Shown here: positions 1 through 64,000 of the stretch, piece after piece
How positions within the stretch are numbered: position 1 is the first letter of the stretch
Layout of the letters: the number at the start of each line of letters is the position of its first letter
NCBI RefSeq assembly: GCF_013167455.1
Contig: NZ_CP038328.1
Length of the DNA stretch: 64,000 nt
DNA from: Escherichia coli O157:H7
GTDB lineage: Bacteria > Pseudomonadota > Gammaproteobacteria > Enterobacterales > Enterobacteriaceae
Direction: 5' to 3' (one strand)
Translations under genes and position numbers: made by a program
Notes under the pieces: generated by a model
What the model saw: only the letters and a program-made list of their open reading frames with translations
Databases searched by the model: none
Told to the model about the DNA's origin: nothing

Positions 1-266
<266 letters not shown>

Positions 267-434
267 TCAAAATGTGTGATGGAAATCTCATAATTTTGTC
301 ACTTTTTGTCAACGAATCTTTTTTGTGAGAAATCGCAGGAAGAGGTGTTTTTTTACTTGAGGAATATCTCAAAGCGAGCCATATTTGATGAGATCGATAG
401 TGACTAAATCGCTTCAGTTTCACAACTGACAGAA

Positions 435-470
435 TAAAAAAACGGCAGCTCAAGGGCTGCCGTTTTGTGT
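435..470 (-). terminator. Rho-independent terminator downstream of bamD
   Basis: A 9-bp GC-rich stem, aacggcagc (441-449) / gctgccgtt (456-464), has a 6-nt loop. The A-run at 435-442 gives a U-tract on the minus strand. It lies 15 nt after the bamD stop. Confidence 0.8.
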
Positions 471-482
471 TTCAGGTTTCTG

Positions 483-1220
483 TTATGTATTGCTGCTGTT
501 TGCGGCGATGATTTTCGCTACTTTTTCAGCTTGCGCATTCATCTGCATCTGACGGTATGCATTTTCCATCAGCGGCAGCGCATCACGCGTAGCCTGGGTA
601 TCCGGGTAGTCGCGCAACATGCCTTCTACGCGGTTAACGACGGCAACCCATGCGCCACGTTCTGTATAGTACTCGGCCACGGAGTATTCATATTTCGCCA
701 GACGATCTTTCAGGAATACCAGACGTTTGGTGGCATCGGTGGTGTACTGACTGTTTGGATAGCCGCGCACCAGTTTGGAAAAGTCACTAAACGCAGCTCG
801 TGCATGTTGAGGATCGCGATCGCTACGGTCAACGCCAAAGAACCCTTGCAGCGCACTGTCATCCAGCGCCATATTGGTCAGGCCACGCATGTACATGACA
901 TAATCGATATTCGGATGGGTCGGGTTAAGGCGAATAAAACGATCGATGGCAGCCTGCGCTAACGGCAAATCGGCGTTTTTATAGTAGGCGTAGATGAGAT
1001 CCAGCTGCACCTGCTGCGAATACGGACCAAACGGATAGCGATTATCTAACGCTTCCAGTTGCGTTATTGCCTGTCTCCAGTTACCGTCCTGCAGCTTTTG
1101 TTGTGCAGTCGCGTAAATTTCATTTGGCGGATTATCAGGTACTTCTTCCTTTGACCCCGAGCAACCCGCCAAAAACAGGCTTAGTGTGGCGGCTGCCACC
1201 AGATATTTCATGCGCGTCAT
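483..1220 (-). CDS. bamD: Outer-membrane protein assembly factor BamD (lipoprotein, TPR-like)
   Basis: The 245-aa ORF has the lipobox LFLAGC|SG near the N-terminus. Sequence and length match remembered K-12 BamD/YfiO. Confidence 0.96.
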
Positions 1221-1354
1221 GACGTTTTGACTTTCCTCAAAATGTAATACGGGAGATTCTCTGTTCCTGCTCCCGGTTAAGACCAGCTACAATAGCACAC
1301 TATATTAAACGGCAAAGCCGTAAAACCCCAACGATAAACGAAGAAGCAGTATAT

Positions 1355-2335
1355 ATGGCACAACGAGTACAGCTCACTGCAACGGTGTCCGAAAACCAAC
1401 TCGGTCAACGCTTAGATCAGGCTTTGGCCGAAATGTTCCCGGATTATTCACGTTCGCGAATAAAAGAATGGATCCTCGACCAGCGCGTGCTGGTTAACGG
1501 CAAACTTTGTGATAAGCCGAAAGAAAAAGTATTGGGTGGCGAGCAGGTTGCCATCAACGCTGAGATTGAAGAAGAAGCGCGTTTTGAACCGCAGGATATC
1601 CCGCTGGATATCGTCTATGAAGATGAAGATATCATCGTCATTAATAAACCGCGCGATCTGGTGGTACATCCTGGCGCGGGTAACCCGGATGGCACGGTAC
1701 TGAATGCGTTACTTCATTACTATCCGCCCATTGCTGATGTACCGCGTGCAGGCATCGTCCATCGTCTGGATAAAGACACCACTGGCCTGATGGTTGTGGC
1801 AAAAACCGTTCCGGCTCAGACGCGTTTAGTCGAATCTTTGCAAAGGCGTGAAATTACTCGTGAGTATGAAGCGGTGGCAATTGGTCATATGACCGCTGGC
1901 GGTACAGTAGATGAACCAATCAGCCGCCACCCGACCAAACGTACTCACATGGCGGTGCATCCGATGGGCAAACCGGCGGTGACTCACTATCGCATCATGG
2001 AACACTTCCGTGTGCACACGCGTCTGCGGTTGCGTCTGGAAACTGGACGTACGCACCAGATCCGCGTGCATATGGCCCATATCACTCATCCGCTGGTGGG
2101 CGATCCGGTTTATGGTGGCCGTCCGCGCCCGCCAAAAGGTGCTTCGGAAGCGTTTATCTCCACGCTGCGTAAATTTGACCGCCAGGCGCTTCATGCAACC
2201 ATGCTGCGTCTTTATCACCCGATCTCCGGTATCGAAATGGAATGGCATGCGCCTATTCCACAAGATATGGTGGAGCTGATTGAGGTGATGCGCGCCGATT
2301 TCGAAGAGCATAAAGATGAAGTGGACTGGTTATGA
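1355..2335 (+). CDS. rluD: 23S rRNA pseudouridine 1911/1915/1917 synthase RluD
   Basis: 326 aa with an S4 domain N-terminus and the catalytic motif HRLDKDTTG. Divergent from bamD as in K-12. Confidence 0.96.
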   Translation: MAQRVQLTATVSENQLGQRLDQALAEMFPDYSRSRIKEWILDQRVLVNGKLCDKPKEKVLGGEQVAINAEIEEEARFEPQDIPLDIVYEDEDIIVINKPRDLVVHPGAGNPDGTVLNALLHYYPPIADVPRAGIVHRLDKDTTGLMVVAKTVPAQTRLVESLQRREITREYEAVAIGHMTAGGTVDEPISRHPTKRTHMAVHPMGKPAVTHYRIMEHFRVHTRLRLRLETGRTHQIRVHMAHITHPLVGDPVYGGRPRPPKGASEAFISTLRKFDRQALHATMLRLYHPISGIEMEWHAPIPQDMVELIEVMRADFEEHKDEVDWL

Positions 2336-3063
2336 GTAAGCTGATTGTCCCGCAGTGGCCGCTGCCAAAAGGTGTTGCGGCCTGTAGCTCTACTCGTATC
2401 GGCGGCGTGAGCTTGCCCCCGTATGACTCGCTCAACCTCGGTGCCCATTGTGGCGATAACCCGGATCACGTTGAGGAGAATCGCAAGCGACTTTTTGCTG
2501 CGGGCAATTTGCCTTCTAAACCGGTCTGGCTTGAGCAGGTACACGGCAAAGATGTGCTTAATCTTACTGGCGAACCTTATGCCTCAAAACGAGCAGATGC
2601 CTCTTATAGCAATACGCCCGGCAGGGTTTGCGCAGTGATGACTGCCGACTGCCTCCCTGTGCTGTTTTGCAATCGAGCGGGAACGGAAGTCGCCGCCGCT
2701 CATGCTGGCTGGCGTGGACTGTGCGCAGGCGTGCTGGAAGAGACAGTTTCCTGTTTTGCTGATAATCCAGAAAATATTCTCGCCTGGTTAGGGCCGGCAA
2801 TTGGCCCACGCGCGTTTGAAGTGGGGGCGGAGGTTCGCGAGGCGTTTATGGCAGTAGACGCCGAAGCGAGTACAGCTTTCATTCAGCATGGTGATAAGTA
2901 TCTGGCGGACATTTATCAGCTTGCCCGGCAGCGTCTGGCGAACGTGGGTGTTGAGCAAATTTTCGGCGGCGACCGTTGTACATATACGGAAAATGAGACT
3001 TTCTTCTCTTATCGTCGCGACAAGACCACCGGTCGTATGGCAAGTTTCATTTGGCTGATATAA
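2332..3063 (+). CDS. pgeF: Peptidoglycan editing factor PgeF / YfiH (DUF152, purine nucleoside phosphorylase-like)
   Basis: 243 aa. The start ATG overlaps the rluD stop (ATGA at 2332-2335), implying translational coupling. Matches remembered YfiH. Confidence 0.93.
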   Translation: MSKLIVPQWPLPKGVAACSSTRIGGVSLPPYDSLNLGAHCGDNPDHVEENRKRLFAAGNLPSKPVWLEQVHGKDVLNLTGEPYASKRADASYSNTPGRVCAVMTADCLPVLFCNRAGTEVAAAHAGWRGLCAGVLEETVSCFADNPENILAWLGPAIGPRAFEVGAEVREAFMAVDAEASTAFIQHGDKYLADIYQLARQRLANVGVEQIFGGDRCTYTENETFFSYRRDKTTGRMASFIWLI

Positions 3064-3125
3064 CCTAAAGAATCAAGACGATCCGGTACGCGTGATTTTC
3101 TTTTCACATTAATCTGGTCAATAAC

Positions 3126-3154
3126 CTTGAATAATTGAGGGATGACCTCATTTA
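3126..3154 (+). promoter_or_regulatory. Sigma-32 heat-shock promoter of clpB
   Basis: CTTGAA (3126-3131), a 14-nt spacer, then CCTCATTTA (3146-3154). This fits the sigma-32 consensus CTTGAAA-N13-14-CCCCATnT and lies ~40 nt upstream of the clpB ATG. Confidence 0.8.
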
Positions 3155-3192
3155 ATCTCCAGTAGCAACTTTGATCCGTTATGGGAGGAGTT

Positions 3193-5766
3193 ATGCGTCT
3201 GGATCGTCTTACTAATAAATTCCAGCTTGCTCTTGCCGATGCCCAATCACTTGCACTTGGGCACGACAACCAATTTATCGAACCACTTCATTTAATGAGC
3301 GCCCTGCTGAATCAGGAAGGGGGTTCGGTTAGTCCTTTATTAACATCCGCTGGCATAAATGCTGGCCAGTTGCGCACAGATATCAATCAGGCATTAAATC
3401 GTTTACCGCAGGTTGAAGGTACTGGTGGTGATGTCCAGCCATCACAGGATCTGGTGCGCGTTCTTAATCTTTGCGACAAGCTGGCGCAAAAACGTGGTGA
3501 TAACTTTATCTCGTCAGAACTGTTCGTTCTGGCGGCACTTGAGTCTCGCGGCACGCTGGCCGACATCCTGAAAGCAGCAGGGGCGACCACCGCCAACATT
3601 ACTCAAGCGATTGAACAAATGCGTGGAGGTGAAAGCGTGAACGATCAAGGTGCTGAAGACCAACGTCAGGCTTTGAAAAAATATACCATCGACCTTACCG
3701 AACGAGCCGAACAGGGCAAACTCGATCCGGTGATTGGTCGTGATGAAGAAATTCGCCGTACCATTCAGGTGCTGCAACGTCGTACTAAAAATAACCCGGT
3801 ACTGATTGGTGAACCCGGCGTCGGTAAAACTGCCATCGTTGAAGGTCTGGCGCAGCGTATTATCAACGGCGAAGTGCCGGAAGGGTTGAAAGGCCGCCGG
3901 GTACTGGCGCTGGATATGGGCGCGCTGGTGGCTGGGGCGAAATATCGCGGTGAGTTTGAAGAACGTTTAAAAGGCGTGCTTAACGATCTTGCCAAACAGG
4001 AAGGCAACGTCATCCTGTTTATCGACGAATTACATACCATGGTCGGCGCGGGTAAAGCCGATGGCGCAATGGACGCCGGAAACATGCTGAAACCGGCGCT
4101 GGCGCGTGGTGAATTGCACTGCGTAGGTGCCACGACGCTTGACGAATATCGCCAGTACATCGAAAAAGATGCTGCGCTGGAACGTCGTTTCCAGAAAGTG
4201 TTTGTTGCCGAGCCTTCTGTTGAAGATACCATTGCGATTCTGCGTGGCCTGAAAGAACGTTACGAATTGCACCACCATGTGCAAATTACTGACCCGGCAA
4301 TTGTTGCAGCGGCGACGTTGTCTCATCGCTACATTGCTGACCGTCAGCTGCCGGATAAAGCCATCGACCTGATCGATGAAGCAGCATCCAGCATTCGTAT
4401 GCAGATTGACTCAAAACCAGAAGAACTCGACCGACTCGATCGCCGTATCATCCAGCTCAAACTGGAACAACAGGCGTTAATGAAAGAGTCTGATGAAGCC
4501 AGTAAAAAACGTCTGGATATGCTCAACGAAGAACTGAGCGACAAAGAACGTCAGTACTCCGAGTTAGAAGAAGAGTGGAAAGCAGAGAAGGCATCGCTTT
4601 CTGGTACGCAGACCATTAAAGCGGAACTGGAACAGGCGAAAATCGCTATTGAACAGGCTCGCCGTGTGGGTGACTTGGCGCGGATGTCTGAACTGCAATA
4701 CGGCAAAATCCCGGAACTGGAAAAGCAACTGGAAGCCGCAACGCAGCTCGAAGGCAAAACTATGCGTCTGTTGCGTAATAAAGTGACCGACGCCGAAATT
4801 GCTGAAGTGCTGGCGCGTTGGACGGGGATTCCGGTTTCTCGCATGATGGAAAGCGAGCGCGAAAAACTGCTGCGTATGGAGCAAGAACTGCACCATCGCG
4901 TAATTGGTCAGAACGAAGCGGTTGATGCGGTATCTAACGCTATTCGTCGTAGCCGTGCGGGGCTGGCGGATCCAAATCGCCCGATTGGTTCATTCCTGTT
5001 CCTCGGCCCAACTGGTGTGGGGAAAACAGAGCTTTGTAAGGCGCTGGCGAACTTTATGTTTGATAGCGACGAGGCGATGGTCCGTATCGATATGTCCGAG
5101 TTTATGGAGAAACACTCGGTGTCTCGTCTGGTTGGTGCGCCTCCGGGATATGTCGGTTATGAAGAAGGTGGCTACCTGACCGAAGCGGTGCGTCGTCGTC
5201 CGTATTCCGTCATCCTGCTGGATGAAGTGGAAAAAGCGCATCCGGATGTCTTCAACATTCTGTTGCAGGTACTGGATGATGGGCGTCTGACTGACGGGCA
5301 AGGGAGAACGGTCGACTTCCGTAATACGGTCGTCATTATGACCTCTAACCTCGGTTCCGATCTGATTCAGGAACGCTTCGGTGAACTGGATTATGCGCAC
5401 ATGAAAGAGCTGGTGCTCGGTGTGGTAAGCCATAACTTCCGTCCGGAGTTCATTAACCGTATCGATGAAGTGGTGGTCTTCCATCCGCTGGGCGAACAGC
5501 ACATTGCCTCGATTGCGCAGATTCAGTTGAAACGTCTGTACAAACGTCTGGAAGAACGTGGTTATGAAATCCACATTTCTGACGAGGCGCTGAAACTGCT
5601 GAGCGAGAACGGTTACGATCCAGTCTATGGTGCACGTCCTTTGAAACGTGCTATCCAGCAGCAGATCGAAAACCCGTTGGCACAGCAAATACTGTCTGGT
5701 GAATTGGTTCCGGGTAAAGTTATTCGCCTGGAAGTTAATGAAGACCGGATTGTCGCCGTCCAGTAA
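3193..5766 (+). CDS. clpB: Protein disaggregase ClpB (Hsp100 AAA+), 857 aa
   Basis: Two Walker A motifs ([16 protein letters not shown]) and a coiled-coil middle domain. The track ORF starts 4 codons upstream at 3181. The ATG at 3193 ([10 protein letters not shown]) has the GGGAGGAG SD and gives the known 857-aa length. Confidence 0.97.
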
Positions 5767-5770
5767 TGAT

Positions 5771-5799
5771 AAAACGAGCCCTTCGGGGCTCGTTTTTGT
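5771..5799 (+). terminator. clpB intrinsic terminator
   Basis: aaaacgagccc-ttcg-gggctcgtttt: a perfect 11-bp stem with a tetraloop and T-run, 5 nt after the stop. Confidence 0.9.
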
Positions 5800-5880
5800 C
5801 TATAAGTTAGACGGAAAAGACTATATTTAAGATGTTTTGCCTGAAAAATGAGCGAACGATAAAGTTTTTATATTTTTCGC

Positions 5881-5908
5881 TTGTCAGGCCGGAATAACTC
5901 CCTATAAT
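5881..5908 (+). promoter_or_regulatory. rRNA operon promoter P1 (rrnG)
   Basis: TTGTCA (5881-5886), 16 nt, TATAAT (5903-5908), followed by a GC-rich discriminator gcgccacc. An A/T-rich UP-like tract (aaagtttttatatttttcgc) lies immediately upstream. Confidence 0.85.
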
Positions 5909-5999
5909 GCGCCACCACTGACACGGAACAACGGCAAACACGCCGCCGGGTCAGCGGGGTTCTCCTGAGAATTCCGGCAGAGAAAGCAAAAATAAATGC

Positions 6000-6027
6000 T
6001 TGACTCTGTAGCGGGAAAGCGTATCAT
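6000..6027 (+). promoter_or_regulatory. rRNA operon promoter P2 (rrnG)
   Basis: TTGACT (6000-6005), 16 nt, TATCAT (6022-6027), then the discriminator gcacaccccgcgcc typical of rrn P2. Confidence 0.75.
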
Positions 6028-6064
6028 GCACACCCCGCGCCGCTGAGAAAAAGCGAAGCGGCAC

Positions 6065-6077
6065 TGCTCTTTAACAA
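6065..6077 (+). promoter_or_regulatory. rrn leader boxA antitermination element
   Basis: TGCTCTTTAACAA is an exact match to the rrn boxA consensus, located between P2 and the 16S 5' end. Confidence 0.9.
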
Positions 6078-6208
6078 TTTATCAGACAATCTGTGTGGGC
6101 ACTCGAAGATACGGATTCTTAACGTCGCAAGACGAAAAATGAATACCAAGTCTCAAGAGTGAACACGTAATTCATTACGAAGTTTAATTCTTTGAGCATC
6201 AAACTTTT

Positions 6209-7750
<1,542 letters not shown>

Positions 7751-7835
7751 CCTTAAAGAACTGTACTTTGCAGTGCTCACACAGATTGTCTGATAGAAAG
7801 TGAAAAGCAAGGCGTCTTGCGAAGCAGACTGACAC

Positions 7836-7911
7836 GTCCCCTTCGTCTAGAGGCCCAGGACACCGCCCTTTCACGGCGGTAACAGGGGTTCGAATCCCCT
7901 AGGGGACGCCA
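7836..7911 (+). tRNA. gltW: tRNA-Glu (anticodon UUC) in the 16S-23S spacer
   Basis: GTCCCCTTCGTCTAGAGGCCCAGGACACCGCCCTTTCACGGCGGTAACAGGGGTTCGAATCCCCTAGGGGACGCCA. The 76-nt cloverleaf has a TTC anticodon and an encoded CCA. Confidence 0.98.
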
Positions 7912-8104
7912 CTTGCTGGTTTGTGAGTGAAAGTCGCCGACCTTAATATCTCAAAACTCATCTTCGGGTGATGTTTGAGATATTTGCTCTTTAAAAATCT
8001 GGATCAAGCTGAAAATTGAAACACTGAACAACGAAAGTTGTTCGTGAGTCTCTCAAATTTTCGCAACATGATGATGAATCGAAAGAAACATCTTCGGGTT
8101 GTGA

Positions 8105-11007
<2,903 letters not shown>

Positions 11008-11099
11008 ACAACGCCGAAGGTGTTTTGGCGGATGAGAGAAGATTTTCGGCCTGATACAGATTAAATCAGAACGCAGAAGCGGTCTGATAAAACAGAATT

Positions 11100-11219
11100 T
11101 GCCTGGCGGCCTTAGCGCGGTGGTCCCACCTGACCCCATGCCGAACTCAGAAGTGAAACGCCGTAGCGCCGATGGTAGTGTGGGGTCTCCCCATGCGAGA
11201 GTAGGGAACTGCCAGGCAT
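11100..11219 (+). rRNA. rrfG: 5S ribosomal RNA (120 nt)
   Basis: TGCCTGGCGGCCTTAGCGCGGTGGTCCCACCTGACCCCATGCCGAACTCAG...GGGAACTGCCAGGCAT. Confidence 0.98.
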
Positions 11220-11230
11220 CAAATTAAGCG

Positions 11231-11258
11231 AAAGGCCATCCGTCAGGATGGCCTTTTT
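11231..11258 (+). terminator. rrnG operon terminator
   Basis: aaaggccatcc-gtca-ggatggccttttt: an 11-bp stem plus T-run directly after 5S. It resembles the rrnB T2 hairpin. Confidence 0.9.
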
Positions 11259-11275
11259 GCGTTGGTGAAAAAAAT

Positions 11276-11301
11276 GCCTGATGCGACGCTGCGCGTCTTA
11301 T
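11276..11301. repeat. REP (repetitive extragenic palindromic) unit, partial or diverged
   Basis: gcctgatgcgacgctgcgcgtcttat matches the canonical GCCTGATGCGACGCT..GCGTCTTATC REP core. Confidence 0.7.
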
Positions 11302-11539
11302 ACTCCCACATATGCCAGATTCAGCAACGGATACGGTTTCCCCAACTTGCCTACTTCCATACGTGTCCTCCTTACCAGAAATTTATCCTTAAGCTCCTCA
11401 ATAACCATTTTCCTGCTAACTAAATTCATGGTTAAGGTTGCATAATGATACGTAACAAATGTATAACATTTTCTTTGCCAAAAGAAATAAACAAAAGCGA
11501 CCGACAAAAGCATCGGATTACGGCAGGAGACATAATGGC

Positions 11540-12838
11540 ATGGCTGAAAGTACTGTAACGGCAGACAGCAAACTGACAAGTAGTGATACTCGTCGCCGCA
11601 TTTGGGCGATTGTGGGGGCCTCTTCAGGTAATCTGGTCGAGTGGTTCGATTTCTATGTCTACTCGTTCTGTTCACTCTACTTTGCCCACATCTTCTTCCC
11701 TTCCGGGAACACGACGACTCAACTACTACAAACAGCAGGTGTTTTTGCTGCGGGATTCCTGATGCGCCCAATAGGCGGTTGGCTATTTGGCCGTATAGCC
11801 GATAAACATGGTCGCAAAAAATCGATGCTGCTATCGGTGTGTATGATGTGTTTCGGCTCACTGGTAATCGCCTGTTTGCCTGGTTATGAAACAATCGGTA
11901 CGTGGGCTCCGGCATTATTGCTTCTCGCGCGTTTATTTCAGGGATTATCCGTTGGCGGAGAATATGGCACCAGCGCCACCTATATGAGTGAAGTTGCCGT
12001 TGAAGGGCGCAAAGGTTTTTACGCATCATTTCAGTATGTGACGTTGATCGGCGGACAACTGCTAGCCCTACTGGTTGTCGTGGTTTTACAACACACCATG
12101 GAAGACTCTGCACTCAGAGAGTGGGGATGGCGTATTCCTTTCGCGTTAGGAGCTGTGTTAGCTGTTGTGGCGTTGTGGTTACGTCGTCAGTTAGATGAAA
12201 CTTCGCAACAAGAAACGCGCGCTTTAAAAGAAGCTGGATCTCTGAAAGGATTATGGCGCAATCGCCGTGCATTCATCATGGTTCTCGGTTTTACCGCTGC
12301 GGGCTCCCTTTGTTTCTATACCTTCACCACTTATATGCAGAAGTATCTGGTAAATACTGCGGGAATGCATGCCAACGTGGCGAGTGGCATTATGACTGCC
12401 GCATTGTTTGTATTCATGCTTATTCAACCACTCATTGGCGCGCTGTCGGATAAGATTGGTCGCCGTACCTCAATGTTATGTTTCGGTTCGCTGGCAGCCA
12501 TTTTTACCGTTCCTATTCTCTCAGCATTGCAAAACGTTTCCTCGCCTTATGCCGCTTTTGGTCTGGTGATGTGTGCCCTGCTGATAGTGAGTTTTTATAC
12601 ATCAATCAGTGGAATACTGAAGGCTGAGATGTTCCCGGCACAGGTTCGCGCATTAGGCGTTGGTCTGTCATATGCGGTCGCTAATGCTATATTTGGTGGT
12701 TCGGCGGAGTACGTAGCGTTGTCGCTGAAATCAATAGGAATGGAAACAGCCTTCTTCTGGTATGTGACCTTGATGGCCGTGGTGGCGTTTCTGGTTTCTT
12801 TGATGCTACATCGCAAAGGGAAGGGGATGCGTCTTTAG
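11540..12838 (+). CDS. kgtP: Alpha-ketoglutarate:H+ symporter KgtP (MFS), 432 aa
   Basis: 12-TM MFS protein. The start at [11 protein letters not shown] (ATG 11540) reproduces the 432-aa K-12 length. The track ORF extends 27 codons upstream. Confidence 0.95.
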
Positions 12839-13158
12839 TGACGGGTCAGTTGCCAGACGGTATAGCCGGTGCTTGCACCGGCGACATCCCAGGCCAAATC
12901 CTTCCAGCTCCAGCCGCTCCCTTCGGGGCGGCTATCCCAAAACTCTTTTGACGCCCCCAAACTGACAGAGAACATCAAACCAAACATGGCACTGCGATCC
13001 CGGCTCATCCCCTGATGCTGTGAATATTCATTTCCGGCGGCGGAAAGCATCGCCGAGGCGATAAAGTGTTGAGCTTTATCCTGCCCGCTCCAGCTATCGT
13101 TAGCCATATGGCTGCATCCAGAAAGTAACAATAGCGAACAGACAAAAAGAATACGCAA
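12835..13158 (-). CDS. yfiM: Lipoprotein YfiM (DUF2279), 107 aa
   Basis: Lipobox LLLLSGC|S. TTG start at 13158, 7 nt downstream of a GGAGG SD. The stop overlaps the kgtP stop region (convergent 4-bp overlap at 12835-12838). Confidence 0.85.
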
Positions 13159-13167
13159 AACGTGGCC

Positions 13168-13200
13168 TCCAAAAAACAAACCCCGTACAGGACGGGGTTG
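13168..13200 (-). terminator. Hairpin plus U-tract immediately after pssA
   Basis: Stem ccccgt (13181-13186) / acgggg (13192-13197). The A-run at 13171-13180 gives tttgtttttt on the minus strand. It sits between the pssA stop (13204) and the yfiM SD, so it is probably a partial terminator or attenuation point. Confidence 0.65.
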
Positions 13201-13203
13201 TGA

Positions 13204-14559
13204 TTACAGGATGCGGCTAATTAATCGGTCGATGCGGATACGGCGCAAACGGCGGATGAGTTTACGAACCTTCACCGGATAATCGGCAATACTTTGCAGA
13301 TCGCGATAGTGCTTAACGATGGTGGTATGCTCGCGGATCAGCTCCAGTTCTTTCTCTCGCTGCGGCGCAAGCTCCAGTTGTGGATCGTGGATCAAAATGG
13401 CGTTTTCCAGATCCAGACGCCAGGCGCGCGGGTTCAGGTTATTACCGGTGATCAACATCCACTTATCATCAACCCACATCCCTTTTAGGTGATAGGTGTT
13501 GTCGTCATCTTTCCATAACCGAACCACTAGCTGGTCAGTATTGACGTAATACTGCAAACGGCTCAGGAAACGACGCAGATTGATCTCATAGAGATAAGGC
13601 AATGCGCCAATTATCTTGAAAGGTTCATCTTCCGGAATGTAGAAGTCGTTCGCGGTTTTATCACCAACAATAATTTCGACCTTTTTCCCTTCGCGCAGCA
13701 ACTGGATAATATTGCGCACAAGGATTGCTGGCAGGTTGAAGTATGGCGTACAGATGGTTAGTTTCTGCTCGGCACAAGGCATAAGATGGAAAATGGTCTT
13801 GTTCAACAGACTCGATTTCCCCAGCCCCACTAGCGGCGTTACGGAAAGCTGATCGTTGTCGGCATCGCCCTGGAAATGATAAGCGGCATCACGCAGCTCC
13901 TGGCGGAACAGACGAATATCGTTCTTGATTTCCGGGCTTTTTGGCCGATTAACATCATCCAGACGATTAACGCCGCGGCCATTCATAATATTCTGTGTAA
14001 CCCATTCAAACATAATGTCTGACATCTTACGGTTACGGATAAGATGATAACGGTCGTAGCGATATTTATCGTGCTGATGCAGGTAAACATCGTTCAGGCT
14101 GGCACCGCTATAAAGTACGCTATCGTCGATGATAAAGCCTTTAAAGTGCAGAACACCAAGGGCTTCACGGGTATTGATTGGAACGCCATAAACCGGAACA
14201 TCTACGCCCGGATTTTCCTGCGCCATGCGACAGTACCAGTCAGCGTTAGTGTTAGATGCCGCAGCGCCAATGCGTCCACGTTGTGCACGATGCCAGTCGA
14301 CCAGCACCCGCACATCCAGTTCCGGACGCTGCCTTTTAGCTTCATACAACGCGTTCAGAATGCCTTTGCCACCGTCATCCTGTTCGAGATACAGGGCGAC
14401 AATGCAAATGCGCTGCTTCGCGCTGGCTATTTTTTCCAGCAGCGTCTCCCGGAAGTCGGCGGGAGCGTAAAAGAAATCGACATCATCAACTGATTGAGAA
14501 ATCTTGGGTAGTTGGGCAAGGTGTTGTTGATGTTTATTACGCTTAAATTTTGACAACAT
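13204..14559 (-). CDS. pssA: Phosphatidylserine synthase PssA (PLD superfamily), 451 aa
   Basis: Two HKD motifs (HFKGFIIDD and HLKGMWVDD). The ATG at 14559 gives the 451-aa K-12 length. The track start is a GTG one codon upstream. Confidence 0.96.
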   Translation of the reverse strand: MLSKFKRNKHQQHLAQLPKISQSVDDVDFFYAPADFRETLLEKIASAKQRICIVALYLEQDDGGKGILNALYEAKRQRPELDVRVLVDWHRAQRGRIGAAASNTNADWYCRMAQENPGVDVPVYGVPINTREALGVLHFKGFIIDDSVLYSGASLNDVYLHQHDKYRYDRYHLIRNRKMSDIMFEWVTQNIMNGRGVNRLDDVNRPKSPEIKNDIRLFRQELRDAAYHFQGDADNDQLSVTPLVGLGKSSLLNKTIFHLMPCAEQKLTICTPYFNLPAILVRNIIQLLREGKKVEIIVGDKTANDFYIPEDEPFKIIGALPYLYEINLRRFLSRLQYYVNTDQLVVRLWKDDDNTYHLKGMWVDDKWMLITGNNLNPRAWRLDLENAILIHDPQLELAPQREKELELIREHTTIVKHYRDLQSIADYPVKVRKLIRRLRRIRIDRLISRIL

Positions 14560-14672
14560 CACAGTGCATTTCTTCTCTGTTCATTGAAGGGTCCTCTGTG
14601 CAATGCAGACGACATAAGCGTGCAATAATAACACCAGTCCCGATTAAGTGGTCAACATTTCCAGTACCTTAC

Positions 14673-17333
14673 TCATGATTCCTCGCGTTGGGCAAGATTT
14701 AGCGTAAGCCCAACGATCCCCTCTTCGAGCTGGATATCAACGTTAAACCCGAGCTTGCGGGCCAGCGCCACCATGCCACGATTGTTTGGCATCGTAATAC
14801 CATTCAGACGTTGTAGTCCGTGATCTCGCGTATAGGTAATCAACTTTTCCATTAAGCGTCGACCCAAGCCTAACCCTTTGAGATCCGAGCGAACCAGCAC
14901 GGCAAATTCGGCATCGATGTTATCAGGGTCGGAGATCGCACGCGTGACGCCGAGGATCTCTTCCGTTTGATCAATTCGTCGTACCGCTACAAACGCCATT
15001 TCCCGATCGTAGTCGATCTGCGTCATGTTGGCTAAATCTTCATGGGTAAATTCGTTGATCTCGCTAAAGTAGCGGTAATAAAGATCTTCTTTGGTGACCC
15101 GCGAAATGAATTGCTGAAGTTGTGGCTCATCTTCTGGCAAAATCGGGCGGAACAAGCAGCGTTCACCGTTTTTCAATTCTACCCATTCTTCCAGCTGATG
15201 CGGATAAGGGCGCACTGCCAGCCGACTCTCGTTATCGCCTTCAAACGGCGCGATATCCAGAGTGACATCCAGCGCGGTAAATTCACTGCCAGAAGCCAGC
15301 AAAGGATGAATATCCAGACGCTGAATTTCCGGGCAATCGACAATCAAGTTGGAAACCTGCACCAGAAGCTGGCTCAAGCCTGCAACATCCAATGGGCGTA
15401 GCGCACTGCGCGCACGAATCTTTTTACTTTTGATCCCCTGAATAACCAGATAGCGGGCCAGGTTCATATTCAGCGGCGGCAGTGCGACGACGGCTTGATC
15501 TTCAGGACGCCACTCCACACCGCCTTCACCCAGCATGATCAACGGCCCAAAAACCGGATCGTGCTCAACCACAACCCGCAACTCCTGAGCGCCAGCACGG
15601 TTAGCCATACTTTGCACCAACAGGCCGTGGACCCGCGCCTGCGGCCAGGTCATTTTTACGCGATCGAAAATAGCGTTTGCCGCTTGCTGGACTTCATTGG
15701 CTGTACGCAGGTACAGCATGACGCCCTGAACTTCCGATTTATGTGGAATATCCGGCGAACGCAATTTCAGCGCCACCGGATAACCAATCTGTTCGGCAAT
15801 ATGCACCGCTTCGGTGCTATCGCTGGCAATCCAGGTAGGGAGCGTGTTCATCCCATACGATTGCAGGATGGGCTGAACTTCATGGGTATCGAGCGACGTA
15901 GCCCCTTCGGCAATCGCCTGTTGCAACAGAAGATGCGCTTTTGCGGTATTGGAAGTCAGATTGCTGGGCAACGCCGGCGTTTCGCGTAGTTGCTTCTGAT
16001 TACGCCGGTACTCCACCATATGCATAAAAGCAGTGATGGTTCCTTCCGGGGTACGGTAGGTCGGCAGCCCGGCTTCGCTGAATAAACGTCGTGCCTCTTG
16101 CGAGGAGTGCTCGCCGCACCAGTTCGTCAGCAGAGAAACATACTTGCTGCGGGGATGATGCTTTACCGCTTCAATTAATACTTGCGCGATTTCTGTTGCG
16201 GGAGCAGCGGCGCTGGGCGAATGAATAACCATCAGCGCATCAAAATCCTGGCTGTGGAGCAGAATGTCCAGCGTTTTGACATAATGCTCGCTGCTGGCGT
16301 CATCGCGCAGATCGAGCGGGTTAGAGATTGCCACATGTCCTGGCAGTGCATCGCGCAGTTTCTGGCAGGTTTCTTCGCTTAGCGTTGCCAGCTTGCCATT
16401 GCGTGACCATAAGGCATCCAGCGCCAGCGCGGCAGGCGCAGCACCGTTGCTGATAATCATCAACCGGTCGCCACGCAGCGGGCGCATATGGCTGAGGGTT
16501 TCCACCGCCGAAAACAGCTCGTGGGTATCCTGCACCCGCAACAAACCGGCACGCTGAATCGCCGCATCCCACGCCGGATCCATTCCTGCCGTCGTGTTGA
16601 GCAGTCGCTGTGCTGCCGGGCTACGTCCGCTTTTAATCACCAGAATCGGTTTATTACGCGAGGCACTACGGGCCGCCGAAACAAAGCGTCGCGCGTCGCT
16701 TAACTGTTCGAGATAGAGCAGGATGGCGCTGGTTTTACTGTCGCGTGCCAGATAGTCAAGCAATTCATCAACGTCGATATCTAGGCTGTCGCCGAGCGCA
16801 ATAAAGTAGGAAAAGCCCATCTCACGCTGTTGCGCCCAGTCGAGGATGGTGTTGGAGACGGCAGCCGACTGTGAAATAAACGCCAGCTTGCCGCGTTTAA
16901 TCGGCACAGGCGAAAAGCTGGCATTCAGACCTTGCCAGGGAGCCAGTAAACCCAGACTGTTTGGTCCAAGCAGGCGCATGTTATGGCGCAGGGCGCAGGC
17001 GCGGAGATCTTCGTGTTGCGATGCCGGGGCGGAAAGAATAATGCAGGTTTTACAGCCTTTCTCGCCGAGCTCTTCCAGAAGAGCAAGATTACGGCTGGCA
17101 TTGGTACATAAAACCGCAAGGTCGGGTGTAAAGGGCAAGCTGGCAATATCCGGCCAGGCCAACACACCCAACACCGCTTTCCAGGCTGGCGTCACCGGGA
17201 GTACCGGTCCGTTAAAGCCTCCCGCCAGCAGGTTACGCATCATCAGGTAACCTGCGCGATTGGGTTTCATCGACGCGCCAATTACCGCTATCGATTTTGG
17301 TCGCAGTAGTGCTTCCAGTCCTCGCTGACTCAT
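14673..17333 (-). CDS. patZ: Protein lysine acetyltransferase PatZ/Pka (YfiQ): acyl-CoA synthetase-like (NDP-forming) domain plus C-terminal GNAT
   Basis: 886 aa with an N-terminal CoA-binding/ATP-grasp region and a C-terminal GNAT motif (KGLGLGRRLMEKL). Length and sequence match remembered YfiQ. Confidence 0.94.
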   Translation of the reverse strand: MSQRGLEALLRPKSIAVIGASMKPNRAGYLMMRNLLAGGFNGPVLPVTPAWKAVLGVLAWPDIASLPFTPDLAVLCTNASRNLALLEELGEKGCKTCIILSAPASQHEDLRACALRHNMRLLGPNSLGLLAPWQGLNASFSPVPIKRGKLAFISQSAAVSNTILDWAQQREMGFSYFIALGDSLDIDVDELLDYLARDSKTSAILLYLEQLSDARRFVSAARSASRNKPILVIKSGRSPAAQRLLNTTAGMDPAWDAAIQRAGLLRVQDTHELFSAVETLSHMRPLRGDRLMIISNGAAPAALALDALWSRNGKLATLSEETCQKLRDALPGHVAISNPLDLRDDASSEHYVKTLDILLHSQDFDALMVIHSPSAAAPATEIAQVLIEAVKHHPRSKYVSLLTNWCGEHSSQEARRLFSEAGLPTYRTPEGTITAFMHMVEYRRNQKQLRETPALPSNLTSNTAKAHLLLQQAIAEGATSLDTHEVQPILQSYGMNTLPTWIASDSTEAVHIAEQIGYPVALKLRSPDIPHKSEVQGVMLYLRTANEVQQAANAIFDRVKMTWPQARVHGLLVQSMANRAGAQELRVVVEHDPVFGPLIMLGEGGVEWRPEDQAVVALPPLNMNLARYLVIQGIKSKKIRARSALRPLDVAGLSQLLVQVSNLIVDCPEIQRLDIHPLLASGSEFTALDVTLDIAPFEGDNESRLAVRPYPHQLEEWVELKNGERCLFRPILPEDEPQLQQFISRVTKEDLYYRYFSEINEFTHEDLANMTQIDYDREMAFVAVRRIDQTEEILGVTRAISDPDNIDAEFAVLVRSDLKGLGLGRRLMEKLITYTRDHGLQRLNGITMPNNRGMVALARKLGFNVDIQLEEGIVGLTLNLAQREES

Positions 17334-17364
17334 ACCGGTCTCCCGCAGAAGTGACCGAATGATT

Positions 17365-18063
17365 TTAAACGCTTTCTAACTGTTCTGCTGTGATGCTACC
17401 CAGATGTTGCGTTTTTCCTGCCAGATAGCGCGTTTTAAAGCGGGTGAAGTGCTCGCCTAACCCTGCTGCCGCCCCGGTATCGCCGGCCATATCTAACAGT
17501 GCGATGGCTACCTCGGCAGTACAATATTGGCCTTCAGCCTGGGCTTCACGCAGGCGATAGGCAGAAAGCCGGGAAAGATCGACGGAAATGACGGGAAGAT
17601 TATCCAGATACGGACTTTTACGAAACATCTTGCGAGCTTCCGGCCAGGTACCATCGAGCATGATAAACAGCGGTGGCTTACCGGCAGGTGGTGTGAAGAT
17701 CACTTCCCGTTGCTCATCAGCATACGAGGCGGGAAAGACCACCATTGGCTGATAATCCGGGTTTTGTACCAGATCCAGCAAATCCTGCGAGGGTTCGGTA
17801 CGCGACCATTGAAACGCAACGGTATCAGGCAAAATATCAGCAATCAGACGCCCGGTATTACTGGGCTTCATTGGCTCGGTGTCGAACATCAGCAAACAGA
17901 AGCGACTTTTTGCTTGTGCTGGGGTAATTGTCGAACAGAGACATAATTTCTCTGGCAAAAGACAGCGTTGGCAGCGACGAACGCGATTACCGCGGGCAAG
18001 AAAAGGACGTGTTGCGCGCGCAATACGCTCGGCGCGTAACTGGAGAACAGCGTTTTCGGTCAT
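17365..18063 (-). CDS. tapT: tRNA-uridine aminocarboxypropyltransferase TapT (YfiP, DTW domain), 232 aa
   Basis: DTW motif (MLDGTWPEARKM) and an N-terminal Cys cluster CQRCLLPEKLCLC. The start MTENAVLQL at 18063 gives 232 aa. The track ORF is 17 codons longer. Confidence 0.9.
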   Translation of the reverse strand: MTENAVLQLRAERIARATRPFLARGNRVRRCQRCLLPEKLCLCSTITPAQAKSRFCLLMFDTEPMKPSNTGRLIADILPDTVAFQWSRTEPSQDLLDLVQNPDYQPMVVFPASYADEQREVIFTPPAGKPPLFIMLDGTWPEARKMFRKSPYLDNLPVISVDLSRLSAYRLREAQAEGQYCTAEVAIALLDMAGDTGAAAGLGEHFTRFKTRYLAGKTQHLGSITAEQLESV

Positions 18064-18097
18064 AAGAGAGCGTCGAAAAAACGCCATTGTCGCAGAG

Positions 18098-18127
18098 GAG
18101 AAAACGGGGCACAAGATGCGCCCCGGT
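18098..18127 (-). terminator. trxC intrinsic terminator
   Basis: Minus strand reads ccggggc-gcatcttgt-gccccgtttt. The stem is cggggc (18105-18110) / gccccg (18120-18125), a few nt after the trxC stop. Confidence 0.75.
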
Positions 18128-18131
18128 AAGA

Positions 18132-18551
18132 TTAAAGAGATTCGTTCAGCCAGCTATCGAACGGCGCTTTCGGTACTGCGCCATTAAGCATGTCGACAAC
18201 CTGACCGTTTTTGAAAATCATGATCGTCGGTATACTACGAATTCCAAAGCGACTGCTCAATTCACGTTCAGCTTCGGTATTCACTTTCACAAAGCGCACT
18301 TTACCGCTACGCTCTTGCGCGACATCTTCAAAAATTGGTGCGAAATTACGGCAGGGGCCGCACCACGGTGCCCAGAAGTCGATCACCACTGGTAGATCAT
18401 CTTTCAGCAATTTGTCGAGCGTTTCACCGGTCGCATTAATCACCTCTCCGTCAAACAAGTCGTGACCGCAGCGTCCGCATTTTGCCGCATCTTCGATCCG
18501 ATCGTCGGGAATGCGATTGATGGCCTGACAATGGGTACAAACGGTATTCAT
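18132..18551 (-). CDS. trxC: Thioredoxin 2 (zinc-binding), 139 aa
   Basis: WCGPC active site plus an N-terminal pair of CxxC motifs (CTHC...CGRC). Confidence 0.97.
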
Positions 18552-18757
18552 AACTAACCTCGGGATGAGTAAGGAGACTTATCGGCAACAACGCCGGTAT
18601 GTTTCTAATATGTTACATATTATCGGGGACATTGTTCCAGACAACAATCTGTTTTATTCAATAGGTATGATAGTCGCAGGCTTTGGTACGAAATCATGGC
18701 GAACCGCGCGGACTTCGGGTAATCTGCGCGCTTCGCGCAGCGCTGGTGGAGAAAAGC

Positions 18758-19795
18758 ATGAACGATGAAATGAAAGGTAAAAGCGGCAAGGTCAAAGTGA
18801 TGTATGTCCGCAGTGATGATGATTCTGATAAACGTACCCACAACCCGCGTACCGGGAAAGGGGGCGGGCGTCCAGGAAAATCTCGTGCTGACGGTGGCCG
18901 TCGCCCCGCCCGCGATGACAAACAGAGTCAGCCCCGTGACCGCAAGTGGGAAGATTCGCCGTGGCGCACGGTTTCCCGCGCGCCGGGTGATGAGACGCCG
19001 GAAAAGGCCGATCACGGTGGCATCAGTGGTAAAAGTTTTATTGATCCGGAAGTGTTGCGTCGTCAGCGTGCGGAAGAAACCCGCGTCTACGGCGAAAACG
19101 CCTGTCAGGCACTGTTCCAGAGCCGTCCGGAAGCGATTGTTCGCGCCTGGTTTATCCAGAGTGTAACGCCGCGTTTTAAAGAAGCCTTGCGCTGGATGGC
19201 AGCAAACCGCAAAGCGTACCATGTGGTAGATGAAGCGGAATTGACAAAAGCGTCAGGCACGGAACATCACGGTGGCGTTTGCTTCCTGATCAAAAAGCGT
19301 AATGGCACAACCGTGCAGCAGTGGGTAAGCCAGGCAGGCGCGCAGGATTGTGTTCTGGCACTGGAAAACGAATCTAACCCGCATAACCTGGGTGGCATGA
19401 TGCGCAGCTGCGCGCACTTTGGCGTGAAAGGTGTTGTGGTGCAGGATGCGGCACTGCTGGAGTCGGGGGCGGCTATCCGTACCGCAGAAGGCGGCGCAGA
19501 GCACGTTCAGCCGATTACTGGCGACAACATTGTTAACGTGCTGGATGATTTCCGTCAGGCGGGTTACACCGTAGTGACAACTTCCAGCGAGCAGGGTAAA
19601 CCGCTGTTCAAAACCAGTCTGCCAGCGAAAATGGTACTGGTGCTGGGTCAGGAATATGAAGGGTTACCGGATGCCGCACGCGATCCGAACGATCTGCGCG
19701 TGAAGATTGATGGTACTGGCAACGTTGCCGGGCTGAATATCTCTGTCGCAACCGGCGTTCTTCTTGGCGAATGGTGGCGTCAGAATAAAGCCTGA
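18758..19795 (+). CDS. yfiF: SpoU/TrmH-family RNA 2'-O-methyltransferase homologue YfiF (substrate unknown), 345 aa
   Basis: The C-terminal 240 aa is a SpoU MTase fold ([13 protein letters not shown]...[13 protein letters not shown] knot motifs). The N-terminal ~100 aa is Lys/Arg/Asp/Gly-rich. The ATG at 18758 ([11 protein letters not shown]) gives the K-12 length. Confidence 0.9.
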
Positions 19796-19802
19796 TAAAT
19801 CA

Positions 19803-19834
19803 GCCGGGTGGCAACTCTGCCATCCGGCATTTTC
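19803..19834. terminator. Hairpin between convergent yfiF and ung
   Basis: gccgggtggca-actc-tgccatccggc, followed by atttt on the plus strand. Confidence 0.7.
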
Positions 19835-19842
19835 CCGCAAAT

Positions 19843-20532
19843 TTACTCACTCTCTGCCGGTAATACTGGCATCCAGTCAATCGGCGTCTCGCCATGTTGT
19901 TCCAGCCACTGATTTGCCAGCACAAAATGGTTGCAGCCAAAGAATCCACGATGAGCCGAAAGCGGCGACGGATGCGGTGCTTTCAGTACATGATGGCGTT
20001 GCTTATCTATAATCGCCCCTTTCTTTTGCGCATGCGATCCCCACAACAAAAACACCACGCCTTCGCGATGCTGGTTAATCAGGCTGATCACTTTATCGGT
20101 GAAGGTTTCCCAGCCGAGGCTGGCGTGGGAATGCGCCTGACCTGCGCGTACCGTCAACACAGTATTGAGTAGCAGAACGCCCTGACGCGCCCAGCTTTCA
20201 AGATAACCATGATTAGGGCGGGTGAAGCCCGGAATAGTATTTTCCAGCTCTTTATACATATTCAGCAGTGACGGAGGAGTGGCGATTCCGGGGCGAACGG
20301 AAAATGCCAGCCCATGCGCCTGTCCCGGTCCGTGATAAGGATCCTGGCCGAGAATCACCACTTTAACGTCACCCAACTCGGTAAAGCGGAACGCGTTAAA
20401 GACATCTTTTTGTGGTGGATAGATAGTGACGCCGGACTGCCGCTCGCTGGCGACGGTCTGAAGGGTATTAAGAAAATAGGGTTGCTGCTTCTCTTCAGCC
20501 AGCACGTCATGCCAGGTTAATTCGTTAGCCAT
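19843..20532 (-). CDS. ung: Uracil-DNA glycosylase, 229 aa
   Basis: Catalytic water-activating loop [13 protein letters not shown] and the C-terminal HPSPLS leucine-intercalation loop. Confidence 0.98.
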
Positions 20533-20662
20533 CTCGCTCTCCTGCGAATCTTCAATCCGCCTAGCTTAACTGCTTCTTTCTACAGAACAAAATCATGCTC
20601 ATTTTTTAGACTTAAACGAGTGCAAAAAAATGTAAATTGGTAAAATTTCACACCCGCATAAG

Positions 20663-20676
20663 TTGATGTAAAACAA
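20663..20676. promoter_or_regulatory. Upstream FNR site (FNR II) of the grcA promoter
   Basis: TTGATgtaaAACAA compared with the consensus TTGAT-N4-ATCAA. Its centre is 53 bp upstream of the proximal site, consistent with the published -93.5/-40.5 yfiD architecture. Confidence 0.75.
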
Positions 20677-20715
20677 TAAAATCTATTTGCGACCACACTT
20701 GATGTGTGGTTTTTA

Positions 20716-20729
20716 TTGATTTAAATCAA
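20716..20729. promoter_or_regulatory. Proximal FNR site (FNR I) of the grcA promoter
   Basis: TTGATttaaATCAA is a perfect FNR consensus palindrome. Confidence 0.88.
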
Positions 20730-20836
20730 AGATTCAAGGGTGTTTGAGGAGTATATATACACTCAAGCAACAATGGTTTTACCAATTGGCCGCGACAGGC
20801 TGAACAAATCAAATAATTTTGCCGGGGAGGCATCAC

Positions 20837-21220
20837 ATGATTACAGGTATCCAGATTACTAAAGCCGCTAACGACGATCTGCTGAACTCTTTCTGGCTGC
20901 TGGACAGCGAAAAAGGCGAAGCGCGTTGCATCGTTGCGAAAGCAGGTTATGCAGAAGACGAAGTGGTTGCAGTAAGCAAACTGGGTGACATTGAGTACCG
21001 TGAAGTTCCAGTAGAAGTGAAACCAGAAGTTCGCGTTGAAGGTGGTCAGCACCTGAACGTTAACGTTCTGCGTCGTGAAACTCTGGAAGATGCAGTTAAG
21101 CATCCGGAAAAATATCCGCAGCTGACCATCCGTGTATCCGGTTATGCAGTTCGCTTTAACTCTCTGACTCCGGAACAGCAGCGCGACGTTATCGCTCGTA
21201 CCTTTACTGAAAGCCTGTAA
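20837..21220 (+). CDS. grcA: Autonomous glycyl-radical cofactor GrcA (YfiD), 127 aa
   Basis: Glycyl-radical signature RVSGYAV near the C-terminus. GGGGAGG SD 6 nt upstream of the ATG at 20837. Confidence 0.97.
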
Positions 21221-21240
21221 GGCTTAAGTAGCATGTTACT

Positions 21241-21274
21241 AAGCGGAAGAGGGCGACCTCTTCCGCTTTTTTTC
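21241..21274. terminator. Bidirectional terminator between grcA and eamB
   Basis: aagcggaagagg-gcga-cctcttccgctt: a 12-bp stem with ttttttt downstream. Confidence 0.9.
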
Positions 21275-21275
21275 A

Positions 21276-21863
21276 TTAATAGAAAATGCGTACCGCGCAA
21301 TAGATCAGCAGCAGCGCCAGCACGATATTTAACTGGCGACCATACTGGCGAAACAATCGCTGAAACAGATGCCCCGCCAGCGCCCAGCACACATTACCAA
21401 ACGTCCCAATCATTGCCAGCAAAACGCTGACGCCAACTATCCAGCTTAACGCCTGTGTTTGCGGCAGAACAAATGTCGACAGTGCCGTAACACCGTACAA
21501 AATGATTTTGACGTTCACAAACTGCAAAGCAAAGCTGGCCCAAAAACTGATTGGTTTTGTCTGAAGCCCGTCTTCCTTTGTTGGACTGGTAGCGATTTTC
21601 CACGCCAGCCAGACAATATATGCCGCCCCCGCCCAACTCAACAGATGCACAGCTGCCGGGTCGATAACAGCCAGTGAAAACGAAATGCCCGCACACAGCA
21701 ACATGACGATTAAAAATCCCAGACTCATCCCTGCCAGCACGCGGGTACTCTGATGAAATCCGTGCGTTGTGGCTGAGCTAAGGGCGAGAATATTGTTCGG
21801 TCCTGGCGTCATGGCGGTAATCAGGGTGTAAGTCCAAAAAGCACTTAAAAGGGTCGGTGTCAC
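21276..21863 (-). CDS. eamB: Cysteine/O-acetylserine exporter EamB (LysE/RhtB family), 195 aa
   Basis: Six-TM LysE-family profile. Matches remembered YfiK. Confidence 0.93.
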   Translation of the reverse strand: MTPTLLSAFWTYTLITAMTPGPNNILALSSATTHGFHQSTRVLAGMSLGFLIVMLLCAGISFSLAVIDPAAVHLLSWAGAAYIVWLAWKIATSPTKEDGLQTKPISFWASFALQFVNVKIILYGVTALSTFVLPQTQALSWIVGVSVLLAMIGTFGNVCWALAGHLFQRLFRQYGRQLNIVLALLLIYCAVRIFY

Positions 21864-21965
21864 TTGTTATCTCCTCTGTTTTGGTAGACAGTACCCGACA
21901 CAGAATATTTAAAAAAATGAATGTTTTTACATTCTAAATTCGATATTTTCGATAGGTTTGGGGTT

Positions 21966-22847
21966 ATGGATCTGCGCCGTTTTATTACGCTTAAAACCGT
22001 GGTGGAAGAGGGTTCCTTTTTGCGAGCTTCGCAAAAATTGTGCTGTACACAATCGACGGTGACTTTTCATATTCAGCAGCTTGAGCAGGAGTTCTCGGTA
22101 CAGTTATTTGAGAAAATTGGCCGACGGATGTGCCTCACTCGCGAAGGTAAAAAGCTGCTGCCGCACATTTATGAACTCACCAGAGTGATGGATACCCTTC
22201 GTGAGGCTGCCAAAAAGGAGTCGGATCCGGACGGGGAACTACGCGTTGTTTCGGGCGAAACGTTGCTCTCTTACCGAATGCCGCAGGTGTTGCAGCGTTT
22301 TCGGCAACGCGCCCCAAAAGTGCGTTTATCGTTGCAGTCTCTGAACTGTTACGTGATCCGTGATGCGCTATTGAATGATGAGGCCGATGTCGGGGTTTTT
22401 TATCGCGTAGGGAATGATGATGCCCTGAACCGACGAGAATTGGGTGAGCAATCGCTGGTGCTGGTAGCTTCACCGCAAATTGCAGATGTCGATTTTACTG
22501 AGCCGGGAAGACATAACGCCTGTAGCTTTATTATCAACGAACCGCAATGTGTATTCCGGCAGATATTTGAGAGCACGCTGCGCCAGCGGCGGATCACGGT
22601 GGAAAACACCATTGAGCTGTTAAGCATTGAAAGTATCAAACGTTGTGTCGCGGCGAATATCGGTGTCAGTTACTTGCCCCGCTTTGCGGTGGAAAAAGAG
22701 CTTGAGAGCGGAGAATTAATTGAATTGCCTTTTGGCGAACACTCGCAGACCATTACGGCAATGTGCGCTCACCATGCCGGAAAAGCGGTTAGCCCGGCGA
22801 TGCACACTTTTATTCAGTGTGTTGAAGATTGTTTTTTGCCGGGATAA
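21966..22847 (+). CDS. yfiE: LysR-family transcriptional regulator YfiE, 293 aa
   Basis: N-terminal wHTH (SFLRASQKLCCTQSTVTFHIQQLE). Divergent from eamB, the classic LysR arrangement. The start MDLRRFITLK gives the K-12 length. Confidence 0.92.
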   Translation: MDLRRFITLKTVVEEGSFLRASQKLCCTQSTVTFHIQQLEQEFSVQLFEKIGRRMCLTREGKKLLPHIYELTRVMDTLREAAKKESDPDGELRVVSGETLLSYRMPQVLQRFRQRAPKVRLSLQSLNCYVIRDALLNDEADVGVFYRVGNDDALNRRELGEQSLVLVASPQIADVDFTEPGRHNACSFIINEPQCVFRQIFESTLRQRRITVENTIELLSIESIKRCVAANIGVSYLPRFAVEKELESGELIELPFGEHSQTITAMCAHHAGKAVSPAMHTFIQCVEDCFLPG

Positions 22848-22851
22848 AAAT

Positions 22852-22875
22852 AATGCCGGGCTTAAACCCGGCATT
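22852..22875. terminator. Hairpin between convergent yfiE and srmB
   Basis: aatgccggg-cttaaa-cccggcatt: a 9-bp stem flanked by aaaaataa upstream. Confidence 0.7.
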
Positions 22876-22879
22876 GAGA

Positions 22880-24214
22880 TTACTCTTCTGTCGTTTGCGG
22901 TGGCACGCCCGTTCCGCTTGGTTTACGGCGCTTACCAATATTTTTGGTATCGCGATGGCGTTTTTTCACCCGCGGCTTCTCTTTCTCTTTTGCTTTTTTC
23001 TTCTCGGCGCGTTTTGCCAGTACTTTCTTCGATGGCTTGCCGGTCTGCTTCTCGCTTGGTGCACGCGTTTTCGGGCGTAACTCATCAATTACGCGAGCTT
23101 TAATTGGCTCTTCAATATAGCGACCAACTTTGCCCAGCAGCAGATGGTCATGGGCTTCTACCAGCGAAATTGCGGTGCCTTTACGACCGGCGCGCGCGGT
23201 ACGTCCGATACGGTGCAAATAAGTATCGCCACTGCGCGGCATATCGAAGTTAAAGACGTGGCTGACGTCAGGAATGTCGATACCGCGCGCGGCAACATCG
23301 GTTGCAACCAGTACGTTTACGCGACCTTCGGTCAAACGTTTGATCGCTTCGTTACGCTTGCCCTGTACCATCTCACCTTCGAGATAGCAGTTGTTGATGC
23401 CCGCTTCGCGCAGCCAGTTTGCCAGCTCATGCACACGCTCACGCTTACGCACAAACACAATTGAGCGGGTCGCTTCCGGCTGTTTTAACAGATGCACCAG
23501 CAATGCGGTTTTATGTTCCAGGTCATCGGCGCGGTAATACCACTGATGAATTTTTTTGCGCTCACGGGTGGACGGATTGGCAGAAACCTCCACCGGATCT
23601 TCCAGCAGACGCTCGGCAAAGTCCTGAATCGCATCGCCTTCCAGCGTTGCCGAAAAGAGCAGGGTCTGTTTACGCCAGCGCGTTTCGCCAGCAATATGTT
23701 CGATATCCTGAGCGAAGCCCATATCCAGCATACGGTCTGCTTCGTCGAGGATCAGCGTTTCAACCGCGCGGCAATCGAAGTTCTCTTCTTTTATGTATTG
23801 CAGCAGACGTCCGGTCGTGGCGACCACGATGTCCTGATTTTCGCTGAACACTTCCGCGTGGTTCATATAGGCTACGCCGCCGGTGATGGTGGCGATATCC
23901 AGATGCGTATGTTTCGCCAGTTCGCGGGCATGATCGGCCACCTGCATCGCCAGCTCGCGAGTTGGGGTGAGGATCAAAATACGCGGCGGACCGGATTTCT
24001 TACGCGGGAAATCGAGCAGGTGCTGCAACGCTGGCAGCAGATACGCCGCCGTTTTACCGGTGCCTGTCGGCGCAGAACCGAGTACATCACGGCCATCGAG
24101 CGCAGGCGGAATGGCGGCAGCCTGAATGGCGGTCGGGCGAGTGAAACCTTTATCCTGGAGGGCTTCCAGCAGGCTTTCGTCGAGTTCAAGTTCGGAAAAA
24201 GTCGTTACAGTCAT
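22880..24214 (-). CDS. srmB: DEAD-box RNA helicase SrmB (50S assembly), 444 aa
   Basis: Walker [13 protein letters not shown] box ([10 protein letters not shown]), SAT, and a basic Lys/Arg-rich C-terminal tail. Confidence 0.97.
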
Positions 24215-24345
24215 GTTCTACCTCTGTGTGGGGCGCTGATTATAGACGTTACGGCTGCAATCTTCATCTGTTTGTATGGATATCGCTTCTCGGGTATTGT
24301 TCTCACCCGGTGCTATCGCCGTTTTTCCTGCAAGGTTTTATTTTC

Positions 24346-26714
<2,369 letters not shown>

Positions 26715-26770
26715 CGGTTTGGTCAGCATAGCATCATGTTGTGCGAATAAACACCTGCTATTTTAATATT

Positions 26771-26788
26771 TGTTACAGTGACTAAACA
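26771..26788. promoter_or_regulatory. NadR operator 2 (imperfect)
   Basis: TGTTAC-agtgac-TAAACA: one mismatched half-site, 74 bp from operator 1. Confidence 0.6.
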
Positions 26789-26945
26789 CGCTGACGCAGG
26801 GCGGCGAGAAAAAGAGAAGTTACTGGCTGGTGGAGGATTAGGTGGTGAAATAAAAAGGCCGTTGGGTTACTCTTCAGGCAGTTAAATGGGCATTTCTACA
26901 CAGATAATGCGATGTTCAGATTCTGTAGACTTATAATGATAGATA

Positions 26946-27101
26946 ATGATCCGTCTACAGCATGACAAACAAAAACAGATGCGTTACGGAACTTTACAAA
27001 AACGAGACACTCTAACCCTTTGCTTGCTCAAATTGCAGCTAATGGAGTGGCGTTTCGATAGCGCGTGGAAATTTGGTTTGGGGAGACTTTACCTCGGATG
27101 A
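26946..27101 (+). CDS. rseD: RseD, the 51-codon upstream ORF translationally coupled to rpoE
   Basis: ATG at 26946. The translation is MIRLQHDKQKQMRYGTLQKRDTLTLCLLKLQLMEWRFDSAWKFGLGRLYLG. Its TGA (27099-27101) overlaps the rpoE ATG (27098-27100) as ATGA. It is exactly 51 codons, as in the published ORF51/rseD, and too short for the ORF track. Confidence 0.8.
   Translation: MIRLQHDKQKQMRYGTLQKRDTLTLCLLKLQLMEWRFDSAWKFGLGRLYLG
26988..27015 (+). promoter_or_regulatory. Sigma-E-dependent autoregulated rpoE promoter
   Basis: GGAACTT (26988-26994), 16 nt, TCTAA (27011-27015). This matches the sigma-E consensus GGAACTT-N16-TCnAA and the remembered rpoE P2 sequence. Confidence 0.85.
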
Positions 27102-27673
27102 GCGAGCAGTTAACGGACCAGGTCCTGGTTGAACGGGTCCAGAAGGGAGATCAGAAAGCCTTTAACTTACTGGTAGTGCGCTATCAGCATAAAGTGGCGA
27201 GTCTGGTTTCCCGCTATGTGCCGTCGGGTGATGTTCCCGATGTGGTACAAGAAGCTTTTATTAAAGCCTATCGTGCGCTGGATTCGTTCCGGGGAGATAG
27301 CGCTTTTTATACATGGCTGTATCGGATTGCTGTAAATACAGCGAAAAATTACCTGGTTGCTCAGGGGCGTCGTCCACCTTCCAGTGATGTGGATGCCATT
27401 GAAGCTGAAAACTTCGAAAGTGGCGGCGCGTTGAAAGAAATTTCGAACCCTGAGAACTTAATGTTGTCAGAAGAACTGAGACAGATAGTTTTCCGAACTA
27501 TTGAGTCCCTCCCGGAAGATTTACGCATGGCAATAACCTTGCGGGAGCTGGATGGCCTGAGCTATGAAGAGATAGCCGCTATCATGGATTGTCCGGTAGG
27601 TACGGTGCGTTCACGTATCTTCCGAGCGAGGGAAGCTATTGATAACAAAGTTCAACCGCTTATCAGGCGTTGA
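27098..27673 (+). CDS. rpoE: ECF sigma factor sigma-E (sigma-24), 191 aa
   Basis: MSEQLTDQVLVERVQKGDQKAFNLLV... with regions 2 and 4 of the ECF family. The track ORF is 11 codons longer, from a GTG. Confidence 0.98.
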   Translation: MSEQLTDQVLVERVQKGDQKAFNLLVVRYQHKVASLVSRYVPSGDVPDVVQEAFIKAYRALDSFRGDSAFYTWLYRIAVNTAKNYLVAQGRRPPSSDVDAIEAENFESGGALKEISNPENLMLSEELRQIVFRTIESLPEDLRMAITLRELDGLSYEEIAAIMDCPVGTVRSRIFRAREAIDNKVQPLIRR

Positions 27674-27705
27674 CGATAGCGGGATACTGGATAAGGGTAT
27701 TAGGC

Positions 27706-28344
27706 ATGCAGAAAGAACAACTTTCCGCTTTAATGGATGGCGAAACGCTGGATAGTGAGCTGCTTAACGAACTGGCTCATAACCCAGAAATGCAGAAAAC
27801 CTGGGAAAGCTATCACTTAATCCGTGACTCAATGCGGGGTGATACTCCCGAGGTGCTCCATTTCGATATCTCTTCACGCGTGATGGCCGCCATTGAAGAA
27901 GAGCCAGTACGTCAACCGGCGACATTGATCCCGGAAGCCCAGCCTGCGCCGCATGAATGGCAGAAAATGCCATTCTGGCAGAAAGTACGTCCGTGGGCGG
28001 CACAGCTTACCCAAATGGGCGTAGCCGCATGCGTATCGCTTGCAGTTATCGTTGGCGTCCAGCACTATAATGGACAATCTGAAACGTCCCAGCAGCCCGA
28101 AACGCCGGTATTTAATACACTGCCGATGATGGGTAAAGCCAGCCCGGTTAGCCTGGGAGTACCTTCTGAAGCGACCGCAAATAATGGTCAACAGCAGCAG
28201 CGTCGTCGCATTAATGCAATGTTGCAGGATTACGAACTGCAACGCCGACTCCACTCTGAACAGCTTCAGTTTGAGCAGGCGCAAACCCAGCAAGCCGCTG
28301 TACAGGTGCCAGGAATTCAAACTTTAGGAACGCAATCGCAGTAA
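27706..28344 (+). CDS. rseA: Anti-sigma-E factor RseA, 212 aa here (K-12 allele is 216 aa)
   Basis: MQKEQLSALMDGETLDSELLNELAHNPEMQKTWESYHLIRDSM... with a single TM (WAAQLTQMGVAACVSLAVIVGV). The DegS site Val148/Ser149 is conserved. It is four residues shorter in the Gln-rich periplasmic linker (see finding). Confidence 0.95.
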   Translation: MQKEQLSALMDGETLDSELLNELAHNPEMQKTWESYHLIRDSMRGDTPEVLHFDISSRVMAAIEEEPVRQPATLIPEAQPAPHEWQKMPFWQKVRPWAAQLTQMGVAACVSLAVIVGVQHYNGQSETSQQPETPVFNTLPMMGKASPVSLGVPSEATANNGQQQQRRRINAMLQDYELQRRLHSEQLQFEQAQTQQAAVQVPGIQTLGTQSQ

Positions 28345-29300
28345 TGAAGCAACTTTGGTTTGCCATGTCATTAGTGACAGGTAGCCTGTTATTCTCTGCT
28401 AACGCCTCGGCCACTCCCGCGTCCGGGGCGTTATTACAGCAGATGAACCTGGCCAGTCAGTCACTGAATTACGAGCTGTCATTCATCAGCATCAATAAAC
28501 AGGGTGTTGAGTCTCTGCGTTATCGACATGCACGCCTCGATAACCGTCCTCTTGCACAATTGTTGCAAATGGATGGCCCGCGCCGGGAAGTGGTACAGCG
28601 CGGCAATGAAATCAGCTATTTTGAACCGGGACTTGAACCGTTCACGCTTAATGGCGATTACATTGTTGATTCTCTGCCATCGCTCATCTATACCGATTTC
28701 AAACGCCTTTCTCCTTACTACGACTTTATCTCCGTCGGGCGCACGCGTATTGCTGATCGTCTTTGCGAAGTCATTCGCGTGGTTGCCCGAGATGGTACAC
28801 GCTACAGCTACATCGTGTGGATGGACACCGAATCGAAATTACCGATGCGGGTTGATCTTCTTGATCGCGATGGTGAAACGCTGGAACAATTTCGCGTGAT
28901 TGCTTTTAACGTCAATCAGGATATCAGCAGCAGTATGCAGACGCTGGCGAAGGCAAATTTGCCGCCGTTGCTTTCTGTTCCTGTAGGTGAAAAAGCTAAA
29001 TTCAGCTGGACGCCAACCTGGTTGCCACAGGGTTTTAGCGAAGTTTCCAGTAGTCGACGTCCGCTACCGACGATGGACAACATGCCTATCGAATCACGTC
29101 TCTATTCCGACGGATTATTCAGCTTCTCGGTAAACGTTAACCGCGCTACGCCATCGAGCACCGATCAGATGTTGCGCACCGGACGCAGAACCGTCAGTAC
29201 AAGCGTACGTGATAACGCCGAAATCACCATTGTCGGTGAACTGCCGCCGCAAACGGCGAAACGCATTGCCGAGAATATTAAGTTCGGGGCAGCGCAATGA
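28344..29300 (+). CDS. rseB: Periplasmic sigma-E regulator RseB, 318 aa
   Basis: Signal peptide MKQLWFAMSLVTGSLLFSANASA. The start overlaps the rseA stop (TAATG). Confidence 0.97.
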   Translation: MKQLWFAMSLVTGSLLFSANASATPASGALLQQMNLASQSLNYELSFISINKQGVESLRYRHARLDNRPLAQLLQMDGPRREVVQRGNEISYFEPGLEPFTLNGDYIVDSLPSLIYTDFKRLSPYYDFISVGRTRIADRLCEVIRVVARDGTRYSYIVWMDTESKLPMRVDLLDRDGETLEQFRVIAFNVNQDISSSMQTLAKANLPPLLSVPVGEKAKFSWTPTWLPQGFSEVSSSRRPLPTMDNMPIESRLYSDGLFSFSVNVNRATPSSTDQMLRTGRRTVSTSVRDNAEITIVGELPPQTAKRIAENIKFGAAQ

Positions 29301-29776
29301 TCAAAGAGTGGGCTACCGTCGTCTCCTGGCAAAACGGGCAGGCGCTGGTCAGTTGTGATGTTAAAGCCTCATGCAGCAGCTGCGCTTCACGCGCCGGTTG
29401 CGGTAGCCGCGTGTTGAATAAACTTGGCCCGCAAACCACGCATACCATTGTCGTACCCTGTGATGAGCCGTTAGTGCCGGGGCAAAAAGTGGAATTGGGG
29501 ATCGCCGAAGGCAGCCTGCTTAGCTCCGCATTACTGGTTTATATGTCGCCGCTGGTGGGATTATTCCTCATCGCTTCGCTATTTCAGCTACTCTTTGCTT
29601 CTGACGTCGCAGCATTATGTGGTGCGGTCCTCGGCGGTATTGGCGGGTTCCTGATTGCGCGTGGCTACTCGCGTAAGTTTGCTGCCCGGGCAGAATGGCA
29701 ACCGATCATCTTAAGCGTGGCATTGCCGCCTGGCCTTGTGCGATTTGAAACATCTTCGGAAGACGCGAGCCAGTGA
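29297..29776 (+). CDS. rseC: RseC (SoxR-reducing system related membrane protein), 159 aa
   Basis: ATGA overlap with rseB. N-terminal Cys-rich segment (CSSCASRAGCG) and two TM helices. Confidence 0.95.
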   Translation: MIKEWATVVSWQNGQALVSCDVKASCSSCASRAGCGSRVLNKLGPQTTHTIVVPCDEPLVPGQKVELGIAEGSLLSSALLVYMSPLVGLFLIASLFQLLFASDVAALCGAVLGGIGGFLIARGYSRKFAARAEWQPIILSVALPPGLVRFETSSEDASQ

Positions 29777-29973
29777 TTTCACTGGCTTTGTTGCATTTTG
29801 CATAACAAATGCGAGGACGTTTCCAGATACCACAATCCATACGGTATGAACATTTCCTCGCCTCAATGTTGTAGTGTAGAATGCGGCGTTTCTATTAATA
29901 CAGACGTTAAGCTCAGAACAGCGACTTCTAAAAGCCTGGTTAACCGGGCATTAAGGCACAATAATCATACTTT

Positions 29974-31773
<1,800 letters not shown>

Positions 31774-31788
31774 CCCTTAGGAGTTGGC

Positions 31789-32763
31789 ATGGCGAATATG
31801 TTTGCCCTGATTCTGGTGATTGCCACACTGGTGACGGGCATTTTATGGTGCGTGGATAAATTCTTTTTCGCACCTAAACGGCGGGAACGTCAGGCAGCGG
31901 CGCAGGCGGCTGCCGGTGACTCACTGGATAAAGCAACGTTGAAAAAGGTTGCGCCGAAGCCTGGCTGGCTGGAAACCGGTGCTTCTGTTTTTCCGGTACT
32001 GGCTATCGTATTGATTGTGCGTTCGTTTATTTATGAACCGTTCCAGATTCCGTCAGGTTCGATGATGCCGACTCTGTTAATCGGTGATTTTATTCTGGTA
32101 GAGAAGTTTGCTTATGGCATTAAAGATCCTATCTACCAGAAAACGCTGATCGAAACCGGTCATCCGAAACGCGGCGATATCGTGGTCTTTAAATATCCGG
32201 AAGATCCAAAGCTTGATTATATCAAGCGCGCGGTGGGTTTACCGGGCGATAAAGTCACTTACGATCCGGTCTCAAAAGAGCTGACGATTCAACCGGGATG
32301 CAGTTCCGGCCAGGCGTGTGAAAACGCGCTGCCGGTCACCTACTCAAACGTGGAACCGAGCGATTTCGTTCAGACCTTCTCACGCCGTAATGGTGGGGAA
32401 GCGACCAGCGGATTCTTTGAAGTGCCGAAAAACGAAACCAAAGAAAATGGAATTCGTCTTTCCGAGCGTAAAGAGACACTGGGTGATGTGACGCACCGCA
32501 TTCTGACAGTGCCGATTGCGCAGGATCAGGTGGGGATGTATTACCAGCAGCCAGGGCAACAACTGGCAACCTGGATTGTTCCTCCGGGACAATACTTCAT
32601 GATGGGCGACAACCGCGACAACAGCGCGGACAGCCGTTACTGGGGCTTTGTGCCTGAAGCGAATCTGGTCGGTCGGGCAACGGCTATCTGGATGAGCTTC
32701 GATAAGCAAGAAGGCGAATGGCCGACAGGTGTGCGCTTAAGTCGCATTGGCGGCATCCATTAA
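31789..32763 (+). CDS. lepB: Signal peptidase I, 324 aa
   Basis: Catalytic Ser box SGSMMPTL and Lys box KRAVGLPGD, plus GDNRDNSADSR. Confidence 0.98.
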   Translation: MANMFALILVIATLVTGILWCVDKFFFAPKRRERQAAAQAAAGDSLDKATLKKVAPKPGWLETGASVFPVLAIVLIVRSFIYEPFQIPSGSMMPTLLIGDFILVEKFAYGIKDPIYQKTLIETGHPKRGDIVVFKYPEDPKLDYIKRAVGLPGDKVTYDPVSKELTIQPGCSSGQACENALPVTYSNVEPSDFVQTFSRRNGGEATSGFFEVPKNETKENGIRLSERKETLGDVTHRILTVPIAQDQVGMYYQQPGQQLATWIVPPGQYFMMGDNRDNSADSRYWGFVPEANLVGRATAIWMSFDKQEGEWPTGVRLSRIGGIH

Positions 32764-32776
32764 TAGCTCATCTTCG

Positions 32777-32816
32777 TTCACGTTGTCGCCGTTATGGCGA
32801 CAACGTGAATTATTTA
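32777..32816 (+). terminator. lepB terminator hairpin
   Basis: ttcacgttgtcgcc-gttat-ggcgacaacgtgaa: a 14-bp perfect stem followed by ttatttat. Confidence 0.85.
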
Positions 32817-32909
32817 TGAGATAAATCTCCCGTGGCTAACGACATCCCCCGTCGTTGTGTATAGAATATTCCCCCGAAGTTTAAGGTTGGCACCTCCAGG
32901 TTGCCACGG

Positions 32910-33001
32910 CACACGAAACAGCGTTGGTCCCCATATACCGCTAAACTGAAACTGCAGCGAAGCAGTTAGCAGAGCCATGTATATCAGGTCTGTTTCGTGT
33001 G
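32910..33001 (+). promoter_or_regulatory. rnc leader long-range helix (candidate RNase III autoregulatory site, rncO)
   Basis: cacacgaaacag (32910-32921) is the perfect reverse complement of ctgtttcgtgtg (32990-33001). The helix encloses ~70 nt with further imperfect pairing and ends 35 nt before the rnc ATG. A TAGAAT -10 candidate lies at 32862-32867. Confidence 0.6.
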
Positions 33002-33005
33002 CTGA

Positions 33006-34618
<1,613 letters not shown>

Positions 34619-34629
34619 GAGTAACTCCG

Positions 34630-35358
34630 ATGGAAGGCTGGCAGCGCGCATTTGTCCTGCATAGTCGCCCGTGGAGCGAAACCAGCCTGATGCTGGACGT
34701 CTTCACGGAGGAATCGGGTCGCGTGCGTCTGGTTGCCAAAGGCGCACGCTCTAAACGCTCTACCCTGAAAGGTGCATTACAGCCTTTCACCCCTCTCTTG
34801 CTACGTTTTGGCGGGCGTGGCGAAGTCAAAACGCTGCGCAGTGCTGAAGCTGTCTCGCTGGCGCTGCCATTAAGCGGTATCACGCTTTACAGCGGTCTGT
34901 ACATCAACGAACTTCTCTCCCGCGTACTGGAATACGAGACGCGCTTCTCTGAACTCTTTTTCGATTACTTGCACTGCATTCAGTCTCTTGCAGGGGTCAC
35001 TGGTACGCCAGAACCCGCGCTGCGCCGCTTTGAACTGGCACTGCTCGGGCATCTGGGTTATGGCGTCAATTTTACCCATTGTGCGGGTAGCGGCGAGCCG
35101 GTAGATGACACCATGACGTATCGTTATCGCGAAGAAAAAGGGTTTATCGCAAGCGTCGTTATCGACAATAAAACGTTCACCGGAAGGCAGTTAAAAGCGT
35201 TAAACGCACGGGAATTTCCTGACGCAGACACACTGCGCGCCGCGAAACGCTTTACCCGCATGGCGCTTAAGCCGTATCTTGGCGGTAAACCTTTAAAGAG
35301 CAGGGAACTGTTCCGGCAATTTATGCCTAAGCGAACGGTGAAAACACATTATGAATGA
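34630..35358 (+). CDS. recO: DNA repair protein RecO, 242 aa
   Basis: [44 protein letters not shown]... matches remembered RecO. Confidence 0.96.
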
Positions 35359-35369
35359 TGAGGATTGTC

Positions 35370-36101
35370 ATGGCTGAATTACTGTTAGGCGTCAACATTG
35401 ACCATATCGCTACGCTGCGCAACGCGCGCGGTACCGCTTACCCGGATCCGGTGCAGGCCGCGTTTATTGCCGAGCAGGCGGGGGCGGACGGCATTACCGT
35501 GCATTTACGTGAAGATCGCCGCCACATTACTGACCGCGATGTGCGCATCCTGCGTCAGACGCTGGATACCCGCATGAATCTGGAGATGGCGGTGACCGAA
35601 GAGATGCTGGCGATCGCGGTTGAGACGAAGCCGCATTTTTGCTGCCTGGTACCAGAAAAGCGTCAGGAAGTAACAACCGAAGGCGGCCTGGACGTTGCAG
35701 GGCAGCGTGACAAAATGCGCGATGCCTGCAAACGTCTGGCGGATGCCGGGATTCAGGTTTCTCTGTTTATCGACGCCGATGAAGAGCAGATCAAAGCTGC
35801 GGCAGAGGTTGGCGCACCGTTTATCGAGATCCACACCGGTTGCTATGCTGATGCCAAAACTGACGCCGAACAGGCGCAAGAGCTGGCGCGTATCGCCAAA
35901 GCCGCGACCTTTGCCGCTAGTCTCGGTTTGAAAGTTAACGCCGGACACGGTCTGACCTATCACAACGTAAAAGCCATTGCCGCCATCCCTGAGATGCACG
36001 AACTGAATATCGGTCATGCCATTATTGGTCGTGCAGTGATGACCGGACTGAAAGATGCGGTGGCAGAAATGAAGCGCCTGATGCTGGAAGCGCGTGGCTA
36101 A
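35370..36101 (+). CDS. pdxJ: Pyridoxine 5'-phosphate synthase PdxJ, 243 aa
   Basis: [21 protein letters not shown]... TIM barrel. The track ORF starts 5 codons upstream. Confidence 0.96.
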
Positions 36102-36481
36102 TGGCAATATTAGGTTTAGGCACGGATATCGTAGAGATCGCTCGCATAGAAGCAGTGATCGCCCGATCCGGTGAGCGCCTGGCACGCCGCGTATTAAGCG
36201 ATAACGAATGGGAAATTTGGAAAACGCACCACCAGCCGGTGCGTTTTCTGGCGAAACGCTTTGCCGTAAAAGAAGCCGCAGCAAAAGCGTTTGGCACCGG
36301 GATCCGCAATGGTCTGGCGTTTAATCAGTTTGAAGTATTTAACGATGAGCTTGGTAAGCCACGGCTGCGACTGTGGGGCGAGGCATTAAAACTGGCGGAA
36401 AAGCTGGGCGTTGCAAATATGCATGTGACGCTGGCCGATGAGCGCCACTATGCTTGTGCCACGGTAATTATTGAAAGTTAA
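36101..36481 (+). CDS. acpS: Holo-[acyl-carrier-protein] synthase, 126 aa
   Basis: [17 protein letters not shown]... 4'-phosphopantetheinyl transferase. TAATG overlap with pdxJ. Confidence 0.97.
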
Positions 36482-36503
36482 AAATAATACCGTTCTCTTT
36501 ATA

Positions 36504-36580
36504 AAGTAAAACCCCCGAACTGGTAAGGAACGGGGGTTTTACTTTTTAACTTTAATTTTGTGCAGCACACGATTCCAACG
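36504..36580 (-). ncRNA. ohsC: OhsC (RyfC) antitoxin sRNA of the shoB-ohsC type I TA pair. Ends are approximate.
   Basis: A minus-strand CATAAT -10 (rc of 36587-36592) places the TSS near 36580. The 3' end is at the 36508-36540 hairpin, giving ~77 nt. It carries ttggaatcgtgtgctgca, complementary (17/18) to 36810-36827 in the shoB 5' UTR. Location matches K-12. Confidence 0.6.
36508..36540. terminator. Bidirectional terminator shared by acpS (+) and ohsC (-)
   Basis: aaaacccccg-aactggtaaggaa-cgggggtttt, with T-runs on both strands (tttt acttttt on plus, ttttactttat on minus). Confidence 0.85.
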
Positions 36581-36902
36581 AAAATGATTATGGATCAATT
36601 TCGTTGACCTGTACAAGCAACTTGCAATCTCTGACATAAAAAACGCGAGCCTTTACGAAGAAATCGACATTGATGAAAAGATTAACGTGACCGCTTTTTG
36701 ATAAGTACATTAAAATCGGTTTCGTTATTGGCAATTTTGCTGTGCTTTACACCATGCCACTGAATTCCCCCATTGAAACGAGTGGTGTCGTCAAAGCTCT
36801 GGTGTGGAGTGCAGCACTCGATTCCAATAACTCGCACGTTCAGTTTTGGGGAGATGTAAGGGCTAATCTGAACGGCTGCATTCCTTGTTTAAGGAAAAAC
36901 GA

Positions 36903-36983
36903 ATGACTGATTGCCGATACCTGATTAAACGGGTCATCAAAATCATCATTGCTGTTTTACAGCTGATCCTTCTGTTCTTATAA
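36903..36983 (+). CDS. shoB: ShoB, a 26-aa hydrophobic type I toxin
   Basis: The ATG at 36903 is preceded by AAGGA 7 nt upstream. The translation MTDCRYLIKRVIKIIIAVLQLILLFL matches remembered ShoB exactly. It is too short for the ORF track. Confidence 0.9.
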   Translation: MTDCRYLIKRVIKIIIAVLQLILLFL

Positions 36984-37002
36984 CACAAGGAAACGTACTT
37001 AA

Positions 37003-37036
37003 GGTGCGTCCGGTGAACCAATCGGACGCGCCTTTA
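37003..37036 (+). terminator. shoB mRNA terminator
   Basis: ggtgcgtccg-gtgaaccaat-cggacgcgcc followed by tttaataa. Confidence 0.65.
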
Positions 37037-37176
37037 ATAACTATAAATAAGTGTCTGGGCAGATACTATATAAATTAACTTAGTGAATTATTATGCTAAT
37101 GTCATCAATTAAATAAATATAATGGCGTTAAGGCTTCCCAGTAAAATAATTAATACTCTACTTCCAGAGTAGAATA

Positions 37177-37473
<297 letters not shown>

Positions 37474-37492
37474 TTATACGCGCATTCTTTAC

Positions 37493-38341
37493 TCAGACCA
37501 GTTTTTTCACCAGCGCTTCACTATGACGAATACGTTCTGGTGCCAGTTCCAGATCCTGCTGAATCAGCGCAATGAACAGCAAATCCGTTAACATTCCCTG
37601 CGCGTGACAAGCAGAGATTGAAGCACTGTTTGTCGCTTGTTCTTCGGCAATGGTATACAGGCAATGAGAAGCACGCTGTTGCAGGGCATTGGGAGTAAAG
37701 CCGGTAATCGCCAGCACTTTTCCGCCCACTCGCAGCATCTCATCTGCCGCCAGGTTTAACTCGCGTCGTACACCGGTGTAAGAAATGGCTAATAACAGAT
37801 CGTCAGGGGACGACGCCTGTACGGTAGCGAGTAGCGCATGCATATCGCGCACTGCGGCAGCATTGAAGCCAATCTTCATCAGCTTCCAGGCAAAGTTTTG
37901 CGCCACCAGACCCGAAGCGCCAATACCGGTCAGAATTATCCGCCGCGCAGAGCGCAACATTGTTACGCATTCATGCAGTTTCTCTTCACTATTAACGTTT
38001 AGCGTTGCGTACATAGCGGCAGTATTTTCTTTAATCAGTTTTTCGCCGACCAGCCGTAACGGATCATCACCGCGGATTTGGTTATGAATGGGCACTGAGG
38101 GCGATTCCGGCTGGCTTGCCAGCGCTTCACTCAACGCCAACTTAAGCGCCGGAAAACCTTTATAGCCGAGTTTTTGCGCGAACTTCACGACGCTGGACTG
38201 ACTGACTCCGGCTTCGTTGGCCAGTTGCTGAGAGCTTAAATGGCGCGCCGTATCAGGTTGTAGCAGCAGATAATCCGCCAGTTTTTTATCACTCTGGGCA
38301 AGCCCCTGGTAACGCTGACGGATACGAAGTAAGCCGTTCAT
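37493..38341 (-). CDS. yfhH: RpiR/MurR-family transcriptional regulator YfhH (HTH + SIS), 282 aa
   Basis: HTH (SSQQLANEAGVSQSSVVKFAQKLGYKGF) plus an SIS domain (ILTGIGASGLVAQ). The start MNGLLRIRQRY gives 282 aa. Confidence 0.9.
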   Translation of the reverse strand: MNGLLRIRQRYQGLAQSDKKLADYLLLQPDTARHLSSQQLANEAGVSQSSVVKFAQKLGYKGFPALKLALSEALASQPESPSVPIHNQIRGDDPLRLVGEKLIKENTAAMYATLNVNSEEKLHECVTMLRSARRIILTGIGASGLVAQNFAWKLMKIGFNAAAVRDMHALLATVQASSPDDLLLAISYTGVRRELNLAADEMLRVGGKVLAITGFTPNALQQRASHCLYTIAEEQATNSASISACHAQGMLTDLLFIALIQQDLELAPERIRHSEALVKKLV

Positions 38342-38549
38342 ATCTTTCCTCGCGATGAAATAGTGGCGACAACAGGCAATATGAGACACACGCGAGTGAA
38401 TTTTATATTCCATTGCCGCTAATTGCCATGAATTAAAAATTCCAGTTAGCCATGATGCGGTCGATTGTTGCCGGAAAAGTGATGATCTATCTGTTAGGCT
38501 ATGTAGTAGCGAAAATTAATCAGGATGTTTCAGTCCAGAGGAGTATGGT

Positions 38550-39185
38550 TTGGCAACTCACGAGCGTCGTGTGGTGTTTTTTGACTTAGATGGAACATTG
38601 CATCAGCAGGATATGTTCGGCAGTTTTCTGCGCTATTTACTGCGTCGCCAACCGCTGAATGCGTTACTTGTCCTGCCGTTGTTGCCGATTATAGCCATTG
38701 CGTTATTGATAAAAGGTCGTGCGGCACGCTGGCCGATGAGTCTGCTTCTGTGGGGATGCACCTTTGGTCACAGCGAAGCACGTTTACAGGCGTTGCAGGC
38801 CGATTTCGTACGCTGGTTTCGTGACAATGTTACCGCCTTTCCGCTGGTTCAGGAGCGATTAACCACCTACCTGTTAAGTTCCGATGCTGATATCTGGTTG
38901 ATTACCGGTTCTCCACAGCCGCTGGTTGAAGCGGTCTATTTCGATACACCCTGGCTGCCGCGGGTGAATCTTATCGCCAGCCAAATTCAGCGTGGCTATG
39001 GTGGTTGGGTATTGACGATGCGTTGCCTCGGGCATGAAAAGGTCGCGCAACTGGAGCGCAAAATCGGCACGCCGCTGCGGCTGTACAGTGGCTATAGCGA
39101 CAGTAATCAGGACAACCCGCTGCTTTACTTTTGCCAGCATCGCTGGCGAGTAACCCCGCGCGGTGAACTCCAGCAACTGGAATAG
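38550..39185 (+). CDS. pgpC: Phosphatidylglycerophosphatase C (HAD family, membrane-anchored), 211 aa
   Basis: HAD motif I FFDLDGT. A TTG start as given by the track. Matches remembered YfhB/PgpC. Confidence 0.92.
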   Translation: MATHERRVVFFDLDGTLHQQDMFGSFLRYLLRRQPLNALLVLPLLPIIAIALLIKGRAARWPMSLLLWGCTFGHSEARLQALQADFVRWFRDNVTAFPLVQERLTTYLLSSDADIWLITGSPQPLVEAVYFDTPWLPRVNLIASQIQRGYGGWVLTMRCLGHEKVAQLERKIGTPLRLYSGYSDSNQDNPLLYFCQHRWRVTPRGELQQLE

Positions 39186-39197
39186 AGTAAAGCATAG

Positions 39198-41299
<2,102 letters not shown>

Positions 41300-41464
41300 T
41301 TAGTTAATTCTCTGTGTCGTGCGCGTCCCAGCTTGAAAAAATGTAATAATAGTGAAAGGTTTACTCATAAATGAGCGGCATTTTGCGTAAACCTGCGCCA
41401 GATGGCAACTTATTACAGCCATTGGCGGCACGCGTTGCTAATTCACGATGGTGATTTTATTTCC

Positions 41465-41480
41465 ACGCAAACGGTTTCGT
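41465..41480. promoter_or_regulatory. PurR operator (PUR box) of purL
   Basis: ACGCAAACGGTTTCGT compared with the consensus ACGCAAACGTTTGCGT. It overlaps the -35 region of a promoter whose TATAAT is at 41498-41503. Confidence 0.85.
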
Positions 41481-41555
41481 CAGCGCATCAGATTCTTTAT
41501 AATGACGCCCGTTTCCCCCCTTGGGTACACCGAAAGCTTAGAAGACGAGAGACTT

Positions 41556-44500
41556 ATGATGGAAATTCTGCGTGGTTCGCCTGCACTGTCGGCATTCCGA
41601 ATCAACAAACTGCTGGCACGTTTTCAGGCTGCCAGGCTCCCGGTTCACAATATTTACGCCGAGTATGTCCATTTTGCTGACCTCAATGCGCCGTTAAACG
41701 ATGATGAGCACGCACAACTTGAACGCCTGCTGAAATATGGCCCGGCACTCGCCAGCCACGCCCCGCAAGGCAAACTCCTGCTGGTGACCCCGCGTCCTGG
41801 CACCATCTCTCCCTGGTCTTCGAAAGCGACCGATATTGCTCATAACTGCGGGCTACAACAGGTAAACCGCCTTGAGCGCGGCGTTGCTTACTATATAGAA
41901 GCCGGTACGCTGACCAATGAACAATGGCAGCAGGTTACCGCTGAACTGCACGACCGCATGATGGAAACGGTCTTTTTTGCTTTAGATGATGCAGAGCAGT
42001 TGTTTGCCCACCATCAACCGACTCCGGTTACCAGCGTTGATTTGCTGGGGCAGGGCCGTCAGGCGCTGATCGACGCTAACCTGCGTCTTGGCCTGGCTCT
42101 GGCGGAAGATGAAATTGACTATCTGCAGGATGCTTTCACAAAGCTTGGTCGTAACCCGAACGACATCGAGCTGTATATGTTCGCTCAGGCGAACTCTGAG
42201 CACTGCCGCCACAAAATTTTTAATGCCGACTGGATTATCGACGGTGAACAGCAGCCGAAATCGCTGTTCAAGATGATCAAAAATACTTTCGAAACCACGC
42301 CAGATCACGTTCTCTCTGCTTATAAAGATAACGCCGCCGTAATGGAAGGTTCTGAAGTGGGCCGCTACTTTGCTGACCACGAAACGGGCCGCTACGATTT
42401 CCATCAGGAACCGGCGCATATTCTGATGAAAGTCGAAACTCACAACCACCCGACGGCGATTTCTCCGTGGCCGGGCGCGGCGACCGGTTCCGGCGGTGAA
42501 ATCCGCGATGAAGGTGCCACCGGGCGCGGCGCGAAGCCGAAAGCGGGTTTGGTTGGTTTCTCCGTTTCCAACCTGCGAATTCCTGGCTTCGAACAGCCGT
42601 GGGAAGAAGATTTCGGTAAGCCTGAGCGCATTGTCACCGCGCTGGACATCATGACCGAAGGCCCGCTGGGCGGCGCGGCGTTTAACAACGAATTTGGTCG
42701 TCCGGCACTGAATGGCTACTTCCGTACTTATGAAGAAAAAGTGAACAGCCACAACGGCGAAGAGCTGCGCGGTTATCACAAACCGATCATGCTGGCGGGC
42801 GGGATCGGCAACATTCGCGCCGATCACGTACAAAAAGGCGAGATCAACGTCGGTGCGAAACTGGTCGTTCTCGGCGGCCCGGCAATGAACATCGGTCTTG
42901 GCGGCGGAGCGGCGTCTTCCATGGCGTCAGGTCAGTCTGATGCCGACCTCGACTTTGCTTCCGTACAGCGCGACAACCCGGAGATGGAGCGTCGCTGCCA
43001 GGAAGTGATCGACCGTTGCTGGCAGCTTGGTGATGCCAACCCAATCCTGTTTATCCACGACGTCGGCGCTGGCGGTCTTTCTAACGCGATGCCGGAACTG
43101 GTGAGCGACGGCGGGCGCGGCGGTAAATTTGAACTGCGCGATATTCTAAGCGACGAACCGGGCATGAGCCCGCTGGAAATCTGGTGTAACGAATCCCAGG
43201 AACGCTACGTGCTGGCGGTTGCTGCCGATCAATTACCGCTGTTTGACGAACTGTGTAAGCGTGAGCGCGCACCCTACGCGGTGATTGGTGAAGCGACCGA
43301 AGAACTGCATCTTTCTCTGCACGATCGTCATTTTGATAATCAGCCGATCGATCTGCCGCTGGACGTCCTGCTTGGTAAAACGCCGAAGATGACCCGCGAT
43401 GTACAAACGCTGAAAGCGAAGGGCGATGCGCTGGTCCGTGAAGGGATCACCATTGCAGACGCGGTGAAACGCGTACTGCATCTGCCGACCGTGGCGGAGA
43501 AAACTTTCCTGGTGACCATCGGTGACCGCAGCGTAACCGGCATGGTGGCGCGCGATCAGATGGTGGGGCCGTGGCAGGTGCCGGTCGCTAACTGCGCGGT
43601 CACTACCGCCAGCCTCGACAGCTACTACGGTGAAGCGATGGCGATTGGCGAGCGTGCGCCGGTTGCGCTGCTGGATTTCGCCGCCTCTGCCCGTCTGGCG
43701 GTCGGTGAAGCGTTAACCAATATTGCCGCAACACAGATTGGCGATATCAAACGCATTAAACTTTCCGCCAACTGGATGGCGGCGGCAGGCCACCCTGGTG
43801 AAGATGCGGGCCTGTATGAAGCCGTTAAAGCCGTGGGCGAAGAGCTTTGTCCGGCGCTGGGCCTGACGATCCCGGTGGGTAAAGACTCTATGTCGATGAA
43901 AACCCGCTGGCAGGAAGGTAACGAAGAGCGCGAAATGACGTCGCCGCTGTCGCTGGTGATTTCTGCATTTGCCCGCGTGGAAGATGTACGTCACACCATC
44001 ACGCCGCAGCTTTCTACCGAAGATAACGCACTGCTGCTGATTGATTTGGGCAAAGGCAATAACGCGCTGGGCGCAACGGCGCTGGCGCAGGTTTATCGTC
44101 AGCTTGGCGACAAACCGGCAGATGTACGCGATGTCGCGCAACTGAAAGGCTTCTATGACGCGATTCAGGCGCTGGTTGCACAGCGTAAGTTGCTGGCGTA
44201 TCACGACCGCTCTGATGGCGGTCTGCTGGTAACGCTGGCGGAAATGGCCTTTGCTGGTCATTGCGGCATTGACGCGGATATCGCCACTCTGGGTGACGAT
44301 CGCCTGGCGGCGTTGTTTAACGAAGAACTGGGTGCGGTCATTCAGGTTCGTGCCGCTGACCGTGAAGCGGTCGAGTCCGTACTGGCACAGCATGGGCTTG
44401 CTGATTGCGTCCATTATGTTGGGCAGGCGGTTTCCGGTGACCGTTTTGTGATTACCGCCAACGGGCAGACTGTATTCAGCGAAAGCCGCACTACGTTGCG

Positions 44501-45443
44501 TGTCTGGTGGGCAGAAACTACCTGGCAGATGCAGCGCCTGCGTGACAACCCGGAGTGTGCCGATCAGGAGCATCAGGCGAAATCAAACGACGCCGATCCG
44601 GGCCTGAATGTGAAACTGTCGTTTGATATCAACGAAGATGTGGCAGCACCGTATATTGCCACTGGCGCACGTCCGAAAGTTGCTGTGCTGCGTGAGCAGG
44701 GCGTGAACTCGCATGTTGAAATGGCGGCAGCTTTCCACCGTGCAGGCTTCGATGCTATCGACGTGCATATGAGCGACCTGCTGGCTGGACGCACGGGCCT
44801 GGAGGATTTCCACGCCCTGGTCGCGTGCGGTGGTTTCTCCTACGGTGATGTGCTGGGTGCCGGTGAAGGTTGGGCGAAGTCTATCCTGTTCAATGACCGT
44901 GTACGCGATGAGTTTGCAACCTTCTTCCACCGTCCGCAAACGCTGGCGCTGGGGGTATGTAACGGTTGCCAGATGATGTCTAATCTGCGTGAACTGATCC
45001 CAGGTAGTGAGTTGTGGCCACGTTTTGTGCGCAATACCTCCGATCGCTTTGAAGCGCGTTTCAGCTTGGTTGAAGTGACCCAAAGCCCGTCGCTGCTGTT
45101 GCAGGGGATGGTGGGCTCGCAAATGCCGATTGCTGTCTCTCATGGTGAAGGGCGCGTGGAAGTGCGTGATGCGGCGCATCTGGCGGCACTGGAAAGCAAA
45201 GGGCTGGTGGCACTGCGCTATGTCGATAACTTCGGCAAAGTCACTGAAACCTACCCGGCTAACCCGAACGGTTCTCCGAACGGTATTACGGCGGTCACGA
45301 CTGAAAGCGGTCGAGTCACCATTATGATGCCGCACCCGGAACGTGTTTTCCGTACTGTCAGCAACTCCTGGCATCCTGAAAACTGGGGCGAGGATGGCCC
45401 ATGGATGCGCATTTTCCGCAATGCACGTAAGCAGTTGGGGTAA
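41556..45443 (+). CDS. purL: Phosphoribosylformylglycinamidine (FGAM) synthase, large single-chain form, 1295 aa
   Basis: [20 protein letters not shown]... with a C-terminal glutaminase containing GVCNGCQMM. The track ORF is 36 codons longer. Confidence 0.98.
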
Positions 45444-45467
45444 GCCGTCAAACTCATTGGTTTTGCA

Positions 45468-45500
45468 GCCCGGATGAGGCATTCACGCCGCATCCGGCAT
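45468..45500. repeat. REP element
   Basis: gcccggatgaggcattcacgccgcatccggca: the typical GCCGGATGCGGCGTGAACGCCTTATCCGGC-type palindromic unit. Confidence 0.8.
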
Positions 45501-45519
45501 TAAATACAACCGCTATTAT

Positions 45520-45546
45520 AAGCTCCCAACTTCGGGAGCTTTTTTG
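45520..45546 (+). terminator. purL terminator
   Basis: agctccc-aacttc-gggagct followed by tttttt. Confidence 0.85.
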
Positions 45547-45564
45547 TGTCTGTAAATCACGACA
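45547..45564. promoter_or_regulatory. GlrR (QseF) activator binding site, distal
   Basis: TGTC-tgtaaatcac-GACA fits the TGTC-N10-GACA GlrR box. Confidence 0.75.
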
Positions 45565-45579
45565 ATGGGTGGTTTACCG

Positions 45580-45597
45580 TGTCGCTTTCTGGCGACA
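45580..45597. promoter_or_regulatory. GlrR activator binding site, middle
   Basis: TGTC-gctttctggc-GACA. Confidence 0.8.
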
Positions 45598-45642
45598 CTT
45601 AAATGATTGATTTTATTGTAATCTAATAAGTTTTTCTTAAGT

Positions 45643-45660
45643 TGTCTCTTTTTAGCGACA
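45643..45660. promoter_or_regulatory. GlrR activator binding site, proximal
   Basis: TGTC-tctttttagc-GACA, ~100 bp upstream of the sigma-54 promoter. The A/T-rich tract between them is suitable for IHF bending. Confidence 0.8.
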
Positions 45661-45749
45661 CAGTGGCTGATTTACATTCAAATAGCGGGGAAGCCATAAA
45701 CCCCTCAAAGCAACGTATAATCAGTACGTTACCAAACTATTTTCTTTAT

Positions 45750-45766
45750 TGGCACAGTTACTGCAT
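45750..45766 (+). promoter_or_regulatory. Sigma-54 (-24/-12) promoter of glmY
   Basis: TGGCAC-agtta-CTGCAT compared with the consensus TGGCAC-N5-TTGCA. The GG and GC are correctly spaced, 11-13 nt upstream of the inferred GlmY 5' end. Confidence 0.85.
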
Positions 45767-45776
45767 AATAGTAATC

Positions 45777-45960
45777 AGTGGCTCATTCACCGACTTATGT
45801 CAGCCCCTTCGGGACGTGCTACATAAAATTCGAATGACGCACAACAAGGTGCCTGCCGTCCAACTTCTGATATCAGCGTAGCTATATCAACCATCGGGCG
45901 AAACGTCGAGTTAGGCACCGCCTTATTCCATAACAAAGCCGGGTAATTCCCGGCTTTGTT
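45777..45960 (+). ncRNA. glmY: GlmY sRNA (184-nt primary transcript, processed to ~148 nt)
   Basis: AGTGGCTCATTCACCGACTTATGTCAGCCCCTTCGGGACGTGC... ends in the terminator aaagccggg-taat-tcccggctttgtt. Sequence and position (purL-glrK spacer) match remembered GlmY. Confidence 0.88.
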
Positions 45961-46018
45961 GTATCTGAACTTCCCCTCGGTTAGCATCAGGCTATTCGCG
46001 TCTGACGAGAGTAACACC

Positions 46019-47446
46019 TTGAAACGCTGGCCCGTTTTTCCCCGCTCATTACGACAACTGGTAATGCTGGCATTTTTGCTGATTCTGCTGCCCCTGTTGG
46101 TGCTGGCATGGCAAGCCTGGCAAAGCCTGAATGCGCTTAGCGACCAGGCGGCGCTGGTCAACCGCACCACGCTTATCGATGCCCGGCGCAGCGAAGCAAT
46201 GACCAACGCGGCGCTGGAGATGGAGCGTAGCTACCGTCAGTATTGCGTGCTGGATGACCCTACGCTTGCGAAGGTTTATCAAAGCCAGCGCAAGCGTTAC
46301 AGCGAAATGCTCGATGCCCACGCAGGCGTACTGCCAGACGATAAACTTTACCAGGCATTGCGTCAGGACTTGAACAATCTGGCCCAACTTCAGTGCAACA
46401 ACAGTGGTCCCGATGCTGCTGCTGCCGCGCGTCTGGAAGCCTTTGCCAGTGCCAATACCGAAATGGTACAGGCCACGCGCACAGTAGTGTTCTCTCGTGG
46501 GCAGCAACTTCAGCGTGAAATCGCCGAACGTGGGCAATATTTTGGTTGGCAATCGCTGGTGCTATTTCTGGTGAGTCTGGTAATGGTACTGCTTTTCACG
46601 CGGATGATTATCGGGCCGGTGAAAAATATTGAACGGATGATCAATCGGTTGGGGGAAGGGCGTTCTCTGGGCAATAGCGTTTCGTTCAGTGGACCGAGCG
46701 AGTTACGCTCGGTTGGGCAACGTATTCTTTGGTTAAGTGAGCGCCTGTCATGGCTGGAATCCCAACGCCATCAATTTTTAAGACATTTATCTCATGAATT
46801 AAAAACGCCACTGGCGAGTATGCGCGAGGGCACTGAATTACTGGCTGATCAGGTTGTCGGGCCGCTTACGCCAGAGCAAAAAGAGGTGGTGAGCATTCTT
46901 GATAGCAGCAGCCGCAATTTGCAAAAACTGATCGAACAACTGCTTGATTACAACCGTAAACAGGCGGACAGTGCGGTGGAACTAGATAATGTTGAGTTAG
47001 CACCGCTGGTGGAGACAGTAGTTTCTGCTCATAGCCTGCCCGCACGGGCTAAAATGATGCATACCGACGTCGATCTCAAAGCAACAGCTTGCCTGGCGGA
47101 GCCAATGCTGCTGATGAGCGTACTGGATAATCTTTACTCCAATGCGGTGCACTACGGGGCTGAATCCGGTAACATTTGCCTTCGCAGCAGTTTACATGGT
47201 GCGCGGGTTTATATTGATGTCATCAATACAGGCACGCCCATTCCGCAAGAGGAACGCGCCATGATCTTCGAACCCTTTTTTCAGGGAAGCCACCAGCGAA
47301 AAGGGGCGGTGAAGGGCAGCGGTCTGGGATTAAGCATTGCCAGGGATTGTATTCGCCGTATGCAAGGGGAACTGTATCTGGTCGACGAGAGCGGGCAAGA
47401 CGTTTGTTTCCGCATTGAATTACCGTCGTCGAAAAACACGAAATAA
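46019..47446 (+). CDS. glrK: Sensor histidine kinase GlrK (QseE/YfhK), 475 aa
   Basis: Two TM segments, HAMP, H-box LSHELKTPLASM, and G2 box GSGLGLSIA. The TTG start at 46019 (KRWPVFPRSL) gives 475 aa. The track ORF is 21 codons longer. Confidence 0.93.
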   Translation: MKRWPVFPRSLRQLVMLAFLLILLPLLVLAWQAWQSLNALSDQAALVNRTTLIDARRSEAMTNAALEMERSYRQYCVLDDPTLAKVYQSQRKRYSEMLDAHAGVLPDDKLYQALRQDLNNLAQLQCNNSGPDAAAAARLEAFASANTEMVQATRTVVFSRGQQLQREIAERGQYFGWQSLVLFLVSLVMVLLFTRMIIGPVKNIERMINRLGEGRSLGNSVSFSGPSELRSVGQRILWLSERLSWLESQRHQFLRHLSHELKTPLASMREGTELLADQVVGPLTPEQKEVVSILDSSSRNLQKLIEQLLDYNRKQADSAVELDNVELAPLVETVVSAHSLPARAKMMHTDVDLKATACLAEPMLLMSVLDNLYSNAVHYGAESGNICLRSSLHGARVYIDVINTGTPIPQEERAMIFEPFFQGSHQRKGAVKGSGLGLSIARDCIRRMQGELYLVDESGQDVCFRIELPSSKNTK

Positions 47447-47610
47447 TGCTAACAGCCTATCCCATCAGGCTATTTTATTTGTCAGTTCGGCCCCGGGCAG
47501 TGCTCGAAATCCTCACGTACGACATGTACGCTCCGGTTTCTCCGCGCTGTCCATGTCCAAACTGTCTGCAACAATTACGCCCACTGGGATAGGCTTTAAG
47601 TCTGGTGAAT

Positions 47611-48324
47611 ATGCGACACATTTTTCAACGATTATTGCCCCGACGGCTGTGGCTGGCAGGGCTGCCATGTCTGGCATTGCTAGGTTGCGTGCAGAATCAC
47701 AATAAGCCAGCCATTGATACGCCAGCAGAAGAAAAAATTCCGGTTTATCAACTGGCTGACTATCTTTCTACTGAATGTAGCGACATCTGGGCGCTGCAAG
47801 GTAAATCAACCGAAACCAATCCGCTTTACTGGCTGCGGGCGATGGATTGTGCTGATCGTTTAATGCCTGCGCAGTCGCGTCAGCAAGCTCGCCAATATGA
47901 CGACGGCAGCTGGCAAAATACCTTTAAACAAGGGATTTTGCTCGCCGACGCCAAAATTACGCCATATGAGCGCCGCCAGCTGGTCGCGCGTATTGAAGCG
48001 TTAAGTACCGAGATCCCGGCACAGGTTCGCCCACTGTATCAACTCTGGCGCGACGGTCAGGCGCTGCAACTGCAACTGGCGGAAGAGCGCCAACGCTACA
48101 GTAAACTCCAGCAGTCCAGCGACAGCGAGCTGGATACATTGCGCCAGCAACATCACGTTCTACAGCAGCAACTGGAACTCACCACCCGCAAGCTGGAAAA
48201 CCTGACTGATATTGAACGCCAGCTCTCGACCCGCAAACCGGCTGGAAATTTCTCGCCGGATACGCCACACGAGAGTGAAAAGCCCGCGCCATCCACCCAT
48301 GAGGTCACTCCTGATGAGCCATAA
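47611..48324 (+). CDS. qseG: Outer-membrane lipoprotein QseG (YfhG), 237 aa
   Basis: Lipobox LALLGC|V and a Gln-rich coiled-coil C-terminal half. The 3' end overlaps the glrR start by 11 nt. Confidence 0.92.
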   Translation: MRHIFQRLLPRRLWLAGLPCLALLGCVQNHNKPAIDTPAEEKIPVYQLADYLSTECSDIWALQGKSTETNPLYWLRAMDCADRLMPAQSRQQARQYDDGSWQNTFKQGILLADAKITPYERRQLVARIEALSTEIPAQVRPLYQLWRDGQALQLQLAEERQRYSKLQQSSDSELDTLRQQHHVLQQQLELTTRKLENLTDIERQLSTRKPAGNFSPDTPHESEKPAPSTHEVTPDEP

Positions 48325-49648
48325 ACCTGCGCATTTATTATTGGTCGATGACGATCCGGGATTGCTGAAACTGCTTGGCCTGCGCCTGACCAGCGAAGGC
48401 TACAGCGTGGTCACGGCGGAAAGTGGCGCTGAAGGATTACGGGTACTGAATCGCGAAAAAGTAGATTTAGTCATCAGCGACCTGCGGATGGATGAAATGG
48501 ACGGTATGCAGCTGTTTGCTGAAATCCAGAAAGTGCAGCCGGGAATGCCGGTAATTATTCTTACCGCGCATGGTTCTATTCCCGATGCCGTTGCTGCAAC
48601 ACAGCAGGGCGTTTTTAGTTTCCTCACCAAGCCTGTTGATAAAGACGCGCTATATCAGGCAATTGATGATGCGCTGGAACAATCCGCGCCAGCCACCGAC
48701 GAACGCTGGCGCGAGGCGATTGTCACCCGCAGCCCGCTGATGCTGCGTTTGCTGGAACAGGCGCGGCTGGTGGCGCAATCAGACGTCAGCGTTTTGATTA
48801 ATGGCCAGAGCGGCACCGGGAAAGAGATTTTCGCCCAGGCTATCCACAACGCCAGCCCGCGCAATAGCAAACCATTTATTGCTATTAACTGTGGTGCATT
48901 GCCTGAGCAATTGCTGGAGTCGGAGCTGTTTGGTCATGCGCGTGGCGCGTTTACTGGCGCTGTCAGCAATCGCGAAGGTTTATTCCAGGCGGCGGAAGGC
49001 GGAACGCTATTTCTCGATGAGATTGGCGATATGCCTGCGCCGTTGCAGGTCAAACTGTTGCGCGTGTTGCAGGAGCGTAAAGTGCGCCCGCTGGGCAGTA
49101 ACCGCGATATTGATATCAATGTGCGGATTATTTCTGCCACTCACCGTGATCTGCCAAAAGCGATGGCGCGCGGGGAATTCCGCGAAGATCTCTATTACCG
49201 CCTCAACGTTGTCAGCCTGAAAATTCCGGCACTGGCGGAGCGCACAGAAGACATTCCGCTACTGGCAAATCACCTGTTGCGCCAGGCGGCAGAGCGACAT
49301 AAACCGTTTGTCCGCGCGTTTTCCACCGATGCGATGAAACGCCTGATGACCGCGAGCTGGCCGGGTAATGTGCGCCAGTTGGTCAACGTGATTGAACAGT
49401 GCGTGGCGCTGACCTCATCTCCGGTGATTAGCGATGCATTAGTAGAGCAGGCGCTGGAGGGTGAAAATACGGCGCTGCCAACCTTTGTTGAGGCACGTAA
49501 TCAGTTTGAACTCAACTATTTGCGTAAGCTGCTGCAAATTACCAAAGGCAACGTCACCCACGCGGCGAGAATGGCGGGGCGCAACCGGACAGAATTTTAT
49601 AAACTGCTTTCCCGACACGAGCTGGATGCAAACGATTTCAAGGAATGA
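48314..49648 (+). CDS. glrR: Sigma-54-dependent response regulator GlrR (QseF/YfhA), 444 aa
   Basis: Receiver domain ([14 protein letters not shown]), AAA+ Walker A GQSGTGKE, sigma-54 contact GAFTGA, and a C-terminal HTH. The start [14 protein letters not shown] gives 444 aa. Confidence 0.96.
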
Positions 49649-49672
49649 ATTGGCGTTATGTGTTACGTTTAG

Positions 49673-50047
<375 letters not shown>

Positions 50048-50059
50048 ACCGCGTCAAGG

Positions 50060-50085
50060 GTTGCCGGATGTTTCCATCCGGCAAC
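50060..50085. terminator. Hairpin between convergent glnB and hmp
   Basis: gttgccggatg-tttc-catccggcaac: an 11-bp perfect stem. There is no strong U-tract on either strand, so termination efficiency is uncertain. Confidence 0.5.
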
Positions 50086-50091
50086 ATCAAA

Positions 50092-51282
50092 TCACAGCAC
50101 CTTATGCGGGCCAAAGCATTCGTAATGAATGTTTTCCTGCTTCACGCCCAGATCCACTAACTGTTTCGCGGCAAACTGCATGAAGCCAACCGGGCCGCAG
50201 AGATAGAACTGCATTGTCGGATCGCTGAACGCACCTTCCAGTTTGCTCAAATCCATCAGACCTTCGCTATCAAACTGACCTTTAGCGCGATCGGCTTCGC
50301 TCGGCTGACGATACCAGGTGTGCGCGGTAAAGCGCGGCAGTGACTGCCCCAGTTCCTTAACTTCATCGGCAAAGGCGTGAACATCGCCATTTTCTGCCGC
50401 ATGGAACCAGTTCACTTGTGCTGTGTGGCCTGCTTTTGCCAGCGTGTCGAGCATTGCCAGCATTGGCGTTTGACCAACACCGGCAGAGATTAACGTCACT
50501 GGTGTGTCATCTGCGACAGCCATAAAGAAATCACCTGCCGGAGCGACCAGTTTCACGACATCGCCAACATTGGCGTGATTGTGCAACCAGTTGGATACCT
50601 GCCCACCCTCTTCGCGTTTCACCGCAATACGATAGCCTTTGCCATCCGGTTTGCGAGTCAAAGAGTACTGACGAATTTCCTGATGCGGGAAACCTTCCGG
50701 CTTCAGCCAGACGCCGAGATATTGCCCCGGACGGTATTCTGCCACTGCGCCACCGTCGACCGGCTCCAGTTCGAAGCTGGTGATAAGCGCGCTGCGAGGT
50801 GTTTTAGCCACAATGCGGAAATCGCGAGTACCTTCCCAGCCACCGGCTTTGCTGGCGTTTTCGTTATAGATTTCCGCCTCGCGATTGATAAATACATTAG
50901 CCAGTACACCATAGGCTTTACCCCACGCGTCCAGCACTTCCTGCCCCGGGCTGAACATTTCGTCCAGCGTTGCCAACAGGTGTTCACCGACGATGTTGTA
51001 CTGTTCCGGTTTGATCTGGAAACTGGTGTGCTTCTGCGCGATTTTTTCTACCGCTGGCAGCAGCGCAGGCAGGTTTTCAATATTACTGGCGTAGGCGGCA
51101 ATAGCGTTAAACAGGGCTTCACGTTGATCGCCATTACGCTGGTTACTCATGTTAAAAATTTCTTTGAGTTCTGGGTTATGAGTAAACATACGGTCGTAGA
51201 AATGGGCGGTTAACTTTGGCCCCGTTTCCACCAGTAAAGGGATGGTGGCTTTTACTGTAGCGATGGTTTGAGCGTCAAGCAT
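50092..51282 (-). CDS. hmp: Flavohaemoglobin / nitric oxide dioxygenase Hmp, 396 aa
   Basis: N-terminal globin ([17 protein letters not shown]...), FAD motif RQYSL, NAD motif GVGQTP. The track ORF is 7 codons longer. Confidence 0.97.
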
Positions 51283-51300
51283 ATGGTCTTCCTTTTTTTG

Positions 51301-51331
51301 CATCTTAATTGATGTATCTCAAATGCATCTT
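51301..51331. promoter_or_regulatory. NsrR operator (overlapping an FNR-like site) in the hmp promoter
   Basis: Minus strand reads AAGATGCATTTGAGATACATCAATTAAGATG, which contains the NsrR AAGATGCATTT half-site and an imperfect inverted partner. TTGATgtatCTCAA (51309-51322) resembles an FNR box. It lies ~20-50 nt upstream of the hmp ATG. Confidence 0.7.
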
Positions 51332-51475
51332 ATAAAAAATAGCCCTGCAATGTAAATGGTTCTTTGGTGTTTTTCAGAAAGAATGTGATGAAGTGAAAAA
51401 TTTGCATCACAAACCTGAAAAGAAATCCGTTTCCGGTTGCAAGCTCTTTATTCTCCAAAGCCTTGCGTAGCCTGA

Positions 51476-51491
51476 AGGTAATCGTTTGCGT
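51476..51491. promoter_or_regulatory. PurR operator upstream of glyA
   Basis: AGGTAATCGTTTGCGT: the right half matches the PUR box exactly (CGTTTGCGT) and the left half is degenerate. glyA is an established PurR regulon member. Confidence 0.6.
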
Positions 51492-51609
51492 AAATTCCTT
51501 TGTCAAGACCTGTTATCGCACAATGATTCGGTTATACTGTTCGCCGTTGTCCAACAGGACCGCCTATAAAGGCCAAAAATTTTATTGTTAGCTGAGTCAG
51601 GAGATGCGG

Positions 51610-52863
51610 ATGTTAAAGCGTGAAATGAACATTGCCGATTATGATGCCGAACTGTGGCAGGCTATGGAGCAGGAAAAAGTACGTCAGGAAGAGCACATCG
51701 AACTGATCGCCTCCGAAAACTACACCAGCCCGCGCGTAATGCAGGCGCAGGGTTCTCAGCTGACCAACAAATATGCTGAAGGTTATCCGGGCAAACGCTA
51801 CTACGGTGGTTGCGAGTATGTTGATATCGTTGAACAACTGGCGATCGATCGTGCGAAAGAACTGTTCGGCGCTGACTACGCTAACGTCCAGCCGCACTCC
51901 GGCTCCCAGGCTAACTTTGCGGTCTACACCGCGCTGCTGGAACCAGGTGATACCGTTCTGGGTATGAACCTGGCGCATGGCGGTCACCTGACTCACGGTT
52001 CTCCGGTTAACTTCTCCGGTAAACTGTACAACATTGTTCCTTACGGTATTGATGCTACCGGTCATATCGACTACGCCGATCTGGAAAAACAAGCCAAAGA
52101 ACACAAACCGAAAATGATTATCGGTGGCTTCTCTGCATATTCCGGCGTGGTGGACTGGGCGAAAATGCGTGAAATCGCTGACAGCATCGGCGCTTACCTG
52201 TTCGTTGATATGGCGCACGTTGCGGGCCTGGTTGCTGCTGGCGTCTACCCGAACCCGGTTCCTCATGCTCACGTTGTTACTACCACCACTCACAAAACCC
52301 TGGCGGGTCCGCGCGGCGGTCTGATCCTGGCGAAAGGTGGTAGCGAAGAGCTGTACAAAAAACTGAACTCTGCCGTTTTCCCTGGTGGTCAGGGCGGTCC
52401 GTTGATGCACGTAATCGCCGGTAAAGCGGTTGCTCTGAAAGAAGCGATGGAGCCTGAGTTCAAAACTTACCAGCAGCAGGTCGCTAAAAACGCTAAAGCG
52501 ATGGTAGAAGTGTTCCTGGAACGCGGCTACAAAGTGGTTTCCGGCGGTACTGATAACCATCTGTTCCTGGTTGATCTGGTCGATAAAAACCTGACCGGTA
52601 AAGAAGCAGACGCCGCTCTGGGCCGTGCTAACATCACCGTCAACAAAAACAGCGTACCGAACGATCCGAAGAGCCCGTTTGTGACCTCCGGTATTCGCGT
52701 GGGTACTCCGGCAATTACGCGTCGCGGCTTCAAAGAAGTAGAAGCGAAAGAACTGGCTGGCTGGATGTGTGACGTGCTGGACAGCATCAATGATGAAGCC
52801 GTTATCGAGCGCATCAAAGGTAAAGTTCTCGACATCTGCGCACGTTACCCGGTTTACGCATAA
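51610..52863 (+). CDS. glyA: Serine hydroxymethyltransferase, 417 aa
   Basis: PLP-lysine motif [14 protein letters not shown]. The start [12 protein letters not shown] is at 51610, and the track start is 2 codons upstream. Confidence 0.98.
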
Positions 52864-52885
52864 GCGAAACGGTTAATCTGTTGAA

Positions 52886-52912
52886 AAAGGCTTCCTTCGG
52901 GAAGCCTTTCTA
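52886..52912 (+). terminator. glyA terminator
   Basis: aaaggcttcc-ttcg-ggaagccttt followed by ct. Confidence 0.85.
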
Positions 52913-52925
52913 CGTTATCGCGCCA

Positions 52926-54119
52926 TCAAATCTGTCGTAACTGCGTCTCAACATACAAATAGCCAATTCCCAGCACCTGTTGTGCGCGGCTTAATTGCCC
53001 GAAGCCAATTTGCGTCGCTTTCACGCTCGGTCCTTCGTCGCGGTCGAACGGGTTAAATCCTGTCTGGCGAATAATAGTATTAAGCCAGTGCTCACCAAAG
53101 GCACAACTGCGACCGTACAACCAAATCTGATTAATATTGAGGATGTTGAGGAAGTTATACAGACTCAAACCAATGGCATTGGCAGAGCGATCAACCCAGC
53201 TGGTGATCCACGGTTCTCCACTTTGCCAGGCAGCGATTAACTGCGCTGTAGTCAGTTTTTCAGGATCAAGCTGAGTATTAACCGGTTGTGATTTTAGCCA
53301 TACCCGCGCCTGTTTTTTTAATGCACTTAACGAGGCGACGGTTTCCAGGCAGCCGTAACGTCCACAGTCGCAGACGACGCCATCCGGATTAACGATGGTG
53401 TGACCAATCTGTCCGCTACCATACAAACTGCCGCGATAAATTTGCTCGTTAATCACGAACGACGAGCCAATGCCGTAATCAACGTTGATCACGCAGAAAT
53501 CCCGTTCCTGCGAATTATTTTGCCATTTTTCCGCCAGCGCCAGCATCACGCAGTCATTATCGACCATCACCCGAATGCCCAGCTTCTCTTCCAGCAGATA
53601 CTTCACCTCAACCGGCGTTGTCCACGGCGCTTGCGGCATGGTTTGCGACACTCCAGTCACTGGATCAACCTGACCGTGGATTGCCAGCGCCAGATTGATG
53701 GTGCGGTCCGGCCACAATTTACGGTGGCGATGCCAGCATTTTTCGATTTCGGACAGCAGCGCCTGCGGCGTCGGTGCATCAATCTGTAAATACTCAAATT
53801 CACCTTTCGGACTTAAACAAGCATTAGCAACCTGACACTCAATACTGGTGGGCGTCACGTTCAGACACAGCGTCCAGTCACCTTCCGGCGCAATCAGCCA
53901 TGTACCGCTACTATGCCCGCGCGTCTGGCTTTCATCGTCGATATTCACCACCCGTTTTTCGCTTTCCAGTTCCTGCAAAATATTACTGACTGCCGGAATC
54001 GAAATTTGCGCCAGCCGGGCCAGCGTTGATTTATTGGCGCGCTTTTGCCGGTACAGCAGTTCCAGAATCACGCATTTGTTATGGTGGCGAATCTGTTGAT
54101 TGTTAATGCAGGCTCTCAT
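52926..54119 (-). CDS. yphH: ROK-family (NagC/Mlc-like) transcriptional regulator YphH, 397 aa
   Basis: N-terminal wHTH (NKSTLARLAQISIPAVSNILQELE) and the ROK zinc motif CDCGRYGCLE. Divergent from yphG. Confidence 0.9.
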   Translation of the reverse strand: MRACINNQQIRHHNKCVILELLYRQKRANKSTLARLAQISIPAVSNILQELESEKRVVNIDDESQTRGHSSGTWLIAPEGDWTLCLNVTPTSIECQVANACLSPKGEFEYLQIDAPTPQALLSEIEKCWHRHRKLWPDRTINLALAIHGQVDPVTGVSQTMPQAPWTTPVEVKYLLEEKLGIRVMVDNDCVMLALAEKWQNNSQERDFCVINVDYGIGSSFVINEQIYRGSLYGSGQIGHTIVNPDGVVCDCGRYGCLETVASLSALKKQARVWLKSQPVNTQLDPEKLTTAQLIAAWQSGEPWITSWVDRSANAIGLSLYNFLNILNINQIWLYGRSCAFGEHWLNTIIRQTGFNPFDRDEGPSVKATQIGFGQLSRAQQVLGIGYLYVETQLRQI

Positions 54120-54236
54120 CTTCACTAAACCTTGTTTAGTTAATTGCGTGATTATTCCGCGAAAACATTGCCAGATTGTTCAATACACTGCCACAAATCT
54201 TTTAATTCAGTATGTCTTGTTAATATTGAGGGCACC

Positions 54237-57200
54237 ATGACTCCAGTAAAAGTGTGGCAAGAGCGCGTTGAGATCCCGACCTATGAAACCGGGCCGCAGG
54301 ATATACATCCCATGTTCCTGGAAAATCGCGTTTATCAGGGATCGTCCGGCGCGGTTTATCCCTACGGCGTGACCGATACGCTGAGCGAGCAGAAAACCCT
54401 GAAATCCTGGCAGGCGGTGTGGCTGGAAAACGACTACATCAAAGTGATGATCCTGCCGGAATTGGGCGGTCGGGTGCATCGCGCATGGGATAAAGTGAAA
54501 CAGCGCGATTTTGTCTATCACAATGAAGTCATTAAACCTGCGCTGGTGGGGCTGCTGGGACCGTGGATCTCCGGCGGGATTGAGTTTAACTGGCCGCAAC
54601 ACCATCGCCCGACCACCTTTATGCCCGTTGATTTCACCCTCGAAGCCCATGAAGACGGCGCACAGACGGTGTGGGTAGGCGAAACGGAGCCGATGCATGG
54701 TTTACAGGTGATGACAGGTTTCACCCTGCGCCCTGACCGGGCGGCGCTGGAAATCGCCAGCCGCGTCTATAACGGCAACGCCACGCCGCGTCATTTCTTG
54801 TGGTGGGCCAACCCGGCAGTGAAAGGGGGTGAAGGGCATCAGAGCGTCTTTCCGCCGGATGTAACGGCGGTGTTTGATCACGGCAAACGGGCCGTCTCCG
54901 CTTTCCCTATCGCCACCGGCACTTACTACAAAGTGGACTACTCCGCTGGAGTGGACATTTCTCGCTATAAAAATGTGCCCGTTCCAACCTCATATATGGC
55001 TGAAAAATCACAGTACGATTTTGTTGGCGCGTGGTGTCACGATGAAGATGGCGGTTTGCTACACGTTGCCAACCACCATATTGCGCCAGGTAAAAAGCAG
55101 TGGAGCTGGGGACACAGTGAATTTGGCCAGGCGTGGGATAAGAGCCTAACTGATAATAACGGCCCGTATATCGAACTGATGACCGGTATTTTTGCCGATA
55201 ACCAGCCTGATTTTACCCGGCTTGATGCTTACGAAGAGAAGCGTTTTGAGCAGTTTTTCCTGCCTTACCATTCTCTGGGCATGGTGCAAAACGCCTCCCG
55301 CGATGCGGTAATCAAACTCCAGCGTAGTGAGCGGGGGATTGAGTGGGGGCTGTATGCCATCTCTCCGTTGAACGGATACCGCCTGGCGATCCGCGAAATC
55401 GGCAAATGCGACGCGTTGCTCGATGATGCCGTGGCCCTGACACCAGCGACCGCCATCCAGGGCGTGTTACACGGTATCAATCCTGAAAGACTGACCATTG
55501 AGCTCTCTGATGCCGACGGCAATATTGTACTGAGTTATCAGGAACATCAGCCGCAAGAGTTGCCGTTGCCGGACGTCGCCAAAGCGCCACTGTCAGCACA
55601 AGACATTACCAGTACAGATGAAGCCTGGTTTATCGGTCAGCATCTGGAGCAATATCATCACGCCAGCCGTTCACCGTTCGATTACTACCTGCGCGGCGTG
55701 GCGCTGGATCCGCTGGATTACCGCTGTAATCTGGCGCTGGCGATGCTGGAGTATAACCGCGCAGATTTCCCGCAAGCGGTGGCGTATGCCACTCAGGCTC
55801 TGAAACGCGCACATGCGCTGAACAAAAATCCGCAGTGCGGACAGGCGAGTTTGATTCGCGCCAGTGCTTACGAACGTCAGGGACAATATCAACAAGCCGA
55901 AGAGGATTTCTGGCGTGCGGTCTGGAGCGGCAACAGTAAAGCCGGAGGCTATTATGGTCTGGCACGACTGGCGGCGCGTAATGGTAACTTCGACGCGGGT
56001 CTGGATTTTTGCCAACAAAGTCTTCGCGCCTGCCCAATCAATCAGGAAGTGCTTTGCCTGCATAATCTGCTGCTGGTGTTAAGTGGTCGTCAGGACAACG
56101 CGCGTTTGCAGCGCGAGAAACTGCTGCGCGATTATCCGCTGAACGCCACTCTGTGGTGCCTGAACTGGTTCGATGGTCGTAGCGAATCATCTCTCGCGCA
56201 GTGGCGCGGTCTGTGTCAGGGACGCGACGTTAACGCCCTGATGACCGCCGGGCAACTGATTAACTGGGGAATGCCCACCCTCGCGGCAGAGATGCTGAAT
56301 GCACTGGACTGCCAGCGCACGCTGCCGCTTTACCTGCAAGCCAGCTTGCTGCCGAAAGCCGAACGTGGCGAACTGGTCGCAAAAGCCATTGATGTCTTCC
56401 CGCAGTTTGTCCGTTTCCCGAATACGCTGGAAGAAGTGGCGGCGCTGGAGAGTATTGAAGAGTGCTGGTTTGCTCGCCATTTACTGGCCTGCTTCTACTA
56501 CAACAAACGTAGCTACAACGAAGCCATTGCCTTATGGCAACGTTGCGTAGAGATGTCGCCGGAGTTTGCCGACGGCTGGCGCGGGTTAGCGATCCATGCG
56601 TGGAATAAGCAACACGATTATGAGCTGGCCGCGCGTTATCTTGATAATGCTTATCAGCTTGCGCCGCAGGATGCACGTCTGCTTTTCGAACGGGATTTGC
56701 TTGATAAGCTAAGTGGAACCACACCGGAGAAACGACTGGCGCGTCTGGAAAATAATCTGGAAATTGCGCTGAAACGCGACGACATGACCGCAGAACTGCT
56801 CAATTTGTGGCATCTCACGGGGCAGGCAGACAAAGCGGCGGACATTCTCGCCACGCGCAAATTCCACCCGTGGGAAGGCGGGGAAGGGAAGGTCACCAGT
56901 CAGTTTATCCTCAACCAGTTATTACGCGCCTGGCAGCATCTTGATGCCAGAGAGCCGCAGCAGGCCAGCGAACTGCTTCATGCCGCGCTGCATTATCCGG
57001 AGAATTTAAGCGAAGGCCGTTTACCGGGGCAAACTGATAACGACATCTGGTTCTGGCAGGCGATATGCGCCAAAGCCCAGGGCGATGAAACTGAAGCGAC
57101 GCGCTGTTTACATCTGGCGGCGACCGGCGATCGCACCATTAACATCCACAGCTATTACAACGATCAGCCGGTTGATTACCTCTTCTGGCAAGGAATGGCG

Positions 57201-57518
57201 CTGCGATTACTGGGCGAACAACACACCGCACAGCAACTGTTTAGTGAAATGAAACAGTGGGCGCAAGAGATGGCGAAAACCAGTATCGAAGCGGATTTCT
57301 TTGCCGTCTCGCAGCCTGACTTGTTGTCGCTGTATGGCGATTTACAACAGCAGCATAAAGAAAAATGCCTGATGGTGGCGATGCTGGCGGCCGCGGGATT
57401 AGGCGAGATTGCGCAATACGAATCTGCTCGCGCTGAATTGACGGCGATTAATCCGGCCTGGCCGAAAGCGGCATTATTCACCACCGTGATGCCTTTTATT
57501 TTTAACTACGTTCACTAA
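54237..57518 (+). CDS. yphG: Large uncharacterised protein YphG (N-terminal DUF5107-like beta domain plus C-terminal TPR repeats), 1093 aa
   Basis: MTPVKVWQERVEIPTYETGPQD... The C-terminal ~600 aa shows repeated helical TPR-like A/L/Y/W patterns. The ATG at 54237 gives the K-12 length. No signal peptide is evident. Confidence 0.88.
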   Translation: MTPVKVWQERVEIPTYETGPQDIHPMFLENRVYQGSSGAVYPYGVTDTLSEQKTLKSWQAVWLENDYIKVMILPELGGRVHRAWDKVKQRDFVYHNEVIKPALVGLLGPWISGGIEFNWPQHHRPTTFMPVDFTLEAHEDGAQTVWVGETEPMHGLQVMTGFTLRPDRAALEIASRVYNGNATPRHFLWWANPAVKGGEGHQSVFPPDVTAVFDHGKRAVSAFPIATGTYYKVDYSAGVDISRYKNVPVPTSYMAEKSQYDFVGAWCHDEDGGLLHVANHHIAPGKKQWSWGHSEFGQAWDKSLTDNNGPYIELMTGIFADNQPDFTRLDAYEEKRFEQFFLPYHSLGMVQNASRDAVIKLQRSERGIEWGLYAISPLNGYRLAIREIGKCDALLDDAVALTPATAIQGVLHGINPERLTIELSDADGNIVLSYQEHQPQELPLPDVAKAPLSAQDITSTDEAWFIGQHLEQYHHASRSPFDYYLRGVALDPLDYRCNLALAMLEYNRADFPQAVAYATQALKRAHALNKNPQCGQASLIRASAYERQGQYQQAEEDFWRAVWSGNSKAGGYYGLARLAARNGNFDAGLDFCQQSLRACPINQEVLCLHNLLLVLSGRQDNARLQREKLLRDYPLNATLWCLNWFDGRSESSLAQWRGLCQGRDVNALMTAGQLINWGMPTLAAEMLNALDCQRTLPLYLQASLLPKAERGELVAKAIDVFPQFVRFPNTLEEVAALESIEECWFARHLLACFYYNKRSYNEAIALWQRCVEMSPEFADGWRGLAIHAWNKQHDYELAARYLDNAYQLAPQDARLLFERDLLDKLSGTTPEKRLARLENNLEIALKRDDMTAELLNLWHLTGQADKAADILATRKFHPWEGGEGKVTSQFILNQLLRAWQHLDAREPQQASELLHAALHYPENLSEGRLPGQTDNDIWFWQAICAKAQGDETEATRCLHLAATGDRTINIHSYYNDQPVDYLFWQGMALRLLGEQHTAQQLFSEMKQWAQEMAKTSIEADFFAVSQPDLLSLYGDLQQQHKEKCLMVAMLAAAGLGEIAQYESARAELTAINPAWPKAALFTTVMPFIFNYVH

Positions 57519-57614
57519 ACCCTATTAACTGTAATATTTGAGCGGCACGCGCTGCCGCTCATCACAAAATAATTAGAATAAGCCGTTGTTAATAAAAACC
57601 CTACAGGAGGCTCT

Positions 57615-58598
57615 ATGCCTAAAAAAATGAGAACAACCCGTAATCTATTATTAATGGCTACGCTATTAGGTAGCGCACTATTTGCCAGAGCTGCGGATAA
57701 AGAAATGACCATTGGCGCAATATACCTTGATACTCAGGGATATTACGCTGGAGTGCGTCAGGGAGTTCAGGATGCGGCAAAAGATTCTTCAGTACAGGTA
57801 CAGTTAATTGAAACTAACGCCCAGGGTGATATTTCGAAAGAAAGTACCTTTGTTGATACCCTCGTGGCGCGTAATGTCGATGCTATTATTTTATCGGCAG
57901 TGTCTGAAAATGGCAGTAGCCGTACCGTTCGTCGCGCCAGTGAAGCGGGTATTCCGGTGATTTGCTACAACACCTGTATTAATCAAAAGGGGGTCGATAA
58001 ATATGTCTCGGCGTATCTGGTGGGTGACCCGCTGGAATTTGGTAAAAAACTGGGTAACGCTGCCGCCGATTATTTTATTGCCAATAAAATTGACCAGCCG
58101 AAAATTGCCGTCATCAATTGCGAAGCCTTTGAAGTTTGTGTGCAGCGACGTAAAGGATTTGAAGAAGTATTAAAATCCCGCGTTCCCGGCGCGCAAATTG
58201 TCGCTAATCAGGAAGGGACTGTTTTAGATAAAGCGATTTCCGTTGGTGAAAAACTGATTATCTCCACGCCGGATCTCAACGCCATTATGGGGGAATCGGG
58301 CGGTGCGACACTCGGCGCGGTAAAAGCGGTACGTAATCAAAATCAGGCCGGAAAAATTGCTGTTTTCGGTTCGGATATGACAACCGAAATTGCTCAGGAG
58401 CTGGAAAACAATCAGGTGCTGAAAGCGGTAGTGGATATTTCCGGTAAGAAAATGGGCAATGCTGTTTTCGCGCAAACATTGAAGGTTATCAATAAACAAG
58501 CCGACGGTGAAAAAGTGATTCAGGTGCCTATCGATCTCTATACCAAAACGGAAGACGGTAAACAGTGGCTGGCAACGCACGTTGATGGTCTGCCCTAA
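57615..58598 (+). CDS. yphF: Periplasmic sugar-binding protein of an ABC transporter (YphF), 327 aa
   Basis: Signal peptide ...LLGSALFARA|ADKE and similarity to the ribose/galactose-binding (PBP type I) family. Confidence 0.9.
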   Translation: MPKKMRTTRNLLLMATLLGSALFARAADKEMTIGAIYLDTQGYYAGVRQGVQDAAKDSSVQVQLIETNAQGDISKESTFVDTLVARNVDAIILSAVSENGSSRTVRRASEAGIPVICYNTCINQKGVDKYVSAYLVGDPLEFGKKLGNAAADYFIANKIDQPKIAVINCEAFEVCVQRRKGFEEVLKSRVPGAQIVANQEGTVLDKAISVGEKLIISTPDLNAIMGESGGATLGAVKAVRNQNQAGKIAVFGSDMTTEIAQELENNQVLKAVVDISGKKMGNAVFAQTLKVINKQADGEKVIQVPIDLYTKTEDGKQWLATHVDGLP

Positions 58599-58620
58599 TC
58601 GCTGATTCGCAGAGGTCCCT

Positions 58621-60132
58621 ATGTTCACGGCAACAGAGGCAGTCCCGGTAGCAAAAGTGGTGGCAGGAAATAAGCGTTATCCCGGCGTCGTTGCGTTGGA
58701 TAACGTTAACTTCACGCTCAATAAAGGCGAGGTTCGTGCGCTGTTAGGCAAAAACGGCGCGGGCAAATCGACCCTCATTCGAATGCTTACCGGCAGTGAA
58801 CGTCCGGATAGCGGTGAAATCTGGATTGGCGAGACGCGACTGGAAGGTGACGAAGCTACGCTGACTCGCCGTGCCGCTGAACTGGGGGTACGCGCGGTTT
58901 ATCAGGAGTTAAGTCTGGTGGAAGGGCTGACGGTGGCGGAAAACCTCTGCCTCGGTCAGTGGCCCCGCCGCAACGGCATGATTGATTACCTGCAAATGGC
59001 GCAGGATGCCCAACGTTGCTTACAGGCGCTGGGCGTTGACGTTAGTCCTGAACAACTTGTTTCAACACTAAGCCCGGCGCATAAGCAGCTGGTGGAAATT
59101 GCGCGGGTGATGAAGGGCGAGCCGCGCGTGGTCATTCTTGATGAACCTACCAGTTCGCTTGCGAGTGCGGAAGTTGAACTGGTGATCAGAGCGGTGAAAA
59201 AGATGTCAGCACTGGGCGTGGCGGTGATTTATGTCAGCCACCGGATGGAAGAAATTCGCCGCATTGCCTCCAGTGCCACCGTTATGCGCGACGGGCAGGT
59301 GGCTGGCGATGTGATGCTCGAAAACACTTCCACGCATCATATTGTGTCGCTAATGCTAGGGCGCGATCACGTTGATATTGCGCCGGTTGCACCTCAGGAA
59401 ATTGTGGATCAGGCCGTGCTGGAAGTCCGTGCGTTACGCCATAAGCCCAAGCTGGAGGATATCAGCTTTACGCTACGTCGTGGCGAAGTGCTCGGCATTG
59501 CTGGTCTGCTGGGGGCAGGGCGCAGTGAATTGCTGAAGGCGATTGTTGGGCTGGAGACGTATGAACAGGGCGAAATTGTTATCAACGGCGAGAAAATCAC
59601 GCGCCCCGATTACGGCGACATGCTGAAACGCGGCATTGGCTATACGCCAGAAAACCGCAAAGAAGCGGGGATCATTCCCTGGTTGGGCGTTGACGAAAAT
59701 ACAGTGCTGACCAATCGGCAAAAAATCAGCGCCAACGGAGTGCTGCAATGGTCCACCATCCGCCGCCTGACCGAAGAAGTGATGCAGCGGATGACGGTCA
59801 AGGCCGCCAGTAGCGAAACGCCCATCGGCACGCTTTCTGGCGGCAATCAGCAAAAAGTAGTGATCGGTCGTTGGGTCTATGCCGCCAGCCAGATTTTGTT
59901 GCTCGACGAGCCAACGCGCGGCGTCGATATCGAAGCCAAACAGCAGATTTACCGTATTGTCCGTGAGCTGGCTGCCGAAGGAAAAAGCGTGGTGTTTATC
60001 TCCAGTGAAGTGGAGGAGTTGCCGTTGGTGTGTGACCGCATCCTGTTATTACAGCACGGCACGTTCTCGCAGGAGTTTCACGCTCCGGTCAATGTGGATG
60101 AGCTGATGTCCGCCATTCTGTCTGTGCACTGA
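58621..60132 (+). CDS. yphE: Sugar ABC transporter ATP-binding protein with duplicated ABC domains (YphE), 503 aa
   Basis: Walker A GKNGAGKST, signature LSGGNQQK, and two nucleotide-binding domains as in RbsA/MglA. Confidence 0.93.
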   Translation: MFTATEAVPVAKVVAGNKRYPGVVALDNVNFTLNKGEVRALLGKNGAGKSTLIRMLTGSERPDSGEIWIGETRLEGDEATLTRRAAELGVRAVYQELSLVEGLTVAENLCLGQWPRRNGMIDYLQMAQDAQRCLQALGVDVSPEQLVSTLSPAHKQLVEIARVMKGEPRVVILDEPTSSLASAEVELVIRAVKKMSALGVAVIYVSHRMEEIRRIASSATVMRDGQVAGDVMLENTSTHHIVSLMLGRDHVDIAPVAPQEIVDQAVLEVRALRHKPKLEDISFTLRRGEVLGIAGLLGAGRSELLKAIVGLETYEQGEIVINGEKITRPDYGDMLKRGIGYTPENRKEAGIIPWLGVDENTVLTNRQKISANGVLQWSTIRRLTEEVMQRMTVKAASSETPIGTLSGGNQQKVVIGRWVYAASQILLLDEPTRGVDIEAKQQIYRIVRELAAEGKSVVFISSEVEELPLVCDRILLLQHGTFSQEFHAPVNVDELMSAILSVH

Positions 60133-60156
60133 TGAATTTTACCGAGGAACCTGAAG

Positions 60157-61155
60157 ATGTCTGCTTCGTCATTACCATTGCCGCAGGGCAAGAGCGTCTC
60201 GCTCAAACAATTTGTCAGTCACCATATTAATGAGATCGGTTTGCTGGTGGTGATTGCCATTCTTTATCTGGTCTTCTCCCTGAACGCGCCTGGCTTTATC
60301 TCATTGAATAACCAGATGAACGTGCTGCGCGATGCCGCCACCATTGGGATTGCCGCCTGGGCGATGACGCTGATTATTATCTCCGGTGAAATTGATGTCA
60401 GCGTTGGGCCGATGGTGGCTTTTGTCTCGGTATGCCTGGCATTTTTGCTGCAATTTGAAGTTCCGTTGGCGATTGCTTGTCTGCTGGTGTTGCTGTTAGG
60501 CGCGCTGATGGGAACGCTCGCCGGGGTGCTGCGTGGCGTGTTTAACGTGCCAAGTTTCGTGGCCACGCTGGGGCTGTGGAGCGCCCTGCGCGGAATGGGC
60601 TTGTTTATGACCAACGCTCTGCCAGTGCCGATTGACGAAAACGAGGTGCTGGACTGGCTGGGCGGACAATTTCTCGGTGTGCCGGTATCCGCGCTGATCA
60701 TGATGGTGCTGTTTGCGCTGTTTGTGTTCATTAGCCGCAAAACCGCCTTCGGGCGCTCGGTTTTTGCCGTTGGCGGTAATGCCACGGCGGCGCAGTTGTG
60801 CGGTATTAACGTTCGTCGGGTACGCATTCTTATCTTTACCCTTTCGGGATTATTAGCGGCGGTGACCGGCATTTTGTTGGCGGCGCGCCTCGGTTCCGGT
60901 AACGCAGGTGCCGCAAACGGTCTGGAGTTTGACGTCATCGCCGCGGTCGTGGTCGGCGGTACGGCGCTTTCCGGTGGTCGCGGCTCGTTGTTCGGTACGC
61001 TGCTTGGCGTACTGGTGATTACGCTAATCGGTAACGGTCTGGTGCTGCTCGGGATTAACTCCTTTTTCCAGCAGGTGGTGCGCGGCGTCATCATCGTGGT
61101 GGCGGTGCTGGCGAATATCTTGCTGACCCAGCGTAGCAGTAAAGCGAAACGCTAA
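60157..61155 (+). CDS. yphD: Sugar ABC transporter permease (YphD, RbsC/AraH family), 332 aa
   Basis: ~10 TM helices, similar to the RbsC family. Confidence 0.92.
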   Translation: MSASSLPLPQGKSVSLKQFVSHHINEIGLLVVIAILYLVFSLNAPGFISLNNQMNVLRDAATIGIAAWAMTLIIISGEIDVSVGPMVAFVSVCLAFLLQFEVPLAIACLLVLLLGALMGTLAGVLRGVFNVPSFVATLGLWSALRGMGLFMTNALPVPIDENEVLDWLGGQFLGVPVSALIMMVLFALFVFISRKTAFGRSVFAVGGNATAAQLCGINVRRVRILIFTLSGLLAAVTGILLAARLGSGNAGAANGLEFDVIAAVVVGGTALSGGRGSLFGTLLGVLVITLIGNGLVLLGINSFFQQVVRGVIIVVAVLANILLTQRSSKAKR

Positions 61156-61220
61156 ACCTTAACGCCCCTGGCGCGGGTGCGGCAGGGATGAAAATTAATC
61201 GTATTGTTAATGAGGGATTT

Positions 61221-62282
61221 ATGAAAACGATGCTGGCAGCTTATTTACCAGGAAATTCGACCGTCGATCTGCGGGAAGTTGCAGTGCCGACGCCGGGGAT
61301 TAACCAGGTACTGATCAAAATGAAATCCTCCGGAATTTGCGGAAGCGATGTCCACTATATCTACCACCAGCACCGCGCTACGGCGGCGGCATCCGATAAA
61401 CCGTTGTACTAGGGATTTATCAACGGTCATGAACCGTGCGGGCAGATTGTGGCGATGGGGCAAGGCTGCCGCCATTTTAAAGAGGGCGACCGCGTGCTGG
61501 TGTATCACATTTCTGGCTGTGGTTTTTGCCCGAACTGCCGTCGCGGTTTTCCTATTTCTTGTACTGGCGAAGGAAAAGCGGCTTACGGCTGGCAGCGTGA
61601 CGGCGGTCATGCCGAATACTTGCTGGCGGAAGAAAAAGATCTGATCCTCCTGCCGGATGCGCTGAGCTACGAAGATGGTGCGTTTATCAGTTGCGGCGTT
61701 GGCACGGCCTATGAAGGGATTTTGCGCGGCGAAGTTTCCGGCAGTGATAACGTGCTGGTGGTCGGTCTGGGGCCAGTCGGCATGATGGGGATGATGCTGG
61801 CGAAAGGTCGCGGTGCAAAACGGATTATCGGCGTTGATATGCTGCCGGAACGTCTGGCGATGGCAAAACAGTTAGGAGTGATGGATCACGGCTATTTAGC
61901 GACCACTGAAGGTCTGCCGCAGATAATCGCCGAACTCACTCACGGCGGCGCGGATGTTGCGCTTGATTGTTCCGGTAATGCCGCAGGTCGCTTACTGGCA
62001 CTGCAATCCACCGCTGACTGGGGGCGGGTGGTTTACATTGGTGAAACCGGAAAAGTGGAATTCGAGGTCAGCGCCGATCTGATGCACCATCAACGGCGGA
62101 TTATTGGCTCCTGGGTGACCAGTCTGTTCCATATGGAAAAATGCGCCCACGATTTGACTGACTGGAAGCTGTGGCCGCGTAACGCCATTACCCATCGCTT
62201 CTCGCTGGAACAGGCAGGTGATGCCTATGCGCTGATGGCGAGCGGCAAATGCGGGAAAGTTGTGATTAACTTCCCGGATTAA
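61221..62282 (+). pseudogene. yphC: Zn-dependent alcohol/polyol dehydrogenase YphC, interrupted by an in-frame amber codon at codon 64
   Basis: The track splits it into 61188-61412 and 61449-62282, which lie in the same frame. TAG at 61410-61412 occupies the position of Gln64 (...DKPLY*GFINGHEPCG...). The full frame is 354 codons, equal to the 353-aa K-12 YphC. Zn ligands GICGSD and GHEPCG fall on opposite sides of the stop. Confidence 0.85.
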
Positions 62283-62293
62283 GGAGTTAGCGG

Positions 62294-63166
62294 ATGACCA
62301 TCTATACCTTATCCCACGGGTCGCTAAAGCTGGGCGTTTCTGACCAGGGCGGCGTAATCGAAGGCTTCTGGCGCGATACGACGCCGCTCTTACGTCCTGG
62401 TAAAAAAAGCGGTGTGGCAACCGATGCCTCTTGTTTTCCGCTGGTGCCATTTGCAAACCGGGTGAGCGGCAACCGTTTTGTCTGGCAGGGGCGTGAGTAT
62501 CAACTGCAACCGAATGTTGAGTGGGATGCGCACTATCTACACGGCGATGGCTGGCTGGGCGAGTGGCAATGTGTCTCGCACAGCGATGATAGTTTGTGTC
62601 TGGTGTATGAACATCGCAGCGGTGTCTATCACTATCGGGTAAGTCAGGCGTTTCATTTAACGGCGGATACGCTGACGGTGACGCTCTCTGTCACCAATCA
62701 AGGGGCAGAGACGCTGCCATTTGGTACCGGCTGGCATCCTTATTTTCCGTTGTCGCCGCAAACGCGGATTCAGGCACAGGCGAGCGGTTACTGGCTGGAG
62801 CGGGAGCAGTGGCTGGCGGGTGAGTTTTGCGAGCAGCTACCGCAAGAACTGGATTTTAACCAGCTAGCGCCGTTGCCGCGCCAGTGGGTGAACAATGGTT
62901 TTGCCGGATGGAATGGTCAGGCCCGCATCGAGCAGCCGCAGGAGGGTTATGCCATCATCATAGAAACGACGCCACCTGCACCGTGTTATTTCATCTTTGT
63001 TTCCGACCCGGCGTTTGATAAAGGATATGCGTTTGATTTCTTCTGTCTGGAGCCGATGAGCCATGCGCCGGATGACCATCATCGCCCGGAAGGGGGTGAC
63101 CTCATTGCGCTTGCGCCGGGGGAATCAACAACCTCAGAGATGTCGTTGCGGGTAGAGTGGCTGTAA
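62294..63166 (+). CDS. yphB: Aldose 1-epimerase (mutarotase) family protein YphB, 290 aa
   Basis: Mutarotase-fold motifs (YLHGDGW, GWHPYF, EPMSHAPD). Confidence 0.9.
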   Translation: MTIYTLSHGSLKLGVSDQGGVIEGFWRDTTPLLRPGKKSGVATDASCFPLVPFANRVSGNRFVWQGREYQLQPNVEWDAHYLHGDGWLGEWQCVSHSDDSLCLVYEHRSGVYHYRVSQAFHLTADTLTVTLSVTNQGAETLPFGTGWHPYFPLSPQTRIQAQASGYWLEREQWLAGEFCEQLPQELDFNQLAPLPRQWVNNGFAGWNGQARIEQPQEGYAIIIETTPPAPCYFIFVSDPAFDKGYAFDFFCLEPMSHAPDDHHRPEGGDLIALAPGESTTSEMSLRVEWL

Positions 63167-63174
63167 TTTATAAA

Positions 63175-63208
63175 ATGCCGGATAAGGCGTTCACGCCGCA
63201 TCCGGCAT
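63175..63208. repeat. REP element
   Basis: atgccggataaggcgttcacgccgcatccggcat: a canonical REP palindrome between convergent yphB and yphA. Confidence 0.85.
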
Positions 63209-63213
63209 CTTTC

Positions 63214-63636
63214 CTAACGGCGATCGAGAGAAATTGCCCCCGGCCCGGTAATTGCCAATAGCAAGAACGCGCCAGCGATACTGACATTCTTCCAGAAATT
63301 AATCATATTTGGCCCGACGGCATCGCCGGTCATATCCCAGTAATGGTGACCAATCACCGCCGTACCCAGCGTGTAGAAAATAAACAGTACCGCCAGCGGA
63401 CGGGTGAAAAAGCCAAGCACGATTAATATCGCGGCGGGCACTTCCATAACTACCGCAATAATCGCTGCCAGCATCGGCATCGGTGCGCCCAGCGAGGCCA
63501 TATATTGGACCGTACCGTCAAAGCCCATCATTTTGGGAAAACCAAAAATAATGAAAATTAGGACCACGGCGATACGGGCAATTAATAACAAAACGGGGCG
63601 GGCAGCACCAAAATCAAAATAACGTAGTGAGTTCAT
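63214..63636 (-). CDS. yphA: DoxX-family inner-membrane protein YphA, 140 aa
   Basis: Four TM helices. The start [14 protein letters not shown] gives 140 aa, and the track ORF is 15 codons longer. Confidence 0.88.
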
Positions 63637-63732
63637 AACCAATCCCTTTGCAAGATAATGTGATTTAAACGTAATACACACTCTGGTACCTCGCCACGCC
63701 CCAGGCGTTGAGATATTCGCTAATTATCCTGG

Positions 63733-64000
<268 letters not shown>

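What the first reader, a model, noticed from the sequence alone, without database searches (positions are those of the whole stretch)
47454..47595. 11-bp perfect inverted repeat brackets the glrK-qseG intercistronic spacer
agcctatccca (47454-47464, 8 nt after the glrK stop) is the exact reverse complement of tgggataggct (47585-47595, 15 nt before the qseG ATG). The two arms are 120 nt apart.
- By rough estimate, a chance 11-mer inverted repeat in a 160-bp spacer is improbable, on the order of 1 in a few hundred.
- The left arm can alternatively form a weak local hairpin (agcct-atcccatc-aggct) followed by attttattt.
- Two mutually exclusive folds are therefore possible: a weak terminator-like hairpin, or a long-range helix that loops out the spacer and sits next to the qseG RBS.
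- This could set the glrK:qseG:glrR expression ratio or be a processing site.
- I know of no description of it.
Basis: seen in the sequence. Interest (0 to 1): 0.35.

Follow-up and report, generated by a model that had tools for sequence, protein, structure and literature searches.

The report
Ends of a mobile palindromic repeat
The 11-base inverted repeat between glrK and qseG is real, but it is the pair of terminal repeats of a small mobile palindromic element (most likely the old "RSA" repeat family) that landed there in an ancestor of E. coli, not a purpose-built regulatory switch.

Summary
AGCCTATCCCA (47454-47464) and TGGGATAGGCT (47585-47595) are exact reverse complements 120 nt apart, which shuffling gives in about 1 of 600 spacers.

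The cause is ordinary. The stretch 47449-47600 (152 bp) is one copy of a dispersed palindromic repeat.
- E. coli genomes carry a median of 5 copies, and K-12 strains carry 6.
- Further copies occur in Klebsiella, Citrobacter, Raoultella and Salmonella, and on conjugative plasmids.
- Homology between copies stops at the arms, which are therefore terminal inverted repeats.
- The copies are flanked by duplicated TAA/CTWAG.

E. albertii and about 50 other Enterobacteriaceae species have an empty site: a ~17-nt spacer holding a single CTAAG just upstream of the qseG Shine-Dalgarno sequence. Citrobacter amalonaticus acquired a related copy independently, in the opposite orientation.

Across 16 Escherichia alleles the arms carry five uncompensated pair-breaking changes and no covariation. 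The interior stem changes mainly by G·U-compatible transitions. The element evolves at roughly half the synonymous rate, which is a weak hint of tolerance or mild constraint.

The whole element folds into one long hairpin (-59.7 kcal/mol) inside the qseEGF mRNA. Any effect on QseG expression is untested.

Verdict: a known kind of element, low interest.

The parts
46019..47446 (+). glrK (qseE) coding sequence; stop codon TAA at 47444-47446
   Evidence: RefSeq annotation of the identical O157:H7 locus, with coordinates transferred to the window; ORF list.
47449..47600 (+). Whole 152-bp repeat copy including the flanking pentamers (MITE-like palindromic element, probable RSA family). The element proper is 47454-47595 if the target-site duplication is 5 bp, or 47453-47596 if it is 3 bp.
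   Evidence: Homology with paralogous copies at other loci starts and stops at these coordinates (alignments A1 and A3). The stretch is absent as a block from the E. albertii orthologous spacer. E. coli genomes hold a median of 5 places.
47449..47453 (+). Left copy of the duplicated target (CTAAC here; TTAAG in E. ruysiae, E. whittamii and Escherichia sp. E1V33). The core TAA is at 47450-47452.
   Evidence: The empty site in E. albertii reads ATG-CTAAG-TCTGG with a single pentamer. In 7 of 8 scorable copies in the table (nine loci were examined; one was too degenerate at its right end to score) the middle base of the flanking trinucleotide is the same on the two sides (my reading of that table; my rough chance estimate is about 0.03).
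47454..47464 (+).
   Evidence: Family consensus is (CTTAG)AGCCTATCCCA.
47454..47481 (+). Subterminal local hairpin AGCCT-ATCCCATC-AGGCT followed by ATTTTATTTG. It is a weak terminator-like motif that belongs to the element itself and is conserved in all copies.
   Evidence: Terminator scan. Energy is -6.0 kcal/mol here and -8.2 for the family consensus. GGCTATTTT is nearly invariant in A3.
47479..47571 (+). Interior long imperfect hairpin of the element. Its apex stem-loop is CGTAC-GACAT-GTACG at 47516-47530.
   Evidence: Fold of 47478-47572 gives -34.1 kcal/mol, z = -3.98. The family consensus structure has compensatory changes in helices 5 and 6. The sub-threshold Rfam sX9 match covers 47515-47581.
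47585..47595 (+).
   Evidence: Family consensus is TGGGATAGGCT(CTAAG).
47596..47600 (+). Right copy of the duplicated target (TTAAG here; CTAAG in the other Escherichia species). The core TAA is at 47597-47599.
47604..47613 (+). qseG Shine-Dalgarno sequence (GGTGA, 47604-47608) and start codon (ATG, 47611-47613). Both were left intact by the insertion and are unpaired in the predicted fold.
   Evidence: CTAAGTCTGGTGA(A/G)TATG is conserved from Escherichia to Enterobacter, with or without the element. MFE structure. Annotation.

Best explanation
The inverted repeat is the pair of terminal inverted repeats of a non-coding, roughly 142-152-bp palindromic mobile repeat. The element is MITE-like and is most probably the enterobacterial 'RSA' (also called BEE95) family.

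One copy transposed into the pentamer CTAAG in the originally ~17-nt glrK-qseG spacer, a few nucleotides upstream of the qseG Shine-Dalgarno sequence. It duplicated TAA (or the whole CTAAG). This happened in the common ancestor of E. coli and the cryptic Escherichia clades, after the split from E. albertii, and the copy became fixed.

Because the element is an imperfect palindrome over its whole length, the qseEGF mRNA now carries a long stable stem-loop between the glrK and qseG cistrons. The weak hairpin plus T-run is the element's own subterminal palindrome.

Shown here: repeat-family membership, element boundaries, the empty site, independent insertions, in-silico structure, and decay of the arms.

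Inferred:
- Transposition in trans by a DDE transposase of the kind that duplicates TWA. No source element was found.
- The hairpin is a tolerated by-product. At most it has a modest REP/ERIC-like effect on mRNA stability or on coupling between glrK and qseG.
For: 1. Dispersed repeat. blastn of the spacer finds 23,576 places in 5,425 of 5,426 E. coli genomes (median 5 per genome, maximum 8). The listed K-12-derived strains have 6 places. 137 plasmid-collection records match, from Pantoea, Klebsiella, Citrobacter, Salmonella, Enterobacter, Serratia and others, including 43 conjugative plasmids. 33 viral-contig loci also match.

2. Other E. coli copies lie between ycbX and rlmL, and between the Phe leader and pheS.

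3. Similarity among copies ends exactly at the arms. The consensus termini are CTTAG-AGCCTATCCCA ... TGGGATAGGCT-CTAAG.

4. Empty site. E. albertii and an albertii-like genome read ...AATAATG-CTAAG-TCTGGTGAATATG. About 50 other Enterobacteriaceae species have a similarly short spacer. Filled sites read ...ATG-(C/T)TAAG-[element]-CTAAG-TCTGG.

5. Independent insertions. Citrobacter amalonaticus has a diverged copy in the reverse orientation in the same spacer, flanked by TAA/TAA. Raoultella ornithinolytica has a copy just downstream of glrR.

6. Whole-element hairpin. The fold is -59.7 kcal/mol, z = -4.0. Both strands fold equally well across 18 copies (means -61.3 and -63.4 kcal/mol). In the family alignment 94.6% of cells are paired and 7 pairs show compensatory changes, above all 500 shuffles for percentage paired and for the covariation score.

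7. At this locus the arms decay. Five of the seven pair-breaking events among 16 alleles fall in the 11-bp terminal helix, and none is compensated.

8. No Rfam family reaches its gathering score in the spacer. No sigma-70-like promoter is found on the + strand.
Against: - The name RSA could not be checked against a published consensus. Only a reference title was retrievable, so the family name rests on memory plus elimination of the other known E. coli families.
- No autonomous insertion sequence with these termini was found. Mobility is therefore inferred from the target duplication, the empty site and the independent insertions.
- The element is more conserved between Escherichia species than four-fold degenerate sites of the flanking genes (91-93% against 73-78%).
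- Paired positions change about half as often as unpaired ones (17 events in 92 positions against 21 in 60).
- Ten of twelve transitions in stems keep pairing through G.U on the mRNA-sense strand. This leaves room for some selected RNA-level role of the interior stem. My own binomial estimate is about 0.02 under a 50:50 null, and about 0.05 after allowing for the C>T bias seen at unpaired sites.
Confidence: 0.88

Rival explanations
1. Exapted element. The inserted repeat is mobile in origin but has been co-opted in E. coli as an intercistronic RNA structure. It could be a 3'-protective or processing stem, or a decoupler of glrK and qseG translation. It would tune the level of QseG, which limits QseE/QseF signalling.
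For: - The copy is fixed in 5,425 of 5,426 E. coli genomes.
- It evolves at about half the rate of flanking four-fold sites.
- In the interior stem, 9 changes preserve pairing and 2 break it. All preserving changes are G.U-compatible only on the mRNA-sense strand.
- QseG is reported as limiting for QseE/QseF activity, and QseG and QseF are detectable while QseE is not (PMC6075780).
Against: - The numbers are small, and my significance estimate is marginal once the C>T bias seen at unpaired sites is allowed for.
- Intergenic DNA in general evolves more slowly than synonymous sites (general knowledge, not checked here).
- The outer helix is decaying.
- Family copies sit in either orientation relative to neighbouring genes, for example antisense between the Phe leader and pheS.
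- E. albertii and all other genera run the same operon with a ~17-nt spacer.
- No 3' end assigned to qseG appears in the held supplementary tables of a 3'-end mapping study. The operon is weakly expressed, so this absence is weak evidence.
Confidence: 0.22
2. One reading: a locus-specific riboregulator. A long-range 11-bp helix and a mutually exclusive terminator-like hairpin evolved in place to set the glrK:qseG:glrR ratio.
For: Both folds are possible in silico. The helix lies 8 nt upstream of the qseG Shine-Dalgarno sequence.
Against: - The same two folds are intrinsic to every copy of the repeat at unrelated loci.
- The arms show no covariation and carry five uncompensated breaks.
- The element is absent from E. 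albertii and from about 50 other species that have the same operon.
- The local hairpin is weak (-6 kcal/mol) and its U-tract is interrupted.
Confidence: 0.05
3. The element is mobilised as single-stranded DNA by a Y1 (IS200/IS605 or RAYT-type) transposase, like REP/REPIN elements, rather than by a DDE transposase.
For: Each end carries its own small hairpin, AGCCTA-N6-TAGGCT. The whole element is a palindrome that folds equally well on both strands. No DDE-type parent element was found.
Against: - The flanking trinucleotide co-varies between the two sides of individual copies (TAA/TAA or TTA/TTA), as expected for a true target duplication. IS200/IS605-type elements do not make one (established knowledge).
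- The empty site holds exactly one copy of the pentamer.
- There is no REP-like tetranucleotide signature or sequence similarity.
Confidence: 0.06
4. The inverted repeat is a chance match.
For: Across the many spacers of a genome, an event with a frequency of 1 in 600 will occasionally occur.
Against: The arms coincide exactly with the ends of a multi-copy element, and the same arms recur at every copy.
Confidence: 0.01

Closest known systems
RSA sequences (also called the BEE95 family): short palindromic dispersed intergenic repeats of enterobacteria (Bachellier & Hofnung 1996 Mol Microbiol 19:1385; Bachellier, Clement & Hofnung 1999 survey)
   Same: Dispersed, intergenic, enterobacterial and palindromic. 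The length of 152 bp and the 6 places in K-12 strains match what I recall of RSA. The other families of that survey are excluded by sequence or size: BIME/REP, IRU/ERIC, boxC and the 29-bp repeats.
   Different: I could not obtain the RSA consensus, so identity of sequence is unverified. Only the title of the 1996 note is in the library. The target-site duplication, empty site, covariation and locus history shown here are not, to my knowledge, part of the old descriptions.
Bacterial MITEs such as ERIC/IRU, Correia/NEMIS and RUP
   Same: Small and non-coding, with terminal inverted repeats, a short target duplication, multiple dispersed copies, folding into a long hairpin when transcribed, and frequent location inside operons.
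   Different: No sequence similarity to ERIC. The copy number is low (about 5 per genome). No parent insertion sequence was identified.
IS5-family (IS1031/ISL2-type) insertion sequences and eukaryotic PIF/Harbinger-Tourist MITEs
   Same: Preference for a CTWAG-like target, with duplication of the central TWA (recalled property of these groups; pattern seen).
   Different: No transposase gene and no sequence relationship was demonstrated. A 5-bp duplication cannot be excluded.
REP/BIME intercistronic elements
   Same: A repeat-derived stem-loop sitting between cistrons of an operon. REP stem-loops are known to stabilise upstream mRNA and alter relative expression, which is the most plausible kind of side effect here.
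   Different: Different sequence, size (35-40-bp units against 152 bp) and mobilisation. No expression data exist for this copy.
Xanthomonas sRNA sX9 (Rfam RF02228)
   Same: The apex and the 3' side of the interior stem (47515-47581) align to the sX9 model on the same strand in every copy tested, at 25.6-32.3 bits.
   Different: All scores are below the gathering score of 44. Only about 46 of the 76 model positions align. The relationship is unproven.

Membership tests
MITE (miniature inverted-repeat transposable element) | Small size and no coding capacity | tested here: met
   The element is 142-152 bp. The 48-aa ORFs that span it are not conserved, because copies differ by 1-nt indels at several columns of A3.
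MITE (miniature inverted-repeat transposable element) | Terminal inverted repeats at the limits of inter-copy homology | tested here: met
   The repeats are 11 nt perfect here, and 16 nt in the family consensus when the flanking pentamers are included.
MITE (miniature inverted-repeat transposable element) | Target-site duplication, and an empty site in relatives | tested here: met
   E. albertii has a single CTAAG. Filled sites have the pentamer, or its TAA core, on both sides. The middle base of the flanking trinucleotide matches on the two sides in 7 of 8 scorable copies.
MITE (miniature inverted-repeat transposable element) | Multiple dispersed copies at unrelated loci | tested here: met
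   E. coli genomes hold a median of 5 places. By my grouping of flanks there are at least 13 distinct loci, spread across genera, plasmids and prophage-region contigs.
MITE (miniature inverted-repeat transposable element) | A related autonomous element with the same termini that supplies the transposase | tested here: inconclusive
   A terminus pattern scan of viral contigs found no inverted pair 0.3-3 kb apart. A terminus-only blastn in plasmids finds fewer records (92) than the full element (137). Chromosomes were not scanned for this.
RSA / BEE95 repeat family | Dispersed intergenic element of enterobacteria | tested here: met
   The family description is known to me only from the reference title and from memory.
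RSA / BEE95 repeat family | About 152 bp, palindromic, about 6 copies in E. coli K-12 (as I recall the published description) | tested here: met
   152 bp between the outer ends of the extended inverted repeat. Whole-length hairpin. 6 places in the listed K-12-derived strains ER2796, TOP10 and an MG1655 derivative.
RSA / BEE95 repeat family | Sequence match to the published RSA consensus or catalogue entry | not testable with these tools
   No paper giving the consensus is held. The MG1655 RefSeq record shows no repeat feature in this spacer.
ERIC / IRU | Match to the conserved ERIC core | tested here: not met
   The ERIC2 primer sequence (recalled from memory) has no match with up to 3 mismatches anywhere in the window.
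Intrinsic terminator | Stable G+C-rich hairpin immediately followed by a U-tract | tested here: inconclusive
   The pattern scan lists 47454-47471 plus ATTTTATTTG. The stem has only 5 pairs with an 8-nt loop, at -6.0 kcal/mol, and the U-run is interrupted. No 3' end assigned to qseG was found in the held tables of PMC7815308.
Curated cis-regulatory RNA or sRNA (Rfam) | Score at or above a family's gathering threshold | tested here: not met
   Only GlmY (45777-45924) passes in 44000-51000. The spacer's best hit is sX9 at 31.4 bits against a gathering score of 44.

The most novel reading that the evidence does not exclude
The RSA-type element between glrK and qseG has been domesticated in E. coli and the cryptic Escherichia clades. 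On this reading its interior stem is kept as an RNA structure in the qseEGF mRNA. It would uncouple qseG translation from glrK, or protect or process the transcript. That would set the level of the limiting lipoprotein QseG, giving E. coli a lineage-specific setting of the QseE/QseF-GlmY envelope and virulence circuit that E. albertii and other enterics lack.
Probability: 0.2. Interest if true: 0.45.

Novelty: already known. Interest (0 to 1): 0.15.

Why it matters
The finding explains an eye-catching inverted repeat as the signature of a small mobile repeat, and so removes a false lead for a dedicated riboregulator.

It has modest practical value for people who study QseE/QseG/QseF.
- The 164-nt qseE-qseG spacer of E. 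coli and EHEC is a lineage-specific insertion carrying a very stable hairpin.
- E. albertii, Citrobacter, Enterobacter, Klebsiella and others have a ~17-nt spacer.
- Operon stoichiometry and transcript processing may therefore differ between model species. Deletions or fusions that cut inside the element may change mRNA structure.

It also gives a clean filled-site/empty-site pair and a second independent insertion for a poorly documented repeat family.

Tried and rejected
- Rfam scans of the spacer and its neighbourhood: nothing at gathering score except GlmY. There is only a reproducible sub-threshold sX9 resemblance.
- Sigma-70 promoter scan: none on the + strand in 47200-47800. By eye, TTGTCA at 47479-47484 has no acceptable -10 hexamer 17 nt downstream. 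An element-borne qseG promoter was therefore not pursued.
- Coding potential: the 48-aa ORFs across the element were rejected, because copies differ by single-base indels.
- ERIC/IRU identity: rejected.
- Search for an autonomous parent insertion sequence: the terminus pattern in viral contigs gave mostly chance single hits and no distant inverted pairs. A terminus-only blastn in plasmids gave no excess over full-length copies.
- Three prophage-contig copy groups (L108, L102, L078) were blasted against E. coli genomes to name further E. coli loci. Only the element itself matched, so these copies belong to other genera.
- Literature: nine full-text searches and several look-ups failed to retrieve any text describing RSA beyond one reference title. 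[quoted passage not shown]
- 3'-end mapping supplement (PMC7815308): the only 3' end near the operon is that of glmY upstream of glrK, and nothing is assigned to qseG.
- Strand asymmetry of folding across the family: none. The family as a whole does not look like an orientation-dependent RNA.

Full report
**Observation.** The sequence shows AGCCTATCCCA at 47454-47464 and its exact reverse complement TGGGATAGGCT at 47585-47595, 120 nt apart.
- The glrK stop is TAA at 47444-47446. The annotated qseG start is ATG at 47611 (annotation of an identical O157:H7 record).
- The repeat finder extends the pair to 16 nt at 88% complementarity (47449-47464 / 47585-47600), which spans exactly 152 bp.
- In 3000 shuffles of the 164-nt spacer, only 5 had a perfect inverted repeat of 11 nt or more.
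- The local hairpin AGCCT/AGGCT followed by ATTTTATTTG is present but weak, at -6.0 kcal/mol.

**What it is.** The spacer is not unique sequence.
- blastn of 47440-47610 against 5,426 complete E. coli genomes finds 23,576 places, a median of 5 per genome and up to 8. A flank-free consensus gives the same counts, with 6 places in the listed K-12-derived strains.
- The plasmid collection holds 137 matching records from Pantoea, Klebsiella, Citrobacter, Escherichia, Salmonella, Enterobacter, Serratia and others. These include 43 conjugative plasmids, many of them carrying one and the same copy beside an RND efflux gene.
- 33 prophage-region contigs also contain copies.
- Other E. coli copies lie between ycbX and rlmL, and between the Phe leader and pheS.
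The consensus is CTTAG-AGCCTATCCCA...TGGGATAGGCT-CTAAG. The arms are therefore the terminal inverted repeats of a dispersed element.

**Insertion history.** I anchored on QseG and retrieved the orthologous locus from 68 species.
- The element sits between glrK and qseG only in E. coli/Shigella, two unnamed Escherichia species, E. ruysiae and E. whittamii.
- It is absent from E. albertii, from an albertii-like genome labelled E. coli, and from every Citrobacter, Enterobacter, Klebsiella, Raoultella, Kluyvera, Lelliottia, Phytobacter and other locus.
- The empty site reads ...GAAATAATG-CTAAG-TCTGGTGAATATG. The motif CTAAGTCTGGTGA(A/G)TATG is conserved as far out as Enterobacter.
- Filled sites read ATG-(C/T)TAAG-[AGCC...GGCT]-CTAAG-TCTGG. 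The target was thus duplicated, either as TAA within a CTAAG context or as the whole pentamer.
- Among the eight of nine loci that could be scored, the middle base of the flanking trinucleotide agrees between the two sides in seven (TAA/TAA or TTA/TTA; my reading of the table). That pattern is expected for a true target duplication.
- Citrobacter amalonaticus carries a diverged relative in the opposite orientation in the same spacer. It is inserted at a TAA 9 nt further upstream and leaves the CTAAG intact.
- Raoultella ornithinolytica has a full copy just downstream of glrR.
- Together these are the classic signatures of a MITE-like mobile element.
- I found no autonomous element with the same ends. 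The transposase is therefore unknown. The CTWAG/TWA target recalls IS5-family and PIF/Harbinger-type elements, which is a lead from memory only.

**Structure.**
- The whole element is an imperfect palindrome. 47440-47625 folds into one long hairpin of -59.7 kcal/mol (z = -4.0).
- The interior alone (47478-47572) gives -34.1 kcal/mol (z = -3.98).
- Across 18 copies from 13 loci the consensus structure has 41 pairs, 94.6% of cells are paired, and 7 pairs carry compensatory changes. This exceeds all 500 column shuffles for percentage paired and for the covariation score, and all slid controls.
- Both strands fold equally well, and copies occur in either orientation relative to neighbouring genes. 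The palindrome is therefore a property of the element, not of an mRNA in one orientation.
Each terminus is itself a small palindrome (AGCCTA-N6-TAGGCT).

**Is this copy under selection?** I compared 16 orthologous alleles: 12 from E. coli/Shigella and 4 from other Escherichia species.
- The terminal 11-bp helix carries one G.U change (47463, the K-12 allele) and five pair-breaking one-sided changes (47454, 47458, 47590 and two at 47595). There is no compensatory change.
- The interior stem shows 9 pair-preserving transitions against 2 breaks.
- Paired positions change about half as often as unpaired ones (17 events in 92 positions against 21 in 60).
- The element is 91-93% identical between E. 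coli and E. whittamii or Escherichia sp. E1V33, whereas four-fold sites of glrK and qseG are 73-78% identical.
- The preserving changes work only on the mRNA-sense strand. My binomial estimate is about 0.02. It weakens to about 0.05 once the C>T excess seen at unpaired sites is allowed for.
- I read this as a weak hint of constraint on the transcribed hairpin, not as proof.

**Likely mechanism at this locus.**
- The insertion left the qseG Shine-Dalgarno sequence (47604-47608) and start codon untouched and unpaired.
- It lengthened the glrK-qseG spacer from about 17 nt to 164 nt and placed a very stable stem between the cistrons.
- The most probable reading is a tolerated passenger.
- The plausible side effects are those known for REP/ERIC-type stems within operons: protection of the upstream mRNA segment, a processing site, or loss of translational coupling.
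- The QseG literature reports that QseG is limiting for QseE/QseF activity. It mentions only a hypothetical promoter in this intergenic region (PMC6075780).
- No + strand promoter-like site and no mapped 3' end for qseG were found.

**Comparison with known families.**
- No Rfam family reaches its threshold in the spacer, and ERIC is excluded.
- The features fit what I recall of the RSA family of the Hofnung laboratory's surveys of enterobacterial palindromic repeats. [quoted passage not shown]
- The length (152 bp), the palindromy and the six K-12 copies agree with my recollection. The consensus could not be checked.

**Verdict.** I therefore file the feature as a copy of an already known kind of element. 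The filled/empty-site reconstruction and the mild RNA-level signal are small additions. Interest is low.

Noticed in passing
L017 2243-2501 (Citrobacter amalonaticus glrK-qseG spacer): An independent, reverse-oriented and diverged copy of the same repeat family occupies the same intercistronic spacer. It is flanked by TAA/TAA and carries about 66 bp of extra internal sequence. The ancestral CTAAG next to the qseG Shine-Dalgarno sequence is intact. This spacer has therefore been hit twice in different lineages.
   Followed up: partly
window 47515-47581; L003-L007 at about 1560-1629: The core of every copy tested gives a same-strand, sub-threshold match to Rfam sX9 (Xanthomonas sRNA, RF02228) at 25.6-32.3 bits against a gathering score of 44. 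sX9 may be transcribed from a related repeat, which would extend the family beyond Enterobacterales.
   Followed up: partly
L006 1501-1643 (E. coli, between the Phe leader at 1664-1788 and pheS): One copy of the repeat lies between the pheST attenuator (Rfam Phe_leader, 74.4 bits) and the pheS start codon. It is antisense to the direction of transcription, so a long hairpin sits in the leader of an essential, attenuation-controlled operon.
   Followed up: no
L004 1496-1648 and plasmid hits H48-H60, H105-H130: An identical copy is carried on many conjugative plasmids of Klebsiella, Citrobacter, Enterobacter and Kluyvera. It overlaps the 3' end of an RND/MFS efflux gene, so the repeat travels between genera on plasmids.
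   Followed up: no
L032 4579-4731 (Raoultella ornithinolytica); L022 4579-4678 (Klebsiella sp.): A full copy (Raoultella) and an internally deleted copy (Klebsiella sp.) of the repeat lie just downstream of glrR. The same operon neighbourhood was targeted at a different site in other genera.
   Followed up: no
L012 (E. ruysiae) against the window, glrK and qseG: Identity at four-fold sites to E. coli is 86% in glrK but 70% in qseG. This suggests a recombination breakpoint at or near the spacer in that lineage.
   Followed up: no
L015 (JAATUR010000003.1, labelled E. coli SCPM-O-B-8794); L007 (NZ_AP026896.1, 4.9-Mb 'plasmid' of Aeromonas caviae): L015 has an E. albertii-like QseG (92% identity) and the empty site, so the species label looks doubtful. 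L007 is a 4.9-Mb record typed as a plasmid with almost no annotation, and is probably a chromosome.
   Followed up: no
window 45777-45924: The GlmY sRNA gene (Rfam RF00128, 147 bits) lies immediately upstream of glrK, as expected for this locus. The window is 100% identical to E. coli O157:H7 across the 171-base stretch 47440-47610 that was compared.
   Followed up: yes
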